Notes: generated from the letters alone by a model not told the origin. 64,000 nt of DNA from Poseidonia sp. (GCA_965661285.1 CBFIDD010000003.1:256001-320000); one strand, 5' to 3'. Counted from the stretch's first letter, positions 1 to 64,000 are shown. Program-made: numbers and translations.

Positions 1-1
1 T

Positions 2-541
2 GAGGAAACATGGCCTCCCGAAGACATGACCTGGTGGCCCGTAGCGTTGGACAGCGTAGAAGGCAGCGGTGGGACGGTGAACACGAACAATCAACAGAGT
101 TTCACGCTCCCTGCTTTGGAAGAGGACACCCACATCTCGGGCATGCCCACCCTTCACCTCTCTGTGAACACGTTGGCCTGCAACGGCGGGCAAGTCTTCG
201 CCACCATGTATGCCGACGGACTGCGAGTGGGCCACGCAACGATGGACGTGCGCTACCGCGACGGGGGTTACGAAGCCAAGACCACCACGCCGTTTTCGGC
301 CTACACCATGCTGATGGAATTCAATCCAATGGACGTTGACCTCAACGCCGGAGCCGTCATCGAGATCGTCTTGACCGAGACTGGAGAAGACTATCTCCCA
401 AGCCCGTGTGCTGCCATCGGCATGAACGTGAACTTTGATGCGTCGTCCACCCTCAGTTTGCCGCTCATCGACCGCCCCGACGACGACGACCGCTGGTTCC
501 TCGCCCCGCCGTGGTGGGAGCAGCAACCCATTCCCTCATGA
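2..541 (+). CDS. C-terminal part of a CocE/NonD (peptidase S15-like) hydrolase, 5'-truncated by the window edge
   Basis: Frame is open from position 2 (EETWPPEDM...). ISGMPTLHLSV, MDVRYRDGG and STLSLP resemble the PepX_C/CocE C-terminal jelly-roll domain. Confidence 0.55.
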   Translation, partial: EETWPPEDMTWWPVALDSVEGSGGTVNTNNQQSFTLPALEEDTHISGMPTLHLSVNTLACNGGQVFATMYADGLRVGHATMDVRYRDGGYEAKTTTPFSAYTMLMEFNPMDVDLNAGAVIEIVLTETGEDYLPSPCAAIGMNVNFDASSTLSLPLIDRPDDDDRWFLAPPWWEQQPIPS

Positions 542-550
542 GGCCAAGGC

Positions 551-934
551 ATGCGCGTGCTGGCCTTTGAAGATCATTATGACATCGAAGCCATCCTCGT
601 CGCTGGAGGGGTGAACACCGAGGACCTCGTGATCGAACAGCGTTGGAACTCGTCCGACGCCCTCGACCACATCAGGCGATTCCAACCCGATGTCCTCTTG
701 CTCGACCACTACATGCCGCCGCAAAGCGGCCATGAGGTGCTTGAGGCGCTGTTGGCTTCGCAGATACCTCGGCCGACCACCATCGTGGCGATGTCCAGTG
801 CGGCCTCCAAAAACGACGCCATGGTGAGGCTTGGTGCTGACATCGGCGTCGTCAAATTTGATGTGGCGGGGCTGGCCCTGTGGCACGATGTGACCACGTC
901 CGGCGAGGGCGTTGTTCAGAACGATCAGGAGTGA
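551..934 (+). CDS. Single-domain response regulator (receiver/REC)
   Basis: VLAFEDH acidic pocket, PDVLLLDHYMP phospho-Asp motif, AMSS and VKF conserved positions. Confidence 0.85.
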   Translation: MRVLAFEDHYDIEAILVAGGVNTEDLVIEQRWNSSDALDHIRRFQPDVLLLDHYMPPQSGHEVLEALLASQIPRPTTIVAMSSAASKNDAMVRLGADIGVVKFDVAGLALWHDVTTSGEGVVQNDQE

Positions 935-943
935 GGTGCACCC

Positions 944-1879
944 ATGGAACAAGCATCCACGACCGAGGGACCGGACAGAACCTTCGTCTCCTTGCTGTGT
1001 GCGTTGACGATCACATTGCTTTCCGTGGCCTTCTTTTTCGTGTTTGAACTGAGCGAAATGATCGCTGAATCGGGTCGGTCGTTTCAGACCTCGGCGCTGC
1101 CCATGGCACTCGTTGGAGTGTTCAGGTATGCCTGTGCCTACCTTGCCTTCCACACCGTCGTGTTCTGGATGATTCGAAACCCGGAACCGGGCCGTATGTT
1201 TGTCGTGCTTCATGAAACGAGTGAAGAAGCCATGATTCACACCACAGGGTTTGAGCGAATCGGCACGTTCAGCAGCTGGACGTTGATGGTGTTTGGAACG
1301 GCTTTTTTTGTCGCAGGCACGGCCACCTGGATGACCGTGTTCAACATCGAAATTCCTGCATTGCTGGACACGTTGACCGTCGTCCTGATGCCCATCGCTT
1401 ACGGTGCAGCCTTCATCACGGCCACGGTCGTTCGATACGTGATCATCCCCGAAGAAATCGCACAGCAGCGACCGTTCGGCACGTTCTTCAAAAATTACGA
1501 ACTCGTGATGCACAACTACACCGCGATTTTCCTCGCCGTTGACTTGTGGTTGGTCCAAGCACACCTCAACTGGGAATTCGGAATTTTTCCCGTTTACTTT
1601 GGCATCGTCTACGTGTTGTTTTCCTACGTCTACGCACGGCTGTCGCGAGGGTATTACATCTACTCGTTCCTTGACCCCCGAATCAACATGGCTCCAGTGT
1701 ACTTGTTGGCGCTTCTGTTCGCTTGCTGCCTGTTCTACTTCGGCTTGTGGGGCATGAGCCTGCTCATCCGGTGGAATGCGCTTCTGGGTGGGCTGGCGTT
1801 GGCGTTTTGGGTCAGCAGAATCGTCCTGTTCCGGCGGCAGGTGAAGGACAACCCGTATGCCTTTCAAACCTCATCGTGA
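944..1879 (+). CDS. Polytopic membrane protein of unknown function
   Basis: 311 aa with about 8 hydrophobic segments; GAGGTG RBS; directly follows the REC gene. Confidence 0.75.
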   Translation: MEQASTTEGPDRTFVSLLCALTITLLSVAFFFVFELSEMIAESGRSFQTSALPMALVGVFRYACAYLAFHTVVFWMIRNPEPGRMFVVLHETSEEAMIHTTGFERIGTFSSWTLMVFGTAFFVAGTATWMTVFNIEIPALLDTLTVVLMPIAYGAAFITATVVRYVIIPEEIAQQRPFGTFFKNYELVMHNYTAIFLAVDLWLVQAHLNWEFGIFPVYFGIVYVLFSYVYARLSRGYYIYSFLDPRINMAPVYLLALLFACCLFYFGLWGMSLLIRWNALLGGLALAFWVSRIVLFRRQVKDNPYAFQTSS

Positions 1880-2029
1880 ACTACGGATGGGGGAACGTTT
1901 CGAGCTCGTAACGACGCATCATGCGCTTTAGAGACACCACTCAGCCTCCGACCTCTGGTCCGCTTGATGCAGCGGTTTCATTCTCCTACGTCGGCGTGCC
2001 GAATGCGCTTGCGCATGTGGAGGGTTTTC

Positions 2030-2758
2030 TCATTCTTCGTCGTAGGGCTGCCACTCGGTTTGACCTTCTTCTCGGTACCACCAGTAGCCGTCCTCGTCCT
2101 CGAACCATTCCACACCGTCTTCGTCGATGGAATAGTTGCCGTCGTTCTCCTCATCTTCAAGCTCCTCCTCTTCGGGCTGAGCGGCGGGGTTGGCCATGCC
2201 GGTTTCCTCGGCAATGCGGCGCTTGGCGTCGTCAACGTCTTCCTCAGCACCACCGAAGACACGGTTGGACGTCCGGATCTTGGCTTCGTGGTCGCCTTGG
2301 CGGATGGCGTTGTCCGACTCTTCGTAGAATTCATCCGTCATCCGCTCGCGGAACTCCTCAAATTCTTCTCGGCCGAAACTGCCGGTGAATTCATCGCCCT
2401 TGGCTTTCATCAAATCATCGAGGTTGGCTCGCTTTTCCCGCTTGAGCTCAGGAGCGTTGGGGACTTCGCCATCGTAAAACTCGTCTTCATCCGAACCAAG
2501 TTTACCGAACACTCGCCCCTCGGGGTCCACCTCTTCAATGGCTTCGATGACAAGGTCGTGCTCCTCCTCGTCGATGCTTTCCTCTTCGTAGGCATCGCCA
2601 GCCTGATCGACCATGGCCTCGAGTTGGTTGGCCAATTCGTCATCGTCCTCGTCGTACTGGTCAACGAGTTTGTCGATTTGCTTCAGCAGGCGCTCGTAAG
2701 GTGTGCCGGTGATGGCCCCGAGGAACCGACCAAACCCACCCTTTTTCTTCTTCGCCAT
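2030..2758 (-). CDS. Acidic hypothetical protein with a C-terminal aromatic motif (DEDGVEWFEDEDGYWWYR)
   Basis: Likely start MAKKKKGG at 2758; strongly D/E-rich; GC3-rich codon usage. Confidence 0.75.
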   Translation of the reverse strand: MAKKKKGGFGRFLGAITGTPYERLLKQIDKLVDQYDEDDDELANQLEAMVDQAGDAYEEESIDEEEHDLVIEAIEEVDPEGRVFGKLGSDEDEFYDGEVPNAPELKREKRANLDDLMKAKGDEFTGSFGREEFEEFRERMTDEFYEESDNAIRQGDHEAKIRTSNRVFGGAEEDVDDAKRRIAEETGMANPAAQPEEEELEDEENDGNYSIDEDGVEWFEDEDGYWWYREEGQTEWQPYDEE

Positions 2759-2834
2759 GGTGCGACACAGGAGGGACACTTCTTCAAAGATTGTCCTTCG
2801 CGGGTCTTTTGATAGGCGGGGTCTTGGGAAAAAC

Positions 2835-3581
2835 ATGGTCGAGGCGTGGTTGGAGGACCTCATGACCTCCTACAACCGCGATTCTTACGCCCAACGCGCC
2901 GGCTACCTCGCCCAAGTTCACATGCCTGGAGAGGTGTTCCAGTCCCTCGTTTGGTGGGCGCTCCAAGCCCTTCCCGACGAAATTTTGGTCGGCATTGACA
3001 TCGACGCCGAGCGCCCCCACCGGGCGGAGGTGGAGTCGTATTTCGAAGGTGACGACGTCCACTCGCGGCTGTTTCAAGGCCAGGGCTACGTCATCAAGGA
3101 AGCCCACATCGTCAACCGTGGTGATTCCTATTCCGTTCACCACCTGCCCGAAGACTGGACCGACGACATGTTCTCGGCCGACCGCGGTTCTCGTGCGGGT
3201 CGTTTCACGCATTGGCTCCACACGCACCCAAACGCGCCGGCCATCCCCAGCGGTGCCGACGCCGATGCGGCGCAGGAAACCCAAGGCATCGACATGATCC
3301 TCGGGCTACGTTTCTCACCCGAAGGCCCGCTGCCATGGTTCGACGACGTGGAGGGCACCCGGCGCACCCTGAAATCCAGCGAGGAAAAGAAACCGCGCAA
3401 ACGCTCTTTCTTCGCACGTCACGCCCTTCCGGTGCTCGGTCGAGCACCCAGCGGCCACGCCATTCACGAAATCCAGCTCATCGGCTTCCACAAATCCGGC
3501 GTGGGCGTCAACATCGTCTTCGTTGACGACGAGGGCTTGCCTTACGGTTGGGACAAAGCCGCTGCTCAACTGCTGGCTTGA
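2835..3581 (+). CDS. JAMM/MPN+ (Mov34/JAB) metalloprotease
   Basis: PDEILVG glutamate plus the HTHPNAPAIPSGAD motif (H-x-H-x7-S-x2-D); ATG at 2835. Confidence 0.8.
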   Translation: MVEAWLEDLMTSYNRDSYAQRAGYLAQVHMPGEVFQSLVWWALQALPDEILVGIDIDAERPHRAEVESYFEGDDVHSRLFQGQGYVIKEAHIVNRGDSYSVHHLPEDWTDDMFSADRGSRAGRFTHWLHTHPNAPAIPSGADADAAQETQGIDMILGLRFSPEGPLPWFDDVEGTRRTLKSSEEKKPRKRSFFARHALPVLGRAPSGHAIHEIQLIGFHKSGVGVNIVFVDDEGLPYGWDKAAAQLLA

Positions 3582-4066
3582 ACCGCCACGAGCGCAGCAT
3601 GCAGGCCCTCGAGTCGTTCCGGATTCACGCCCAAATCGCTGTAGCCTAACCTCGACGACGAGTACAGGGCGATGACCGTGTCCTCGCCCACCGGCTCAAA
3701 CTGAACCACGACGTCATCGGGGAAGCGCCAAAAGGGCGTGATGGCCACGGCGTGAGCAAAGTGAACACCGTCGTCCTCGATGTCTTCGAGCACCTCGTTG
3801 AGGCCTTCGTCATCAACCCACGTGGCCCACGCTCCCCACACTTCGGAGACGTTGGCTTCCACGGTGGTCAGCAAGGCAGCGTCCATGCGGTAGGTGCCGG
3901 AGGAGGAAAGCGAGGCGCAGTTCATCATGTTGTCCGGGCACGTGGGCATGCTCGTGTGGGTGACCGGCCGGGCGTCGACAAGAATCCATCCCTGGACCAC
4001 GAGCCACGGGGAGAGCACCAGCAGGACGGTGATGATGACCGTTCGACGGCGGCTGCGCTCGGCCAT
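3566..4066 (-). CDS. DUF1499-like protein
   Basis: N-terminal TM, CPDNMMNC, TPFWRFPDDV and SSSRLGYSDLGVNPERL motifs. Confidence 0.8.
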   Translation of the reverse strand: MAERSRRRTVIITVLLVLSPWLVVQGWILVDARPVTHTSMPTCPDNMMNCASLSSSGTYRMDAALLTTVEANVSEVWGAWATWVDDEGLNEVLEDIEDDGVHFAHAVAITPFWRFPDDVVVQFEPVGEDTVIALYSSSRLGYSDLGVNPERLEGLHAALVAVQASS

Positions 4067-4113
4067 GCTTCGTTAGGAAGCGATGTTGTTTTTGAACATC
4101 CGTATGTGAACCA

Positions 4114-6177
4114 CTACGCCGAAAGGGGCCGTCCGTCGGACGTCCATCCGCGATGTTCGTAGTAGGCCGCCATGCACGCCGCTTCGTCCTCATCGTCGAC
4201 AAAGGAGACCATCCCCGCCGCCACGCCGCTTGGAATCGGTTCCTTACGAAGTCGCCACGAGAGCAGGTCCTCCTGGGCTGCCGACTTGCCTTGACGCTGC
4301 CAGTGTTCCACGTTCCATCGACGTGCTTGGTCCCACTGCGCCTTGGCCCGCTGCATCAAGTCGTCCCACGTGCAATCCTCGCCGGTGGTGGCCTTCCATG
4401 CTTGCACCATCACGTCGTCAGGCGTCGCCCCTTTGGCAAAGGCACAGAGGATCATCGAATCACGAATGACGATGCTGTGCTGGCTGTCCACAAGCTCCTC
4501 CATCAAATCCACGGCCGAGCGGTTGGGCAGCCCGGTGGGCGCTTTGTAACCCGCTCGCATGTGGGATGCACCCACGTTGGCCGTCATGTAGGCCATGGCG
4601 TTGCCTCGCTTGCCTCGCGGGTCCCACGCTGGCAAATCCAGGCCCTTGCAGTGGGCGGTCAGGCGAGTGGTTGGATGGCCCGTCAACGCCTCGATGTGTT
4701 CGCTGGCGGCCACGGCGCCTGCGGTCAGTGTGCCGAACAGCGTCCCGTCGCCGGGCGTGGCGTGAGCGAGCAGATGCAGAGCGAGGGGCGGCAGTTCAGG
4801 AATGCCAAAGGCCCACGGCACGACGTCGCCCTCTGCGAACGTACCGAAAGCGAAGGGCGCGTGGAAGTGGTCGGCCCAGTCCTCAGGCATCCAGCCTCGC
4901 TGAGCGACTTCGCACATCAGCGAAAGCGCCGCCCCGCCCGAGATGGTGTCGATGCCGAGGCGATTGCACGCATCGTTCCCGTCCATCACGTCCAGGCTCG
5001 AGCCGATGCCGAGGTTGGACCCCAGCATCGCCAGCGTCTCGTATTCCGGCCGGTCCACGCGATTCACGTGGACGGGACGACCGCGCATCTTCACGCCGTC
5101 CACGGTGGGGCGGTCGGCCGCCTCGCACGCAATGGGGCAGGGCGCACAACAGCCCGACTGCTTGGCATCGGGCAGGGATTCGTGCCAGTGTTCGCCCGAG
5201 AGTTCGTGGGTGTCCATCGCTGACACCACGGGCACGACGATGGCTCCCTCGGTCACGGCTTCAGCGGTTTGACCGCCCGCACCGCCGCCGACTTTGAGCG
5301 CTGAGAGGTCGGGGATTTGTGCGTCGGTGGACGAGTAGTTCGCCGTGGGCATCCGACCGTTTTCCGCCGCATAGAGCGGACCGCGGCTGGTGCCAAACGC
5401 GTAGAACGGGTCGCCGTATTTGCGCCGCTTACCCATTTCCTTCCGCTGTTCCTTGATGGCGTCGGCCAGCGAGAAGTCCCCGGCGTAGCGCATGCCGGCG
5501 GCCGCTTCCTTGCTGGCTTTGACGGTGACCGCTTTGAGGCGCTTGAAACCGAAGGAAGCCCCCGTACCGCCACGACCGGCCGCACGACGGCCGGCGGTCA
5601 GGGGCGAAGCGATGCGAATGCCGTTTTCGCCTGCAGGCCCGATGGAGAGGCATTCGCCAAGGTCGTCAAGCGCCTGCTCGACCTCCCAGGTCGTCTTCCC
5701 CACGAGGTCGTCGGCGGGATGGAGAGTGGCGGAGGCGTCGATGATCTCGAGGCGAACCCACGAATCGCTGGCGCCGGTGATGAACAGCCCGTCCCAGCCC
5801 GCTTTTCGAAGGTCGTGGCCGATGTTACCGCCGATGTAGGTGTCGATGTAGCACTCGGTGAGTGGGGAGCGGGTCACCACGACGGCGCGCCCTGAGGAGC
5901 CGACTTTTGAGCCCTGATAGGGCCCGGTCATGAACAGCAAAGGCGTCGTGGGATGCGAGGCCGTGTCCATGCGCCCGATGATGGGGTGCTGATTGGCCGT
6001 GGCCGCATCGTAGTCGGTGGTATCCCATTCAACGAGGAGTTTGGTGGCGAGGGCTTTGCCGCCCATGTGCTGCAAACACCACGCGTGGGGGATATCGCGG
6101 GCCTCGCAGGTCCCGGCGGTCAAATCCACCCACAGCACCCTTCCGGGGAAGCCGTCAAAGCGCCACGGGTGGGTCAT
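4114..6177 (-). CDS. aor: Aldehyde:ferredoxin oxidoreductase family (W/Mo-pterin, 4Fe-4S)
   Basis: SIGPAGEN, AAGRGGTG..KRLKAV, CAPCPIAC, PEYET, CNRLGIDTIS, KGLDLPAWDPRG and DSMILC motifs. Confidence 0.85.
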   Translation of the reverse strand: MTHPWRFDGFPGRVLWVDLTAGTCEARDIPHAWCLQHMGGKALATKLLVEWDTTDYDAATANQHPIIGRMDTASHPTTPLLFMTGPYQGSKVGSSGRAVVVTRSPLTECYIDTYIGGNIGHDLRKAGWDGLFITGASDSWVRLEIIDASATLHPADDLVGKTTWEVEQALDDLGECLSIGPAGENGIRIASPLTAGRRAAGRGGTGASFGFKRLKAVTVKASKEAAAGMRYAGDFSLADAIKEQRKEMGKRRKYGDPFYAFGTSRGPLYAAENGRMPTANYSSTDAQIPDLSALKVGGGAGGQTAEAVTEGAIVVPVVSAMDTHELSGEHWHESLPDAKQSGCCAPCPIACEAADRPTVDGVKMRGRPVHVNRVDRPEYETLAMLGSNLGIGSSLDVMDGNDACNRLGIDTISGGAALSLMCEVAQRGWMPEDWADHFHAPFAFGTFAEGDVVPWAFGIPELPPLALHLLAHATPGDGTLFGTLTAGAVAASEHIEALTGHPTTRLTAHCKGLDLPAWDPRGKRGNAMAYMTANVGASHMRAGYKAPTGLPNRSAVDLMEELVDSQHSIVIRDSMILCAFAKGATPDDVMVQAWKATTGEDCTWDDLMQRAKAQWDQARRWNVEHWQRQGKSAAQEDLLSWRLRKEPIPSGVAAGMVSFVDDEDEAACMAAYYEHRGWTSDGRPLSA

Positions 6178-6218
6178 GATGCTGGGTTCACGAGGACCAC
6201 GAAAAAGGCACCGCAGGC

Positions 6219-6611
6219 TCAAGCCGTCGTGTAGGTCTCGTCTTGGGTGGTTGGATAGAGTCCGGCGGCGACGATGACGGCCAGCACAACCGATGCTTGG
6301 ACCATCCAGAGGTTCTGAGCCGTGAATTCATCCAGCATCAGCGAGGTGGCCATGGCGGCAGCCTCGAGAGCTGCTGTGGCAAACTGCACCTTGCCCATGT
6401 CGATGCCAGGCGATTTCAGCCAGAGCCACGAACCGACAACATTGGTCCCGATGAGGGCCGCGCCGATGGTGCGCAACCACGCCGTGTTGACCGCTTCGGC
6501 CTTGAGCAGGTCGCAAAACACGTCGGGTACGAGCAGGAGCATCAGGCCGTAACCAACCGAAGCCCAGAGGTTCACCTGCATGGCGAGCGTGCCGATTTGC
6601 TTCTTGTCCAT
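6219..6611 (-). CDS. Small 4-TM membrane protein
   Basis: Start MDKKQIG at 6611; four hydrophobic helices. Confidence 0.7.
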   Translation of the reverse strand: MDKKQIGTLAMQVNLWASVGYGLMLLLVPDVFCDLLKAEAVNTAWLRTIGAALIGTNVVGSWLWLKSPGIDMGKVQFATAALEAAAMATSLMLDEFTAQNLWMVQASVVLAVIVAAGLYPTTQDETYTTA

Positions 6612-6660
6612 GACCGTCGTTGTGCACGCACCGGTTATGGGCTTGGCGGCCCGGCGGACC

Positions 6661-7371
6661 TCAGAGGTCGTCCTTTCGCTGCCAACCGGCCTCGGTGCGC
6701 TCGTAGACGATGGGCACGCCCGTCGGGACTTCCAAGCCGAGCACCTCTTCCTTCGAGAGTCCGTCAAGGTGCATGATGATGCTGCGAAGCGAGTTGCCGT
6801 GGGCGGCGACGAAGACGTTCTTGCCCCCGTCAATGGCGGGAATCAGCGTGGACTCAAGGTAGGGAATCGTGCGAGCAGCCGTCAACTCAAGGGACTCACC
6901 GTTGGGCGGTGGCACATCGTAGGAGCGCCGCCAAATGTGGACTTGCTCGGCCCCGTACTTCTCGCGGGTCGCGTCCTTGTTCAGGCCCTGAAGGTCGCCG
7001 TACATGCGCTCGTTGAGCTGCCAGGCGACGTGAACGGGCAGCAAGTTGTCCTGGCCCGCGTCGCCACGGATTTGAGCCCATTCTCGCATGCGGGTTTCGT
7101 TTTCCGACATCCCCTCCTCCACTTCGGTGGGATACTGGAAGACCGGTGTTTTGCCGCTGCCGTGCTCAGACAGGGCGATCATCGCTGTCATTTGCGCTCG
7201 GATGAGGGTGGAGACGTGGACTTCGTCAATCGGGAGGTGGGCGATGGCACGACCGCCGTCTCGGGCTTCGTCAATGCCTTTGGGGGTCAGGGGAACGTCC
7301 ACCCAGCCGGTGAAGAGCCCCGCGGCGTTCCACATCGATTGGCCGTGGCGCATCAGGATGAGCAGGGACAT
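6661..7371 (-). CDS. gpmA: 2,3-bisphosphoglycerate-dependent phosphoglycerate mutase
   Basis: [46 protein letters not shown]. Confidence 0.95.
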
Positions 7372-7424
7372 GCAGGTGCCTCAAACCGTCCACACGAAGG
7401 CAGGGCATGAAGGTGGCGCTTCCC

Positions 7425-8234
7425 TCAGAACATGACTGGAAGAGCAGCCAGCGCAACAATGGGAAGCACTCCCATCAACAAATCACGAATCAAAAGCACG
7501 AGCAAGGTTTTGGTGTTGGTTTGGGCAATGTTGTCGAATTCCTTCTGGAGCCGATTGTCGACAGCGTCCGAAAGTTTTCCAGCACCTGTTTTCGCCAACT
7601 GAACCGAAGCACTGAGCGCAACGCTACCGAGAAGACCTGCTGGCGTGATTTTGCGGGTCAACAAGACGCGCCGACCCCAGCGCTTCGCAGAAGATGTCGC
7701 AATAGCGGTTCCGGGGTCGGGCGTACCTTCTCCCTTCTTTTTCTTGTCCTGGCCAGAAAATCTGCGAAGCCACTTTCGGGTTTTCATACCCGCATCGGCC
7801 AACTTTTGCATCTTTTCGATGTCGTGCTTCTCAATGGCCTTGAGCATGCGCCGAACTCGTGCAATCCGTAGGAAATCGAGCATCAACCAGACGATGACGA
7901 GAAGCGCCAAGAACGCGAGACCTGTTGCAGGAACCTCCGACCACGTTCGCCATCCGATTGGATCGAGAAACAGCCGTAGTGTGACCACGACCAGCGGCGG
8001 GATGGTGAAGGCGATGATTTCGTTCGCCACCAACAAACCAATGCCCCTGATGGGCAGTTCTCGCAGGGCTTTCAGCGCCCATTTGGTGTGCGGAACCAGC
8101 CGTGCAAGCGCTCGTCGAAACGGGAACAGCAGAAACAGGATGCGAAAGAGCAGCGGCAACCAAATGACGACCAGAACATAGGCCGACCACGGCCCGTCTG
8201 GAGGAATCTCTGGAAGCTGGAGCGGCTCAACCAC
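7425..8234 (-). CDS. Membrane protein of unknown function
   Basis: 269 aa; three N-terminal TMs, a basic cytoplasmic stretch and a C-terminal TM. Confidence 0.75.
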   Translation of the reverse strand: MVEPLQLPEIPPDGPWSAYVLVVIWLPLLFRILFLLFPFRRALARLVPHTKWALKALRELPIRGIGLLVANEIIAFTIPPLVVVTLRLFLDPIGWRTWSEVPATGLAFLALLVIVWLMLDFLRIARVRRMLKAIEKHDIEKMQKLADAGMKTRKWLRRFSGQDKKKKGEGTPDPGTAIATSSAKRWGRRVLLTRKITPAGLLGSVALSASVQLAKTGAGKLSDAVDNRLQKEFDNIAQTNTKTLLVLLIRDLLMGVLPIVALAALPVMF

Positions 8235-8266
8235 GGTTCTCCATTCCCCGGTTCAACATCAACGTT

Positions 8267-8446
8267 TCACTGACGGAACTTGGTGACCGTGTCAACCATG
8301 GACGACTCAACCTTGTCCATAGCTTCACAGAGCTTTCGACCGTACTTTCGACCCAGGCCGTAGCCTGCACCGGCAGCGGCAGCTCCTGATACGATCTCAA
8401 ACGTCAGTGCAACAGCGCCGACACCGAACAACAGTTGGGGAATCAT
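8267..8446 (-). CDS. 59-aa Gly-rich single-TM protein (MIPQLLFGVGAVALTFEIVSGAAAAGAGYGLGRKYGRKLCEAMDKVESSMVDTVTKFRQ)
   Basis: Hand-translated, below the ORF-track cutoff. ATGA overlap with the upstream stop; GAGGTG RBS. Confidence 0.75.
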   Translation of the reverse strand: MIPQLLFGVGAVALTFEIVSGAAAAGAGYGLGRKYGRKLCEAMDKVESSMVDTVTKFRQ

Positions 8447-8616
8447 TCTTCCACCTCAACTTCGCCAACAAAGGTGACCTCTTGGACACCGGTGTTCTTC
8501 ATGTCTTCATAATCTGCGTACTTGCGGTAGTAATGCTTGAACGTGCTGTCCATCATGCCTACTGCGACGCCGGCCATTCCAATGACGACGGTTGTCATCA
8601 ACAATCTGTATACCAT
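8443..8616 (-). CDS. 57-aa single-TM protein (MVYRLLMTTVVIGMAGVAVGMMDSTFKHYYRKYADYEDMKNTGVQEVTFVGEVEVEE)
   Basis: Hand-translated. GAGGAGG RBS at the end of the upstream gene; starts 3 nt after its stop. Confidence 0.75.
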   Translation of the reverse strand: MVYRLLMTTVVIGMAGVAVGMMDSTFKHYYRKYADYEDMKNTGVQEVTFVGEVEVEE

Positions 8617-8619
8617 TTC

Positions 8620-8898
8620 TTATTCCTCCTCTAGGTTTTCTTGCCGGGCCTTCGGGCTGACCGCTTTAACGACGCCACCGGTCACTGAACCGACGACGTT
8701 GCTGGCGGTCTCGACCGTGATCTTCGTCACTTCACCCGTGGCGTCAACCGCCGCTTTGATGACTCGACTCGAACCAACAGCCAGGTGAACCACGGTCTCT
8801 TCGCCAGCGTTCACCATCTCTTTGACCGCCGATGAAAACTCATCGATGAGAGAGGTGAGGCCTTTGGAGACCTTGTCCACCGCTTTCTTGCCTGACAT
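8620..8898 (-). CDS. 92-aa amphipathic helical protein
   Basis: V/A/S/T/G/K-rich periodic sequence; first gene of a tightly coupled three-gene unit. Confidence 0.75.
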   Translation of the reverse strand: MSGKKAVDKVSKGLTSLIDEFSSAVKEMVNAGEETVVHLAVGSSRVIKAAVDATGEVTKITVETASNVVGSVTGGVVKAVSPKARQENLEEE

Positions 8899-8940
8899 GG
8901 TTTGGGGATAGTGCAGGGGTACATAAGGCGACGAGGGAAA

Positions 8941-8954
8941 TTATACCGGTATAA
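8941..8954. promoter_or_regulatory. Perfect 14-bp palindrome TTATACCGGTATAA (candidate operator)
   Basis: Self-complementary; 43-56 bp upstream of the 8898 start and just downstream of a wHTH regulator gene. Confidence 0.55.
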
Positions 8955-8965
8955 ATTACCCGCTA

Positions 8966-9310
8966 TCATTGGTCGCTCGGGAGATAGAAGAAATCGTCAG
9001 GATAGTACCCCATCCGCACACTGAGGTCGATCCAGCGTCCAATGTCCGACCGCAGGGTTCGTCCGTTTTCGGAAATGGAGTAAACCAGTACGGGATGACC
9101 GCCACGACCACGCGAATCTCGTTCATCGATGTGGATGTAGCCGGCTTCATGCATGCGCTGCAAGTGGAGCCGTAGCTCCTTGCGTTCCACGCCGACCGCC
9201 CGTTCAATGCGCATCAGACGGCGGGCGTCGTCCTCTCGCTCACGCATGCGGGAGAGGTAGAGCAGAATTCGATAGAGCGTCACCGGAAGGTCTCGGCGGC
9301 GTTTTTCCAT
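8966..9310 (-). CDS. Winged-helix (PadR/MarR-like) transcriptional regulator
   Basis: LYRILLYL...ELRLHLQRMHEAGYI...RGRGGHPVLVYSISENGR wHTH pattern. Confidence 0.75.
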   Translation of the reverse strand: MEKRRRDLPVTLYRILLYLSRMREREDDARRLMRIERAVGVERKELRLHLQRMHEAGYIHIDERDSRGRGGHPVLVYSISENGRTLRSDIGRWIDLSVRMGYYPDDFFYLPSDQ

Positions 9311-9331
9311 GATAGGGGGTTGGAGAACCTC

Positions 9332-9496
9332 CTAAATTAAACTGGGGTGCTGCGAGAGCTTGTTGATGGTTTCACGCATCGGTTGGGCGAGGATGAGCAA
9401 GCGGAAGATGAAGGGCAGCCAGAGCACGAACACCACGTAGGCTTCCCACGGACCTGCCGGAGGAAACGCGGGGAGTTGGAGGGGGCTTGCGGCCAT
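9332..9496 (-). pseudogene. Truncated paralog (54 aa) of the N-terminus of 7425..8234
   Basis: MAASPLQLPAFPPAGPWEAYVVFVLWLPFIFRLL aligns with MVEPLQLPEIPPDGPWSAYVLVVIWLPLLFRIL, then stops. Confidence 0.65.
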
Positions 9497-9608
9497 ACTG
9501 CTTCACACCGACATCGGCCACTTACACTTCAACCAAACGCAAAAATGACACTCGGCACAGTGTGTCCTTACCCAATTTCAACCAATTTACTTACTCAGGG
9601 GGTAGTCC

Positions 9609-10544
9609 ATGACCGGACCCCTTGTTCAAACAATCCAGACCTCTGAAACCCCTGCTCAAACCACTGTTGAACCTAAGTCAACAAGGGTATGGACAACCCC
9701 TAGCAATGAAAGTGCGCATTCAAATAGTAAAAAATCTAGAACATCTAGCGTGTTTGGAAATAACAAAAAAAACAAATCAAGAGCTGTTGCTTACGCTCGA
9801 GTATCCTCGAAGCGTCAAGCAGAAGAGGGCGTAAGCCTCGATGCGCAAGTAGAACGTCTGCTTGCTTACGCAGAATTTAGAGGATTAGACCTTGACCCTG
9901 ATGACATTTACATTGATGATGGAATTTCTGCTGCAATCCACTTGTGGTCAAGACCAGCAGGTCGAGCCATGCGTGAAACCATCTATCAGGAACGAGTTGG
10001 TCATTTGCTCGCCCTGAAGATGGATAGGTTGTTTAGAGATGTGCAGGACTGTTTAGGCTCTGTTGATGAGTTGCGAGGCATCGGAGTTGACATCCATATT
10101 CTCGACCAAGACGGAGGAACATTGGATACTTCAACATCAATGGGCAGATTCTTTCTCACCACCATCGCAAGCCTCGCAGAATTGGAACGTGGACAGATTT
10201 CAGAGAGAACAAGGATTGCCATGAAGCACCTCAAAGATAACGCCAAGGTGTTTACAGGTCCAATCTTTGGTTGGAACAGAGATGGTGGCGACATCATTCC
10301 GAATTGGGCCGAACAAGATGCCATCGACTACATGCGGTTCAGACACTTCAAGCAGAATTGGTCAGGCAACAAGATTGCCAAACACCTTGTTGAGATGGGT
10401 CTAACAGGTAAGTTAGGTGGCTCATGGACATCGAATATGGTGCTTCGAACATGTCGTTATCAATTTCATGAAACTCGCAACATGTTTGAGAAGCCTGAAT
10501 GGTGGGGTACTGAACCTTACCACGATGCGGTTGAATGGGATTAG
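9609..10544 (+). CDS. Serine recombinase (resolvase/invertase family)
   Basis: AYARVSSKRQ catalytic Ser, KMDRLFR, DTSTSMGRFF, AELERGQISERT. Confidence 0.9.
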   Translation: MTGPLVQTIQTSETPAQTTVEPKSTRVWTTPSNESAHSNSKKSRTSSVFGNNKKNKSRAVAYARVSSKRQAEEGVSLDAQVERLLAYAEFRGLDLDPDDIYIDDGISAAIHLWSRPAGRAMRETIYQERVGHLLALKMDRLFRDVQDCLGSVDELRGIGVDIHILDQDGGTLDTSTSMGRFFLTTIASLAELERGQISERTRIAMKHLKDNAKVFTGPIFGWNRDGGDIIPNWAEQDAIDYMRFRHFKQNWSGNKIAKHLVEMGLTGKLGGSWTSNMVLRTCRYQFHETRNMFEKPEWWGTEPYHDAVEWD

Positions 10545-11788
10545 AGCGAACGAACGTCGATTTTTCCCGTAACTACTGCTGAAATTAATTCTGTTCGAAA
10601 TTCCCTGAGATGAGCAATCTGCTTTTCTATGATTAATTTAGATGAATCTACTTTTTTACAAAAGTCATCGAGATAGAAAATAATCTTTTTTTGCTCTTCA
10701 ATAGGAGGCATTGGAATGGTCAATGCTTCAAGTTTTTCTTTAGTTAAATGAGCGAATGTTGCCGAATCTGATATCATGTTTACATAACCTGATAATTTCA
10801 AATGAAACATAATGTAATGTAGATATTTTTCTTCAGAAGACGATTTGGCCCTAACTCGATTAAGAGAATTTTGGAAATAGCACTCGGAATCTTCGTACCA
10901 AATGGCTGAACGCCCCACAGTATGGCCACCTTCTGTCACCAACAAGTCCCCTTTCTTTAATCGATAGTGAGACTGCTGCTTTTTTGTAAAGCCCATTTGA
11001 TTAACATTGTCCAACTTAATTTCATCCCAGTGAATATTAGCAGCACGCAGATATGGTTTATAATCGCCGGTTTGTTTTTTTGAATCCAGCATTTTCCCGA
11101 GATCGACCTTGTAAAACCGTTTCACAATACCGTCTTGCCAATGAACTGGTATTTCTGAAAGCCATTCCACAGACGTATCTTTCATTGACACATCTAGATT
11201 AAGGCCCTTGGTAACGGCATTTGTGATGAGGGTTGAGCGTTTTTCTTCTAATAGCAAAAATAATTTTTCTAAATTGCTAATTTTACTATCAATCAGAGTA
11301 GTTTTATTCCCAATGTATCTTACCAAATGTAATTGCTCGTTTATTGGAGGTATCAAAAAGATAGTTCCATTCCAAGTTCCCATATTAAAACTTTCAATGA
11401 TATCTCCAAAACCACGTAACTGTTTTGCTGCACTTCCAAGCATGTATCCAGCGTATTCGCGATTTATATCTCGGTTTAGTTTCACTCTTTGCACGACATT
11501 GCTGTAAATCGAATTATTAATGGGTAAATGTACATATGGAGTTCCATTTCTGGTCAATAACAAGTCATTTGAAGTTGTTCTCTTTATCAAAGGAAATTCA
11601 GAAAATGAAGATTTCATAGGCGTTCTCTGACAAGTGTACAATAATTCATTTCCATAATGCCAATGACTTTTATCAATAACTTCTCCTGCATTTGAACTAG
11701 TATAACAGAACTTGAAAGGAACTATTTTCCAATGACTTGGAACCAAACCAATCCATTCGATGCCTGATTGTTGCTTCGAAGCCGACAT
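10541..11788 (-). CDS. hsdS: Type I R-M specificity subunit (second, very AT-rich copy)
   Basis: GIEWIGLVPSHW, PPINEQ, AVTKGL, PPIEEQ and ISAVVTGKIDV conserved regions; own GAGGTGA RBS. Confidence 0.9.
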   Translation of the reverse strand: MSASKQQSGIEWIGLVPSHWKIVPFKFCYTSSNAGEVIDKSHWHYGNELLYTCQRTPMKSSFSEFPLIKRTTSNDLLLTRNGTPYVHLPINNSIYSNVVQRVKLNRDINREYAGYMLGSAAKQLRGFGDIIESFNMGTWNGTIFLIPPINEQLHLVRYIGNKTTLIDSKISNLEKLFLLLEEKRSTLITNAVTKGLNLDVSMKDTSVEWLSEIPVHWQDGIVKRFYKVDLGKMLDSKKQTGDYKPYLRAANIHWDEIKLDNVNQMGFTKKQQSHYRLKKGDLLVTEGGHTVGRSAIWYEDSECYFQNSLNRVRAKSSSEEKYLHYIMFHLKLSGYVNMISDSATFAHLTKEKLEALTIPMPPIEEQKKIIFYLDDFCKKVDSSKLIIEKQIAHLREFRTELISAVVTGKIDVRSL

Positions 11789-11910
11789 TATGCCTCACCT
11801 CGAAGTCGAATCACCATGCGAATCGTACATGCTAAGCGCAAGTGGACTATGAACACTAAGGCGTTTGTCCCTACTCAATAATAAGGGATAACGCAATGGG
11901 TACGGACTGT

Positions 11911-12576
11911 TTAATTGAACCATGTGGCATAACCTCGCTTTCTCAATTCGAGCGCTACATCTCGTTCCTTCTCAAGCGCCCCAGCTTGTCGATAGAGGGC
12001 ATCACCCAACTCCTCCATGAGATCATGAGCAATACCATTGGGATGCTTGTGTACGATTTCCGAGGAATATTTGTGGCGTTTCCCACCAACCTTCACAGTG
12101 TGAATCTTGTACCTTTCTTCAACGGTTTTCTCCGTTTCTCCCACGTAGAGAAAGTCCGTCCAGTCGCTTTTCTTTCCTCCGTTTTCTTTGGCAAATGATG
12201 GTTTCTCCTCCCAAACACGTCTCTTCAACCGAAGAATGTACACTCGGCGATTCGGCGGGTCATCGTAGAACACACGCCAATGCTTGTTGCGTAATTCTTC
12301 CACCAAATCCTCTGCATATCGGTAGGCCTCAATTTTACTCTCAAAAGAGCGATAATAATCCTTCATGACTGATTTTCCTTTGCTGTTCCAACCGCTGGAA
12401 CTGCTCGAAAAATCTCCAGCGAGATAGGCATTAACCCTTGTCTCTGAAGTCAAGTGCGCAATGGTGATGACTGGCGTCTTTCTCCATCGCTTCGGGTTTT
12501 GCTTGGCCAGTTTCTCCCATCGAGATTTACTCAACCGCTGATTGAGTTCAATGGGAACGACGTGATGGGTCTCCAT
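11911..12576 (-). CDS. GIY-YIG-like nuclease domain protein
   Basis: RVYILRL...LYVGET...EERYKIH...EKERDVALELRKRGY in the C-terminal half. Confidence 0.6.
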   Translation of the reverse strand: METHHVVPIELNQRLSKSRWEKLAKQNPKRWRKTPVITIAHLTSETRVNAYLAGDFSSSSSGWNSKGKSVMKDYYRSFESKIEAYRYAEDLVEELRNKHWRVFYDDPPNRRVYILRLKRRVWEEKPSFAKENGGKKSDWTDFLYVGETEKTVEERYKIHTVKVGGKRHKYSSEIVHKHPNGIAHDLMEELGDALYRQAGALEKERDVALELRKRGYATWFN

Positions 12577-12585
12577 CGAGAATCC

Positions 12586-15500
12586 TCATTCCTCTTCTTC
12601 CAGGTCAAACACGCCTTCGATGTACTTCTGAGCATCCTCAAGGCTGTATTTTGGAGAACTCGCGCCCTCACGGACATAGAAAGCGCGGTCTTCACCGCTG
12701 CCGTACCAGGCAGGACCAAACAAACTGGGCTTCACGTGAATCCAAACGATGGGCTTCTCCTCAACCATGACCACACGCATGTTGCACTGGGCGACAAAGA
12801 CCCGCCCGATGTCTCTCCGGATGATGTTGCCAATGTGGAGCAAGGCTTTGTCCTCGTTGCCAAAGCCATCGACTTCGATGCCGTGGGCTGTGCCCCGGTC
12901 GTCAACACCGATGAGCAGATGACCGCCAAATCGGGAGTTGAGGAACGCGCACACCGATTTGACGATTTGATGTTCGACCGCTTTGTCTTTCTTCTTTTTC
13001 TCTTTGAGGTTGTAGCGTATGGTAGCTTTGAATTCAAGGGTGGTTGATTCACCTTGGGCAATCATTTGCAAGATCCGCTTCTCATCGGTCAAGTCAAACC
13101 CACGTTGCACTTGGTCCATCATTAAAGCGATGACATCTTGCTGGAAATGGTCGTCGTTGAAGAAACGATCAGCAAAGGCTTGGTGCGTGTTGACCTTGTC
13201 AATCATGCTCTCGGTCAGGCGTTCAGTAAAGACCGACTTCACGTTTTCGGGGGGATTGACCTTGAACACCGTCTCAAGATTTTCGTCAGCGTGGAGTGTG
13301 TCGATGAGAGCGCCCAAGAACAGCTTGTCTTCGTCCGTCAAGTCTGCCCCGTAGGTGTCGTTCAGTGTCTCGATTATGGCGGAAAGCGAGTCCAAGTCTT
13401 CCTCACCTGCACCCGTGATGTCCTCGACCGCTCGAGACTTCAGTTCAGCTTCCTTTTTGATAAGCGAGATATCGCCTTCGGAGGTCTGGGTGATTCGTAG
13501 CGAGTCAATGTTCACCATATCCTGAATGAACGTGGGCAACTCTGTCCCTTGCACGGGAAGCAAACGAGCGATATGGCGAGTGAAGTGGTAGAATTCCTCC
13601 AATTTTTGGTCTTTGAAGGTCATGACTCGAGCAAGGAAGCCGTACCCGCGGTAGAAAGAGCGAAGCATCTTCCTGAACTCGGCCTTTTCTTCCTCGGTGT
13701 CGATGGTATCAACGAAGTGCTGGACCTTTTGAGAAAGAAAGGCCACCAGTTCGGGATGGCCTTTGGTATCGTCAAAGAGAATTCGACAAAAGGCTTCAGC
13801 GTCCGTTTCGGTGTACACGTCCTCATCGAGGATATCTCGCTTGCGCTGGTAGATGGCAGCGGGGTCTGATGGACTTTCGAGTAGGGTTCGCTCATAGTAA
13901 TCTTGGAAGGCCGACTGAATGGTTTCGGCATCATTGGCAAAATCAAGAACGAAGGTTTCCTCTTTCCCGGGCGCCACACGGTTGAGACGCGACAGAGTCT
14001 GGACGGCGTTCACGCCACCCAATTTCTTGTCAACGTACATGGTGTGGAGCAAGGGTTGGTCGAAGCCGGTTTGATATTTGTTGGCGACGATCATAATACG
14101 GTATTCATCCTCGTCAAACTTGCTCGCTGTTTTCCCGTCTCCAAAGCCGTTCATGTTGGCTTCCGTGTAGTCCTTGCCGTCGATGGAAATGGTATCCGTA
14201 AAGGCAACAAGGGCCTTGAAGGGTTTCGGGTTTTCCTTTAACCATGCATCGACTGCGAGACGGTACTTGACGGCGTTCTTTCGAGATGACGTCACGATCA
14301 TGGCTTTGGCTTGGCCCTGGATACGTCCGACGGAGTTCTCACAAAAATGGCTCATGATGACGTCCACTTTGTTGCGAACAGTCTCCGGGTGTTCAAGCAC
14401 ATAGCGTCGCAAAATCGCCTTGGCCTTTCTGGATTCGACCTCGGGGTCATCGTCCTCGTCTTTGTTCAGCTTCCAATAGGTGGCGTAGGTGGTGTAGTTC
14501 TGCAGCACGTCGAGAATGAAGCCTTCCTCAATGGCTTGCCGCATGGAGTACAGGCTGTGCGCTGAAAAGCGGTTATCGGGAAGTTTTCGTCCGAACAATT
14601 CGAGCGTCTTCGATTTCGGCGTGGCAGTGAAGGCAAAGACGCTGATGTTCTCTTGCTTGCCACGAGCAGCAATCTCGTCGTGAATGAGGTCTTCGTAATC
14701 CCGGTCCTCTTTTTCCTCGCCGTCTTGAGTCAATACCTTGACCGTGGACTGAGCCATGGAACCACCTTGAGAGGAGTGAGCCTCATCGATGAGAAGGGCA
14801 AAACGCTTGCCTGGAAGTTTTCCGACAGAGTCAACGATGACCGGGAATTTCTGAAGGGTTGTGACAATGATTTGTTTTCCAGACTCGAGCGCTTCCTTCA
14901 ATTGGGCTGAAGTACCTTCAATGCTGGCCACGAGGCCTCGTGTCTTTTCGTAAGCCCTGACGGTGGCCTGGAGTTGTTTGTTGAGGATGCGACGATCTGA
15001 AATAACGATGATGGCGTTAAACACCCGCTCGTCCTTTTCGTCCATGAGTTGGCTCAGGCGATGTGAGAGCCAGGCGATGGTGTTGGATTTTCCGGAACCT
15101 GCCGAATGTTGGATTAGGTAGTTTCCGCCCGCGCCGTCGTTGGATGCCTCATTGATGAGGGTGCGAACGGCGTCCAACTGGTGGAACCGGGGGAAGATGA
15201 GTTTGCCAAGTGCCTTCGTGCGTCGCTTGCCTGTTTTTTCATGGTGCAAGAAGTGCTGAAGAATATCGAGCAAGGATACCTTTGACCAAACCTTGAGCCA
15301 CAGGTAATCGGTCGCATACCCACCGCCAAGAGCGGGGGGTGCGGGGTTTCCTGCTCCACCTCGGTTTCCACGGTTGAACGGAATGAAATAGGTCGATTTG
15401 CCGGAAAGTCGAGTCGTGACCTGAACCTGATGAGTGTCAACGGCAAAGTGGGCCAAGCATCGTCCGAATTTGAGGAAGGGCTCGCCTTCTGGGCGACGGT

Positions 15501-16017
15501 CAAAACGATACTGACGAACGGCGTTGGTTACGTCCTGACCCGTGAGTTCATTCTTCAACTCCGACGTGAAGACGGGGAGACCGTTGAGAAAGAGCCCCAA
15601 ATCGATGGAGTTCTGCGAGGTCGTGCTGTACTTGATTTGACGAACGACCGTCAAGATGTTCTGCTTGAACTTCTCCTCCAATTCCGGGTTTCGGCTCGAA
15701 GAGGGCTGGAAATACACCAGCCGGAACCGACATCCGTAGAGGTCCACGTCGTTGCGAAGCACCGCCAGCGTGCCGCGAAGCGTGATTTCCTTGGCGACAT
15801 GGGTCAAGAACGTGGAACGTGCATCGCCGCCTACCGCTTTCTTCAATTCATCCCACATGTCGAGTTGGGTGGTTTGAATGAATTGAATGAGCGCCTCTGG
15901 ATAGAGACAGAGCGTTGAATCGTACTTGGTGTTACTGCCTTCAAACCAATCCCCGGACGCCGTCATCTGGGCAACGATTTCTTTTTCGAAGGCTTCTTCG
16001 TTGTGTTTTGCGGGCAT
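12586..16017 (-). CDS. hsdR: Type I restriction subunit HsdR fused to a C-terminal Schlafen/AlbA_2 domain
   Basis: D..LFLNGLP...ELKN nuclease motif, QHSAGSGKS, DEAH, TATP, QTGFD. C-terminus GESTTLEFKAT...CAFLNS..GGHLLIGVDD.G. Confidence 0.92.
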   Translation of the reverse strand: MPAKHNEEAFEKEIVAQMTASGDWFEGSNTKYDSTLCLYPEALIQFIQTTQLDMWDELKKAVGGDARSTFLTHVAKEITLRGTLAVLRNDVDLYGCRFRLVYFQPSSSRNPELEEKFKQNILTVVRQIKYSTTSQNSIDLGLFLNGLPVFTSELKNELTGQDVTNAVRQYRFDRRPEGEPFLKFGRCLAHFAVDTHQVQVTTRLSGKSTYFIPFNRGNRGGAGNPAPPALGGGYATDYLWLKVWSKVSLLDILQHFLHHEKTGKRRTKALGKLIFPRFHQLDAVRTLINEASNDGAGGNYLIQHSAGSGKSNTIAWLSHRLSQLMDEKDERVFNAIIVISDRRILNKQLQATVRAYEKTRGLVASIEGTSAQLKEALESGKQIIVTTLQKFPVIVDSVGKLPGKRFALLIDEAHSSQGGSMAQSTVKVLTQDGEEKEDRDYEDLIHDEIAARGKQENISVFAFTATPKSKTLELFGRKLPDNRFSAHSLYSMRQAIEEGFILDVLQNYTTYATYWKLNKDEDDDPEVESRKAKAILRRYVLEHPETVRNKVDVIMSHFCENSVGRIQGQAKAMIVTSSRKNAVKYRLAVDAWLKENPKPFKALVAFTDTISIDGKDYTEANMNGFGDGKTASKFDEDEYRIMIVANKYQTGFDQPLLHTMYVDKKLGGVNAVQTLSRLNRVAPGKEETFVLDFANDAETIQSAFQDYYERTLLESPSDPAAIYQRKRDILDEDVYTETDAEAFCRILFDDTKGHPELVAFLSQKVQHFVDTIDTEEEKAEFRKMLRSFYRGYGFLARVMTFKDQKLEEFYHFTRHIARLLPVQGTELPTFIQDMVNIDSLRITQTSEGDISLIKKEAELKSRAVEDITGAGEEDLDSLSAIIETLNDTYGADLTDEDKLFLGALIDTLHADENLETVFKVNPPENVKSVFTERLTESMIDKVNTHQAFADRFFNDDHFQQDVIALMMDQVQRGFDLTDEKRILQMIAQGESTTLEFKATIRYNLKEKKKKDKAVEHQIVKSVCAFLNSRFGGHLLIGVDDRGTAHGIEVDGFGNEDKALLHIGNIIRRDIGRVFVAQCNMRVVMVEEKPIVWIHVKPSLFGPAWYGSGEDRAFYVREGASSPKYSLEDAQKYIEGVFDLEEEE

Positions 16018-16031
16018 ATTCATCACCAAAT

Positions 16032-17141
16032 TTACCAAACGGAGCCGGAGAGGCTTTCACCAAACTCTGGAATCATCGACACCAACAAACCTGACCGACC
16101 CGATATAAAGACATCCAATCGGCTGGCTACCTTTTCGATGTCCTTCTCGAGAACAGGTCCTGTCATGTTGCGATTAAATCGCTGGTTTCGGTGATGATGA
16201 TTTTTTGACCACGTGTTCATGGGGTATTCCTTGCCCGTGCGCAAAGATGACGATTTTCTCACCCCTTTGATGGCATCGGCGTGCTCTTTGACATGCTCAA
16301 CGAGAACGGTCTCGGCCCGATCCAAGAACAACGGCATGGCCAAGGGGTTGATCACCTGGTCCGTATCTTGTGGCACGGAAACCCATTGATCATGCTCAAG
16401 CCGTTGAAGTTCGAAAAGAAGGAAACCCGCTCTTCGAAGTCGTAAATCGGTGATTGAAGGTGGAGAGGTGGTTGAGGCACTTGGTAAGGCAGAGCCGCTT
16501 GACATCCACAAGCTGTTGTTACCCTTGACCTCAATGCTGCGCCCTCCCCTTGCCAACCAACCGTAGGTGTGGGCGCCGCTGGCTTGACCTGCATCAACGT
16601 CCAAGCAATATTTGATTGAAGCATGCCCAGAGGATACAGAGGTCGGGAGCGGCATCCACCATGCAGAAAATCCACCGACGGGTTTCATCAAGGTCGCGAA
16701 ATCAGGCGACGGCCTGGCCGCTTGGAGCAGGCCACGCTGCACGGTGGTGTGTGGAGCGAAACGGCGAGTGCGGTTCACGACACGGCTGATGTTGAGGTAG
16801 TCCTCACCGGTGGGCTTGAGCGTACCGTCATCAACAATGTCGTACACCTCGAGGTACAAGACGGGCGTGCACGAGTCGGGCAAACCAAGCTTGTCAATGA
16901 GTTCGTAGACCCGATCACCGTAGGACCGTGCGGTGAACAAACCGCAGGGATCGTGGGTGAAATGTTCGATCAGTTCCTCATGAAGACCGAAGCCAGGAAG
17001 ATGGGCCAAACGATGTCGAAAGCCGTGAACCATCCATCGATAGGTTCCTTTGATAGAAGGGTGATGGAGCTCAAACCCGTGCCCTGTTTGCGTGAAGACC
17101 CGGGCCTTTTTCAGGTCGGCCATGGTCTTCGAGGAGGTCAT
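16032..17141 (-). CDS. Hypothetical protein between hsdS and hsdR
   Basis: 369-aa ORF with ATGA overlap to hsdS; no motif recognised. Confidence 0.7.
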   Translation of the reverse strand: MTSSKTMADLKKARVFTQTGHGFELHHPSIKGTYRWMVHGFRHRLAHLPGFGLHEELIEHFTHDPCGLFTARSYGDRVYELIDKLGLPDSCTPVLYLEVYDIVDDGTLKPTGEDYLNISRVVNRTRRFAPHTTVQRGLLQAARPSPDFATLMKPVGGFSAWWMPLPTSVSSGHASIKYCLDVDAGQASGAHTYGWLARGGRSIEVKGNNSLWMSSGSALPSASTTSPPSITDLRLRRAGFLLFELQRLEHDQWVSVPQDTDQVINPLAMPLFLDRAETVLVEHVKEHADAIKGVRKSSSLRTGKEYPMNTWSKNHHHRNQRFNRNMTGPVLEKDIEKVASRLDVFISGRSGLLVSMIPEFGESLSGSVW

Positions 17142-18469
17142 GCAGTGTCCTCCGGGAGTGGATAATCTCGGACGTCGATTTGCCCGGTGACGGCTGCCGA
17201 AATCAATGCTGTTTTGTATTCCTTCAACCTCTCAATTCTGAGATTTAAGGCGCTACGAACATCATCGAATTGTCCTAATCTTTGGTGTAGATAACGAGCG
17301 ATTGACCGTTGTTCCTCAAGAGGAGGTACAGCATGCCACATCGAAGTGATATTTTCTGGCCTTGCTCTTTGATGGCTAGGAGTCACCGATTGCACAACGG
17401 AAGCAAGACGCTGTCTAGTCATTTCACTGCGGAAGAGGTAGAATGCCCACTCAAGGAAACACCCATCTACATTCAGCGGTACAAACTCTGATGAACAAAC
17501 AGTTGGAATACCTCTATTTTTGGCGAGAAGGACCATCCCTTTTATCGGGTTTAATTTTGATACTAACAGGGTTGGCCTTTCAATTAAAAATTTGGAACTC
17601 TCAACCTCCTCAGAGGGTTCAGTCTGTCCATCTCCAGTATCTCGGATGGAGGGGATAGAATAATGAAATACATTCGCTCCAAGGTCTGATGCCATTACCT
17701 GTTTTTTCTTCATTTCTAAAAACCAATCAGTTCGTTGGATTTTCCAGTGACTGGGAACCATACCCACCCATTCAATTCCTGAATCTTTCATCTCTACGTG
17801 TGGATTCAGGCCCTCAGTGACAACTTGTGTGATGATAGCAGATTGCTTTTCGTTAAGTCGCTCGATTTGCTCAATTAGTGGTGATATTGAGGAATTCAAT
17901 TTAGGAATTTTCGTTTTTAGGAATCTTTTTATTCGTTCCTGCTCATTTAGTGGAGGTTGAATTATTTTCAAACAACCCAAATCCGAGGCATTGATTGCAG
18001 GATAACTGACTCCATCAGAGTTTGCGACGACATTTTCAACAAAATAATCTGCAACAATGAAATCTCCAATAGAGTCCTTGCTCCATGAATTATCTGGGCG
18101 AACAACTGCAAAACCGGTTAAAAAAACCATTTCGTGCTTAGGATTGTGAATTTTGCATATGGCCTTCAGGTAGGTTCTGACCGTCGAGACGATGACATCA
18201 CCATCATTCGCCAATCTCCTTGCTCTGGAGGGAGATTTTTCAAAAACCATCTCCTTAGACTCTGTGATTCCATCCTCATACGACACAGATCCAATATCGA
18301 CATAACACATTTCTCGCATAGGATTCGTGTCTTCCGGCAACGTATCGTCGTTAATTGATGAAACGTGTTTCAACGCTAACTCGTTCCAGTGTACTGGTAT
18401 CCTCTTGGCGAAAGTTTTGGAGGGCTTGTAAGTCAAATAGGGTTTTAACTTCGAAATCACCAAATTCAT
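17138..18469 (-). CDS. hsdS: Type I R-M specificity subunit
   Basis: PSRARR, PPLNEQ, MKDSGIEWVGMVPSHW, PPLEEQ, ISAAVTGQIDV. Confidence 0.9.
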   Translation of the reverse strand: MNLVISKLKPYLTYKPSKTFAKRIPVHWNELALKHVSSINDDTLPEDTNPMREMCYVDIGSVSYEDGITESKEMVFEKSPSRARRLANDGDVIVSTVRTYLKAICKIHNPKHEMVFLTGFAVVRPDNSWSKDSIGDFIVADYFVENVVANSDGVSYPAINASDLGCLKIIQPPLNEQERIKRFLKTKIPKLNSSISPLIEQIERLNEKQSAIITQVVTEGLNPHVEMKDSGIEWVGMVPSHWKIQRTDWFLEMKKKQVMASDLGANVFHYSIPSIRDTGDGQTEPSEEVESSKFLIERPTLLVSKLNPIKGMVLLAKNRGIPTVCSSEFVPLNVDGCFLEWAFYLFRSEMTRQRLASVVQSVTPSHQRARPENITSMWHAVPPLEEQRSIARYLHQRLGQFDDVRSALNLRIERLKEYKTALISAAVTGQIDVRDYPLPEDTA

Positions 18470-18484
18470 CCCTCCGTGGTAGAA

Positions 18485-20524
18485 TCAGTTATCGGAATCG
18501 CCTTCTTCGTCGTCTTCGTCGTCTTCCTCATCACCAAAGAGCTCGTCCATCAAGCGATTGATGTCGTCTTGGAGGTCGAGAATTTCTCCCTCTATTTCCT
18601 CCAATGGACGGGGCGGCGTGTAGACGTAGAAATAGCGGTTGAAGTTGATCTCATAGCCAACCTTGCCCGTCTCACCGTCGGTCATGTCGGTGACGCTCTC
18701 GTTGACCCAAGCATCGGGGACGTGCGGCCAAACTTCCTTCTCCATGTAGGCCTCGATGGGGACATCTTGCGGGATACGTTCGGTATCGCGCGAGTCGGTA
18801 TCGTGTTCGGGCTCGCCCTTCTTGTTGGTGCAAACCGCAGCGTTGGCGTCGCGTTCACCGAGTGCTTTGAGGATGGATTTCTTCAGGGCTGCTTTGGGTT
18901 TCAACCCTGCTTGCTTGAGCGCTGCTTCGAGGACGGGCAAGAACGCCGCCCGGTCCGTGTAGAGCTCGTCGTTCATGCCGTTGAGAACATGAACAATGCT
19001 CTGTTGCTCGTCTTCATCGAGTTTCGTGAAGTTCTTCTCTTGGTCAAGTCGCTCGATGCGGTCGGATGAAGCTTGAAAGTTCATTTTTAGCGGTCGGTCG
19101 ACAGTGACCTTTCGATAGCCAAAGAATTCGTTAGGGTAAATTTTAGACACATCAGTGTCGTCTTCAAACGCTCTATAGATTTCCATCACGTTGCCAATGT
19201 GTTCTTCACTCATCTCTCGACGCTTGTTTCCAAGGCTCTTTCGCATGGGTTTCCAAAACGCTTCACCTGAGGCATTGATGAGTTGGACGTGGCCCTTTCG
19301 ACGCTCTTCTTTTCTGTTCGTGAGAATCCAAGCATAGGTGGCAATGCCGGTGTTGTAAAAGATCTGTTCGGGCAAAGCCACGATGGTTTCAAGCAGGTCG
19401 TTTTCGAGCACATAGCGTCGAATTTCAGACTCGCCGGAGTTGGCGTCCCCAGTAAACAAAGGAGAGCCGTTCATGATAACGGCCACTCGGCTACCCCCGT
19501 TCTTGACGCTCTTCATTTTGGCCAGCATGTGGAGCATGAACAGAGTTTGACCGTCGGATTTACGAGGTAGACCGGGCGCAAAACGTCCTTGTTCACCGAG
19601 TTCGTGTTCAGCCTTTACCTCTGCCTGGGCCGCTGACCAGTCAACACCGTAGGGTGGATTAGCGATCATGTAGTGATAGGTTTCGCCGGGAAACAAATCG
19701 TCTTTGAGCGTGTTTCCGAGACGAATGCGTTCAGCGTCTTTTCCACTTTCGCCGGAAATCATCATATCGGATTTTGAGATAGCGAACGTCTTGGGGTTTA
19801 GTTCTTGACCTGAAACCTCAACGATGGCTTTTGGATTGAGGTCTTGGATGCTCTTCTTGGCGATGCTCAACATACCGCCAGTGCCACAGCATGGGTCGTG
19901 AACTTGAAGAATCAAACCAGGCTTGCCAAGACGTTCGGCGTCGGGTTCAACCATGAGCCGTGTCATCAAGGTGACAATCTCTCGCGGGGTGTAGTGTTCA
20001 CCGGGGCTTTCGTTGGTTTCTTCGTTGAATTTTCGAATCAGCTCTTCGAACACATAACCCATGTTGTGGTTGCTGATTTTTTCATAATGAAGATCGAGCT
20101 CGGAGAATTGCTGGAACACAAGAAAGGTCAAGTCGTTTTTGGCGAGCCTGCGAAGTGTGTCCCGGAAATTGAAGTTCTCCAAAATCTCAATCATGTTCGA
20201 TGAAAAGCCGTTGATGTATGTGTTAACGTTGTCCACGATGTTGGCCGGGTCCTCAAGCAGGCGGGTAAAATCAAATTGGGAGACGTTGTAAAAGGGATAG
20301 CCAGATTCCCGCTTCAGAATATCATCAAGGTTTTGGATGCGGTCTTTGAGTTCGGCGTGCCTGGCACGAACGGCGTCCTGAGTATCTCGGATGACACAAT
20401 CAATGCGGCGGAGAACGGTCATTGGGAGAATCACGTCTTCGTACTCTCGAGCGCTAAACGGACCACGCAGGGACTTGTCAGCCACGTTAAAGATAAAACT
20501 CACAAAGTCATTCGGTTCTTTCAT
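18485..20524 (-). CDS. hsdM: Type I R-M N6-adenine methyltransferase
   Basis: ILPMTVLRR, GEHYTPRE, DPCCGTGGM (motif I), NPPY (motif IV), GYEINFNRYFY. Confidence 0.95.
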   Translation of the reverse strand: MKEPNDFVSFIFNVADKSLRGPFSAREYEDVILPMTVLRRIDCVIRDTQDAVRARHAELKDRIQNLDDILKRESGYPFYNVSQFDFTRLLEDPANIVDNVNTYINGFSSNMIEILENFNFRDTLRRLAKNDLTFLVFQQFSELDLHYEKISNHNMGYVFEELIRKFNEETNESPGEHYTPREIVTLMTRLMVEPDAERLGKPGLILQVHDPCCGTGGMLSIAKKSIQDLNPKAIVEVSGQELNPKTFAISKSDMMISGESGKDAERIRLGNTLKDDLFPGETYHYMIANPPYGVDWSAAQAEVKAEHELGEQGRFAPGLPRKSDGQTLFMLHMLAKMKSVKNGGSRVAVIMNGSPLFTGDANSGESEIRRYVLENDLLETIVALPEQIFYNTGIATYAWILTNRKEERRKGHVQLINASGEAFWKPMRKSLGNKRREMSEEHIGNVMEIYRAFEDDTDVSKIYPNEFFGYRKVTVDRPLKMNFQASSDRIERLDQEKNFTKLDEDEQQSIVHVLNGMNDELYTDRAAFLPVLEAALKQAGLKPKAALKKSILKALGERDANAAVCTNKKGEPEHDTDSRDTERIPQDVPIEAYMEKEVWPHVPDAWVNESVTDMTDGETGKVGYEINFNRYFYVYTPPRPLEEIEGEILDLQDDINRLMDELFGDEEDDEDDEEGDSDN

Positions 20525-20589
20525 GACGATTTGTGACAGGCTACAGTACTTGAAGAAACTGTAATGTTGAATTTGTGCTAGGAATCACC

Positions 20590-21144
20590 ATGGACGTCTT
20601 CTCCCACTGGCTCTGGGGCGTGCTCATCACCCGCAAGCACGTCAATTGGAAGGTCGCCGGACCGATGAGCGTCCTGCCCGATCTCCTCGCCTTTGTCCCG
20701 TCCTTCGTCTACTCCACGATGCACGGCCTCGAGCGCCCCACCGTGGACGACACCACCGTGACCTCGGACTTCCCCGCCATCGCCTGGGACATGTACCGGT
20801 ACACCCACAGTGCGGTGGTCGTGACCGTCGCCGTGCTCCTGACCTGGTGGATGTTCACCCGATTCTCAGGCTCTCGCTTTGAGTCGCAATTTGCACAGCA
20901 ACACCGCTCCAAACCCCTGATGATGGCCTTCCTGCTCTGGCTGCCGTGGTACTCCAACATCCTGCTGGATATTCCCACCCACACGCTGCAGTTCTTCCCC
21001 ACCCCGGTGCTCTACCCCCTCTCCGATTTCGGCGTTGACGGCACCCGGTGGTCCGACCCCGTCATCCTCGTGCCCAACGTCGTCTTGCTTGCAGGGCTGT
21101 GGTTTTACGTGAAGCGGAAAGACCGGCTGACACCCACGGTTTGA
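20590..21144 (+). CDS. Membrane-bound metal-dependent hydrolase (YdjM-like)
   Basis: SHWLWG, LPDL, YTHS, ILLDIPTH; several TMs. Confidence 0.65.
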   Translation: MDVFSHWLWGVLITRKHVNWKVAGPMSVLPDLLAFVPSFVYSTMHGLERPTVDDTTVTSDFPAIAWDMYRYTHSAVVVTVAVLLTWWMFTRFSGSRFESQFAQQHRSKPLMMAFLLWLPWYSNILLDIPTHTLQFFPTPVLYPLSDFGVDGTRWSDPVILVPNVVLLAGLWFYVKRKDRLTPTV

Positions 21145-21155
21145 GGACGGGTTTC

Positions 21156-22421
21156 ATGAAGGAGCAGCGACGAGTGGTGAATGTGCACCAACATCGTTTC
21201 GCCCTTCTGTGCGTCGTGTTGATGGTCGCTTCGCTCGCCGGATGCTTCGGCGAAGACGAGGGCGAGGGCGAAATTCTCGTCGCCTCAAACGAACACGGTG
21301 GCGCTGTACCGGACGTCGGCTGGATGACCTCGTACGGCGGGTCGCAAGAGGAATCGCACGGCCACTTCATCCTCGCCTGTGAAGACGGCGGCTACCTGCA
21401 AATCGGTGAAACCGGCTTCATTCCCAACGGCGCTAAACTTCTCGTCGTCAAGGTGAACGCCACGGGTGCGCTCGAATGGAAAAAAGAACTGGGCACCAAA
21501 GGCCACAACTTGGGCAACAGCGCCATCGAAGTGGCGGACGCCTACGTGGTCGTCGGGGCGCTGGACGAGGACAGCACACTCATCAAACTGAACAAAACCA
21601 CCGGAGCCACGATGTGGTCGCAAAGCCACAACTACGGCGGCAGCGACGCCATTGAGCACCTCGTGGCCACGCCCAACGGCTTTGTGGCGGTGGGCTACAC
21701 GAACGCCGAAGACGATGAGAACACCTTCTTCACCGAAGGTCGAGGCCACATGATGTTCCTTGGGCCGTCGGGCGAACAGATCGCAGACCGTTCACTCCAG
21801 GCCCACATGGCGCACGCCTACCGCATCGCCACCTACGAAGGGGACCTGTTCGTGTCCGGGCTGACCGAAGGCGCTGAGGATTATGCGTTACTGCGGGCCG
21901 ACGTCACGGGTGAGGTGAAGTGGACCAAAACCTACGGCGGCAGCGAGCCTGACCACAACTTTGCGTTCGGTATGACCTCGGACGGCTTGATGTACCTCTC
22001 CGGACACACCCTCTCGGGTACCGAAAACTGGGACACCTACACCGTGAAGGTGGGCACCGAAGGTGACGTGCTGTGGGAAGCGAAGAACGGCAATCCCCGA
22101 GGCTTTGATGCACGCTATATTCACGACGAAGTCTGGGGTCTGCAAGCCCTTGAGGACGGGGGCGTGGCCGTGGTGGCGGGTACGGGTGACGAATACTGGC
22201 GCTACTCAACATGCGACGGCGAAGAATGCTCGGATGCATGGCGTGTCTACGTGCTGAAGTACGATGCTGCGGGCGTCTTGGAATGGGAAGCCACCTACGG
22301 GCCCGAAGGAGGAGATTGGGCCGGTGAAGACCTTTGCGTCAACCAAAACGGCGATCTTGTGGTGGCGGTGGACAACGGCGAATTTGGCTTCCTCGAACTC
22401 AAGCAACCGACCACGGAGTGA
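21156..22421 (+). CDS. Secreted lipoprotein with beta-propeller-like repeats (start uncertain)
   Basis: LAGC lipobox; recurring G..W.KTYGG / GxLEW repeats. Confidence 0.7.
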   Translation: MKEQRRVVNVHQHRFALLCVVLMVASLAGCFGEDEGEGEILVASNEHGGAVPDVGWMTSYGGSQEESHGHFILACEDGGYLQIGETGFIPNGAKLLVVKVNATGALEWKKELGTKGHNLGNSAIEVADAYVVVGALDEDSTLIKLNKTTGATMWSQSHNYGGSDAIEHLVATPNGFVAVGYTNAEDDENTFFTEGRGHMMFLGPSGEQIADRSLQAHMAHAYRIATYEGDLFVSGLTEGAEDYALLRADVTGEVKWTKTYGGSEPDHNFAFGMTSDGLMYLSGHTLSGTENWDTYTVKVGTEGDVLWEAKNGNPRGFDARYIHDEVWGLQALEDGGVAVVAGTGDEYWRYSTCDGEECSDAWRVYVLKYDAAGVLEWEATYGPEGGDWAGEDLCVNQNGDLVVAVDNGEFGFLELKQPTTE

Positions 22422-22426
22422 TCGAC

Positions 22427-22933
22427 ATGGGGCCGAATGCAACCTCACCGCCCATCAGCGCCACGCAGGCGTTTGATTGCTCGACCGACGAGCTGTGGGC
22501 GCTCGTCAGCGCGCCGGGCAATCTCAACGATGCGCATCCGTTTTGCGACCAGAACGACGCCTTGGTGTGGGACGGCACAACGCACCGGGACCGTTTGGTC
22601 TACCTCAACGGCCGCACGTACGTTCGGGAATTCCAAACCTGGAACCCCGGAGAAGGCTACACCCTGCTCATCGGTGAGGAGGGCGGGCCGCAATCCTACG
22701 TCGTGTGGACCATCGAAGCGACCTCGGAGGGTGGTTCTCGACTGACCATCACCGTTCATCCCTACTTGCTGGCCAACCTGCCGGGCGTGGTGGCCTTCCT
22801 GCCTTACCGCTTGTGGATTCGGCCCAAAATGCAGCGCTATTTGCGCAGCGTGGTGGGCGGATTTGCGTACGTGGCCTCCACCGGAAAAGCCGTGCCTCGC
22901 AACCACTTCGGGCGCCATTCGTGGTTTTCTTGA
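22427..22933 (+). CDS. SRPBCC (START/polyketide cyclase-like) protein
   Basis: LWALVS.PGNL..HPF; WTIE...GGSRLTITV. Confidence 0.65.
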   Translation: MGPNATSPPISATQAFDCSTDELWALVSAPGNLNDAHPFCDQNDALVWDGTTHRDRLVYLNGRTYVREFQTWNPGEGYTLLIGEEGGPQSYVVWTIEATSEGGSRLTITVHPYLLANLPGVVAFLPYRLWIRPKMQRYLRSVVGGFAYVASTGKAVPRNHFGRHSWFS

Positions 22934-22984
22934 GCCCTGTGACTTCACCGAAGGTATGATGTCCGTCCTACGCTTCGCCGTAGC

Positions 22985-23347
22985 ATGGTCTTCACGCACG
23001 ACATGGCGGACTGGCTAAGTTTCAACATCGACGAGGCATGGCTCGCCGAGAACATCTCCTGGAAGGATTTCGGCACCGGTGTGCGCCTTGGAAAGCTCAA
23101 GCGTGAGGAGAAAACCTCGCTCGTGCTCTACGAGGCCCAGTCCGACGTTGAGGTGGACGCCTTCATGCCTCACAGCCATCCGGGTGGCGAGTGCTACGTC
23201 GTCCTTGAAGGCGAAGTCTGGGACGAAGACGGCTCATATCCCACGGGCTCGATCGTTTGGATGGACCCTGAGTCCACCCACACGCCCAAGACGCGTGGCA
23301 AGACGCTCATTCTCGTGCTTTGGCCTCAAGGTGTCAAAGCTGCTTGA
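22985..23347 (+). CDS. Cupin domain protein (ChrR-like)
   Basis: PHSHPGGECYVVLEGEVWDEDGSYP...HTP. Confidence 0.8.
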   Translation: MVFTHDMADWLSFNIDEAWLAENISWKDFGTGVRLGKLKREEKTSLVLYEAQSDVEVDAFMPHSHPGGECYVVLEGEVWDEDGSYPTGSIVWMDPESTHTPKTRGKTLILVLWPQGVKAA

Positions 23348-23351
23348 GGCG

Positions 23352-23675
23352 ATGCAAATGGTTCGTGAAATCATCGTCATCAAAATCAGCCAGTCGTACA
23401 GAAAGGGTATGACCCCCGATGAGCTTTACTTGGCCACCTCTCGTTCGTGGAAACTCGCTATGGAGCGATGCAAGGATGTTCGAACTGTGCTGTGTGTCGC
23501 CGAGAACGAGGTGAAGGAAGTCTACAGCGTGGATGAGTGGATAGAATCCTCAGATGAGGGCAGAAAGGAGTTTGTTGGCAGCGTCGCCAACGAACCGCTT
23601 CGCTCTTCATGGCTCGGTCAAGACGCAACCGAAATTGCTGCAAAATACAGCCCAATTCGCTACATACCCGAGTAA
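23352..23675 (+). CDS. Small hypothetical protein resembling the C-terminal domain of LEM-3-like GIY-YIG proteins
   Basis: IKISQSY...LYLATSRSWK...VKEVY.VDEW...RKEFVG...PIRY pattern, recalled rather than searched. Confidence 0.55.
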   Translation: MQMVREIIVIKISQSYRKGMTPDELYLATSRSWKLAMERCKDVRTVLCVAENEVKEVYSVDEWIESSDEGRKEFVGSVANEPLRSSWLGQDATEIAAKYSPIRYIPE

Positions 23676-23684
23676 AGAGGCCAC

Positions 23685-24104
23685 TCAAGCTTCTGCTGCT
23701 GCTTCCTCATCGTTGAGGTGGAGGAAACCAGAAATTCCCATGGCCGCCAGCAGGGCGACCACAACACCAAGGACAATCGGGTCGTTGTAGCCGTAATCGA
23801 CAGCTTCGCCGGCCATGTAAAGCAGAACCATTACGACGATCATCGCGCCCGAGGAGGCCATGGCGAGAATGGACAAGGGTCGACCCTTGACGACCAGGCC
23901 TGTGGTCAACGCCATGCCGGCAAAAGCCGCCGAGAAGAGGCCGAACGTTTGCTCGTAAAACACATCACGGTCCGTGGGGTCCGGGTAGGCCGTCTCAGCT
24001 GAAGTTTCTCCGGTGAGGTAATTCATCGTGCCCAACAACAGGAAGATGACACCGAAGGCGATGAGCCAACCCTTTGGGTTGAGGACGTTGTTCTTCCAAT
24101 CCAT
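23685..24104 (-). CDS. 4-TM membrane protein, paralog 3
   Basis: NPKGWLI start; four TMs; ends DEEAAAEA. Confidence 0.75.
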   Translation of the reverse strand: MDWKNNVLNPKGWLIAFGVIFLLLGTMNYLTGETSAETAYPDPTDRDVFYEQTFGLFSAAFAGMALTTGLVVKGRPLSILAMASSGAMIVVMVLLYMAGEAVDYGYNDPIVLGVVVALLAAMGISGFLHLNDEEAAAEA

Positions 24105-24106
24105 GT

Positions 24107-24484
24107 TCAGGCCTCCGCAGCGGGTGCGGCGTCATCCATGTTCCAGCCCATCACGCCCGACAGGGCAGGCAGACCCCAAAGGACGATCGGCATGATTGTC
24201 TCAGGGAAAGGAGCGGCTGGGTTACCGAGCATCTGCAGGTCAAGGGCAGCACAAACCACGAACCAGACAACGGCGGGGCCGCAAATGACGGCAGCGAGAC
24301 GAGCTTGGGCTTGACCTTCGAGCATGAACGCGGCATAGAAGAGCGAGACGCTGGTGAGCGAGAAGAACCCGATGATGGCGAGTTCGTCGGTACCGTACTC
24401 CGCAAGGGAACCACCAACACCGAGGAGGGTGTGACCGAGGGCGATAACGATGAGCCAGAGTTTGGTGTTTTCAAGCGCGTTCAT
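24107..24484 (-). CDS. 4-TM membrane protein, paralog 2
   Basis: NTKLWLI start; ends DDAAPAAEA. Confidence 0.75.
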   Translation of the reverse strand: MNALENTKLWLIVIALGHTLLGVGGSLAEYGTDELAIIGFFSLTSVSLFYAAFMLEGQAQARLAAVICGPAVVWFVVCAALDLQMLGNPAAPFPETIMPIVLWGLPALSGVMGWNMDDAAPAAEA

Positions 24485-24486
24485 CT

Positions 24487-24927
24487 TCAGGCCTCAGTAG
24501 CAGGTGCTTCGTCATCGTTCATGTGCATGTAGCCAGAGGCCGTCAACGCGATGAGCACCACAAAGAGTGGGGCAGCTTGTGCCATGGGAACCTCGTAGCC
24601 GTTGCTGTTCGATACGGTCAACAAGACGAGGAAGGTGACGATGAACGTCAAACCGGCGGTCAGCGCCATCTTGGCCCGGTCAGAGCCGGAGAGGAGGAGA
24701 CCGGAAGCGATGGCCAAGATGCCGTAAGGAATACCAAAGATCCCCCAGCCTTCTTCGTAGCCAGTTGCAATGGCGAGTTCTTGCGCTGAGAGTGCGCCGT
24801 ATTCTGTTTCCAGTGCCGCTGTGGCGGTATCGCCGGCCATGGCGTAGTTCATGATGCTGAACAGTATGTTGACAATTCCTACACCAATGAGCCATCCTTT
24901 CGGGTTGAGTATATTTTTTGCATCCAT
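24487..24927 (-). CDS. 4-TM membrane protein, paralog 1
   Basis: NPKGWLI start; ends DDEAPATEA. Confidence 0.75.
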   Translation of the reverse strand: MDAKNILNPKGWLIGVGIVNILFSIMNYAMAGDTATAALETEYGALSAQELAIATGYEEGWGIFGIPYGILAIASGLLLSGSDRAKMALTAGLTFIVTFLVLLTVSNSNGYEVPMAQAAPLFVVLIALTASGYMHMNDDEAPATEA

Positions 24928-24999
24928 TTTATCACTTTTAAAGAGAGATGGGTTATCTCCTTTATAGTCTTGCCCTAAAACAAGTCAATATATACCGAA

Positions 25000-25287
25000 T
25001 TATTTCGGGTCATATTCTCCGCCCGAGAGCAGGCCTTCAAACAAAAACGGCCCTGCCGGCACCACCGCAGCGATGAAGCCGTGAATCAGCGCCGTGCTCG
25101 TCCAGTGCTTGCCCACGCCCATGAGCAGCAGGCCAACATAAGCCACGAACAGACCGCCGTGAAGCGAGCCGAACAGCGAGACCATTTCGGGCTCACCAGC
25201 GATGTACTTGAGCGGCATCGCGTAGAACATCAAGATGAGGAAGGAAAAGCCTTCCAAGTAGCCGACCAAGGTCACCCAGCGCTTCAC
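25000..25287 (-). CDS. DUF3817 family membrane protein
   Basis: EGFSFLIL..AMPLKY, G.LHGGLF, AAVVPAGPF. Confidence 0.8.
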   Translation of the reverse strand: MKRWVTLVGYLEGFSFLILMFYAMPLKYIAGEPEMVSLFGSLHGGLFVAYVGLLLMGVGKHWTSTALIHGFIAAVVPAGPFLFEGLLSGGEYDPK

Positions 25288-26264
25288 GCCTTGACCTCGA
25301 CCATCGGTCTACTTGAACCGCACGAGGGGCATTCCTGGTCGTCGCTCTCGCCGTAATCGTGCTTGCAGGCTGGACATGCCGAAGCCAGCTCCATCTTCCC
25401 CATGGCTTCCACGGCCTCGCCCTGAAGGGAGAGGTAACCGCTGTTGACGTTGCCCACGGTGTAGCGACCCGCACCACCAAGTCGGACCAAAAGGTCGGGC
25501 GGCAGCGTGACGGTTCCGGTTTCGTCGATGATCAACTCACGGTCCTCACTGAGGTTCTCAACGTCCACCCCTTCGCCGTGTTCGGCGACGAAGCGGCCGT
25601 CCCGCAATTCAAGCGAGCGGTTGGCGAAGGCTGCGACTTCCTTCGAATGGGTCACGATCAGGAAGGACACCCCATCGTTTTGGTGCAGGTCCTTGAACAG
25701 GGCCAGGACTTCGCGGCTGGTGACCGGGTCGAGCGCACCGGTCGGCTCGTCTGCCAAAATGAGGCGAGGTTGCGTGATGAGGGCCCGAGCGATGGCCACT
25801 CGTTGCTGCTCACCGCCGCTCAGCATGGCTGGCAGGGCGTTGATGCGGTGACCCATGCCCAGGCGTGTTAGCATGGCGTCGGCCAGAGCGAGGGCTTTCT
25901 TCGACGACACACCTTGGTGGCGAAGCGGCTGGGCGACGTTGTCTCGGGCGTTCAAATCGGGCAGGAGATTTCCTTCCTGGAAGATGAACGAAACCGTCTT
26001 TTGGCGCAGTTCAACCAGTTCTTGACCGGTCAAACGGGTCATGTTCTTGCCCGACAACCTGACCGAGCCAGCGCTGGGTTTCATCAGGCCGCCAAGGCAC
26101 TTCATGAGGGTGGATTTTCCTGAACCCGAAGGGCCGACCACGGCGATGGCCTCGCCGGCCTTCATGTCGATGTGAAGACCACGAAGCGCCACGACGTTGC
26201 CGTCCTCGGCTTTGGATTCGTAGACGTGGTAGAGGCCGTCAGCATGCAGAATCGTGTCGCTCAT
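25284..26264 (-). CDS. ABC ATPase (LolD/MacB-type) with C-terminal AbrB-like and Zn-ribbon extension
   Basis: GPSGSGKS, LSGGEQQR, LADEPTG; tail IDETGTVTLP and CPAC...CPSC. Confidence 0.9.
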   Translation of the reverse strand: MSDTILHADGLYHVYESKAEDGNVVALRGLHIDMKAGEAIAVVGPSGSGKSTLMKCLGGLMKPSAGSVRLSGKNMTRLTGQELVELRQKTVSFIFQEGNLLPDLNARDNVAQPLRHQGVSSKKALALADAMLTRLGMGHRINALPAMLSGGEQQRVAIARALITQPRLILADEPTGALDPVTSREVLALFKDLHQNDGVSFLIVTHSKEVAAFANRSLELRDGRFVAEHGEGVDVENLSEDRELIIDETGTVTLPPDLLVRLGGAGRYTVGNVNSGYLSLQGEAVEAMGKMELASACPACKHDYGESDDQECPSCGSSRPMVEVKA

Positions 26265-26266
26265 CT

Positions 26267-29200
26267 TCACTCCCCCTTCAGCACGCTGGCCAAGTCCGCC
26301 TTCAGCGCCCGACGTGTCGTCACCAACAACGCCACCACAACAGCTGCAAACACCGCCAAGGACACCATGATGATCTGGGTCCACGGGTAAACCAGCGTCC
26401 GTTGGATGGTGGTGGTGGAACCACCGAAGATTTGGAAGATGAAGCCGAAGATGTCAAAGAAACCGTTGAACGACAGCGCCAGACCAACACCAAGCACGAT
26501 ACCGAGCGCCATGGAGACCATCACGATGGAAAGAATCTCGAACAGCACGAGGCGAATGATTTGGTTGGGCGAAGCCCCAATCGCCTGCAACACCGCCAGT
26601 TCTTTCTGACGCTGGCTGAGCACGAGGGACAGGAACACGAAGCTCGAGGCGACCGCTGCCACGCTGGCGACGACGAACTGCAACGAGAGCAGACCGGGCG
26701 TACCGAAAATCAGTCCGCCGTTGCGCTCCACGTCCTTGTGGGTGCTCGACCAGTCAACCACCGAGGAGACCCGTGCATCGGCCGAAACCTGGGAGGCGAG
26801 CGACTCGAGGGCGTCGCCTTCCACGCCGTCGACGCGGACAATCCACGTCGTGGAGGTGTAATTGGTCGCTGCATCGGCACCGACGAGGGAAATCCATGCG
26901 TCCTCACCGATGATAAGCGCAGAGGAAATGGTGGCCGCACTCACGCCAGGAATGTATTCGTGGGTGCCCATGTAGTACATGTTCGTGGTGTAGGGCGTGA
27001 CGATGATGCGAACGGTCGTGTCGGCCAAGAACAGGTCCGAAGCCAGCGGCGGTGGAATCTGGGAAGGACCTGACAAACAGCCCGTTTCGTCCGCAGAGGA
27101 ACCGTCGGGACAGGTCGCGTTGGTGAGCGTGGCCCCGGAGAGGTCGAAGAAACCGAACATGCCTTCCATGTTGGCATCGGTCAAGTCAGCGCCTTCGAGC
27201 GAGCCGCCCATGAAGTTCACCAGTACGGTGTTCTGCAGGTTCGCACCCCGCAGGTCAGCACCGGTCAAGTTCGCGTCCCAGAGAATGGATTCGCTCAGGT
27301 TCACGCCCGCCAAGTCGGCGTAAGAGAGGTTGCTTCCCGAGAGGTCAATGCGGCTGATGTCGCGCCCCGAGAGGTCTTGATTGGCGAGGTTCACGTCAGA
27401 CCAATCGCTGTCCATCAGGAGGGTGTAGGCAAGGAAGAGCGTCTCGACATCGGGCTCCTCGGTACCGCCGGTGGCGAAGTCAAAGTCGATCTTCTCCCAA
27501 ACGAAGGTAATGGTCTCGGACTTGTCGTCGCTGGCCTTGAGCAGTACGTCGTTGAGTTCGTTCTCGTCCCCACCGCGGTCGGAGCCCGGCAGGTCGAGGG
27601 AATAGGCAGCGTCGGGACCGGCGCTGAACCCACCGGCGGCGTAGGCGTTGAGCGTGGCGCCGATGTCTTCACCGGGCAAGGCTTGTTCGCTCCATTTGAG
27701 CACATCGCCGTTACCATCGAACAACACGTAGGTCTGCAGCGCATCCCCCCCGTTTTGATCGCTCAGCGTCAACTCGGACACGCTGGTGGCGACCGGCGTG
27801 GTCTTCCCGTCGGTGAACTCACCGAGCAGGGCCAAAGCGGCGGCCTCGTCGATGGGTTGCTCAAGGGTGATTTGGAGGTCGGAGCCGACCGTGGCGTCCA
27901 CGGTCTTCTCGTCCACGAGCGTCCCGGTGTAGCCTTGAACGGCGGCCAGGGTCACGATGGAGAGCGTCAAGAGCATGATGACAGCGAGCCGGTTCACCGA
28001 TTCAGCCGAGCCAGAACCCTTGAGGCCGCGCTTGACATCCTTGAGCAGCGGCGTGCGGCCAAAGAGCACCTGCATGATTTGCGGACCTTTGGCGCCGATA
28101 CGGCCGAGCAGCAAGGCACCGCCAATCCACAAGGCAAAGGGCCCGAAGATGCCGATGAGGCCTTCGATGAAGAAGTTGGAAACGAGACCGTCCTCGCTGC
28201 CGTTGGCCTCCAGCCATGTATCGCCCACGGCAAGCATCCCGAACAGGAAGGCCAGCCAGTGAAGCCAGCGCTTGGGTTCGGCAGCGGCCGAGGTTTTGCG
28301 TACGCCCTCTTCGATTTCAAGTTCGATGAACTGGCGCGCTCGGCTGCGACCAAAGAGCAAGGCAAGCCCCAGCGTGGTGACGGCCGTGAAGATGGTGGAG
28401 CCCACCGAGAGCGTGGGATTGACGTCAAAGTCGCCGGTTCTGAACTCCATGAAGCCGACCGCAGAGAGGACGATGGGCACGGCCAGAAGCGCCAGCAGGT
28501 AGCCGACGAGCCACGCCACCGAGGACATGACGAAGAGTTCCAGCAGCACCATGCCCTGCAAGCGCTGCCCGTCCGCACCGATGACCCGGTGGATGCTGAC
28601 CTCACGGCGGCGTTGCTCGAGCGAGAGCACCAGCCCGTAGATTAGCACGGAAATGGAGAGGAAGACGATGGGAATCATGATGATGTAATCGAAAATCTGG
28701 ATCAAACCGAGGAAGATGTTCAGGAAGGTGATGGTCCCGCTGATGATATCGGTGTAGTACAGCTCGACCTCCTCGTCGGTGTAGGTGCCGTCCTGCACTT
28801 GGGTACCCAAGTTCTCAAGCCACTCGGCGGCGTCGGCGGTTGAGGAAGTGGGCAGGGCCCCACGGTCAATGGTGACCCCCAGGTACATGTGGTCGTAATC
28901 CATCAGGGTCGCTCGCTGGGTTTCTTCCATCACGGTCCACGTGGAAAAGATGGGGTTGAACGGTAGCGTCGGGTTGCCGAAGGGCCAGGGCTCGTAGATG
29001 CCCATCACGGTCAGGTTTTCGACGGTCATCGTCATACGGCAGTAAATCATCTCGTTGTTTTCCGGCGTGATTTCACCCGCACAATTGTCCTCGGTCACCG
29101 TGCCCTCAAGCAGGGTGGATTCGTCCACGACGTAGACGAAGTTCAGCGATTCGAGCACGTCGCCCACGTTGGCTTGGGCTTCGCTGGCGATGGTGGACGG

Positions 29201-29890
29201 CAGGATAATGCCACGGTTTTCGGACATGTTCTCCGGCGTTGGCCACTCGCCCAGTCCAGCGATGATGTTCTCACTCAGTCGGTTGGCCAATTCGCCGTCA
29301 AAGGCCTCGGGACCGAGGAAACGGATGGCACGCTTATCGGAAATGGGCGGGCCGGCGTCGGCGGCTTCGGGATAGTCGAAGGTGACGTTGCTCCAGTAGG
29401 GGTTCTCGTCGTCCACGATGGTCCGCATTTCAAGCGGCTGCGCGACAACGAAATCCAAATTGAAGAAGCCCCCGCTGTGAATCCCTTGCCGTCCGAGCAC
29501 AAGGGTACAGTCGTTGAATTCGGTCGAGAATTCCGTTAGCAATTCATCGCACACACCGGTCATGGTCGTGGTGTTGTTCGACCAACCCGTGCCGTTTTCT
29601 ACCGGCGTGCGGGCGTATTCGATCTTGGCGTCAAAGGGCTCGGATTTGAGCGATTCTTCGAAGAAGAGTTGCGACAATCCGACGCCGTACGCGAGCACCG
29701 TCGTGATGACGAGGGAAGCGAGGAAGACACCGGCGATGACGGCGAGACCACGCTCTCGTCCGCGCCAGGCACCTTGCGCGGCCAGACGAAGCGAGCTGGG
29801 GAGTTCGACCACTTTGTGTTGAATTCGGCGAAGACGGGAGCGGTCGGTGGCGAAGTCGGACGGAACGAGTTCCTTTGGCTCGGTGCTCAT
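26267..29890 (-). CDS. FtsX/MacB-like ABC permease with a pentapeptide-repeat insert
   Basis: Two FtsX blocks (QRRREVSIHRVIGA; QRQKELAVLQAIGAS) and large extracellular loops. Confidence 0.88.
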   Translation of the reverse strand: MSTEPKELVPSDFATDRSRLRRIQHKVVELPSSLRLAAQGAWRGRERGLAVIAGVFLASLVITTVLAYGVGLSQLFFEESLKSEPFDAKIEYARTPVENGTGWSNNTTTMTGVCDELLTEFSTEFNDCTLVLGRQGIHSGGFFNLDFVVAQPLEMRTIVDDENPYWSNVTFDYPEAADAGPPISDKRAIRFLGPEAFDGELANRLSENIIAGLGEWPTPENMSENRGIILPSTIASEAQANVGDVLESLNFVYVVDESTLLEGTVTEDNCAGEITPENNEMIYCRMTMTVENLTVMGIYEPWPFGNPTLPFNPIFSTWTVMEETQRATLMDYDHMYLGVTIDRGALPTSSTADAAEWLENLGTQVQDGTYTDEEVELYYTDIISGTITFLNIFLGLIQIFDYIIMIPIVFLSISVLIYGLVLSLEQRRREVSIHRVIGADGQRLQGMVLLELFVMSSVAWLVGYLLALLAVPIVLSAVGFMEFRTGDFDVNPTLSVGSTIFTAVTTLGLALLFGRSRARQFIELEIEEGVRKTSAAAEPKRWLHWLAFLFGMLAVGDTWLEANGSEDGLVSNFFIEGLIGIFGPFALWIGGALLLGRIGAKGPQIMQVLFGRTPLLKDVKRGLKGSGSAESVNRLAVIMLLTLSIVTLAAVQGYTGTLVDEKTVDATVGSDLQITLEQPIDEAAALALLGEFTDGKTTPVATSVSELTLSDQNGGDALQTYVLFDGNGDVLKWSEQALPGEDIGATLNAYAAGGFSAGPDAAYSLDLPGSDRGGDENELNDVLLKASDDKSETITFVWEKIDFDFATGGTEEPDVETLFLAYTLLMDSDWSDVNLANQDLSGRDISRIDLSGSNLSYADLAGVNLSESILWDANLTGADLRGANLQNTVLVNFMGGSLEGADLTDANMEGMFGFFDLSGATLTNATCPDGSSADETGCLSGPSQIPPPLASDLFLADTTVRIIVTPYTTNMYYMGTHEYIPGVSAATISSALIIGEDAWISLVGADAATNYTSTTWIVRVDGVEGDALESLASQVSADARVSSVVDWSSTHKDVERNGGLIFGTPGLLSLQFVVASVAAVASSFVFLSLVLSQRQKELAVLQAIGASPNQIIRLVLFEILSIVMVSMALGIVLGVGLALSFNGFFDIFGFIFQIFGGSTTTIQRTLVYPWTQIIMVSLAVFAAVVVALLVTTRRALKADLASVLKGE
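27100..27410 (-). repeat. Pentapeptide-repeat (A[D/N]Lxx) coding tract inside the permease
   Basis: NLANQDLSG..DLSGSNLSYADLAGVNLSE..ANLTGADLRGANLQ..ADLTDANMEG..ATLTNATCPDG. Confidence 0.85.
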
Positions 29891-30681
29891 TCTTCTTCCC
29901 CTCCTTCGTCTGCGGGCTCTTCGTCGGCAGATTCCCCGTCTGCCTCCCCAACCACCGGCGCCTCATCGGCGTCTTCCTCATCCTCAAGGCCCCAAGCCGA
30001 GCGGATGTCGGAAGCCTCTGTTTTGCCGTCGTTCAGCAACAGCATGCGGTCGGCGTTGGACGCCAAGTCGGGATCGTGAGTAACCATGAGAATGGAAATC
30101 GGGTTCTCTTCGTCATGGCAGAGTTCCTTGAACAATGTCATGACCTCCTTGCCGCTGGCGATGTCAAGGTTGCCCGTGGGCTCGTCAGCCAGCAAAACAG
30201 GACGATTGCCAGCAATGGCACGGGCGATGGCGACCCGCTGCTGTTGACCGCCCGAGAGTTGGTCGGGAATGAAGTGCATGCGGTCGCCCAAACCGACTTT
30301 TTCCAGCGCCGTTCGGGCCGCTGCTTCCGCTTCGCCGGACGACATGCCGGAGAGTTCGAGGGCCATGGCGACGTTGTCCACCGCGGTCAGGTTGTCGAGC
30401 AGATGGAAATCTTGGAAGATCCAACCGACGAGTTCACGACGGACATCGACCACGTTGGAAGGCCCTCGCAAGCCGTAGGAGCGCTTGCCCAGCGTGATGG
30501 TGCCGCTATCACCAGCGAGCAGCCCGCCGATGATGTTGAGCAGGGTGGACTTGCCAGACCCGGACGGCCCCATCAGGGCGACCATTTCGCCCTGCTTGAT
30601 GTCCATGTCTACGCCCTTGAGGACCTGGAGTTTGTTGGAGCCGGAACCGAACGCTTTGGTGAGTCCTTCAACTGATAACAT
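29887..30681 (-). CDS. ABC ATPase (LolD-type)
   Basis: GPSGSGKS, LSGGQQQR, LADEPTGNLD. Confidence 0.92.
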   Translation of the reverse strand: MLSVEGLTKAFGSGSNKLQVLKGVDMDIKQGEMVALMGPSGSGKSTLLNIIGGLLAGDSGTITLGKRSYGLRGPSNVVDVRRELVGWIFQDFHLLDNLTAVDNVAMALELSGMSSGEAEAAARTALEKVGLGDRMHFIPDQLSGGQQQRVAIARAIAGNRPVLLADEPTGNLDIASGKEVMTLFKELCHDEENPISILMVTHDPDLASNADRMLLLNDGKTEASDIRSAWGLEDEEDADEAPVVGEADGESADEEPADEGGEEE

Positions 30682-30860
30682 CCCGGCACCTTTCGTATCA
30701 ATGGGCCTTGAAGGTGTATATCAACCGATGTTTGGATAACCCATCCAGTGGTCATGATTTAGCAAAGCGTTGCTACCGAATTTGGGGACCTCGTCTTCAC
30801 CGTACGAACATGAAATTCGTCGGCGAAACCATCAAGAAAAAAAACCCATCATCGTAAAGC

Positions 30861-31448
30861 GTGGCCCCCAGTCCTACCCTTGATGCCGAAGTCGAAAAGT
30901 TGGTCCGGCTTGGCTACGACCGCGACAAGGCTGTCGTCATGGCGGCCGCCGTTGTTGAGAAAGAAGAGACGGCCCAAACCATCGCCGTCGCTCCATCACA
31001 ACGGGTAGGGGGCGTGCTTATGGGCATCTTCCTGATGACATTCGGTCTCCCTTTCATCCTTCTCCCAGCCACGATTTGGACAGAAATTGGCAGCAGCGGC
31101 GGATTTGATTTGTTGTTGATTTGCTTCCCGATTCCGTTCATCATGGCGGGAGCATTTGTCATGTTCATGGGAGGCAACCTGCTCATCATGGCTCTCAAAG
31201 GCGAAACCCCAACAGGTCCGAGTTGGAGTGGTGATGACGGCTCGAGCTTCTCACCTACCTCGGGACAACGTCCCATTGCGAACATCGGTGCGTACGATTC
31301 CTCAGCCTTCCCTTCAATGGAGGACATCGCGGGTCAGCAACAGGAAGACCTGCTTCCTGATTTCCCTGATGGTGCCTCCGCCCCGGAAGCCGTGGCCAAA
31401 GATGCAGGCTCGTTTTGGGGCGACATCAACAAAAAGAACGGTTCTTAG
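30861..31448 (+). CDS. Two-TM hypothetical protein
   Basis: Two hydrophobic helices followed by an acidic, disordered tail. Confidence 0.65.
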   Translation: MAPSPTLDAEVEKLVRLGYDRDKAVVMAAAVVEKEETAQTIAVAPSQRVGGVLMGIFLMTFGLPFILLPATIWTEIGSSGGFDLLLICFPIPFIMAGAFVMFMGGNLLIMALKGETPTGPSWSGDDGSSFSPTSGQRPIANIGAYDSSAFPSMEDIAGQQQEDLLPDFPDGASAPEAVAKDAGSFWGDINKKNGS

Positions 31449-31525
31449 GCCCTTTTTGCAAGTCCCCAATAGAAAATTTTTGATATTTCTGCAGAAATTG
31501 CCCGTCCGTGGAACGACAATAAAGC

Positions 31526-31831
31526 ATGTGGCAATTGATTCCATCCCTCGGCTTAACCTTCGCTACCTTGGGTATAGCGATTCGTTCGGTGTTGGGATTG
31601 GTGAATTCGCTGAACGAAAAGAATCTCGCTTCTCAAATCACGGATATCGCAGAATATGCTGTGTCAACGTTTGTTGCCGTGTTCGTGGTGCTGTATGGGC
31701 TGCGGTGGACTGGAAAGGTCATCAAAGGAGAGTACACGGGGTTTGATTGGAACATCACGTTTGAGGCTACTCCGACACCGGGTTCTGACGAAGACGATCC
31801 GTTCCATTACCTTCCGGATGATGATGTTTAG
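31526..31831 (+). CDS. Small two-TM hypothetical protein
   Basis: 101-aa ORF with two hydrophobic segments and an acidic tail. Confidence 0.55.
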   Translation: MWQLIPSLGLTFATLGIAIRSVLGLVNSLNEKNLASQITDIAEYAVSTFVAVFVVLYGLRWTGKVIKGEYTGFDWNITFEATPTPGSDEDDPFHYLPDDDV

Positions 31832-31833
31832 AT

Positions 31834-32826
31834 TCAAGCCTGGACCGGTTCAGCCACGAGACCCGCAGCTTTGGCTTGCCGCTGCAACATGTGGCCAAAC
31901 ACGGGCGGGACATGAGCCAGCCAGAACATGACATAGTAGCCGTAGGGCAACTGCGGAGATCCGTCGTGAACGTCCAGTCGCTCGTAGCGGGTGCTCGACT
32001 TGAGATGGTGCGAAGGGTGGAGGGGCAATTCCATCAGTGTCCATCGAGAGAGGCGGTGTCGGCTCTCCCAAGCGTGGGTGGCGTTCGGACGCTCGTCATC
32101 ATGGCGTCGAAGCCCGTGGTGCTGGAGGTAGTTGACAAATTCAAGCAAGTAGACGGCGGCGATGGCCTGCATCACGAAGCCCGCCGCCAGCGGGAGGGCG
32201 ATGAACGCCAGTCCGGCAATGAAAACGCCCTCGAGCAGGAAGACCCGCTTGGTGTCATCAGGACGTGCGGCCAGTGCCCCGCGTACCTGCTTGGGAACGG
32301 TCATCAAAATATGGGCGTAGACGCTTCGGCCCCACGGCGAAGAGGTCGGGTCCCGGTCTCGAGCCCAATGACGATGATGCGTGTGGTTGTGTTCGGTTGT
32401 GAAATGGGCATAGATGACCGAGAAGAGCGTGAGGCGAGCCAGCCACCACGAAGCGGATTTTGGGCGGCGATGGCCCAACTCGTGTGCAGCAACGATGCCC
32501 GAGGCGCCGTTGCTGAGCCCGGCGGCGATCATGCCGGCCAGACTCATCCCGGTGAGGCCGTCGAGCGATAACCGCCAAAGCAAGGTGGCCACCACCACCA
32601 GTACACCGACGGCGTGAAGATGCACGATGATGTTGTGCGCTCGGCCTTCCTGAAGCGGATTCGTGTTTGACGAGGTGCCAAGCACCAGGTCAACGAACGG
32701 GTAAATGACGAGCAATAAGACGATGCCACTGGCCATCCACCACCCACCGGCGACCAATCCGGCTACCGTGATGACAGGCGTGAGCAAGCCCCAAAGGTGC
32801 GGCACCCACGTCCAGCGATCACTCAT
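31834..32826 (-). CDS. AlkB-like alkane 1-monooxygenase / membrane di-iron desaturase
   Basis: His boxes HELGH, EHNHTHH, NYLQHHG, HPSHH; PQLPYGY. Confidence 0.85.
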   Translation of the reverse strand: MSDRWTWVPHLWGLLTPVITVAGLVAGGWWMASGIVLLLVIYPFVDLVLGTSSNTNPLQEGRAHNIIVHLHAVGVLVVVATLLWRLSLDGLTGMSLAGMIAAGLSNGASGIVAAHELGHRRPKSASWWLARLTLFSVIYAHFTTEHNHTHHRHWARDRDPTSSPWGRSVYAHILMTVPKQVRGALAARPDDTKRVFLLEGVFIAGLAFIALPLAAGFVMQAIAAVYLLEFVNYLQHHGLRRHDDERPNATHAWESRHRLSRWTLMELPLHPSHHLKSSTRYERLDVHDGSPQLPYGYYVMFWLAHVPPVFGHMLQRQAKAAGLVAEPVQA

Positions 32827-32865
32827 CGAAACTCGTCACACGCATGTGACTTGTAAAGGATGGCT

Positions 32866-32985
32866 TCATTTCATGCCGAGCAGACGACGAAGACGCTCTG
32901 ACAGGCTGCGACGGGCGAAGATCCCGTTGCGGGTGACCTGGGCGTTCATCGTTTCATCCACGTAGCGTTCCAAATATGCATCCAT
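32866..32985 (-). CDS. 39-aa peptide MDAYLERYVDETMNAQVTRNGIFARRSLSERLRRLLGMK
   Basis: Hand-translated; AGGAGG RBS 9 nt upstream; abuts the upstream stop; paralogous to the adjacent peptide. Confidence 0.65.
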   Translation of the reverse strand: MDAYLERYVDETMNAQVTRNGIFARRSLSERLRRLLGMK

Positions 32986-33150
32986 TCAAATCGTCCTCCT
33001 TGATTGAAGCGCACCTCGTCGGTCAACACCGGCACGGTAGAAGGCCACCGCCGTCATCCAGCGGTTCCAAAGGCTTCGACCGAACACCCCGTTGCGGTAG
33101 GTGAACGAATCAACGGCTTGCTCGGTGTAGGTCTCCAGTTCGTGGTCCAT
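32986..33150 (-). CDS. 54-aa peptide MDHELETYTEQAVDSFTYRNGVFGRSLWNRWMTAVAFYRAGVDRRGALQSRRTI
   Basis: Hand-translated; AGGAG RBS; AT-rich promoter region upstream. Confidence 0.65.
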   Translation of the reverse strand: MDHELETYTEQAVDSFTYRNGVFGRSLWNRWMTAVAFYRAGVDRRGALQSRRTI

Positions 33151-33362
33151 GTGCATCTCCTGAAAGGTTTGCTTCTTTCATGTTACAAATGGTGCCGGAC
33201 CTATATGAATCACCGGTAAAATTGCCAACACAAGGATGTTAAAAAGGAACTAAGTGTTTAATTTTACACCATTTAGGGTCACCCAGCCCCTTCGAACCCG
33301 TCGTGATGTTGTGGTGAAATGATTGAACAAACGGTTAAGTGGGCCAGGACGAGGCCAATCTC

Positions 33363-34391
33363 ATGGGGAAGAAGGGTGTCCTGCTGATGAACGTTGGCAC
33401 CCCCGACGAACCCACCGTGGCCTCCGTTCGAACCTACCTCCGGGAGTTTCTTCTCGACCCCGATGTCATCGACATTCCTGCCCCCCTGCGGCACTTGTTG
33501 GTCCGAGGAATTATCCTTCGCACTCGCCCCAAAAAAATCGCACCGCTGTACAAAAGCATCTGGATGGAGGACGGTTCGCCCCTGCGTGTCTACTCAAAGC
33601 GAGTCACTGAGAACCTTCGTCAAATCAACCAAGAGATCGACTTTGAATTTGCCATGCGATACGGCAATCCGAGCATTCGCAGCGGCCTTGAAGCCCTCAA
33701 GCAACGAGGCGTGACGGACCTTCTCTTGCTCCCAATGTTCCCACATTACGCTCAAGCCACCACAGAATCATCACTCAAACACGCCCACCACCAACTCAAA
33801 TCGATGAACTGGCAGCCCAACCTGTTGGAGATGGGGCATTTTGAAACCGCCGAGGAATTCATCGAACCCCTCACCGAATCCATTCGTCCGCACCTCTCAG
33901 AGGACACCCACCTGCTGTTTTCCTACCACGGCCTCCCCGTGTCCCACGTCAAGCGAATTGACACCTCAAAGAAGCACTGCCAGACCGTAGAGGCTTGCTG
34001 CACCGTGAAGTGCGAGGCCAACAGCCTGTGCTACGGCCGACACTGCAACGAAACCACGATGGCCGTGGTTGAACGATTGGGGCTGACGCCAGACCAGTGG
34101 TCGCTGAGTTATCAGAGTCGACTCGGGCCCGTGAAGTGGCTCGAACCCTCGACCACGCAAATGGTGGAAGCCTTGGTCAAGAAAGGCGTCAAGAAACTCG
34201 CCATCGTCGCCCCTGCGTTCCTCGCAGACGGGTTGGAGACGCTCGAGGAGTTGGACATCGGCATTCGTGAAGAGTTCATGGAGCACGGTGGCGAGGAATT
34301 GAAGGTCGTCAACTGCCTCAACGATGATGAGCAGTGGATTCGTGGCCTTGAACAACTCATCGCCAAAGAGTTCGGACAGGTGGCGGCTTAG
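33363..34391 (+). CDS. hemH: Ferrochelatase
   Basis: LLMNVGTP, FAMRYGNP, FSYHGLP, YQSRLGP..WLEP, ADGLETLEE. Confidence 0.95.
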   Translation: MGKKGVLLMNVGTPDEPTVASVRTYLREFLLDPDVIDIPAPLRHLLVRGIILRTRPKKIAPLYKSIWMEDGSPLRVYSKRVTENLRQINQEIDFEFAMRYGNPSIRSGLEALKQRGVTDLLLLPMFPHYAQATTESSLKHAHHQLKSMNWQPNLLEMGHFETAEEFIEPLTESIRPHLSEDTHLLFSYHGLPVSHVKRIDTSKKHCQTVEACCTVKCEANSLCYGRHCNETTMAVVERLGLTPDQWSLSYQSRLGPVKWLEPSTTQMVEALVKKGVKKLAIVAPAFLADGLETLEELDIGIREEFMEHGGEELKVVNCLNDDEQWIRGLEQLIAKEFGQVAA

Positions 34392-35644
34392 AAGACCGCA
34401 GCAATCCGTTCTGCCTCGGCCACCACGTGGGTCACCGACACACCGCTGAAACACCAGCCCGCTCGGGTGAAGTCTGCTGATTCGGTGGTCAGGGAATCCA
34501 TGTAGCCGGGAGGATAAGAAGGGATGGAGCGCACCCCAATGTGTTCGAACACGACCGGCTCAGCATCACTCAGGTGATGGGCTAAGGATGCTTTGACCGC
34601 ATCCTCAGAGCCTGTTTGAAGGGTCGGCGACATGAGGCGGAACAAGCGATGACCGTCCGGTGCCCGAGGTGTCCCGTGGACGTCGCTCTCGTGAAGAATG
34701 CCGCTGATCGGTGAGGAGGGGTCGGGAATCAGGGTGCCGTAGCCGACGGGCACATGGCCGACATCGTCGTTGTTATAGCCAACAGCGTAGATGTTGAGGG
34801 CCGTGAAGGAAGCCGGTGGCCGGCCAAGGGGTGCGCACCAAATCACGGACGCCAAAGGGACCTCTCGCTCTTCGGCAACGTCCATCGGGGAGGGGGCGTC
34901 TTCGTTGAGGGACAACTCAACGTTGTCAAGGCGATTCAGCGCCTCTTCCAAGGCATGAATCAGCGTTTCCATTCCGCCTTCAAAGGACGCCGTAGCGCCT
35001 CTCGTGGGTTGGAAGAGCGGGTAGGTAGCCTCCATCTTGGCTTTGATGCGCTTCCACTTGATGGGCGGGTCGGTGCCAAACCTGGTCATGGAGGGCATCA
35101 GGAAATCCGCATCAACGTTGGCCGCACGGTCGTTGACAATCCCAAGGGTCATCGCGTCGTTCACGGGCGGCAACGGGAGGGCATCAGCAACCGAGCGACG
35201 GCCCTGACGGGCCGATCTCAATCCACGCAACAGCTTGAACGGCCCCCGTTTGAGCACCGTCCAAAGCGAAAGTTTCTGCGACCTTCCACCGGTGTGAATC
35301 CACCGCGAGTCCGCTTGGGGATTCGAGGGCCCAAAACGGCCCCCCAAACCGAGGTCATCAACCAGACGCCAAAACGCAGGATGGGGCCGAGTGGCGTTCA
35401 CAGCAACGTCACACACCCACTCGTCCTGCGTCCATGTTTCGATCACACCACCAAAGCGATGACTCTTTTCGATGACCTCTATGCGCACATCGGGTCGTTT
35501 TGTAGCAATTCTGTAGGCCACCGTGAGTCCAGAAAGCCCACCCCCAACCACGCACACGTTGGTCGAATGTGGAAGGTCACGGGCGATGCAGAGAGGGCGG
35601 CGCAGTTCATCGCCGTAGCGGATCCAATCTTGCTGTGAAGCCAC
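34388..35644 (-). CDS. hemY: FAD-dependent protoporphyrinogen oxidase (HemY-type)
   Basis: VVGGGLSGL FAD motif, GGVIET, SFEGGMETL, GYGTLIP; located in the hem operon. Confidence 0.8.
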   Translation of the reverse strand: MASQQDWIRYGDELRRPLCIARDLPHSTNVCVVGGGLSGLTVAYRIATKRPDVRIEVIEKSHRFGGVIETWTQDEWVCDVAVNATRPHPAFWRLVDDLGLGGRFGPSNPQADSRWIHTGGRSQKLSLWTVLKRGPFKLLRGLRSARQGRRSVADALPLPPVNDAMTLGIVNDRAANVDADFLMPSMTRFGTDPPIKWKRIKAKMEATYPLFQPTRGATASFEGGMETLIHALEEALNRLDNVELSLNEDAPSPMDVAEEREVPLASVIWCAPLGRPPASFTALNIYAVGYNNDDVGHVPVGYGTLIPDPSSPISGILHESDVHGTPRAPDGHRLFRLMSPTLQTGSEDAVKASLAHHLSDAEPVVFEHIGVRSIPSYPPGYMDSLTTESADFTRAGWCFSGVSVTHVVAEAERIAAVF

Positions 35645-35648
35645 GCCA

Positions 35649-36560
35649 TCACCCGTTGAGCCAATCCACCGGCTGACGAAGAACCTCCAGCAGAGCGGCT
35701 TCGTCCGAGCCGGGCTCTGCCTCGTGGCAATATTCCCAGCGGGACGTGAGTGGCAGCGACATCAGGATGCTTTCGATGCGGCCGTTGGTCGTCAAACCAA
35801 ACTTTGTCCCTCGATCGTACACGAGGTTGAATTCGACGTAGCGACCACGGCGGAGTTGTTGCCATGCCTTCTGGTCAGGGGTAAAGGGCATGGTCATTCG
35901 TCGCTCCAAAATGGGGAGGTAAGCTTGCAGAAAATGGGAAGCGCATTCCTCAACAAATGCAAAACAAGCGGCTTTGCTCTTGGCGCGCAAATCGTCGAAG
36001 AAGATACCTCCAACACCCCTTCGTTCGCCTCGATGTGGGATGTGAAAATAGTCGTCACACCACGCTTTGTACGCCTCGTAGTCGGCGACCTCGTGGCGGT
36101 CGCAAACCGATTTGTGCACTTGATGGAAGTGCACTGCGTCTTCTTCAAAGAGATAGGATGGGGTCAAATCTGCGCCACCTCCGAACCACCAACTGCCCTC
36201 GGCAACACCTTCGCCTCGCTCAAAATAGCGGTAGTTGGCGTGGACCGTGGGCGCCATTGGATTGTGAGGGTGAAGGACGAGGCTCAACCCCGTGGCAAAA
36301 AAGTCCAAATCCTCTCCCTCGAGGTCGTGCCCGCCGCCCATTTTGGCCGCCGCCTCGGGGCTGAGTGTTCCGTGAACCACGCTGACGTTTACACCTGCTT
36401 TTTCGAACACGGCGCCCTCGGAAAAAACACGGCTTCGACCGCCCCCGCCTTCCTCACGGGTCCACTCATCCTCACGGAAGGTTGAGTCATCCAGTGAGGC
36501 GATGGCGTCGCAGATGGTGTCTTGGAGCCGATGCACCATGTCAACCATGGTTTGCCTCAT
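35649..36560 (-). CDS. hemF: Oxygen-dependent coproporphyrinogen III oxidase
   Basis: FEKAGVN, HPHNPMAPTVHANYRYF, WWFGGGADLTP, RRGRYVEFNLVYDRGT. Confidence 0.96.
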   Translation of the reverse strand: MRQTMVDMVHRLQDTICDAIASLDDSTFREDEWTREEGGGGRSRVFSEGAVFEKAGVNVSVVHGTLSPEAAAKMGGGHDLEGEDLDFFATGLSLVLHPHNPMAPTVHANYRYFERGEGVAEGSWWFGGGADLTPSYLFEEDAVHFHQVHKSVCDRHEVADYEAYKAWCDDYFHIPHRGERRGVGGIFFDDLRAKSKAACFAFVEECASHFLQAYLPILERRMTMPFTPDQKAWQQLRRGRYVEFNLVYDRGTKFGLTTNGRIESILMSLPLTSRWEYCHEAEPGSDEAALLEVLRQPVDWLNG

Positions 36561-37591
36561 GCAGATTCACCCGTGATCAATCGCAAGACGGCTTCGACGC
36601 AGTCAATTTGCGCGCCCGGAGCAAAACCGTGGCCGAGGTTGAACACATGGCCAGGCGCATCGCCTGCTTCATCCAACACGCGCTGAGCCGCCGTACGGGC
36701 GGCCTCGGGAGAACCGTGCATCCGGGAGGGGTCGAGGTTTCCTTGGAAGGCAAAGCGGTCGCCAAACGATGCACGGTTAGCACGCAAGTCGTCCCTCCAA
36801 TCGAGGGACAAAGCATCGATGTCCAGCGTGCGGATGGAACCGTGAAGATGGCCGCTGCCCTTGGCGTAGTGAATGAGTGGAACCTTGCGCTCCGCCCGCT
36901 CGCGAAACACCTCGATGGCACGTTGAGTGGCAGGAAGGGCAATTCGCTCATAATCCTCGACGGAAAGCAAGCCAGCCCAGGTGTCGAAGAGCTGAACTGC
37001 ATCGGCGCCACCGTGATTCACTTGGTCAGCGAGCAAATCGCCCACGGCTTCAGCCATGTGCAGAAGCACACGCTGCGCATGGTCAAGGTTGGAGAAAACG
37101 GTTGCCCGTGTGTTGTGAAATTCCTTGTCACCCGTGCCACCCGCCATCAAGTAGAGTGAGGTCGTCCAAGGACATCCGGCAAAACCCAATCGAGCAATGC
37201 TGTCGTTGTCCTCGCCGATGGCCTTGAGCGCATCAGCCGCCCAAGGGGCGTGTTGGCGAGCAGAGAAGGTCGTCCAATCGTCGACGTCATCAAAGGAAAA
37301 TGGGTCAATGCGAATCCCGCCGCCGTATTCAACTTCATAGCCCAACGCTGGAAGAGGGGTGAGAATGTCGCTGAACACGATGGCGGCGTCGATGGAGCCG
37401 TAGCGGTGAATGGGTTGCATGGTGATGTTGGTGCACAAATCAAGGTCCTGACAGCGCTCCCAAAACGAGTGCTCCGCAGCGAGTTTTCGGTATTCGGGAA
37501 GGTGGCGTCCGGCCTGTCGCATGAACCAGACCGGCGTGCGGTCCACGGGTTGGCGATTTAACGCGGCAACGATGCGCTCTTTGCCGTTCAT
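36557..37591 (-). CDS. hemE: Uroporphyrinogen decarboxylase
   Basis: PVWFMRQAGR, AIVFSDIL, QGNLDP, VFNLGHG. Confidence 0.95.
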   Translation of the reverse strand: MNGKERIVAALNRQPVDRTPVWFMRQAGRHLPEYRKLAAEHSFWERCQDLDLCTNITMQPIHRYGSIDAAIVFSDILTPLPALGYEVEYGGGIRIDPFSFDDVDDWTTFSARQHAPWAADALKAIGEDNDSIARLGFAGCPWTTSLYLMAGGTGDKEFHNTRATVFSNLDHAQRVLLHMAEAVGDLLADQVNHGGADAVQLFDTWAGLLSVEDYERIALPATQRAIEVFRERAERKVPLIHYAKGSGHLHGSIRTLDIDALSLDWRDDLRANRASFGDRFAFQGNLDPSRMHGSPEAARTAAQRVLDEAGDAPGHVFNLGHGFAPGAQIDCVEAVLRLITGESA

Positions 37592-38883
37592 GCGTTCAAC
37601 TCCATGGTCGAGAGCGCATCATCCATCGCCGCAACAAGGCCGCGAATATGGCTGGCCTCGTGGGCCGTAGAGATGAAACCAATCTCGTAGGCAGAAGGGG
37701 CCAGCATGTAGCCTCGGTCGAGTAAGGCACGGTGCACATCAGCGTAGAGGCCTGCGGCGTCCTTGGCGATTTGGTCGGCTCTGACGGCGGGTTGGCCGTC
37801 GCCGGGTGAAAGCCAGAACAAGCTTTCACGACGAACGATTCGCATTGGATTGCCGTGTTTTTCGAGCACAGCACCCAATTCTTCCTCAAGCATGGCGCCG
37901 AGGGATTCCATGTAGTCGTACGCCGCTTCGTCCAGTAGGTCAAGGGTGGTAGAACCGGCAGCCATGGCCAAGGGATTGCCAGACAGGGTGCCCGCCTGAT
38001 AGACGGGCCCGAGGGGCGAGAGTTGCTCCATGATTTCATGACGAGCCCCGTACGCGCCCACGGGCAAACCGCCACCGATGACCTTCCCCAACGCCGTGAG
38101 GTCGGGCGTAACCCCGCACAGATCACCGAAACTGCCCTCTTTGAAACGGAAACCGCTGATGACCTCGTCAAACACAAGCAGGGCACCGTGTTCATCGCAC
38201 AGACGACGCAGCCCTTGGAGGAATTCAGGCCGTTGAACCAACAGTCCGTTGTTGGCCGGCAACGGTTCAATGACCACGGCGGCGATGTCGTCCCCGTGTT
38301 CGCTGAACAAGTACTCCACCGCCTCAAGGTCGTCGAGAGGGCAAATCAGCGTCGTCGCTACGGTGTCTTGAGGGATGCCGGGGCTGCTGGCGATGCCAAA
38401 GGTGGCCAACCCGCTTCCTGAAGACACCATCAGAGCGTCAACGTGGCCGTGGTAGCATCCTTCGAACTTCACGAGCATGTCTCGACCCGTGTAGCCCCGA
38501 GCCAGGCGAACGGCGCTCATCACGGCCTCCGTACCGGAGGAAACGAAGCGAACTTTGTCCATGTGCGAGAAGCGCTTCTTGACACGTTTGGCCAGTTCAA
38601 TTTCTCCGAGGTGAGGGGCACCGAACGATGTACCGTTCTGCATTTTTTCATGAACAGCACCGATGATCACTGGGTGGGAATGGCCGTGAATCAGTGGACC
38701 CCATGATTGGACAAAATCAACCAATACGTTCCCGTCCACATCCGTGACATGGGCGCCCGAGGCTCTTTCGAAGTAAATTGGATTGCCGTGGACCGATTTG
38801 AACGCTCGGACGGGAGAATTCACCCCGCCGACCAAATGCGACAACGCCTCGTGATGAAGAGCATCGGATTTGCTGCGATTCAT
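37588..38883 (-). CDS. hemL: Glutamate-1-semialdehyde 2,1-aminomutase
   Basis: GGVNSPVRAF, SSGTEA, EGCYHGH, FDEV, GKVIGGG, YQAGTLSGNP. Confidence 0.96.
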   Translation of the reverse strand: MNRSKSDALHHEALSHLVGGVNSPVRAFKSVHGNPIYFERASGAHVTDVDGNVLVDFVQSWGPLIHGHSHPVIIGAVHEKMQNGTSFGAPHLGEIELAKRVKKRFSHMDKVRFVSSGTEAVMSAVRLARGYTGRDMLVKFEGCYHGHVDALMVSSGSGLATFGIASSPGIPQDTVATTLICPLDDLEAVEYLFSEHGDDIAAVVIEPLPANNGLLVQRPEFLQGLRRLCDEHGALLVFDEVISGFRFKEGSFGDLCGVTPDLTALGKVIGGGLPVGAYGARHEIMEQLSPLGPVYQAGTLSGNPLAMAAGSTTLDLLDEAAYDYMESLGAMLEEELGAVLEKHGNPMRIVRRESLFWLSPGDGQPAVRADQIAKDAAGLYADVHRALLDRGYMLAPSAYEIGFISTAHEASHIRGLVAAMDDALSTMELNA

Positions 38884-38892
38884 ACGTTCACC

Positions 38893-39867
38893 TCACTTGA
38901 CCCAACGCTTCCTTGCTGCTTCACGTGCGTGGTAGGACACCACGACGTCGGCCCCCGCTCTTTTGAACGCTGTCAAGACCTCAACCACCATCCGCTGTCG
39001 GCTGGCTTCGTCATTGGTGGCGTTCATGACCATGGCATATTCGCCACTGACGTTGTAGACCGCCACGGGACGAACAACATTGTCGGCGACCTTTCGAAGC
39101 ACGTCGAGGTAAGGAAGACCGGGTTTGACCATGAGGATGTCCGCCCCTTCCGTCTCGTCGAGGTTGGCTTCCAAGACGGCCTCCTCGTATCCTGAGCGGA
39201 TGTCCATCTGATGGGTCGCCCGGTCGCCGAACTCTGGGCTGGATTGGGCCGCATGACGAAACGGACCGTAGAACGAGGAGGCGTACTTGACAGAGTACGA
39301 CAAGATACCCGTGTTGGTCAATCCCGCTGCTTCAAACGCTGTACGAATCGCCGATACGCGCCCGTCCATCATGTCCGAGGCACAAACGTAGTCTGCGCCT
39401 GCTTCGGCGTGAGACCGGGCGATGCTGACCAGCACATCCACCGAAGCATCGTTGACGATGTCGCCTTCGTGCACCAACCCGCAGTGTCCGTGGTCCGTGG
39501 CCGTGCAAAGGCACACATCGGTCATGACGACGAGGTCGTCGCCGTGCACCGCTTTGAGTTCCAATACTGCACGATGCAGGTGCGACGAGGGGTCGCGGGC
39601 ATGGCTGGCATGGGCGTCCTTTTGTTCACTGTCCACCACGCCAAACAACATCACGGCGCGCAGCCCGTGAGCAAGGTCTTCCTCCACGGTTTTGAGAAGC
39701 ACATCAACCGACTGCTGGTGAATACCCGCCATGCCCTCAATGGGCTGGTCGACCTTTTCGCCAGCCACAACAAAGTGGGGTTGAACCAGAGAGGAAAGCA
39801 TGGAGTCACCAAAGAGCAAATCGCGACGGGCCTCCGTCCAGCGATTGATTCGAGGTCTGATGTTCAT
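38893..39867 (-). CDS. hemB: Porphobilinogen synthase (Zn-type)
   Basis: DVCLC....HGHCG, SDMMDGR, SSFYGPFR, MVKPG. Confidence 0.95.
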   Translation of the reverse strand: MNIRPRINRWTEARRDLLFGDSMLSSLVQPHFVVAGEKVDQPIEGMAGIHQQSVDVLLKTVEEDLAHGLRAVMLFGVVDSEQKDAHASHARDPSSHLHRAVLELKAVHGDDLVVMTDVCLCTATDHGHCGLVHEGDIVNDASVDVLVSIARSHAEAGADYVCASDMMDGRVSAIRTAFEAAGLTNTGILSYSVKYASSFYGPFRHAAQSSPEFGDRATHQMDIRSGYEEAVLEANLDETEGADILMVKPGLPYLDVLRKVADNVVRPVAVYNVSGEYAMVMNATNDEASRQRMVVEVLTAFKRAGADVVVSYHAREAARKRWVK

Positions 39868-39868
39868 C

Positions 39869-41557
39869 TCAATCCGTCCTGTGCTCTTGCCACCATTCCA
39901 CCAGCGAATCCGACGTTGGTCCGTTCAACACCGAAACACGCGCTTCGCTGAAGTGGTCCAGAGAGAGGATGGTTGTTCGTGCATTTTCTCCCATACAAAG
40001 AATTTCGTGAGGCACCTTGAGGCCGTTTTCTGCCCACGAGCGGGCCGAGGAAGCAGAGGACAAGACCAGCACGTCAAGCGGTTGGATGTCAACGGTTGCC
40101 ATGACCTTCGGTTTGTTCTCATACCCGACCCAAGCATTCACGTGAAAGCCGGCTTCTCGCAGAGTCTGTTCGAGTTCAGGGGCCGCAAGGTCGGACCGGG
40201 GCAAGAACAGGGCGGTGCTGGAGCTGAAGTGCTTCACAATGTAGGCACCGAGTTCGCGAGCATTTCGTGCCCGGGCGCACACGGCGACCGTCACCCCAAG
40301 ACGGAAACAAGCGCGGGCCGTCCCTTCACCGATGGCAAGCCAAGGGATTCGACCAATGTCCGGGTGTGCTTCTGCAGCCGCTACGGCACACTTCGCAGCG
40401 AAGGGTGAGGTGAGCACCAAATACGGCCAGTCCCGTTTGCTCGGGAAGGCCTGAAGGAAATCCGAAGGCCACCGGTCAAGGAAGGGAACAAGGTCGACCA
40501 CGGGGACGTTCTCCATGGGAACGTCATGGCTGGCGAGGACACGTGAAATCCGATCAGAATTCAACGTTGAAACATAGCGTGGGCCGTCGTGTTGCATGCT
40601 GATTTCATCAAGCGGTTGAACCGGGAGTTCGATGTCCAGGTCATCCATCGGACCAGCGAAGCGGAACACATCGTAGACCGAGCCCTGGCAAAAGATTGCC
40701 CGCCAATTTTCCGGTGCCACCTGGAGGTGAACCTCCGTGCCATCAACGCCGATACCGGCAGGGAAAAGGCAGCCGCCGCCCACCTCTTTCAGCAGGCGTC
40801 GCTCAGCCGAGACGTCGTGTTCGGTTTGTTCGTGATTCAAGATGGCTCGAATTGGTTCGAGTTCCGCCAAGCGTGCCTTGGTGCAGTGAACAGCAATGGC
40901 CCCCTGACCGGGTGCCGTAGGCCAGTCCGACGGGTCGATGCGAAAAGCAGAGAGCCCCTCCTTGACGGCGTCCAAAGCACCGATCCTGTTCAAGCGGGCA
41001 AGACCGGCCTCTGCAAGGACCACGGCGTCAACGCGACCCTCCACCAAACGAGCAAGACGTGTTTCAACATGGCCCCTGACCGCCAACGGAATGATGTCAG
41101 GACGTTGACTGAGCAAGAAAGATTGGCGCCGACCAGAGACCGTGCCAAAGGTGGCGCCGGTAGGAAAGTGATCAAGAATCTGGACCAGAGGCGTAGAGGA
41201 ACGGTCGTTGAGGACATCGTCGAGGGACGGAGCGCCTTCCGTATTCCTCACGATGATGAGGTCGGTCGTGCTACCTCGTTCGAGGTAAGCAAGGTGGTCA
41301 ATGCGGTCGTCGACGTCCACCGGGACGTCTTTGCTTGAGTGCACGGCGATGTCCACCTCGCCGGAGAGCAAACGGTCGTCAATGGCGTGGACGAATTGCC
41401 CCACGGAAGCGGAGAGTTGCCCGCCCAAACTTCGGTCGCCGGTTGAAGACAGTGGCACCAATTCTGCTTCCATGCCATGACGTGCCAGTGCTTCGAGCAC
41501 AGCGGTGGCTTGCCACATGGCAAGGTTGGAGGCGCGTGTTCCGATGCGTACGGTCAT
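39869..41557 (-). CDS. hemC: Hydroxymethylbilane synthase fused to uroporphyrinogen-III synthase (HemC-HemD)
   Basis: IGTRASNLAMWQ, DIAVHSSKD, RGHVETRL, PGQGAI, GGGC; C-terminal LTSP, AIGEGTA, LPRSD, YEN and S.SS HemD-like motifs. Confidence 0.88.
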   Translation of the reverse strand: MTVRIGTRASNLAMWQATAVLEALARHGMEAELVPLSSTGDRSLGGQLSASVGQFVHAIDDRLLSGEVDIAVHSSKDVPVDVDDRIDHLAYLERGSTTDLIIVRNTEGAPSLDDVLNDRSSTPLVQILDHFPTGATFGTVSGRRQSFLLSQRPDIIPLAVRGHVETRLARLVEGRVDAVVLAEAGLARLNRIGALDAVKEGLSAFRIDPSDWPTAPGQGAIAVHCTKARLAELEPIRAILNHEQTEHDVSAERRLLKEVGGGCLFPAGIGVDGTEVHLQVAPENWRAIFCQGSVYDVFRFAGPMDDLDIELPVQPLDEISMQHDGPRYVSTLNSDRISRVLASHDVPMENVPVVDLVPFLDRWPSDFLQAFPSKRDWPYLVLTSPFAAKCAVAAAEAHPDIGRIPWLAIGEGTARACFRLGVTVAVCARARNARELGAYIVKHFSSSTALFLPRSDLAAPELEQTLREAGFHVNAWVGYENKPKVMATVDIQPLDVLVLSSASSARSWAENGLKVPHEILCMGENARTTILSLDHFSEARVSVLNGPTSDSLVEWWQEHRTD

Positions 41558-42951
41558 CAAGCCCCCCCAATCACTGAATTCGGCTTGCTCATGGCCAGAA
41601 CGGATTGTTTGACCTCATGGTCCACATGGGCAAGGATGGCTGAACTCAGCGTTCGGTCGGTGTTCACCACAAAGTTGGACAGCGTTGACAAGTGAAACGG
41701 AGAAGATTGGTGGCAAATCCAGGTGGCAATTTCTCGAGAAAAAGCACCGAGTTGAGGAATGTCGTCGGCTGTGGCGTGGTGGGAGGTTTCCCAGATTTTC
41801 GCTAACCCTTCCATGGTTTGATAGACGTGAGCACGGAATTTTCCTTGCGCTTTGTTCTCTAAGGCTTCGCTGTAGCGTTCTTGGATGGTGTCAATCATGG
41901 CTTCGCTTTTGTCGATGGTCGAGTCGTAATCCCATTCTTTCCCAAGGTTTCGAGAGACCTTGATCCAGTGGTTCATGCCCAGCAGTGTTTGATGGTCGCC
42001 CACACCTGCATCGTCCAAGGAAGGCGGCCATGAGAAATCCATGATGGTGGTGGGGCCGGCCACGGGGAGTGGGTGATGTTGCTTGTAGGTGGCCGTAGCG
42101 TTTCGAATGGTGGAGATGACCAAATCAGGTTGTTGTTCTCCTTCATCCCAGACCTCGTAGGAGATCATCGTGCATTGTTCAGCCAGACGAGGGTCGCGTT
42201 CAGCCGAGACGGCCGGGTCCCTCGACACCACCGTGATGTTGGTTTGGTTTGCATCGAGCAAGGCTTCAACCGCTTTCATGCCCATGTCGCCAAAGCCCAA
42301 CACCGCTGCCTTCATCGGGCCGTGTTCGCTCAACAATCCATCCAAGGCTGTGGTGGCCAAGGACAGCATCGATTCGGTGGTGCTGGTGAACCCGAGTTGC
42401 TTTCGGATGGAACGATTTGCTGCAACGACGTGCTCGAAGAACCCCGAGTTGTAATGGCTGATCAGGCCACGGTCTTTGTGGAAGTTAATCGACTTGCGGA
42501 ACTGTGACATGACCTGCAATTCGCCGATCATGAACGAGTCCAAGCCACTGCAAATCTTCACGAGTTGACGCCAAGCTGCCGTCCCCTCAAACACCTCGAA
42601 CGGTAGGGAATCGAGTTGATTGACGTCAGCGAGGGCCGTACAGAGAACATCCGGCCCTACCCCAAAGCCAACATAGAGCACGCGATTGCAGGTCGAGAAT
42701 TCGAAGATTTCTGCGCCAGCGGCCTCACGGATGCTGTGAATGTAATCCGCTCGTTCATCGTCTGAGATGCCCTCGGTGGTGATGTGTTTGGCCGCATCGA
42801 TCGTCTCGGATGTGAACTTCAGGGCAGCCAGAGAAACGCGCTCGGCGTCCTTGTCGCCCTCACGCTCGACGCGCTTGGCAACCGCCTCGGCAAGCCATGC
42901 CAAATCGACCAGTGCGTCGCTCACCAAAGCCCCCCCGGAGACAGGGACCAT
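41557..42951 (-). CDS. hemA: Glutamyl-tRNA reductase (divergent; start uncertain)
   Basis: STCNR catalytic Cys, SGLDSFMIGELQV, GFGDMG NADPH motif; first gene of the hem operon. Confidence 0.85.
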   Translation of the reverse strand: MVPVSGGALVSDALVDLAWLAEAVAKRVEREGDKDAERVSLAALKFTSETIDAAKHITTEGISDDERADYIHSIREAAGAEIFEFSTCNRVLYVGFGVGPDVLCTALADVNQLDSLPFEVFEGTAAWRQLVKICSGLDSFMIGELQVMSQFRKSINFHKDRGLISHYNSGFFEHVVAANRSIRKQLGFTSTTESMLSLATTALDGLLSEHGPMKAAVLGFGDMGMKAVEALLDANQTNITVVSRDPAVSAERDPRLAEQCTMISYEVWDEGEQQPDLVISTIRNATATYKQHHPLPVAGPTTIMDFSWPPSLDDAGVGDHQTLLGMNHWIKVSRNLGKEWDYDSTIDKSEAMIDTIQERYSEALENKAQGKFRAHVYQTMEGLAKIWETSHHATADDIPQLGAFSREIATWICHQSSPFHLSTLSNFVVNTDRTLSSAILAHVDHEVKQSVLAMSKPNSVIGGA

Positions 42952-43181
42952 CGTAGTGCTTAGGAACCTTTGCAAGAAGCGACGACCAAAGGGTGTTACG
43001 TTCCTGTTTTGAGATGTACCACTTGCCTCAAATCAGCCCACTTTCCCAAGCCGTTTTCCCCAGTTTTTATCGTCATGATAAGGCGAGCGTTTGATAGGTT
43101 CGTGGGGCCGCCCCGAAACCATCCGAGCCACCCCCAACCGGCGCACGCCAACAGAGGACAGTGGCTCCAGGAGTGAGCCGA

Positions 43182-44192
43182 ATGGCAGGAATGGACCCGC
43201 AGCTGAAAGCCAAACTGCAAAAGCAACGCTACCACATTGTGGGCGAGCACGGTGGCGTGAAAACGTGCCACTGGACCAAAGAATCGTTGTTGCGAGACCG
43301 CCAGTGCTACAAAGGCAAGTTCTACGGCGTCGCCAGCCACAACTGCATGCAAATGTCGCCCGTGGTCGACCAGTGCAATCTGGCGTGCACTTACTGCTGG
43401 CGTGAACCCCACATGGACACGCTGGAGTTGACCGACCAAGACCCGCTCGACCTGCTCTACGAATCTGTTCGCGCCCAGCGCCGTCTGCTCTCGGGCTTCG
43501 GGGGCAACCCCAAGGTGCCACGCGAGAAATGGCTGGACGCTCAGAACCCGAAGCACGTGGCGATCTCACTCAACGGTGAGCCCACGCTTTACACCCGTTT
43601 AGGCGAATACATGGACCTGTGCCACAAGCACGGCATGACCACGATGCTGGTCACCAACGGCACGCTGCCCAAAGTGCTCGAGAAACTCGACACCTTGCCG
43701 ACCCAACTCTATGTTTCGGTGGACGCGCCCAATAAACAGGTGTTCGACGAGGTCTGTCGGCCCAAGTGGAACAGCGGTGCCTGGGACCAGTTCGAGAAAA
43801 CCATCGACCTCTTGCCCTCCCTCGACACCCGCATCGTGTGCCGCCACACGCTGATGAAAGGCGTGAACATGAGCGACAGCCACATCAAAGAATTCGCTGC
43901 GCTCGACAACCGTGCTGACCCCGATTTCATCGAGAACAAGGGCTACGTGTTTGTGGGCCACAGCCGAGAGAACCTCGCCATGGAAAACATGCCCACCCAC
44001 GACGACATCATGGACTTCTCCCGAAAGATTGCGCCCCTAACCAACCGAGAAGTGCTCTCCGATTCCCGACCCAGCCGAGTTGCCCTGGTTGGCACAGAAA
44101 TCACGCCCATTCCGATTCCCGAACCCACGATGTTCTTCCCCGAAGATCTGGGGATTGCGCCGCCGGTCAAGCACCTCCCCGTCATCTCCTGA
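43182..44192 (+). CDS. taw1: 4-demethylwyosine synthase (radical SAM; Taw1/TYW1)
   Basis: VKTCHWT..CYK.KFYG..SHNC, CNLACTYCWR, HVAISLNGEPT, TQLYVS. Confidence 0.93.
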   Translation: MAGMDPQLKAKLQKQRYHIVGEHGGVKTCHWTKESLLRDRQCYKGKFYGVASHNCMQMSPVVDQCNLACTYCWREPHMDTLELTDQDPLDLLYESVRAQRRLLSGFGGNPKVPREKWLDAQNPKHVAISLNGEPTLYTRLGEYMDLCHKHGMTTMLVTNGTLPKVLEKLDTLPTQLYVSVDAPNKQVFDEVCRPKWNSGAWDQFEKTIDLLPSLDTRIVCRHTLMKGVNMSDSHIKEFAALDNRADPDFIENKGYVFVGHSRENLAMENMPTHDDIMDFSRKIAPLTNREVLSDSRPSRVALVGTEITPIPIPEPTMFFPEDLGIAPPVKHLPVIS

Positions 44193-44234
44193 ACGGTGGG
44201 TTGCGTGGCCGAGCAGCGGGTACCCTACCGTTCA
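44190..44234. terminator. Inverted repeat / hairpin after taw1
   Basis: TGAACGGT-GGGT ... ACCCTACCGTTCA arms with one bulge, between convergent genes. Confidence 0.35.
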
Positions 44235-44333
44235 TTTCTCATGGAAGGGTATTGGATGGCCAAGGTTGCGAAAATAACCGATCGGCGAGGCTCTCTCCAT
44301 TGAGAGGCGTTGAGGGCCTGCTTGTTCTCTGAA

Positions 44334-44684
44334 TCAATCGTTAAAAAGGTTGGATGTCAAATCGACACTTTCCGTTTGTTGGCTCAGCTTAACAGGTGTT
44401 GATTGGTTGAATGTCTTGGTCAATTCCTTGGCTTGTTTTGCCTTGGCGTAGTCCCTTTCTTCATAGGATGCAAACTCAAGCATACCCATGTCTGCACCAC
44501 CCATGTATCGCCCCCATGAACTGTGAACCATGAGCCACCCACATCCTGGGCAAGAACCGTTGACAGGCGCCTTGTTGCAGTCCCAACACACGGGAGGTTT
44601 TCGGAAAAAATTTCGACCGAAGCGGAGCCGAAAATACACCATAGCAACCGGGAATGTGAAAAATTTCCAAAGGATGGAGAGCAT
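44334..44684 (-). CDS. Small hypothetical protein with CxxC...CxxC (Zn-ribbon-like)
   Basis: CWDC...CPGC after an N-terminal hydrophobic segment. Confidence 0.55.
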   Translation of the reverse strand: MLSILWKFFTFPVAMVYFRLRFGRNFFRKPPVCWDCNKAPVNGSCPGCGWLMVHSSWGRYMGGADMGMLEFASYEERDYAKAKQAKELTKTFNQSTPVKLSQQTESVDLTSNLFND

Positions 44685-44926
44685 AACACCATGCCGTCAT
44701 CTTGAGGATTAAAATCTACTTCAGTTTTTATGCTGATTTAGTCGAAGTATGGCCCTCATTGCATTCACCAACCAATCTATTCGGACCGGCTGGATGAGGT
44801 TTTCCGATGACCCATTCAACGCTCAATCTCTGTTGGAAGTGTTGTAATGGGCCTGTTTTTTTGCTAACCATTGGATGACAAGCACCGCCTTCAATGGTTT
44901 CAAAAGCAGGGGCCAGAGGTTGAGAC

Positions 44927-45247
44927 ATGCTCAACTGGCTGAAGACGCTGTTCTCCTCCGGCCCCAACATCGCCGACCTGCTTGCCGAGGATGCCATCGT
45001 CCTCGATGTCCGCAGCCAGGCCGAATACCAGAGCGGGCACGTGAAGGATTCCATGCACGTACCTTTGCCGCAACTGAGCAAGAAAATCAACGCTATCAAG
45101 AAGCGGAAAAAGACCATCGTCACGGTTTGTGCAAGTGGTATGCGCAGCGGCAAGGCTGCGAAGATCCTACGTTCGCACGGCGTCGAAGCGCACAACGGTG
45201 GCCCTTGGCAATCGGTTGAACGACTTCGTTCCAATCAGTCGCCATGA
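44927..45247 (+). CDS. Rhodanese-like sulfurtransferase
   Basis: LDVRSQAEYQSGH, CASGMRS active-site loop. Confidence 0.9.
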   Translation: MLNWLKTLFSSGPNIADLLAEDAIVLDVRSQAEYQSGHVKDSMHVPLPQLSKKINAIKKRKKTIVTVCASGMRSGKAAKILRSHGVEAHNGGPWQSVERLRSNQSP

Positions 45248-45268
45248 CAGACAGGGTATCCGAACAAA

Positions 45269-46966
45269 TCAGTTTGCCAGAACGGCCCGGACGATGGCGA
45301 GCATTTTCTCGTTCTCTTCGGGCGAACGCACAGCAAATCGCACAGCGTTGTTCGGAAGCATGACACCCATGTTCTGAGCGTCTCGGACAAAGAGCCCTTG
45401 GGTTCTGCAGGTTTCGATGAACCGATTAGAAGAATAGCCCGAAGCCGAGGGAAGATAGGTCAGAAGGTAGTTGGCCACACCTGAAAACACGCGGAAGCCG
45501 AGCCCTTCGAGGGCCTGGTGCATACGTTCACGCTGCTGGTGGATGATGTCGTACTGGGCTGTGTAGTACGCCGTGTTACGCAACGCTGCCACCGCTGCCA
45601 ATTGCCCAGGTAGGCTCACGGCCCACGGAGGGATGTACCGCCGGAGCGTTGGCATGTTCTGGCTGACAGCATAGGCAACCCGCAATCCAGAGAGCGCGTA
45701 GCACTTGCTCATGCTCTTGCAGACCACCAGTTCTGGCAGCGAAGCGCAAAGAGGTTCCAGTGAAACGGCGTCGGGGAGGTAGTTGATGTACGTCTCATCA
45801 ACCCAGATCATCTTGCACTTGGAAGCAGGGTTTCTTGAGTGTGCAATCCTGCTCACGATGTCATCCATGGTTTCGCAGTACACGCCGGTGGGGCTGTTGG
45901 GATTGACGAAAATCACGGCGTCGTGTTCGCAGGCCTGCATGATCAAGTCCTCTGAGTTGATGGCAAACCCGTTGGCGTCCTCGAGCACAAAATAGGTGAT
46001 GTGGCAACCGATGACGTGCTGAAGAATGTGGCTGTATTCGCCGTACATCGGCGACAAAAGCAACACGCGAGACTGTTCGTTCAACAGTTGAGGCAGCAAG
46101 GAGAACATCAGCGAGGACGAACCCGAGGAGACCGCCACGTTACGAGACGGCACGCCACGAACTTCCGCGATGGTTTCGATGAGGTCCTCGCACTGCGTGG
46201 GTGGCGATTCCTGACAACACCGCTCGAGCTGATCACGAATGACATCAAGCGCCTCAGGACAGGGCGGAAATGGACTGTCCAACACGTCGGCCACGATGAG
46301 CGAATCTCGAACGTCGAAGTCAAACCTCGAAGCCTCCCAGGATTGCCCGCCGTGATAGCACGCATCATCGCCTGATTCATCTTCGCGGTCGGCCTCAATT
46401 TTCTTGGCATGCGATTTCAGCACAGCGCTCACGCTCATGTGCATGGGGAAGTACACCGTTTGACCGTGCTGAACACCTGTCTCATGGAACACCTTCAGGC
46501 CGTTGCTCTCGTAGAGTTTGACCACTTCGGTGTGCCCCATGGCCACCATATCGGTCCCGCCTCGTTCAACCACGAATTCCAGGGCGTGGCGCATCAATCG
46601 GAACGCCAGGTTTTGGCCGCGGTAAGCCGGAGCAACCGTGAGTCCCCTGACCTCAAAAGCGGTGTTCTTGGGGTCGGTGCAAGCGGCAAACACCGTTCGC
46701 TCAAGCACGTCGCTGGAGAAGTAGGTCGTCAATCGGAACGGCTGGCTTTCGGGTGGATTGAGGCTGATGTAGCCGACCAGTTCGTCACCCTCAACGCATG
46801 CAATGAAATGACGACCGGGGTCTTCGAGGACGCCATCGGTGTTCGAGTCGTATTGATGCAGTTCATCAGCGTAGACATCATGACGAATCGTTGAGATTTG
46901 ATGCCAGATTCGGTGAATGTGCTCATCCTCGGGTAGGGGGAAATCAAAGCGGACGAATTCAGCCAT
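45269..46966 (-). CDS. GNAT N-acyltransferase fused to a class I/II PLP aminotransferase (HisC/CobD-like)
   Basis: N-terminal IRHDVYADEL and VAPAYRGQNLA; C-terminal NPNSPTG, WVDETY, KSMSKCYALSGLR. Confidence 0.85.
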   Translation of the reverse strand: MAEFVRFDFPLPEDEHIHRIWHQISTIRHDVYADELHQYDSNTDGVLEDPGRHFIACVEGDELVGYISLNPPESQPFRLTTYFSSDVLERTVFAACTDPKNTAFEVRGLTVAPAYRGQNLAFRLMRHALEFVVERGGTDMVAMGHTEVVKLYESNGLKVFHETGVQHGQTVYFPMHMSVSAVLKSHAKKIEADREDESGDDACYHGGQSWEASRFDFDVRDSLIVADVLDSPFPPCPEALDVIRDQLERCCQESPPTQCEDLIETIAEVRGVPSRNVAVSSGSSSLMFSLLPQLLNEQSRVLLLSPMYGEYSHILQHVIGCHITYFVLEDANGFAINSEDLIMQACEHDAVIFVNPNSPTGVYCETMDDIVSRIAHSRNPASKCKMIWVDETYINYLPDAVSLEPLCASLPELVVCKSMSKCYALSGLRVAYAVSQNMPTLRRYIPPWAVSLPGQLAAVAALRNTAYYTAQYDIIHQQRERMHQALEGLGFRVFSGVANYLLTYLPSASGYSSNRFIETCRTQGLFVRDAQNMGVMLPNNAVRFAVRSPEENEKMLAIVRAVLAN

Positions 46967-47106
46967 AACCACACCAAGGCTTTGTTGAACTTGAAGGATT
47001 TCCCGTTCATGAAGTGCAACTTTGATGGCTTATCGCAAGGCAGTCCGGGAAAAAACACAAGAAGGGCGTGAAGTGAAACCCAGTTTGAAACTGGTTGGAT
47101 TTGTTC

Positions 47107-47821
47107 ATGGACGAGAAATTTTGGGAAGACGGTGTCAAGGTCATTGACCACGAGGAATCCATCCATTCCTCACCCTCTTCACGCCTCTCCGCCAAGCTGA
47201 TTCTCGCCCCGCTGTTCTTCTTCACCGCCTTTGGTGTCCCAGTCTTATGGTTGACGTCCGGCGATGCAAAGATGATTGTTGCAGGAATTTTGTTTGGTGG
47301 TTTACCCTTTGCAATGGTCCTCCTCACCATTTACGGAGTTTACATCACTGCACACACGGACTATGCCCTTCGCATCAACTCGGTGAGCGGCACCATTGAA
47401 GAAATCTACACGAGGAAGGACAAAGTGGAACGCGACGTTTACCCCATCAAGGAAGCCATGCGAATCAGTCTGTCTGATCCAAACAGCAGCGAAGGAGAGT
47501 CCCACATCTCCATCAAAGGCATGAACATACGAGGCGTCAAGTGGTCGGTGGACCTCTCGCATTTTGCCTGGGGAACTCTACAAACAAGGAGAGCGATCGT
47601 CGGACCGGCGGAGAATCGCTTCCATCAAAACGGCCGAACACTTTGCAGAAATGCTGGATGTCGAAATTGGAAGTTGGCTGATTCTGTCAAATGTTTCACG
47701 CCATTTGCGCCTTGAATTTGGTACCGAGTGGATTCACAAATGGTCCGACCGTCAAACCATCACAGAACAAAATCAACGGTTGCTAGATGAGGAACAAAAA
47801 CAGCGTCAAGAAGTCCAATGA
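47107..47821 (+). pseudogene. Two-TM protein apparently split by a single-base frameshift near 47562-47573
   Basis: ORF 47107..47715 loses protein-like composition after DLSH. The overlapping frame 47564..47821 continues plausibly; T4 and G4 runs lie at the junction. Confidence 0.5.
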
Positions 47822-48016
47822 TGTCAGCAAGGTGACAACGCCATCGGCCGCCCAGAACAGACCTGAATGCTGATTCTTTTCATCCGCTCCTTCCGTTTTG
47901 TCCCTGCGGAGGTACTTCAGAAGCGAGTTGATGTTGAAAATCATCAACAGAACGAACAACACCCCGCCAACAACCGTCAGCATCGCCAGGGTCTGAACCG
48001 TCTCTTCGGCTGCCAT
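47783..48016 (-). CDS. Small membrane protein
   Basis: 77 aa with an N-terminal TM; overlaps the convergent ORF by 39 bp. Confidence 0.45.
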   Translation of the reverse strand: MAAEETVQTLAMLTVVGGVLFVLLMIFNINSLLKYLRRDKTEGADEKNQHSGLFWAADGVVTLLTSLDFLTLFLFLI

Positions 48017-48087
48017 GAGAATTTATTCTGCGGCTCAGAGATTAGTATTTGCCCGGCGTCGAGGCAGATACGATTGCGATTTGGCCC

Positions 48088-48687
48088 TCAAGGGAAGAAG
48101 ACCGTTTCCGCACCCTCAATCCACTGCTTCTCTTTCTTCATGCAGCGTTTGAATTCCGCCGACTCAAGATGCTCGCCCAGCCAAGCGTGAACGTAGGCCC
48201 AGGGCTGAGCGTCGAACCAGTCCCGGTCGTGGTTGGCGAACTGCCGCACGAACGGGAACAATGCGTCGTTGAGTTGGGGCGCAAAGGCCGGACCCTTTTC
48301 CAGTCGAGCGTCAAGGTCGCTCAAGTAAGCCGAAGCCAATGTGCGATGCTCCACTTCGTCCACGTCTTCGTAGCGGTTCGGATACTTGTAGCGGTCCAGG
48401 TGGAATTTGAATTCCTCATCGTTACGTTCCACCCAGTGCGCTTCCTCTTCACTGAGCTCCCAGCCCAGAACGTGCTGCATGATCTCCAAACTCTCCTCGA
48501 TGACCGTGCCGTCAGGCAGCAAGAGCACGGGCACCGTGCCCTTGGGTGAAATCTCCATCATGTGGTCTGGGCGGTCACGCAGCACGACTTCCCGAAGTTC
48601 GACCTCGTAGCCCTCCCGAACGATGGACATCCGTGCCCGCATGGCGTAGGGGCAGCGGCGAAAGGAGTAGAGAATGGGCAGCGACAT
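48088..48687 (-). CDS. Glutathione S-transferase family protein
   Basis: LYSFRRCPYAMRAR, SPKGTVPVL, ESLEIM, FPFVRQFA. Confidence 0.9.
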   Translation of the reverse strand: MSLPILYSFRRCPYAMRARMSIVREGYEVELREVVLRDRPDHMMEISPKGTVPVLLLPDGTVIEESLEIMQHVLGWELSEEEAHWVERNDEEFKFHLDRYKYPNRYEDVDEVEHRTLASAYLSDLDARLEKGPAFAPQLNDALFPFVRQFANHDRDWFDAQPWAYVHAWLGEHLESAEFKRCMKKEKQWIEGAETVFFP

Positions 48688-48704
48688 GGCGACCCTTCCT
48701 GCAA

Positions 48705-49769
48705 TCACTCGGGCGGTGTGGGCGGAGCGTAGCCGCCGTCAACCGCTTCCTGGACGGTCGCCATGTCGGCGTCGACCATCATCTGAACGAGTTCTTCAAA
48801 CGAGGTGCTGGGCACCCAGCCGAGTTCCTTCTCGGCCAGCGCAGGGTCGCCGATGAGCAAATCCACTTCAGCGGGACGGAAGAATTTGGGATTGGTGCGT
48901 ACACGCACGACGCCATTCTGGTCGGTGGCGATGGTGTCAACGTCTTCTCCCGACCACGTCAGGTCCATGCCGACATGAGAGAAGGCGAGGGTGATCATGT
49001 CGCGCACGCTGTGCGTGCGACCGGTCGCCACAACGTAGTCGCCGGGCTTTTCCTGCTGGAGCATGCGCCACTGCATCTCAACATAGTCGCCGGCGAAACC
49101 CCAGTCTCGCTTGGCATCGACGTTGCCAATCCACAAACACTCGTCAAAGCCATGGGCGATGCGAGCGGCGGTCATGGTGACCTTTCGGGTGACGAATTCA
49201 AGTCCGCGACGTGGGCTTTCGTGGTTGAAGAGAATGCCCGTGCAGGCGAACATGTCGTAAGATTCACGGTAGTTTCGGGTGATTTCGAAGGCGAAGACCT
49301 TGGCGCAGCCGTAGGGCGAGCGGGGGTGGAAGGGCGTCAACTCGGTTTGGGGAACGTCACGAACCTTGCCGTACTGTTCGGAAGAGCCCGCCTGATAGAA
49401 GCGGCAGTGAGGCGCATGCTTGCGAATGGCTTCGAGGCAGCGAAGGGCACCCAGGCCGGTGATGTCAGCGGTCATCATGGGCGAGCGCCACGATTCGGGA
49501 ACAAAGGACATGGCGCCGAGGTTGTAGAATTCATCGGGTTGGGTCTGGCTGACGGCGTTGTCGATGGAGTTCTGGTCGGCCAAATCGCCGTTGAGGAGGT
49601 GGAACTTGTCGTTGCTCATCAGGTGGTTGATGAGACTGCGACCGGAGGTGGGCTGTGAGACACGGCGCACCAATCCGTAGACGGTGTAGCCCTTTTCGAG
49701 AAGCAATTCAGCGAGGTAGGAGCCGTCTTGGCCCGTGATGCCCGTGATCATCGCGGTCTTGCTGCCCAT
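48705..49769 (-). CDS. gmd: GDP-mannose 4,6-dehydratase
   Basis: ITGITGQDGSYL, PRSPYGCAK, LFNHESPRRG, RDWG, RPAEVD. Confidence 0.96.
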   Translation of the reverse strand: MGSKTAMITGITGQDGSYLAELLLEKGYTVYGLVRRVSQPTSGRSLINHLMSNDKFHLLNGDLADQNSIDNAVSQTQPDEFYNLGAMSFVPESWRSPMMTADITGLGALRCLEAIRKHAPHCRFYQAGSSEQYGKVRDVPQTELTPFHPRSPYGCAKVFAFEITRNYRESYDMFACTGILFNHESPRRGLEFVTRKVTMTAARIAHGFDECLWIGNVDAKRDWGFAGDYVEMQWRMLQQEKPGDYVVATGRTHSVRDMITLAFSHVGMDLTWSGEDVDTIATDQNGVVRVRTNPKFFRPAEVDLLIGDPALAEKELGWVPSTSFEELVQMMVDADMATVQEAVDGGYAPPTPPE

Positions 49770-49879
49770 GTGGCTTGGCAGATGCTGTCCCTTTTCAAAC
49801 GGTCGCCTGTATGGCCGGAAAAAACAGCCTCGAAACCCGGCCCCTTTGATTTTAAGTACGCCTTGGCCACCCTTTTGCC

Positions 49880-51181
49880 ATGGCACAAGCGGAAGAGGGG
49901 CGACGTCCTCGTCTTCTCATCGTGCGGGGCTCCTTTGCGACCATGGGCGGCGCCGAGCGCGAACTCCTCCAACTCATTCGCATGGCCCACAACCGCTGGG
50001 ATGTCCATCTGGCCACCCTTGACATCTCCACCGAAGCCCAAGACCTCATGCTTCCTGCGACACCCACCCTCATCACGCCCGCCACACCCCTCAACTGGCC
50101 CGAAGGCGCCCTCGCTGAGGTCACCGCGGCCGCCAGCAAAACAGCCGAAAAGGCGTGGGCGAAGATGGATATTCCGTGGGAACAGTTCGACGTGGTCCAC
50201 CTTTCCGTGTGCCGAGGCACGCTTGAGATCTTGCCGCTCGTTCCACCGCATCTCCCCGTGAACTACCATTGTCTCGAACCACCGCGCTGGCTGTACGAGG
50301 ACGTGCTTCACCGTCATCCAAACGGCCAACCAAAACGTCCGCTGTGGCTGACGAAGATGGTGTTTACACGTCAACGCCGACGGGACCAGCGCTATGTTCG
50401 CACCCTCCTCAAGCGCCCAAAAAGTGCCATCTTCGGAAACTCGCCGTGGAGTCAAATCCTCCTCGAGCGCACCTACGGCCTGCCTTCTGACCCGACCACC
50501 ACCAACGGTCATCCACCCCGGCGAGACGAACACCAGCGCCCCCTCGAAGGCTCCCATGTACTGCCAACCGTCGACCTCAGCAACTGGCCTGCGCAGTCCA
50601 CGCCCGAGGAACGCGACGAGATGGTCGAAGTCGCCCTGCCCGAGGGGCCGTACGTCATCACCATCGGTACGGTCTCCCATGTCAAAGGGACCTACGATAC
50701 AATGCGTTCGCTGGTGAACAGCCCGTACGCGCTGGTCCAAGCCGGCGGCGGTTCAGCCGAAGACAAGGCGGCGCTGGTGGCTGAAGGAAAGCGCCTGGGC
50801 GTTGAGGTCGTGTGCATGCCTCGCCTTTCACAAGCGGCGCTCGTGGGTGTGGTTCGCGGGGCTCATGCCATGGTCAGCCATGCACATCACGAACCGTTCG
50901 GGTTCACGCCGCTCGAAGCCATGGCCGTGGGTGTGCCTCCCATCATGGTTGACGAAGGCGGCTTTCACTTCACGATGACCGGTTCGGGCGCCGGCGTGCT
51001 CGTTCAACGAGACGACCGGGAAGGCTGGCTCACGGCCTTTGAAGCGGCTGCGGACCCCGAAACCCGAGCGGCATGGGCCAGCGCAGGTCGAAACCACGTC
51101 GCAAGCAACTATCCTCCGGAGCGTCAACTCGAGGCGATCGAACGCATCATGGCGCCGTTCTTCAACGACGAACCGGTCTGA
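49880..51181 (+). CDS. Glycosyltransferase family 4
   Basis: GGAERE; HEPFGFTPLEAMAVG. Confidence 0.88.
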   Translation: MAQAEEGRRPRLLIVRGSFATMGGAERELLQLIRMAHNRWDVHLATLDISTEAQDLMLPATPTLITPATPLNWPEGALAEVTAAASKTAEKAWAKMDIPWEQFDVVHLSVCRGTLEILPLVPPHLPVNYHCLEPPRWLYEDVLHRHPNGQPKRPLWLTKMVFTRQRRRDQRYVRTLLKRPKSAIFGNSPWSQILLERTYGLPSDPTTTNGHPPRRDEHQRPLEGSHVLPTVDLSNWPAQSTPEERDEMVEVALPEGPYVITIGTVSHVKGTYDTMRSLVNSPYALVQAGGGSAEDKAALVAEGKRLGVEVVCMPRLSQAALVGVVRGAHAMVSHAHHEPFGFTPLEAMAVGVPPIMVDEGGFHFTMTGSGAGVLVQRDDREGWLTAFEAAADPETRAAWASAGRNHVASNYPPERQLEAIERIMAPFFNDEPV

Positions 51182-51230
51182 ACAATTCTCTTTTTGCATC
51201 CTTTATGTAGGCTCAAGCATCTACTCTATC

Positions 51231-51866
51231 ATGAACGAAGAGCGAAGCCCACGCCATCTGCTTTTGGTCGGTGCCGGAGGCATCGGCACCCAACTGATTG
51301 AACTCTTGGTCCCTGCCTTGCGCATGGTCAACCTGCAAGGTAGCATCACCTTGATGGACGCCGACATCGTTGAAGCCACCAATCTGGGCCATCAACGCTA
51401 CACAAAGGACGACATCGGGCAAGCCAAAGTCGACGCCCTCGCCAAGCGCTTGGACGACGAGGACGCAACCTTACGCGTCAAGGCCATCGCTGAGAATTTG
51501 CGAACGGCTGACCAACTCAACGGCTACGATTTCGTGGTGGTCTGCGTCGACCGTCCCGAGCCGCGTCGTCTCGTACACCAACTGGATATCCCTTGGCTGG
51601 ACCTCAGGTGCAGCGGCGACGGCCATGTGGCCCTGTCATCTCAATCCCTTCCTGCCTTGGTTGAGCGCATGACGCCCGACCACGCTCCAGCCAGTTGTCA
51701 AGTGCCTGGCGCCTTGGATGCTGGCAATTTGGAATACGGCTTTGCTTCGGCCGCTGCTTTTGGTGCCCAATGGGCCACCCAACTTTGGCGAGGGCGCCCA
51801 GCGCCCGTACAGTCCATGGGCAGCCTGACCTACGGCGCACTCTCCTTCCCGGAGGTGAGCGCATGA
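51231..51866 (+). CDS. ThiF/MoeB (E1-like) adenylyltransferase
   Basis: VGAGGIG, DADIVEATNLGHQ, AKV, CVD, candidate catalytic ASCQ; TTTATG TATA-like box about 28 bp upstream. Confidence 0.88.
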   Translation: MNEERSPRHLLLVGAGGIGTQLIELLVPALRMVNLQGSITLMDADIVEATNLGHQRYTKDDIGQAKVDALAKRLDDEDATLRVKAIAENLRTADQLNGYDFVVVCVDRPEPRRLVHQLDIPWLDLRCSGDGHVALSSQSLPALVERMTPDHAPASCQVPGALDAGNLEYGFASAAAFGAQWATQLWRGRPAPVQSMGSLTYGALSFPEVSA

Positions 51867-52411
51867 TTGGGCTTCCCGATGCCGCCGACCTCGAACTGCA
51901 CGACGACGTGTGGGAGCGAGCCTGTATGGCCGCGCAGGATAAGCGCGTGGACGACGAGGATTTGCTCACCGCTCAACGCATGTTGGCAGAGGCCGGCCGA
52001 TGGGATGGCGTCTACGTCCTCTCGGTCATGGCCGGGCTTGAAACTTCAGTGCTCATCGATGCCGATGAGAAGATTTTCATCGACTGGGGCACGGCCGGCC
52101 AGGTCACCCTCCAGCCTCCGGTTGGCGGACGTATTCCGTTCAAGCTGTGGGTTCACACCCACCCTCGGTTCGCATCGTACTGGAGCATCACCGACACCAC
52201 CAGTCTCAGCTTGGGTGCAGGCATTCTCGAGTCCGCCATGGTGCTGGGACAACCCGGGCCAAAACACAGCAGCAACCGTTCTTTTGTGGACGGTGACCAC
52301 GACACCATGCTCAGCAACCAAGGGCCGTTGAGCCAATGGACCAGCGAAGAGCCCGTGCCGTGGACCGAATGGTACGGACTCAACAACATCGATGTCGAGG
52401 TGGTTGAGTGA
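51863..52411 (+). CDS. Divergent JAB/MPN+ metalloprotease
   Basis: LETSVLID glutamate plus HTHPRFASYWSITD; GGAGGTGA RBS; ATGA overlap with the ThiF gene. Confidence 0.75.
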   Translation: MIGLPDAADLELHDDVWERACMAAQDKRVDDEDLLTAQRMLAEAGRWDGVYVLSVMAGLETSVLIDADEKIFIDWGTAGQVTLQPPVGGRIPFKLWVHTHPRFASYWSITDTTSLSLGAGILESAMVLGQPGPKHSSNRSFVDGDHDTMLSNQGPLSQWTSEEPVPWTEWYGLNNIDVEVVE

Positions 52412-52644
52412 CCGCACGTGGACCCAAAGACGAAGAGGAGCACTTCAAGGCCCTCTTGGCCGTCCTCAACGGCCGCGGGCGAAGCGTTGCCGACGTCATC
52501 GAAGAGTTGACTGGCGAGACCCCGTCAGAAGAGACCGTCGAAGCCGTGGTGAATCGCCTGCAAATGGCCCAAGAAAGCGGTGAGCATGTCGACATTGTCG
52601 CCATCGTCCACTCGCTCAGCGACCTGGCCGAGCAGTGGGCCTGA
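52408..52644 (+). CDS. 78-aa acidic helical protein
   Basis: GTGA overlap with the JAB gene; GAGGTG RBS. Confidence 0.7.
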   Translation: MTARGPKDEEEHFKALLAVLNGRGRSVADVIEELTGETPSEETVEAVVNRLQMAQESGEHVDIVAIVHSLSDLAEQWA

Positions 52645-54717
52645 TCACTGGTTCGTGTAGGTCGGCCGACGGTTCTCAATGAGGGCCGACAAGCCTTCCA
52701 GTGCATCTTTGGTCGAGAAAATCGTGTTCAGGCCGTCGAGTTCCAACTTCAAGCCAGCCGAAAGGTCGGTCGTGGCCGTAGCGTCGATCAAATCGCTCGC
52801 CATCCGCAGCCCAATCGGTGCGGTGAACGAGAGGCTCTTGATTTGACGAGCGACCGTCTTTTCTTCCTTGTCAAAGCCATCCGGGCAGTCGCCCTTCATG
52901 AGCACGGCCATGTTTTCATCGGTGAAGAACGAGGTAGCAAACTTCGCCACGGGCGAGGCGGGATTGGCCGGCTGGCCGGGGTACTTCTCAGCGGGCTTTC
53001 CTTCACCGGCCAGCGTTGCAATGCAAGCGTCAACGCCAGCCACATCGACCAAATGGGTCACGAGGCCGAGGTCGGTGGCCGTGTTCGCATCCATGAAATT
53101 CCCGGCGAGCACCGCCCAGCGTGCGGCAGGAATGCCGCAGATTCGAGCCGGTCGTTGTGAGCCTCCAAGTCCAGGATAGATGCCGATGGACGTCTCGGGG
53201 AAACGGAACTGGGTTCGGCGGGTGCCGATACGATAATCGCAGGCAAGGGCAAGTTCCAATCCGCCGCCAAGGGCCAAACCGGTGGTCAAGGCGATGGTGG
53301 TTTTGGGTGAGGATTCCAACATGTTGAGCAGGACATGCCCGTCTGCGGTGAAATCATAGATGTCAGGAATGGCCTCAGCCCGAATCTTGTCCACAAAGAA
53401 CTTCACGTCAGCGCCGGCGACAAACGCCTTTCCTGCACCGTCAAGGACAATGGTGTTGACCTCAGCGTTGGCGTTGGCGGCCTCAACGGCCTGTGTCAAC
53501 TGCTTGACCACCACGACATTGAGTGCATTCATGGCTTCAGGACGGTTGATGGTGATGGTCGCCACGCCGTTGTTCACGGTGGTATCAACATAGGAGAACG
53601 CCCAACCGGTCGCGCCCTGCTGGGTAAAGAAAGCGGGGACGTTCCAGCCTTCTCCGGCCGTCTGTGCGTAGGCAGCGGCCATGCGATGAGCTTCGCCAAC
53701 GCCGATGCGGTTCATCATCTCAAACGGTCCACGAGCCCAGCGCAAGCCGACTTTCGCCCCGCGGTCAACGTCTTCCATGCTGCAGATGTCTTCGTCAACG
53801 ATCTGGGCAGCCACACCAAACACGACGCCCAAAAGGCGCTCGGAAACGGCGGTGTATTGCTCGTCGCTGTAGGTGGCGTCCTCTGAAACATCCCACTGTT
53901 CGTTCGCTTCGACGAGCGCTCGAAGATTGGCGGCCCCGGTGTAGCGGGGCGTGTTGAGCTGCTCGGCCAAATAATCGGTGGAATGCAGGGCGATAGGAGG
54001 GCCTGTGAGGTTCATCAATCCAAAGGGGCCCAAACCGATGCGGAAGGCTTTGCAGGCGATGGCGTCAATTTGTGCGGCGTTCGCTGCACCCTCTTCGAGC
54101 AGAAGACACGCTTCGTTGAGCCAAGGCACAAAGAAGCGGTTGACGACAAACCCGGGTCGGTCGGCGCAAACGATGACCACCTTCCCAAGCATCTTGCAGT
54201 ACTGCACGACCTTGTCGATGGTCGCTTGACTCGAGGCCTTGGCGGGAATCACTTCCACCAGACGGTTCTTGGCGGGGTGGTAGAAAAAGTGCAGGCCAAC
54301 AAAGCGGTCGGGGCGGCCGGTGGCTTCGGCGAGTGCGTTGACCGAGAGCGAAGATGTGTTGGAAGCGAGAATGGTACCCTCGCCGCAGGCTTCGTCCAAC
54401 GCCGTGAACACCGCCGTCTTCACGTCAAAGTCCTCGAAAACGGCTTCAATGACCAAATCCGTGTTCTCTGCGGTGTTGTCCACGCCCACCACGCCGGTGA
54501 TGCGTCCCTGAATCGCCTCGACTTGCGCAGGTGAGAAAATGCGTCGCTCGACGGCTTCTTCGAGGAACGAAGCGATGATGGATTGGCCACGCTCCACCCA
54601 CTGGAGTTCGCGGTCGACCATCTGCACGTCAAATTCTTCTTGTGCGCTTTTTTGAGCGATGCCTGAGCCCATGTTGCCGGCGCCGACCACGGCGACGCGC
54701 TGAATCGGTTGAGTCAT
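52645..54717 (-). CDS. 3-hydroxyacyl-CoA dehydrogenase / enoyl-CoA hydratase fusion (archaeal domain order)
   Basis: VGAGNMGSGIA, ASNTSSL, GLHFF; C-terminal crotonase NRPEAMNAL, AFVAGAD, ALGGGLELALAC. Confidence 0.93.
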   Translation of the reverse strand: MTQPIQRVAVVGAGNMGSGIAQKSAQEEFDVQMVDRELQWVERGQSIIASFLEEAVERRIFSPAQVEAIQGRITGVVGVDNTAENTDLVIEAVFEDFDVKTAVFTALDEACGEGTILASNTSSLSVNALAEATGRPDRFVGLHFFYHPAKNRLVEVIPAKASSQATIDKVVQYCKMLGKVVIVCADRPGFVVNRFFVPWLNEACLLLEEGAANAAQIDAIACKAFRIGLGPFGLMNLTGPPIALHSTDYLAEQLNTPRYTGAANLRALVEANEQWDVSEDATYSDEQYTAVSERLLGVVFGVAAQIVDEDICSMEDVDRGAKVGLRWARGPFEMMNRIGVGEAHRMAAAYAQTAGEGWNVPAFFTQQGATGWAFSYVDTTVNNGVATITINRPEAMNALNVVVVKQLTQAVEAANANAEVNTIVLDGAGKAFVAGADVKFFVDKIRAEAIPDIYDFTADGHVLLNMLESSPKTTIALTTGLALGGGLELALACDYRIGTRRTQFRFPETSIGIYPGLGGSQRPARICGIPAARWAVLAGNFMDANTATDLGLVTHLVDVAGVDACIATLAGEGKPAEKYPGQPANPASPVAKFATSFFTDENMAVLMKGDCPDGFDKEEKTVARQIKSLSFTAPIGLRMASDLIDATATTDLSAGLKLELDGLNTIFSTKDALEGLSALIENRRPTYTNQ

Positions 54718-54759
54718 GGCCCTTGCGAATCCAATGACGCTCATGAAGCATACGGCCGG

Positions 54760-55980
54760 TCAAGATGAGGAAATCTGACCCCACGCGTCCGACATGTCGC
54801 GATGAAATCGGTCCGGGGCGAGGAACGCAACGTGCTCCATCAGGCGTCGTTCTGGCTGGCGGGGCTCACCGTTTCGGCCTTTCCATGCTGAATGAACCTC
54901 GACGATGGCCTGAACCCAAGCCTCCACGTCCTCCGGGTCAATCACGTCGCCTTCGGGCATCAACTCGTTGTGGGCCGGACGATTCGAGGCCACGACGGGC
55001 TGACCAGCCGCCATCGATTCAACGGTGGGGTAACCAAAGCCCTCTGCGGCCGATGGGAACAGCAGCGCTTCGCAGTGCCAGCGGTAGGTGTTCAGTACCT
55101 CTTCGCTGATGTTGGAGCCGACCCAATGCCACGCCACGCCATGCTGCTTGGCCAAAGCGGTGGCTGAAGGCCCTCCGTGGGGACACGTATCACCGCCGAT
55201 GTGGTGCACCCGAACATCATCGGCAACAGCTGGAGGGAGTTGGGCGAGCACGCGAATGAGGAAAGAAAGGCGTTTGCGAGGGTCGTGACTGCCCACAACC
55301 AACAGGTCGCAAGCCGAGGCCCGCAAGGCTTCAGGCGGGGCAGGAAGGTCGGCGGGAGGGGCATAACGCTCCACGTCGATGGCGTAGGGGATTTGGTAGA
55401 GCGGCGTGTTGGGAAAGTGTTGCCGGCACGATGCTGCAACAGCGCCGGTACTGCAAATGAACGCATCTGCGCGCCCCAGCCCGTTCAACAAACGGCGAAG
55501 GTCACGGCGGCGAATGAAGCCGGGACGGGGCTCCCCCACCTCCACCCGTTCGCCCGAAAGGGTGACAATCTCAGGGGCCAAGTGGAAGAAATCGTGGACG
55601 TAGACGACCACGGGCACGGGTGCGTCGTGAGGAACGAGGTGGGCTTGCTCTTGGTCGCTGACAAACACCAAATCCACCTCGCCTGCTTGATGGCGCTGTT
55701 TGATGGCGGACCGGACGCGCGTAGGATGGCGAAACCATCGCTCACGCAAACGCTTCGGCCCCGACGGGTTATCGCCGAGATCGTACTCTTCGACGCCGGC
55801 GCTTTGCCAGCCGGGAATCTCGCCGGCATCGAGAGCGACCTTGAGGTCGTGAAACGCACCACCAATCCCCGAAAACCGCGTCAGGACGCCGCCCCTTACG
55901 AGCAACACCCGCTTGGTGCGGTCTGAGGCGCCTGGCTCCATGCTACCGGGAGGGGTTGGTTCCTCTTGAAAGGAGGGCAT
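54760..55980 (-). CDS. Glycosyltransferase family 4
   Basis: VGSHDPRK; FPSAAEGFGYPTVESMAAG. Confidence 0.88.
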   Translation of the reverse strand: MPSFQEEPTPPGSMEPGASDRTKRVLLVRGGVLTRFSGIGGAFHDLKVALDAGEIPGWQSAGVEEYDLGDNPSGPKRLRERWFRHPTRVRSAIKQRHQAGEVDLVFVSDQEQAHLVPHDAPVPVVVYVHDFFHLAPEIVTLSGERVEVGEPRPGFIRRRDLRRLLNGLGRADAFICSTGAVAASCRQHFPNTPLYQIPYAIDVERYAPPADLPAPPEALRASACDLLVVGSHDPRKRLSFLIRVLAQLPPAVADDVRVHHIGGDTCPHGGPSATALAKQHGVAWHWVGSNISEEVLNTYRWHCEALLFPSAAEGFGYPTVESMAAGQPVVASNRPAHNELMPEGDVIDPEDVEAWVQAIVEVHSAWKGRNGEPRQPERRLMEHVAFLAPDRFHRDMSDAWGQISSS

Positions 55981-56076
55981 CACACGAGCCGTACGCCATG
56001 AGATTCGAGGCCGATTCGCGCCGTGGTGTGGAAAAGACATCAAGTAGTCAAACCCACTCCGGCAAAGCGAGTCCCG

Positions 56077-56532
56077 ATGCCAGAGCCACCCATGACCATT
56101 CCTTCAAACGAGTTTACAGCCATCGAAGACGGCATCCAGACCACCATCGACCAGGGAACATCCATTCGAAAAATGCTGGCAAAACACTCCGGTCAAGGCC
56201 CTTACAATGCCGCGTGGGAAGTTGAAGCGGCGGTGGAAGCCCTGCATGTTTTTGCCTCGAGGTGGACCATCGAAATACTCGCCGCCCTCTACATCACCGG
56301 GCCTCGAAGGTTCAACGAAATGAAAAACATGCTCTCTGGCATCTCAAGCCGCACGCTATCGGATAAACTGCGCTACCTCACGGAGGAAGGTTTGGTGCTT
56401 CGTGTGGTGACCGACGGCCCGCCTGTCAAAGTCAGCTACGAACTCAGTTCGCACGGACGAACCTGTGGACGCCTGCTCTCTCCCCTCGTCGCTCATCTGA
56501 AGATGGTCGCGGGTTCGGTCGTTCAAGACTAA
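56077..56532 (+). CDS. HxlR-family winged-helix regulator
   Basis: RWTIEIL, RRFNEM, GISSRTLSDKL, PPVKVSYELS. Confidence 0.9.
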   Translation: MPEPPMTIPSNEFTAIEDGIQTTIDQGTSIRKMLAKHSGQGPYNAAWEVEAAVEALHVFASRWTIEILAALYITGPRRFNEMKNMLSGISSRTLSDKLRYLTEEGLVLRVVTDGPPVKVSYELSSHGRTCGRLLSPLVAHLKMVAGSVVQD

Positions 56533-57329
56533 GCCTCTACCCTTCCTTGCTGGACCGATTGTCCGGTCCTCAAATTCAACGCCGTGAGCATGCGCTTGTG
56601 TTCAGGACCGTGATAGAGGCAGGTATCGAGTCCGATGGCGGCAGAACGTTCGTCGTCCAAGACCACCGCACTTTCCCACACCCTGCCCCAATCGTTCACG
56701 GTTGGACCGGGCAAACCAGCCGTGATGGTGTGGCCAAAGACGACGGTTCTCTCATCGTCGATGGGTGTGCTGGAACGGTGAAATTCGTTGCGAATCCAAA
56801 GCAGATCGTCCTCGTCTTGACCGTCCAAGTCAACCCCTGGCCGATAGCCGGCGTGAACCAACCGCCAGCGGTCAAGCACGATGTGCGTGGGCAAGGCGGT
56901 CATCCATTCCGTGTGGCGTTGAGCACAGTCATGATACGAGTCTGCATCCAATCCCCCATCGGTTGTTTGATGAGCCCGAATGTACGATGCCACGGTCGTG
57001 TTGCCGCCGTTTTGCATCCACAACATCACGTCGATGTCCGGTTGTTCTAATTTTTCAGGTGTGAAGTTTTGCACCATCATCTGCTCATGATTGCCTTTGA
57101 CGGTCGCCATGCGGGCTTCCGTCATCACATGATGAACCACACCGAACGAATTTGGTCCGCGGTCCACCAAATCGCCCAAAAAAACCACCCAGTCGTGTTC
57201 CTTCAACGCCAACCGGTCGCACAATTCGACCATGGTCTGGTAGAATCCGTGAACATCACCGACCACCCAGACATCGTGTCCTCGGTCCAAAGCCTGCTGC
57301 AACTTCCCCTCCAATTCTATGTCTCTCAT
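56529..57329 (-). CDS. Metallophosphoesterase (PrpA/ApaH-like Ser/Thr phosphatase)
   Basis: GDVHG, LGDLVDRGP, GNHE, VHAG, VFGHT, LDT. Confidence 0.9.
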   Translation of the reverse strand: MRDIELEGKLQQALDRGHDVWVVGDVHGFYQTMVELCDRLALKEHDWVVFLGDLVDRGPNSFGVVHHVMTEARMATVKGNHEQMMVQNFTPEKLEQPDIDVMLWMQNGGNTTVASYIRAHQTTDGGLDADSYHDCAQRHTEWMTALPTHIVLDRWRLVHAGYRPGVDLDGQDEDDLLWIRNEFHRSSTPIDDERTVVFGHTITAGLPGPTVNDWGRVWESAVVLDDERSAAIGLDTCLYHGPEHKRMLTALNLRTGQSVQQGRVEA

Positions 57330-57378
57330 GGCCTCACTTCATTGACAAAAGAAGAGGACTGCAACCTTATTTAACGGT

Positions 57379-58128
57379 ATGAACAGCCCTCAACCTCAAC
57401 CAGCACGACCCCGAACGAGAAGGCGATGGATTAAGGGAGGAGAAGACCATCCTCGTCCCATGCCTTTGCTCGCTCAGTGGACCCGGCAACGCCCTTGGCT
57501 CGCCGCAGGGTTGACCGGTGCTGCGAGTGGAGTTGTTGGTATCGCAGGCGGACTTGCGACCGTGGCAAGCGCCGTTGGTGCCGTGGCCTTCGGTGGTATT
57601 TCCACGCGAGCGACCGCCCACGAACACCCGCTACGACGACGCATACTCTCAACGCTTGAAGAGCGCCCAGGGTTGTGCTACCGTGAACTCCAAACGGTCA
57701 TGAACACGGCCAACGGCACCCTGCGCCATCACCTCGATGTCCTCCAAACACGACGAGCGGTGACCGTGATGCCGGTCAACGGGCGAACGTGCTACTTTGC
57801 CGGTGGCCCGAGCCAAGTGGAAGTTCTGCGAAGCAGGGTTGTTGGCGAAGAACGCATGGCTCAGCAATTGCCTATCGGCCTTTCACCCGTTCAGCGGATG
57901 ATTCTCGACAACATCGACCGTGAGGGCGTTCCACGCTCACAAGCGGCACTCGCTCGGCGACTTGGCCGCTCTCGCGCAACCGTTCACAGCGCCATCAAGG
58001 TACTGCGACGGCGCGGTATCCTCCGAGAAGACCGCATTGAATTGATGCCACATATCGATTTGGAAATTTACACCAACGCCCGAACAGGTGTGGATTACGA
58101 CCACGTTGATGAGCGACGGCGGTCATGA
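57379..58128 (+). CDS. Double winged-helix protein with an N-terminal hydrophobic segment
   Basis: HPLRRRIL..PGLCYREL..GTLRHHL; second HTH SQAALARRLGRSRATV. Confidence 0.75.
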   Translation: MNSPQPQPARPRTRRRWIKGGEDHPRPMPLLAQWTRQRPWLAAGLTGAASGVVGIAGGLATVASAVGAVAFGGISTRATAHEHPLRRRILSTLEERPGLCYRELQTVMNTANGTLRHHLDVLQTRRAVTVMPVNGRTCYFAGGPSQVEVLRSRVVGEERMAQQLPIGLSPVQRMILDNIDREGVPRSQAALARRLGRSRATVHSAIKVLRRRGILREDRIELMPHIDLEIYTNARTGVDYDHVDERRRS

Positions 58129-58215
58129 CGCTGTCGTGATTTCAATTACGGAATCTGTCGCTTGAGCGACAATTATTGCACAGGCTTCAAAGACCCTTGG
58201 CGCTGCCGAAATACC

Positions 58216-59337
58216 ATGTTCTCGCTTCGCTTGGTGGAACGACCTTTGCCCACAACCGAACGCGATGTGGACGGGCTGGTCGCCTGGTTCATCGAGACCC
58301 TTTCACTGGTCCGGAAACGAGGGGAGACAACCGCCGACCACGGACGTGCAGGTCCGGTGCATCGCTTGCTTCGCGACCATCTGTTTGGTGCACCGCACCA
58401 AAGCTGGGATGCACAGATGCTCGCAGACGAACTGGCACAAATGCCAGCCTCCCTTAACCACCATCTCGCACGTTTGGTTGAAACCGGACTCATCGGGTTC
58501 ACCAACGAAGGAAAGGGATGGAGGAAATACTTCCTTCGAGGCGGTTCCATCACCAACGCCGTCGCCTATCTTCAGCAACACGCCACGCTCATCGTGCAAC
58601 AACGCTTCAGCGTGGTGGACGCGCGATGGCAACGTGAAGGTACGTCGCTTCCGGTTGAACTGCCCGAGGACGAACACGCCTCATTTGTCATCGGCCTGGT
58701 GGACCACCGTCCGTTGCCCGCGCAAACGGAGGGTGACGAACTCTCGCATTGGATGAACGACTTTGGCTTGCTTGGCGAGCGACCAGGTGGCGAGATGGCT
58801 GCGGATTCGCTCTCCGTCCGCCTCTTTTCGACCCTCTTGGAACGAGATCTCCCCCTCTCACTGGATGAAGCAGCCGAACTGCACGGCGGGCAAAAAGCCA
58901 GAGTCGGGCGAATCCTCGACCGATTCCGAGCCACGGGGATGGTTGAGCGCGTGCCGCGAACAGACCGACTGAACACAGCGTTGTGGACGGCGATGACCAC
59001 GCAACATCAGCGCCGTGGCGAGGATTGGATGCTGAAGAAAGGAGGCTTCCAACGGCTCCTCAACGAGAAGCAACAAGCGGCGCTGCTGCAAAGCCTTGGC
59101 AACGGAGCGCTGACCATCGAACATGTCGCCACTCACCTTGATGGCGTTGAGGCCAGGGACCAGATGCTGTTGCTCAATCTCCTGGGCGGGCGCCTTCCCA
59201 TGGGCTACAGGATGGCCGGGCCCTCGGCCAGTGCCGTACAGCGTCGCGTCCAGGACAGACTGGACCGGGTGTTGCGGCGAATGGTGCGCGTGGCGGGCCT
59301 GCTCGACGAAGCGCTCGCCTCGACCAGCGCTGAATGA
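58216..59337 (+). CDS. Protein with two tandem (N-domain + wHTH) modules
   Basis: LNHHLARLVETGLI and VGRILDRFRATGMVER HTHs, each preceded by a RPLP...W...L segment. Confidence 0.7.
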   Translation: MFSLRLVERPLPTTERDVDGLVAWFIETLSLVRKRGETTADHGRAGPVHRLLRDHLFGAPHQSWDAQMLADELAQMPASLNHHLARLVETGLIGFTNEGKGWRKYFLRGGSITNAVAYLQQHATLIVQQRFSVVDARWQREGTSLPVELPEDEHASFVIGLVDHRPLPAQTEGDELSHWMNDFGLLGERPGGEMAADSLSVRLFSTLLERDLPLSLDEAAELHGGQKARVGRILDRFRATGMVERVPRTDRLNTALWTAMTTQHQRRGEDWMLKKGGFQRLLNEKQQAALLQSLGNGALTIEHVATHLDGVEARDQMLLLNLLGGRLPMGYRMAGPSASAVQRRVQDRLDRVLRRMVRVAGLLDEALASTSAE

Positions 59338-59351
59338 ATGGAGTGGGCGGC

Positions 59352-60377
59352 ATGTCGGAGTTCATCGCACCGAAGCAAGGGGCTTGGGACGGCGAAGCAC
59401 GACCGCTGTTTCTCGCCCCGATGTCGGGGGTCACCGACCTCCCGTTCCGCTTGCTAGCGAAGGAATGCGGCGCCGACGTGACCATCACAGAGTTCACCAA
59501 CTCAACCGCCTTGACGCGTGAAGCAGCGACCTCGTGGCGACGAATGGAGACCCACGAGACCGAAGTCCCGTTCATTCCCCAAATTTTTGGCGGGGATCCG
59601 GGCGACATGGCGACCGCTGCCGAGATGCTTGCGCCGACAGCGGATGTGATCGACCTCAACTTTGGCTGCCCCGCACCCAAGGTGACCAATATCTGTGCCG
59701 GAGCGGCGCTGATGGGCGAGCCTGACCGTTTGGTCAACATGGTGGAAACCATCGTTGAGCGCGTGGACGTTCCGGTCACGGCCAAGATGCGACTTGGAAC
59801 CGGAAAAAAGGCAAACAACGCAACCGAGATTTGCGAACGTTTGGAGGACGTTGGCGCACAGCGGCTTTGCATCCACGGGCGCACCTTGCGGCAGCGATAT
59901 TCTGGCATCGCTGACTGGTCAAGCATCAAGCAGGCGGTCGACCGGGTCGAGGTTCCCGTCATCGCCAACGGTGATGTGGTTGACGCCGCATCGGCCGCAG
60001 CATGTTTGGAACACACGGGGGCGTCCGGGTTGATGATCGGACGCGGCGCCATCGGCCGACCAACGGTGTTCTCAGACATCAAAGTCGGGCTGGGGTGGAT
60101 GGACCTCCACGATTTACCGTGGGTCAAGATGCACGACGGGTGGAAATCCATGGGCGAGACCGAACAGGCCTTTGCCTCGAGGAAATGGTGTTGGGACCGC
60201 TACATCGCCCTGTCCGAGGCGACGATCGGTCTGCAAGGAAAATGGATGCAACGTCATGCGATCGCGTTTACGAAGGGTTTGCCGGGTGCGAAAAAAATTC
60301 GAACCCTTATGCACGAACAAACGACCAACAAAGCCGTGGCCAACGCCATCAGCGGATTTCTGGGCGACGGGGTTTGA
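59352..60377 (+). CDS. dus: tRNA-dihydrouridine synthase
   Basis: LAPMSGVTD, DLNFGCP, KMRLG, IHGRT, IANGDV, GLMIGRG. Confidence 0.92.
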   Translation: MSEFIAPKQGAWDGEARPLFLAPMSGVTDLPFRLLAKECGADVTITEFTNSTALTREAATSWRRMETHETEVPFIPQIFGGDPGDMATAAEMLAPTADVIDLNFGCPAPKVTNICAGAALMGEPDRLVNMVETIVERVDVPVTAKMRLGTGKKANNATEICERLEDVGAQRLCIHGRTLRQRYSGIADWSSIKQAVDRVEVPVIANGDVVDAASAAACLEHTGASGLMIGRGAIGRPTVFSDIKVGLGWMDLHDLPWVKMHDGWKSMGETEQAFASRKWCWDRYIALSEATIGLQGKWMQRHAIAFTKGLPGAKKIRTLMHEQTTNKAVANAISGFLGDGV

Positions 60378-60380
60378 GCC

Positions 60381-60989
60381 TCAGAACGTGGATTCCCACT
60401 CTTCAAGGTCGTTGGCTTCAGCCCAAGCCTCGTCGGTGGTCTCCCCGCGAACTTTGAGCACTTCTCGAGCGAGGAGCCAGTAGATGAGGGCGAGCGAACG
60501 ACGACCCTTGTTGTTCGCTGGGAGAGCGATGTCAACGTTGCGAAGGTGGTTGTTGGCGTCAACGATCCCAACGATGGGCAGGCCCGTGGCAACAGCTTCA
60601 CGCAGGGCTTGCTGGTCGTTGGCGGGGTCGGTGACGAACAGAATATCAGGTTCGATGTAGGAGCGCAGGGCAGGGTTGGTCAAAGAACCGGGAATGAATC
60701 GACCGACAGCGGAGTGTGCACCCACGGCCTCTGCGAAAAGGCGAGCAGGGCGCTGTCCGTATTGTCGGGCGCTGACCACCATGATGGATGGAGCGTCGTA
60801 GGTGTTGAGGAGCGCAGCGATGGAGCGAATGCGGGCGTCCGTGACGTTGATGTCGAGGAGGTAAAGGCCGTCTTCTCGCACGCGGTCAATGAAGCGGCTC
60901 ATGTCAGCGCTCTTCTGTTGCGTACCGATGTTCACGGCGTTCTCCTCGTAGGTTTCGGCGGACACGAGTAGACTGGCTTCTTCGGACAT
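60381..60989 (-). CDS. rpsB: 30S ribosomal protein uS2 (archaeal type)
   Basis: IGTQQK, REDGLYLLD, GRFIPGSLTNP, PANNKGRRSLA. Confidence 0.95.
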   Translation of the reverse strand: MSEEASLLVSAETYEENAVNIGTQQKSADMSRFIDRVREDGLYLLDINVTDARIRSIAALLNTYDAPSIMVVSARQYGQRPARLFAEAVGAHSAVGRFIPGSLTNPALRSYIEPDILFVTDPANDQQALREAVATGLPIVGIVDANNHLRNVDIALPANNKGRRSLALIYWLLAREVLKVRGETTDEAWAEANDLEEWESTF

Positions 60990-61123
60990 GTTGAACCACA
61001 GCAAGCCGCCCACAAACCCCCTGTATTAAACCACTTCGTCCGGTCTAGCCACCACTCGCTGGCCGAGGAAGCACCGAACAATGAAGAAAAGAACTCAATA
61101 AAGAGACCTCAGTATCCCGGCGT

Positions 61124-62311
61124 ATGGCGAAGGGGGTTGAGGTTCTCAACGGGAGTAAACCGACCCGTTCCGACGCCGTCAAGGGGGAGGACGGGCGCTG
61201 GCGGACCACCAAAGGCACGCCTTTGCCAGTGAGCGCCAGCGACCTCGAGCGATACACCTACTGCCCGCTTTCGTGGCACCTTGCCGCAACGGGTACCAGC
61301 GGAGAAAGCGCTGCTATAGAAGAAGGAAAACGGCAACATCAAGCGATTCACGAGTCCATCATGGACCTCAAGGGGCATCAGTTTCAAACCCGTAGAAATT
61401 TGTTGATTTGGCAGTGGTGGTTCAGCGTCATCGTGCTCCTCCTCATCGACACCGTCGCCTTTCGCTACATCGACGATATCGACCTCAACGTCATCGAATT
61501 TTCCAGGATGCTCGCCGTCGGTGCCCTCTCGTTTTTGCTGGTCGGCATCGCCGCCCTGTTGGTTCCGTGGCGAACGACCATCGGTCTCAACCGACCATTT
61601 TTGCCAGCCTTAGAAGGCCATGTTGAACATGTCGACCCTATTATTGAGCCACGAGACTTCATGGGCGGCTGGTTCCAAGCCGGTTTACTTGAGACCTTCA
61701 TGTTCATCGCTGCCATTGTCCTCGCTCTCCACTCAAGTGCACTGCTCTTTGCTGAAGATCGGGAGCAAGCATCTTTTGTGCTGGCCACCACCACCCTCGG
61801 ATGGACGTTGCTCGCTTCGGTGGTCTTGCGTCGAGCCCTCCAAGCCAACGCGCTGGCCCAGAACATCGCTGCCAAAAACGACCTTAGCGTGGACGACGAA
61901 ATCTCCTATTCTGACGACGAGGAGAAAGCCCAACTCCTTATCGACGACGAAACCGGCCTGCGCGGCCGGCCCGACCAGATTGTCATCATCGATTCAGAGT
62001 TCATTCCTGTTGAACAAAAAACCGGGAAGGTTCCCAAGCGCCCCCACGACTCGCACCGCCTTCAGGCGCTGGCGTATGCCCGTCTTGTTGAGAAAACAAC
62101 GGGCCGCTCTCCGCCCTACGCACTGCTGCGCTACGGTCAAGACAACCTGCACCAGTTGCCCTGGGATGAAGCGGCACAAGAGGAACTCTTCGCACGCATC
62201 CACGATGTACAACAAGCCATGGCAGAAGGGGGTGCCGTGCGCAATCACGAACGGCCTGGGAAATGTCGGCATTGTTCTCGACAGTATGCATGCGACGCCA
62301 GTCTGGTGTAA
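61124..62311 (+). CDS. Solo Cas4-like PD-(D/E)xK nuclease with an internal 4-TM insertion
   Basis: SASDLERYTYCP; LRGRPD, VEQK, LQALAY; CRHCSRQYAC Fe-S cysteines; four hydrophobic helices between the first Cys and the core. Confidence 0.8.
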   Translation: MAKGVEVLNGSKPTRSDAVKGEDGRWRTTKGTPLPVSASDLERYTYCPLSWHLAATGTSGESAAIEEGKRQHQAIHESIMDLKGHQFQTRRNLLIWQWWFSVIVLLLIDTVAFRYIDDIDLNVIEFSRMLAVGALSFLLVGIAALLVPWRTTIGLNRPFLPALEGHVEHVDPIIEPRDFMGGWFQAGLLETFMFIAAIVLALHSSALLFAEDREQASFVLATTTLGWTLLASVVLRRALQANALAQNIAAKNDLSVDDEISYSDDEEKAQLLIDDETGLRGRPDQIVIIDSEFIPVEQKTGKVPKRPHDSHRLQALAYARLVEKTTGRSPPYALLRYGQDNLHQLPWDEAAQEELFARIHDVQQAMAEGGAVRNHERPGKCRHCSRQYACDASLV

Positions 62312-62313
62312 AC

Positions 62314-62871
62314 TCAGAAACAATCGTCAACCAGCGGGTACTGCGTGCAGGTGTTGGTAATGGTGACGATGATGACAAAATTGTCCTGAACCGACCCCAA
62401 CGTGCTCTCGCCGCCGCCTCGTGCTTTGACATCCAATTCCCAATCGCCCTTGGCAAACGACGGGTTTGGCAAGAGGCTCTCTTCAAGGGGCGTGGCGTCT
62501 TCGCTCACGTCTTGTTCCCACTGGACCATGCCTTCGCTGTCGGTCAACGTGGCCCGAACATATCGGCTCTCGTTGTCCCAAAAGGACGAGGGGAGATTGC
62601 GCGAGAGTTCGAACGAGACCTTGAAGTAAACACCGATTTCGGTGGTTTGGTCGGTGACGGCGAACGTGGACCGATTGGTGTATTCGTTGGCGTAGTCCGT
62701 CAGAGAGGTGAAGGTGTGCGTGATGGTGATCTTCTTGTTGTTCAAGTCCTCATAGGCTGGTTCGCGGAGCGATTCGACCGATTCTCGAGCAACGATCAAT
62801 CCCATGCAACCCGAGGTGGACGCCATCAGCACCACCATGACGAGGACCGCACCGAGACCGGGTCGCCGCAT
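62314..62871 (-). CDS. Lipoprotein
   Basis: Signal peptide ending TSGC; beta-rich body. Confidence 0.7.
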   Translation of the reverse strand: MRRPGLGAVLVMVVLMASTSGCMGLIVARESVESLREPAYEDLNNKKITITHTFTSLTDYANEYTNRSTFAVTDQTTEIGVYFKVSFELSRNLPSSFWDNESRYVRATLTDSEGMVQWEQDVSEDATPLEESLLPNPSFAKGDWELDVKARGGGESTLGSVQDNFVIIVTITNTCTQYPLVDDCF

Positions 62872-62954
62872 GGGCTGACCACCGGTCCCGAGACTATGAA
62901 GTCCACGCTAGCGCCGTGCCGAGCAATTGAAAACACACCGACCCTTGGTCAACC

Positions 62955-63020
62955 CGTCTGAATGAAGCGAACTTGAGGCCGAGCCCCGGCGATGACGACC
63001 CCTATGAACGCCGACAGACG
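62955..63020 (+). ncRNA. Box C/D sRNA candidate (sR-tMet-like)
   Basis: Terminal stem CGTCTG/CAGACG; C box ATGAAG 62962; D' CCGA 62979; C' ATGACGA 62992; D CCGA 63011; 11-12 nt guides; intergenic with a TTGAAAA box about 25 nt upstream. Confidence 0.6.
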
Positions 63021-63021
63021 C

Positions 63022-64000
63022 TCAACCAAACTTGGCACCGCACACCGAACACTCCATCGCACCAACGGGGAGGTCAGCACCACAGGCGCCGCACTCATCG
63101 GTCTGTTCGGGCTCATTCTTCTCGGCTTTCCGAGGCGCTCGGCGGCGAGCTGGTTTACTCCCTTTGGGCGTCGGGGCCTTTTTTGACGGATTGGCTGCTG
63201 AGAACGAAACGTCGTCATCGTCGTCAAAGGCAAAATTGGCCGTGGCTTCTTCCACCTCGTTGCCGGCAAACGACGAGTCGGTGAGGCTCATGCCCACCTT
63301 GACCTTCTCGCCCGGCAGGACACCCTCTTCGCCCGTGATCTCGAACAGTTGTTCACGAATGGCTGCATCGGAAGCGCTGAGTTCGCCGGATTCTTGTTCC
63401 AAGGATTTGAGTTCACCCTTCTCGGAAAGGATGGAGTCAAGACCTTTGTCAGCCTTCTCAGCAGGGGAGCGCAACGTCGTCATGACCTGTTCTTTGTAGG
63501 CCTCAATCTCTTCATCGGTCATGTCTTCCATGGCCATTTCATCGGCGAAGCGACGGTCGTAAGCGGCTTCCACCTCGGCTTCTGCAGCCTGGATGTTGGT
63601 GTCCCATTCATCTTCAAGATGGTCTTCATCAAAGCCGAACGCCTTGACGGCATCAGCAAAGTTTTCCGTTCCGGTCACAATTTCATCGCCGTCGTCCTCG
63701 GGAAGAGCAACCTCTTCTTTGACGACCTCACGACGTTCACGACGCTCCCTGCGTTCAAAGAAGGACGAAACATCCTGAGCAGCACCGCAATAGACGCAAT
63801 TTTCGAGGAGATCGGGAATGGATTCGCCGCACTCGTGACAGTCGTGGAATTGATTCCTCGCCTTCTTGAGGTTGAACATGCAGTGCGGGCAGCGGTCTTC
63901 TGTACCTTCCAACTCACCATCGCAAGCAGGGCAGTATTCGTAGATGTCCCGCTCAACCTCCTCCTCGCGCTCCCGGGTCAACACCACGGCGGCGACCAGC
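63022..64000 (-). CDS. C-terminal part of an acidic protein with three double-zinc-ribbon motifs (5'-truncated)
   Basis: CPAC..CPHC, CHEC..CVYC and terminal CGAC..CSVC; frame runs to the window end. Confidence 0.75.
   Translation of the reverse strand, partial: LVAAVVLTREREEEVERDIYEYCPACDGELEGTEDRCPHCMFNLKKARNQFHDCHECGESIPDLLENCVYCGAAQDVSSFFERRERRERREVVKEEVALPEDDGDEIVTGTENFADAVKAFGFDEDHLEDEWDTNIQAAEAEVEAAYDRRFADEMAMEDMTDEEIEAYKEQVMTTLRSPAEKADKGLDSILSEKGELKSLEQESGELSASDAAIREQLFEITGEEGVLPGEKVKVGMSLTDSSFAGNEVEEATANFAFDDDDDVSFSAANPSKKAPTPKGSKPARRRAPRKAEKNEPEQTDECGACGADLPVGAMECSVCGAKFG

Follow-up and report, generated by a model that had tools for sequence, protein, structure and literature searches.

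A type I restriction subunit with a C-terminal Schlafen domain, encoded on a conserved mobile defence island of Poseidonia sp.

Gene content of the defence island

The window (the whole stretch of 64,000 nucleotides of Poseidonia sp. DNA that was analysed, GCA_965661285.1 CBFIDD010000003.1:256001-320000) contains the gene hsdR::Slfn, which encodes a type I restriction subunit with a C-terminal Schlafen (Slfn) domain. The hsdM and hsdS genes are complete and form one tightly packed operon with it; the cognate HsdM and HsdS proteins are full-length and are encoded upstream of hsdR::Slfn on the same strand, the match of HsdM to the PADLOC MTase_I profile having a coverage of 4-663 of 661 profile positions. 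The locations of these genes and of the features within them are given in Table 1, in which residues of hsdR::Slfn are numbered from the TTG codon at 16038, as they are throughout; subtraction of 7 gives the numbering from the ATG at 16017.

In a genome of the same genus (G407:C4), the flanks matching window positions 8591-9261 (87%) and 20588-21124 (93%) are only 107 nt apart, and the GC content of the island is 0.40-0.53 versus about 0.58-0.60 outside it. The order hsdM-hsdS-X369-hsdR::Slfn-221aa-hsdS-serine recombinase is kept in nine of nine informative loci. The gene hsdR::Slfn sits on a conserved, mobile, seven-gene defence island; newly described here is this 11.3-kb island with its conserved order, two of whose genes (369 aa and 221 aa) are without a family. 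The slot of the second hsdS holds an hsdS in loci L016, L018, L020 and L021 as well. The serine recombinase gene is convergent with the second hsdS, with an overlap of 4 nt, and a protein 96% identical to the recombinase is encoded at the same position in L018. The idea of a shufflon, with the recombinase inverting hsdS, was dropped because the two hsdS genes share no long repeats and lie on the same strand.

Table 1. Coordinates of the island, its genes and the domains of hsdR::Slfn in the window
Feature	Position	Strand	Evidence and remarks
Defence island, 11.3 kb, insertion relative to a same-genus genome	9262..20587		Flank comparison, GC
Small serine recombinase, 311 aa	9609..10544	+	NCBIfam partial matches: XisF, CcrB, IS607-type serine recombinases
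Second hsdS, 415 aa, GC about 0.40	10541..11788	-	PADLOC Specificity_I 1e-84, full length
221-aa conserved protein without family	11911..12576	-	Start 9 nt past hsdR stop
hsdR::Slfn, type I restriction subunit with C-terminal Schlafen domain	12586..16017	-	1143 aa from ATG 16017; stop 12586-12588
Schlafen/AlbA_2 domain, single lobe	12589..13086	-	Residues about 985-1150; Pfam PF04326, AF2, Foldseek, dN/dS
Ex4ExK catalytic motif E997-S-T-T-L-E1002-F-K1004	13027..13050	-	Aligns to ESQSIEFK of SLFN11 N-domain
SF2 translocase motor and T1R_D3-like domain	13939..15192	-	Pfam SWI2_SNF2 4.5e-22, ResIII 9e-14, T1R_D3-like 1.1e-12
HSDR_N PD-(D/E)xK nuclease region	15397..15675	-	Residues 122-214; Pfam HSDR_N 2.7e-13; D146, E160, K162
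X369, conserved 369-aa protein without family	16032..17141	-	Overlaps hsdS by 4 nt (translational coupling); 14 nt ahead of hsdR
hsdS, specificity subunit, 443 aa	17138..18469	-	PADLOC Specificity_I 5.7e-76, full length; Pfam Methylase_S
hsdM, type I methyltransferase, 679 aa	18485..20524	-	Pfam N6_Mtase 1.1e-58, HsdM_N 3.1e-20; PADLOC MTase_I 6.7e-262

The HsdR moiety

The frame of hsdR::Slfn is open without a break over 12586..16038 on the minus strand, amounting to 1150 aa counted from the first TTG. Because the homologues begin with the N-terminus MPAKHNEE or a few codons earlier, the start is likely to be either the ATG at 16017, which had been chosen in an earlier reading of the sequence by itself (the sequence-only reading), or the ATG at 16023.

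The first ~985 residues make up a standard HsdR, with a PD-(D/E)xK DNA nuclease, an SF2 translocase (SWI2_SNF2/ResIII at residues 283-528, T1R_D3-like at 643-700) and a helical C-terminal region; HsdR relatives without the fusion stop at about 1000 aa, which is the point where the Slfn domain starts. In known enzymes, the helical C-terminal region of HsdR docks on the methylase core. The nuclease residues D146, E160 and K162 are kept in 120-121 of 121 HsdR relatives, and the motor motifs GSGKS314, DEAH418, TATP471 and QTLSRLNR680 each occur in all 121. All of the nuclease and motor motifs were found in hsdR::Slfn, which bears out the earlier description of its HsdR as complete. The protein matches PADLOC REase_I (2.9e-35) and, by phmmer, the structures of EcoR124I HsdR (6.5e-12), and its four HsdR-type Pfam domains are above their cut-offs, but it does not pass the NCBIfam HsdR model TIGR00348 (184.2 bits versus a cut-off of 284.55). 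Since REase_I and the four Pfam domains pass despite the low TIGR00348 score, the HsdR part is read as a divergent HsdR lineage and not as a non-member. The protein agrees with the classical HsdR of EcoR124I (PDB 2w00) and its relatives in the nuclease motif, in every motor motif and in the arrangement of its domains, and it is accompanied by a cognate hsdM and hsdS; it differs in about 165 additional C-terminal residues (Slfn) and in its score below the NCBIfam cut-off for HsdR.

The Schlafen domain

The last roughly 165 residues of hsdR::Slfn are a single-lobe prokaryotic Schlafen (pSlfn), predicted to be a nuclease with an intact Ex4ExK site. Pfam SLFN_AlbA_2 (PF04326) matches residues 997-1129 (nt 12652-13050) with an E-value of 2.9e-17 and 63.7 bits, above the cut-off of 25.3, and scores 68.6 bits in a six-frame search of the genome. 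The sequence-only reading had placed the domain at about 12600-13080, in agreement with the limits of the folded domain, and the strings that it quoted (GESTTLEFKAT, VCAFLNS and GGHLLIGVDD) are all present in the translation. It had also described the Ex4ExK motif and acidic residues as retained: among the 42 fused homologues, E1002 is found in 42, E997 and K1004 in 41 each, and the position of D1047 is acidic in 42.

The AF2 model of the Slfn domain (pLDDT 94.5, pTM 0.89) has a Schlafen C-lobe-like alpha+beta fold. Its top folds by Foldseek are DIP2311, the SAMD9 tRNase domain, SLFN14, SLFN11 and SLFN13; there are 14 matches to the PDB at E<=1e-3 and, among the matches listed, all are AlbA_2, SAMD9 or SLFN structures. 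One of the best is 7ksp, the SAMD9 DBD with DNA, and NCBI names the fused relatives as 'RNA-binding' or 'putative DNA binding' domain proteins. The dN/dS ratio of the Slfn part is 0.040 versus 0.037 for the HsdR core; the domain is under purifying selection. The presence of HsdR and Schlafen/AlbA_2 on one polypeptide, as originally proposed, is confirmed by the Pfam domain calls, the catalytic motif and the fold. The further view of the Schlafen domain as an RNase effector accords with experiments in which members of the family are antiphage tRNases (PMC13056530; PMC13462974; bioRxiv 10.64898/2026.05.29.728809).

Distribution and inheritance of the fusion

An unbroken fused ORF is also present on nine metagenome contigs representing about four lineages, and a contig of 3,338 nt from the independent run X3 spans the junction, covering all of 11904-14000. 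Among the best 120 HsdR relatives, 41 are fused (42 of 121 tree rows with the query included). The HsdR-Slfn architecture is common in databases, and its novelty is therefore lower than the sequence-only reading had assumed. In the tree of 121 rows, the query lies inside a clade of 21 that are all fused (support 100), and the label of fused or unfused requires at least 6 changes, versus 35 with shuffled labels; to judge from the tree, the fusion is inherited stably. A second fused clade consists of proteins of about 1170-1189 aa. Four unfused proteins are nested in a mostly fused clade, indicating that the Slfn domain can be lost without loss of HsdR.

When 400 more genomes from the phylum were searched, Slfn matches turned up in 57, but besides the gene in the window no listed frame exceeds 718 aa, most being about 370-470 aa, and none of the 14 same-genus genomes sampled has a Slfn match; therefore, the fusion was not found in those relatives. 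A search of the genome contigs with the Slfn domain gave only two loci, both of other architectures (Slfn proteins of 514 aa and 388 aa) and thus uninformative about the fusion. The gene for the 388-aa Slfn protein adjoins a GmrSD_N gene. Short contigs from a relative in the RNA libraries X19 and X20 lie over 12629-13509; such libraries can contain DNA, and the contigs are therefore no proof of transcription.

X369 and the 221-aa protein

X369 is encoded directly upstream of hsdR::Slfn in all related loci, and the 221-aa gene is directly downstream in nine of nine informative loci. A search of 1.84 billion proteins gave only 17 representatives of X369 (dN/dS 0.12) at E<=1e-3, and X369 has no match in Pfam, PADLOC, NCBIfam or PHROGs. 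Its AF2 model (pLDDT 68.9) is without a PDB fold match at E<=1e-3, and a profile search of PDB sequences returned nothing. An Rpb2-like identity was rejected, as its ESM Atlas score of 0.86 is below the level worth following and recognition was low. Complex prediction for the Slfn domain with X369 gave values of 0.01 and 0.00 (mark 0.32), which count neither for nor against a pairing of the two.

The 221-aa protein has nothing significant in Pfam (to E<=5), PHROGs or, by a five-sequence profile, the PDB, and no match in PADLOC or NCBIfam. Its nearest ESM Atlas clusters are T5orf172 and GIY-YIG (score 0.94), and it has a VYI...YVGET...R..H string that by eye is suggestive of GIY-YIG. A GIY-YIG/T5orf172-like identity may be taken as a lead only, and the fold is not claimed.

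Because they are strictly linked to the fused HsdR, X369 and the 221-aa protein are candidate new regulators. The description of hsdR::Slfn as a single-polypeptide system was too narrow, for in the informative loci it is always accompanied by both genes; with two conserved genes of no family beside it, the fused protein may act in concert with others. The island also supplies two unannotated protein families.

Possible modes of activation

The pSlfn proteins were reported in 2026 as antiphage tRNases fused to sensors (PMC13056530), and single-lobe Slfn domains are described as active upon dimerising (bioRxiv 10.64898/2026.05.29.728809). Human SLFN11 is activated by ssDNA bound to its helicase domain (PMC13056530). 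Over half of defence-linked Schlafens lie beside nucleases, those of R-M systems included, and it is speculated in the same work that these Schlafens sense the products of DNA cleavage (PMC13462974). By analogy with the published pSlfn proteins, we infer that the Slfn domain of hsdR::Slfn would be a tRNA-directed RNase that needs to oligomerise.

On balance, it is probable that the locus encodes a working type I R-M system whose R subunit bears a second, RNA-directed effector that would be triggered via the DNA-engaged complex; one enzyme may attack both incoming DNA and the host translation machinery. Of the R-M subunits, R alone signals contact with unmodified DNA. The sensor would be the R2M2S1 complex, in which, at rest, the two Slfn lobes would be kept apart and inactive. 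When unmodified foreign DNA is engaged, the HsdR subunits would be drawn together, for example in stalled or colliding translocating complexes, and the two Slfn lobes would pair into a bilobed active form that cuts tRNA, with the result that translation would halt during DNA restriction. The choice of DNA engagement or collision as the trigger is speculative, as is any part for X369 or the 221-aa protein, and the collision idea leaves both of these genes unexplained. In a bolder version, which seems doubtful, each HsdR would carry half of a Schlafen nuclease, active only when two tails meet as translocators collide on unmodified DNA, the event that licenses cleavage; one event would fire both restriction and translation shut-off, and X369 and the 221-aa protein would be obligatory regulators or co-effectors.

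The sequence-only reading had proposed a guard, in which the Slfn domain is released when a virus inhibits restriction. On this model the Slfn RNase would be silent in the intact R-M complex and would be freed when an anti-restriction protein of the phage (Ocr, ArdA or Stp-like) disables or distorts the complex, resulting in backup abortive infection like that of PrrC with EcoprrI. PrrC, which is not fused to the R-M enzyme and has an ATPase domain, is switched on by a restriction-inhibiting peptide from the phage; in the prr locus its gene lies between hsdS and hsdR. As an RNA-cutting suicide effector bound to a type I R-M enzyme, PrrC has a putative parallel in hsdR::Slfn, but its fold differs from the Schlafen fold and it stands apart from HsdR, whereas the effector described here is fused to it. 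The same slot between hsdS and hsdR is filled by X369, which could act as an inhibitor sensor, but no product of the operon resembles PrrC or a known anti-restriction sensor (X369 and the 221-aa protein are blank in Pfam, PADLOC, NCBIfam and PHROGs), and none of the operon ORFs encodes a PrrC-type protein with an ATPase N-domain and an anticodon nuclease domain. The architecture and conservation of hsdR::Slfn are compatible with a guard, and 'backup suicidal effectors', Schlafen among them, have been described next to BREX (PMC12839542), R-M-linked suicide RNases being an accepted theme. Nevertheless, the sequence holds no sign of sensing anti-restriction proteins, and there is no evident route from a methylase core bound by a mimic to the pairing of two Slfn lobes. 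Characterised pSlfn proteins respond to a phage protein, cA4 or target DNA as a positive signal, and none is known to fire by loss of an inhibitor. Because published pSlfn proteins oligomerise after their sensor fires, activation by a DNA-engaged motor fits at least as well; a PrrC-like guard is considered unlikely, and activation via the DNA-engaged restriction complex is favoured over it.

Another explanation, which is distinctly improbable, is that the Slfn domain serves restriction in cis by binding or cutting nucleic acid (gripping DNA, clearing transcripts or R-loops before the motor, or adding a nick), with neither translation shut-off nor abortive infection. The tethering of Slfn to a DNA translocase, the binding of dsDNA by the AlbA_2 fold in SAMD9 (7ksp), the database names that refer to DNA- or RNA-binding domains, and the four unfused proteins that retain HsdR within a mostly fused clade would all suit such an accessory. 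The full catalytic signature, which would be needless for binding alone, is nevertheless present in 41-42 of the 42 fused homologues, and each of the pSlfn effectors studied biochemically in three published accounts (RorSlfn5, Cash and SLFN-pAgo) cleaves tRNA. That the fusion is a misassembly, or a functionless product of decay, finds no support and has a negligible probability: the nine independent metagenome contigs from about four lineages and the X3 contig over the junction carry the same ORF, 41 of the best 120 relatives are fused, and the dN/dS ratio is 0.04.

Relation to known systems

Like the pSlfn proteins RorSlfn5 (Ig-like-Slfn) and EcoSlfn7 (DUF262-Slfn), hsdR::Slfn joins a single-lobe PF04326 domain with the Ex4(E/D)xK motif to a second module and is encoded in a defence island (PMC13056530). 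That source lists 55 compositions. In contrast to the dedicated sensors of those proteins, the partner in hsdR::Slfn is a complete type I R subunit with a DNA nuclease and a motor, and its Slfn domain is C-terminal. Human SLFN11 and other long Schlafens also join a Slfn tRNase to a nucleic-acid-dependent ATPase/helicase, and DNA on the SLFN11 helicase activates the tRNase (PMC13056530). However, hsdR::Slfn has an SF2 type I translocase on the N-terminal side of Slfn, whereas SLFN11 has an SF1-type helicase on the C-terminal side, and there is one Slfn lobe in the bacterial domain versus two in the human protein. The resemblance is convergent and not a matter of orthology; as a parallel of motor ATPase with Slfn tRNase, it widens the interest of the fused protein.

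Covalent coupling of Slfn to R-M systems is already in print in the form of the methyltransferase-Slfn 'Cluster 3' (PMC13462974) and of 'Schlatpase', a Slfn-GHKL module fused to HsdS (bioRxiv 10.64898/2026.05.29.728809). In those cases Slfn is joined to M or S, sometimes with a GHKL ATPase, whereas in hsdR::Slfn it is joined to R and GHKL is absent. A literature search that covered text outside supplementary tables found no passage naming an HsdR-Slfn fusion. How R-M-associated Schlafens are switched on is an open question according to the authors of the methyltransferase-Slfn work (PMC13462974), and a putative tRNase fused to the R subunit offers the simplest system for studying it. A methyltransferase-Slfn protein (P0015), whose Slfn domain is 38% identical, was also recovered in the present analysis, as was a protein of the DUF262-Slfn type (P0016). 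The fused R subunit raises the question of whether the arrest of translation is coupled mechanistically to DNA restriction, or whether the RNase is kept in reserve for cases in which restriction is blocked.

Gene content and order of the island

The window encodes a predicted complete type I restriction-modification (R-M) system whose R subunit, hsdR::Slfn, carries a selected, single-lobe Schlafen (Slfn) domain that is catalytically intact as judged by its motifs. The system shares its mobile island with X369 and a gene for a 221-aa protein, both conserved and without a family.

Genes of the island (window positions) and domains of hsdR::Slfn (residues)
Feature	Location	Strand	Remarks
hsdM	18485-20524	-	full length; upstream of hsdR::Slfn
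hsdS	17138-18469	-	full length; upstream of hsdR::Slfn
X369	16032-17141	-	369 aa; slot between hsdS and hsdR::Slfn
hsdR::Slfn	12586-16017	-	1143 aa
HSDR_N	residues 122-214	-	Pfam
SWI2_SNF2/ResIII	residues 283-528	-	Pfam
T1R_D3-like	residues 643-700	-	Pfam
SLFN_AlbA_2	residues 997-1129	-	Pfam; E 2.9e-17; 63.7 bits (gathering score 25.3)
221-aa gene	11911-12576	-	directly downstream of hsdR::Slfn
second hsdS	10541-11788	-	GC ~0.40
small serine recombinase	9609-10544	+	311 aa; convergent with second hsdS

The hsdS and X369 genes have 4 nt in common, X369 ends 14 nt before hsdR, and the 9-nt gap between hsdR and the 221-aa gene contains GAGGA. A scan of metagenomes with the X369 alignment found 13 loci, nine of which have hsdM, then hsdS (full, half or absent), X369, hsdR::Slfn and a homologue of the 221-aa gene, although these nine represent about four lineages, as L016-L020 and L023-L026 are near-copies; of the remaining four, two stop inside hsdR and two are too short to judge. 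Downstream of the 221-aa gene, L016, L018, L020 and L021 have an hsdS, as the window does; next in L018 comes a convergent 311-aa serine recombinase, 96% identical to that of the window. This conserved seven-gene island, with two unannotated families, is what the analysis adds to the already known coupling of prokaryotic Schlafen (pSlfn) effectors to R-M.

No family was found for X369 in Pfam, PADLOC, NCBIfam or PHROGs, nor any fold match in the PDB; a search of 1.84 billion representatives gave only 17 relatives at E<=1e-3, and its conserved motifs are AGQASGAH..GW.ARGGR, RAGFILFELQ and INPLS.P..LD..E. The 221-aa protein resembles a GIY-YIG/T5orf172 nuclease (VYI...YVGET...R..H; ESM Atlas 0.94), an identity that no HMM confirms. 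Its slot is a mosaic, because the window and L016 versions of the protein share only 54% identity whereas the neighboring hsdR is 94% identical.

The HsdR part and the Schlafen tail

The frame of hsdR::Slfn is uninterrupted over 12586..16038 on the reverse strand; residues are numbered from the TTG at 16038, and numbering from the ATG at 16017 is lower by seven. That ATG, chosen in the sequence-only reading, is a sound start because near homologues begin at, or a few codons ahead of, MPAKHNEE; another ATG lies two codons 5′ of the one at 16017. The product is a type I restriction endonuclease according to PADLOC (2.9e-35), its residues 637-808 match EcoR124I HsdR structures in phmmer, and the NCBIfam HsdR model gives 184 bits, under the cut-off of 284.55; by its sequence it is a divergent HsdR lineage. 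The same reading had called the HsdR complete, and every motif is indeed present: the PD-(D/E)xK residues D146, E160 and K162, together with Walker A GSGKS, DEAH, TATP and QTLSRLNR. Of 121 aligned relatives, 120-121 retain these nuclease and motor motifs.

The tail strings quoted in that reading occur in the translation, and the predicted AlbA_2 match of the C-terminus was recovered by Pfam. In phmmer alignments with the N-domain of pig SLFN11, ESTTLEFK of the tail aligns with ESQSIEFK, the Ex4ExK motif that is catalytic according to PMC13056530, and GGHLLIGVDDRG aligns with GGSLFIGVDDKS. An AlphaFold2 model of residues 980-1150, made from a 50-row alignment (pLDDT 94.5, pTM 0.89), has 14 PDB matches at E<=1e-3, which bear out a Schlafen fold: the top match is DIP2311 (3lmm, E 2.6e-6, TM 0.61), and the other best matches are the human SAMD9 DNA-binding domain (7ksp), the rat SAMD9 tRNase domain (9o0d), SLFN14, SLFN11, SLFN13 and a RecG-related N-domain. 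The model comprises one lobe, whereas the mammalian Schlafen core has two. Retention of E-x4-E-x-K and acidic residues, noted earlier for this protein, extends to 42 fused tails: 41 have E997, all 42 have E1002 and 41 have K1004, the residue at 1047 is always D or E, and S998, R1008, N1034, G1038-G1039, D1057 and D1063 are invariant. Comparison of the window with L016 gives the tail a dN/dS of 0.040 (dS 0.77) and the HsdR core one of 0.037. This tail is the single AlbA_2 domain in its own genome.

Fused and unfused relatives

The fusion is not a misassembly, as 11904-14000 lies unbroken on a single 3,338-nt contig from an independent marine run (X3); a 588-nt contig of an RNA library (X19) covers 12786-13373, across the fusion junction, which is no proof of transcription. 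Predicted HsdR-Slfn fusions are common in sequence databases. A search with the tail yielded eight full-length fused proteins, whose tails are 53-94% identical, along with one methylase-Slfn and one DUF262-Slfn protein. The architecture search with the HsdR core found PF04326 in 41 of the best 120 of 8000 candidates, a share that is not a frequency because the rows are kin and only the top slice of the candidates. Of the 41, all but one are 1098-1189 aa long and one is 1315 aa, and the 79 without PF04326 are 978-1054 aa long, so unfused relatives stop where the tail begins. Some fused relatives are named 'RNA-binding domain-containing protein' or 'putative DNA binding domain-containing protein' by NCBI. 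In a FastTree phylogeny of cores without the tail, the query clade consists of 21 rows, all fused (support 100), and a second clade combines 18 fused with 4 unfused rows. The fused/unfused label changes at least six times on the tree, versus about 35 for shuffled labels.

The tail had no match in 14 same-genus genomes sampled. A Slfn match was found in 57 other genomes of the phylum sample, and among the matches listed most frames are ~370-470 aa and none exceeds 718 aa. In one fused homologue (P0014, 1098 aa) the HMM match stops at 1064, half-way through the Slfn domain, and an unrelated tail follows; this copy has likely been frameshifted or broken. Outside HsdR proteins, the closest relatives of the tail (L003:8933-10477, L002:9296-10462, L005 and L008; 33-43% identical) are 370-514 aa long, and in them the N-terminal half lacks annotation and the Slfn domain is C-terminal; that of L002 is encoded ~1.2 kb downstream of a GmrSD_N gene.

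Possible activation of the tail

Prokaryotic Schlafens are antiphage effectors, catalogued as 5,930 proteins in 55 domain compositions, of which an Ig-like-Slfn protein cleaves the tRNA anticodon arm once a phage protein is bound (PMC13056530). Slfn domains are fused directly to R-M methyltransferases, and over half of the Schlafens linked to defence have R-M or other nucleases as neighbours, their activation being left open by the authors (PMC13462974). A Slfn-GHKL module is fused to HsdS, and single-lobe Slfn domains need dimerisation to restore the bilobed nuclease (bioRxiv 10.64898/2026.05.29.728809); Schlafen RNases beside BREX are described as 'backup suicidal effectors' (PMC12839542). 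The words HsdR, ResIII, SNF2, methyltransferase and endonuclease are absent from the main text of PMC13056530, whose composition list is in the supplement, and no description of an HsdR-Slfn fusion was found in the available text of the literature combining Schlafen and type I restriction.

By analogy with these Schlafens, the tail would be a metal-dependent RNase acting on tRNA, active only when paired with another Slfn lobe. The conserved catalytic signature makes an accessory role on the DNA side alone less likely. We prefer the speculative reading that an R2M2S1 complex keeps its two tails apart and that these would meet a partner only when unmodified DNA brings HsdR subunits together, for example by stall or collision of translocating complexes, so that tRNA cleavage would go along with DNA restriction. 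A parallel is SLFN11, the tRNase of which is switched on by DNA binding of its ATPase part (PMC13056530). The sequence-only reading had proposed a PrrC-like guard, its RNase released when restriction is blocked. Its observation of the fusion stands and its interpretation is partly supported; release upon blocked restriction is possible, but nothing supports it specifically, as no PrrC-like or known sensor protein was found and activation through loss of an inhibitor was not found for any published pSlfn.

Island mobility and possible exchange of hsdS

In a genome of the same genus (G407), matches to 8591-9261 and 20588-21124 are just 107 nt apart on contig 4, and therefore 9262-20587 is an 11.3-kb insertion, which agrees with a GC dip. 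The small serine recombinase, overlapping the second hsdS by 4 nt, is probably the mobility gene of the island, which fits the published practice of using such recombinases to mark defence cargo (PMC13552941). Near the two ends of the island are the arms of a 22-nt imperfect inverted repeat (9414-9435 and 20924-20945), its right arm ~340 nt beyond the mapped junction at 20587, with comparable arms at equivalent positions in L018, L019 and L020. On contig 3 of G407, matches to 9340-9543 and 20588-21130 are ~720 nt apart; this spacing and the repeat arms suggest a recurrent integration hotspot or element ends. The island has two hsdS slots, and among related loci the upstream one has a full hsdS, a half-size one or none. 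In its N-terminal part, the upstream HsdS of the window shares 85-89% identity with the downstream hsdS of L020 and L021, suggesting that the slots exchange specificity genes.
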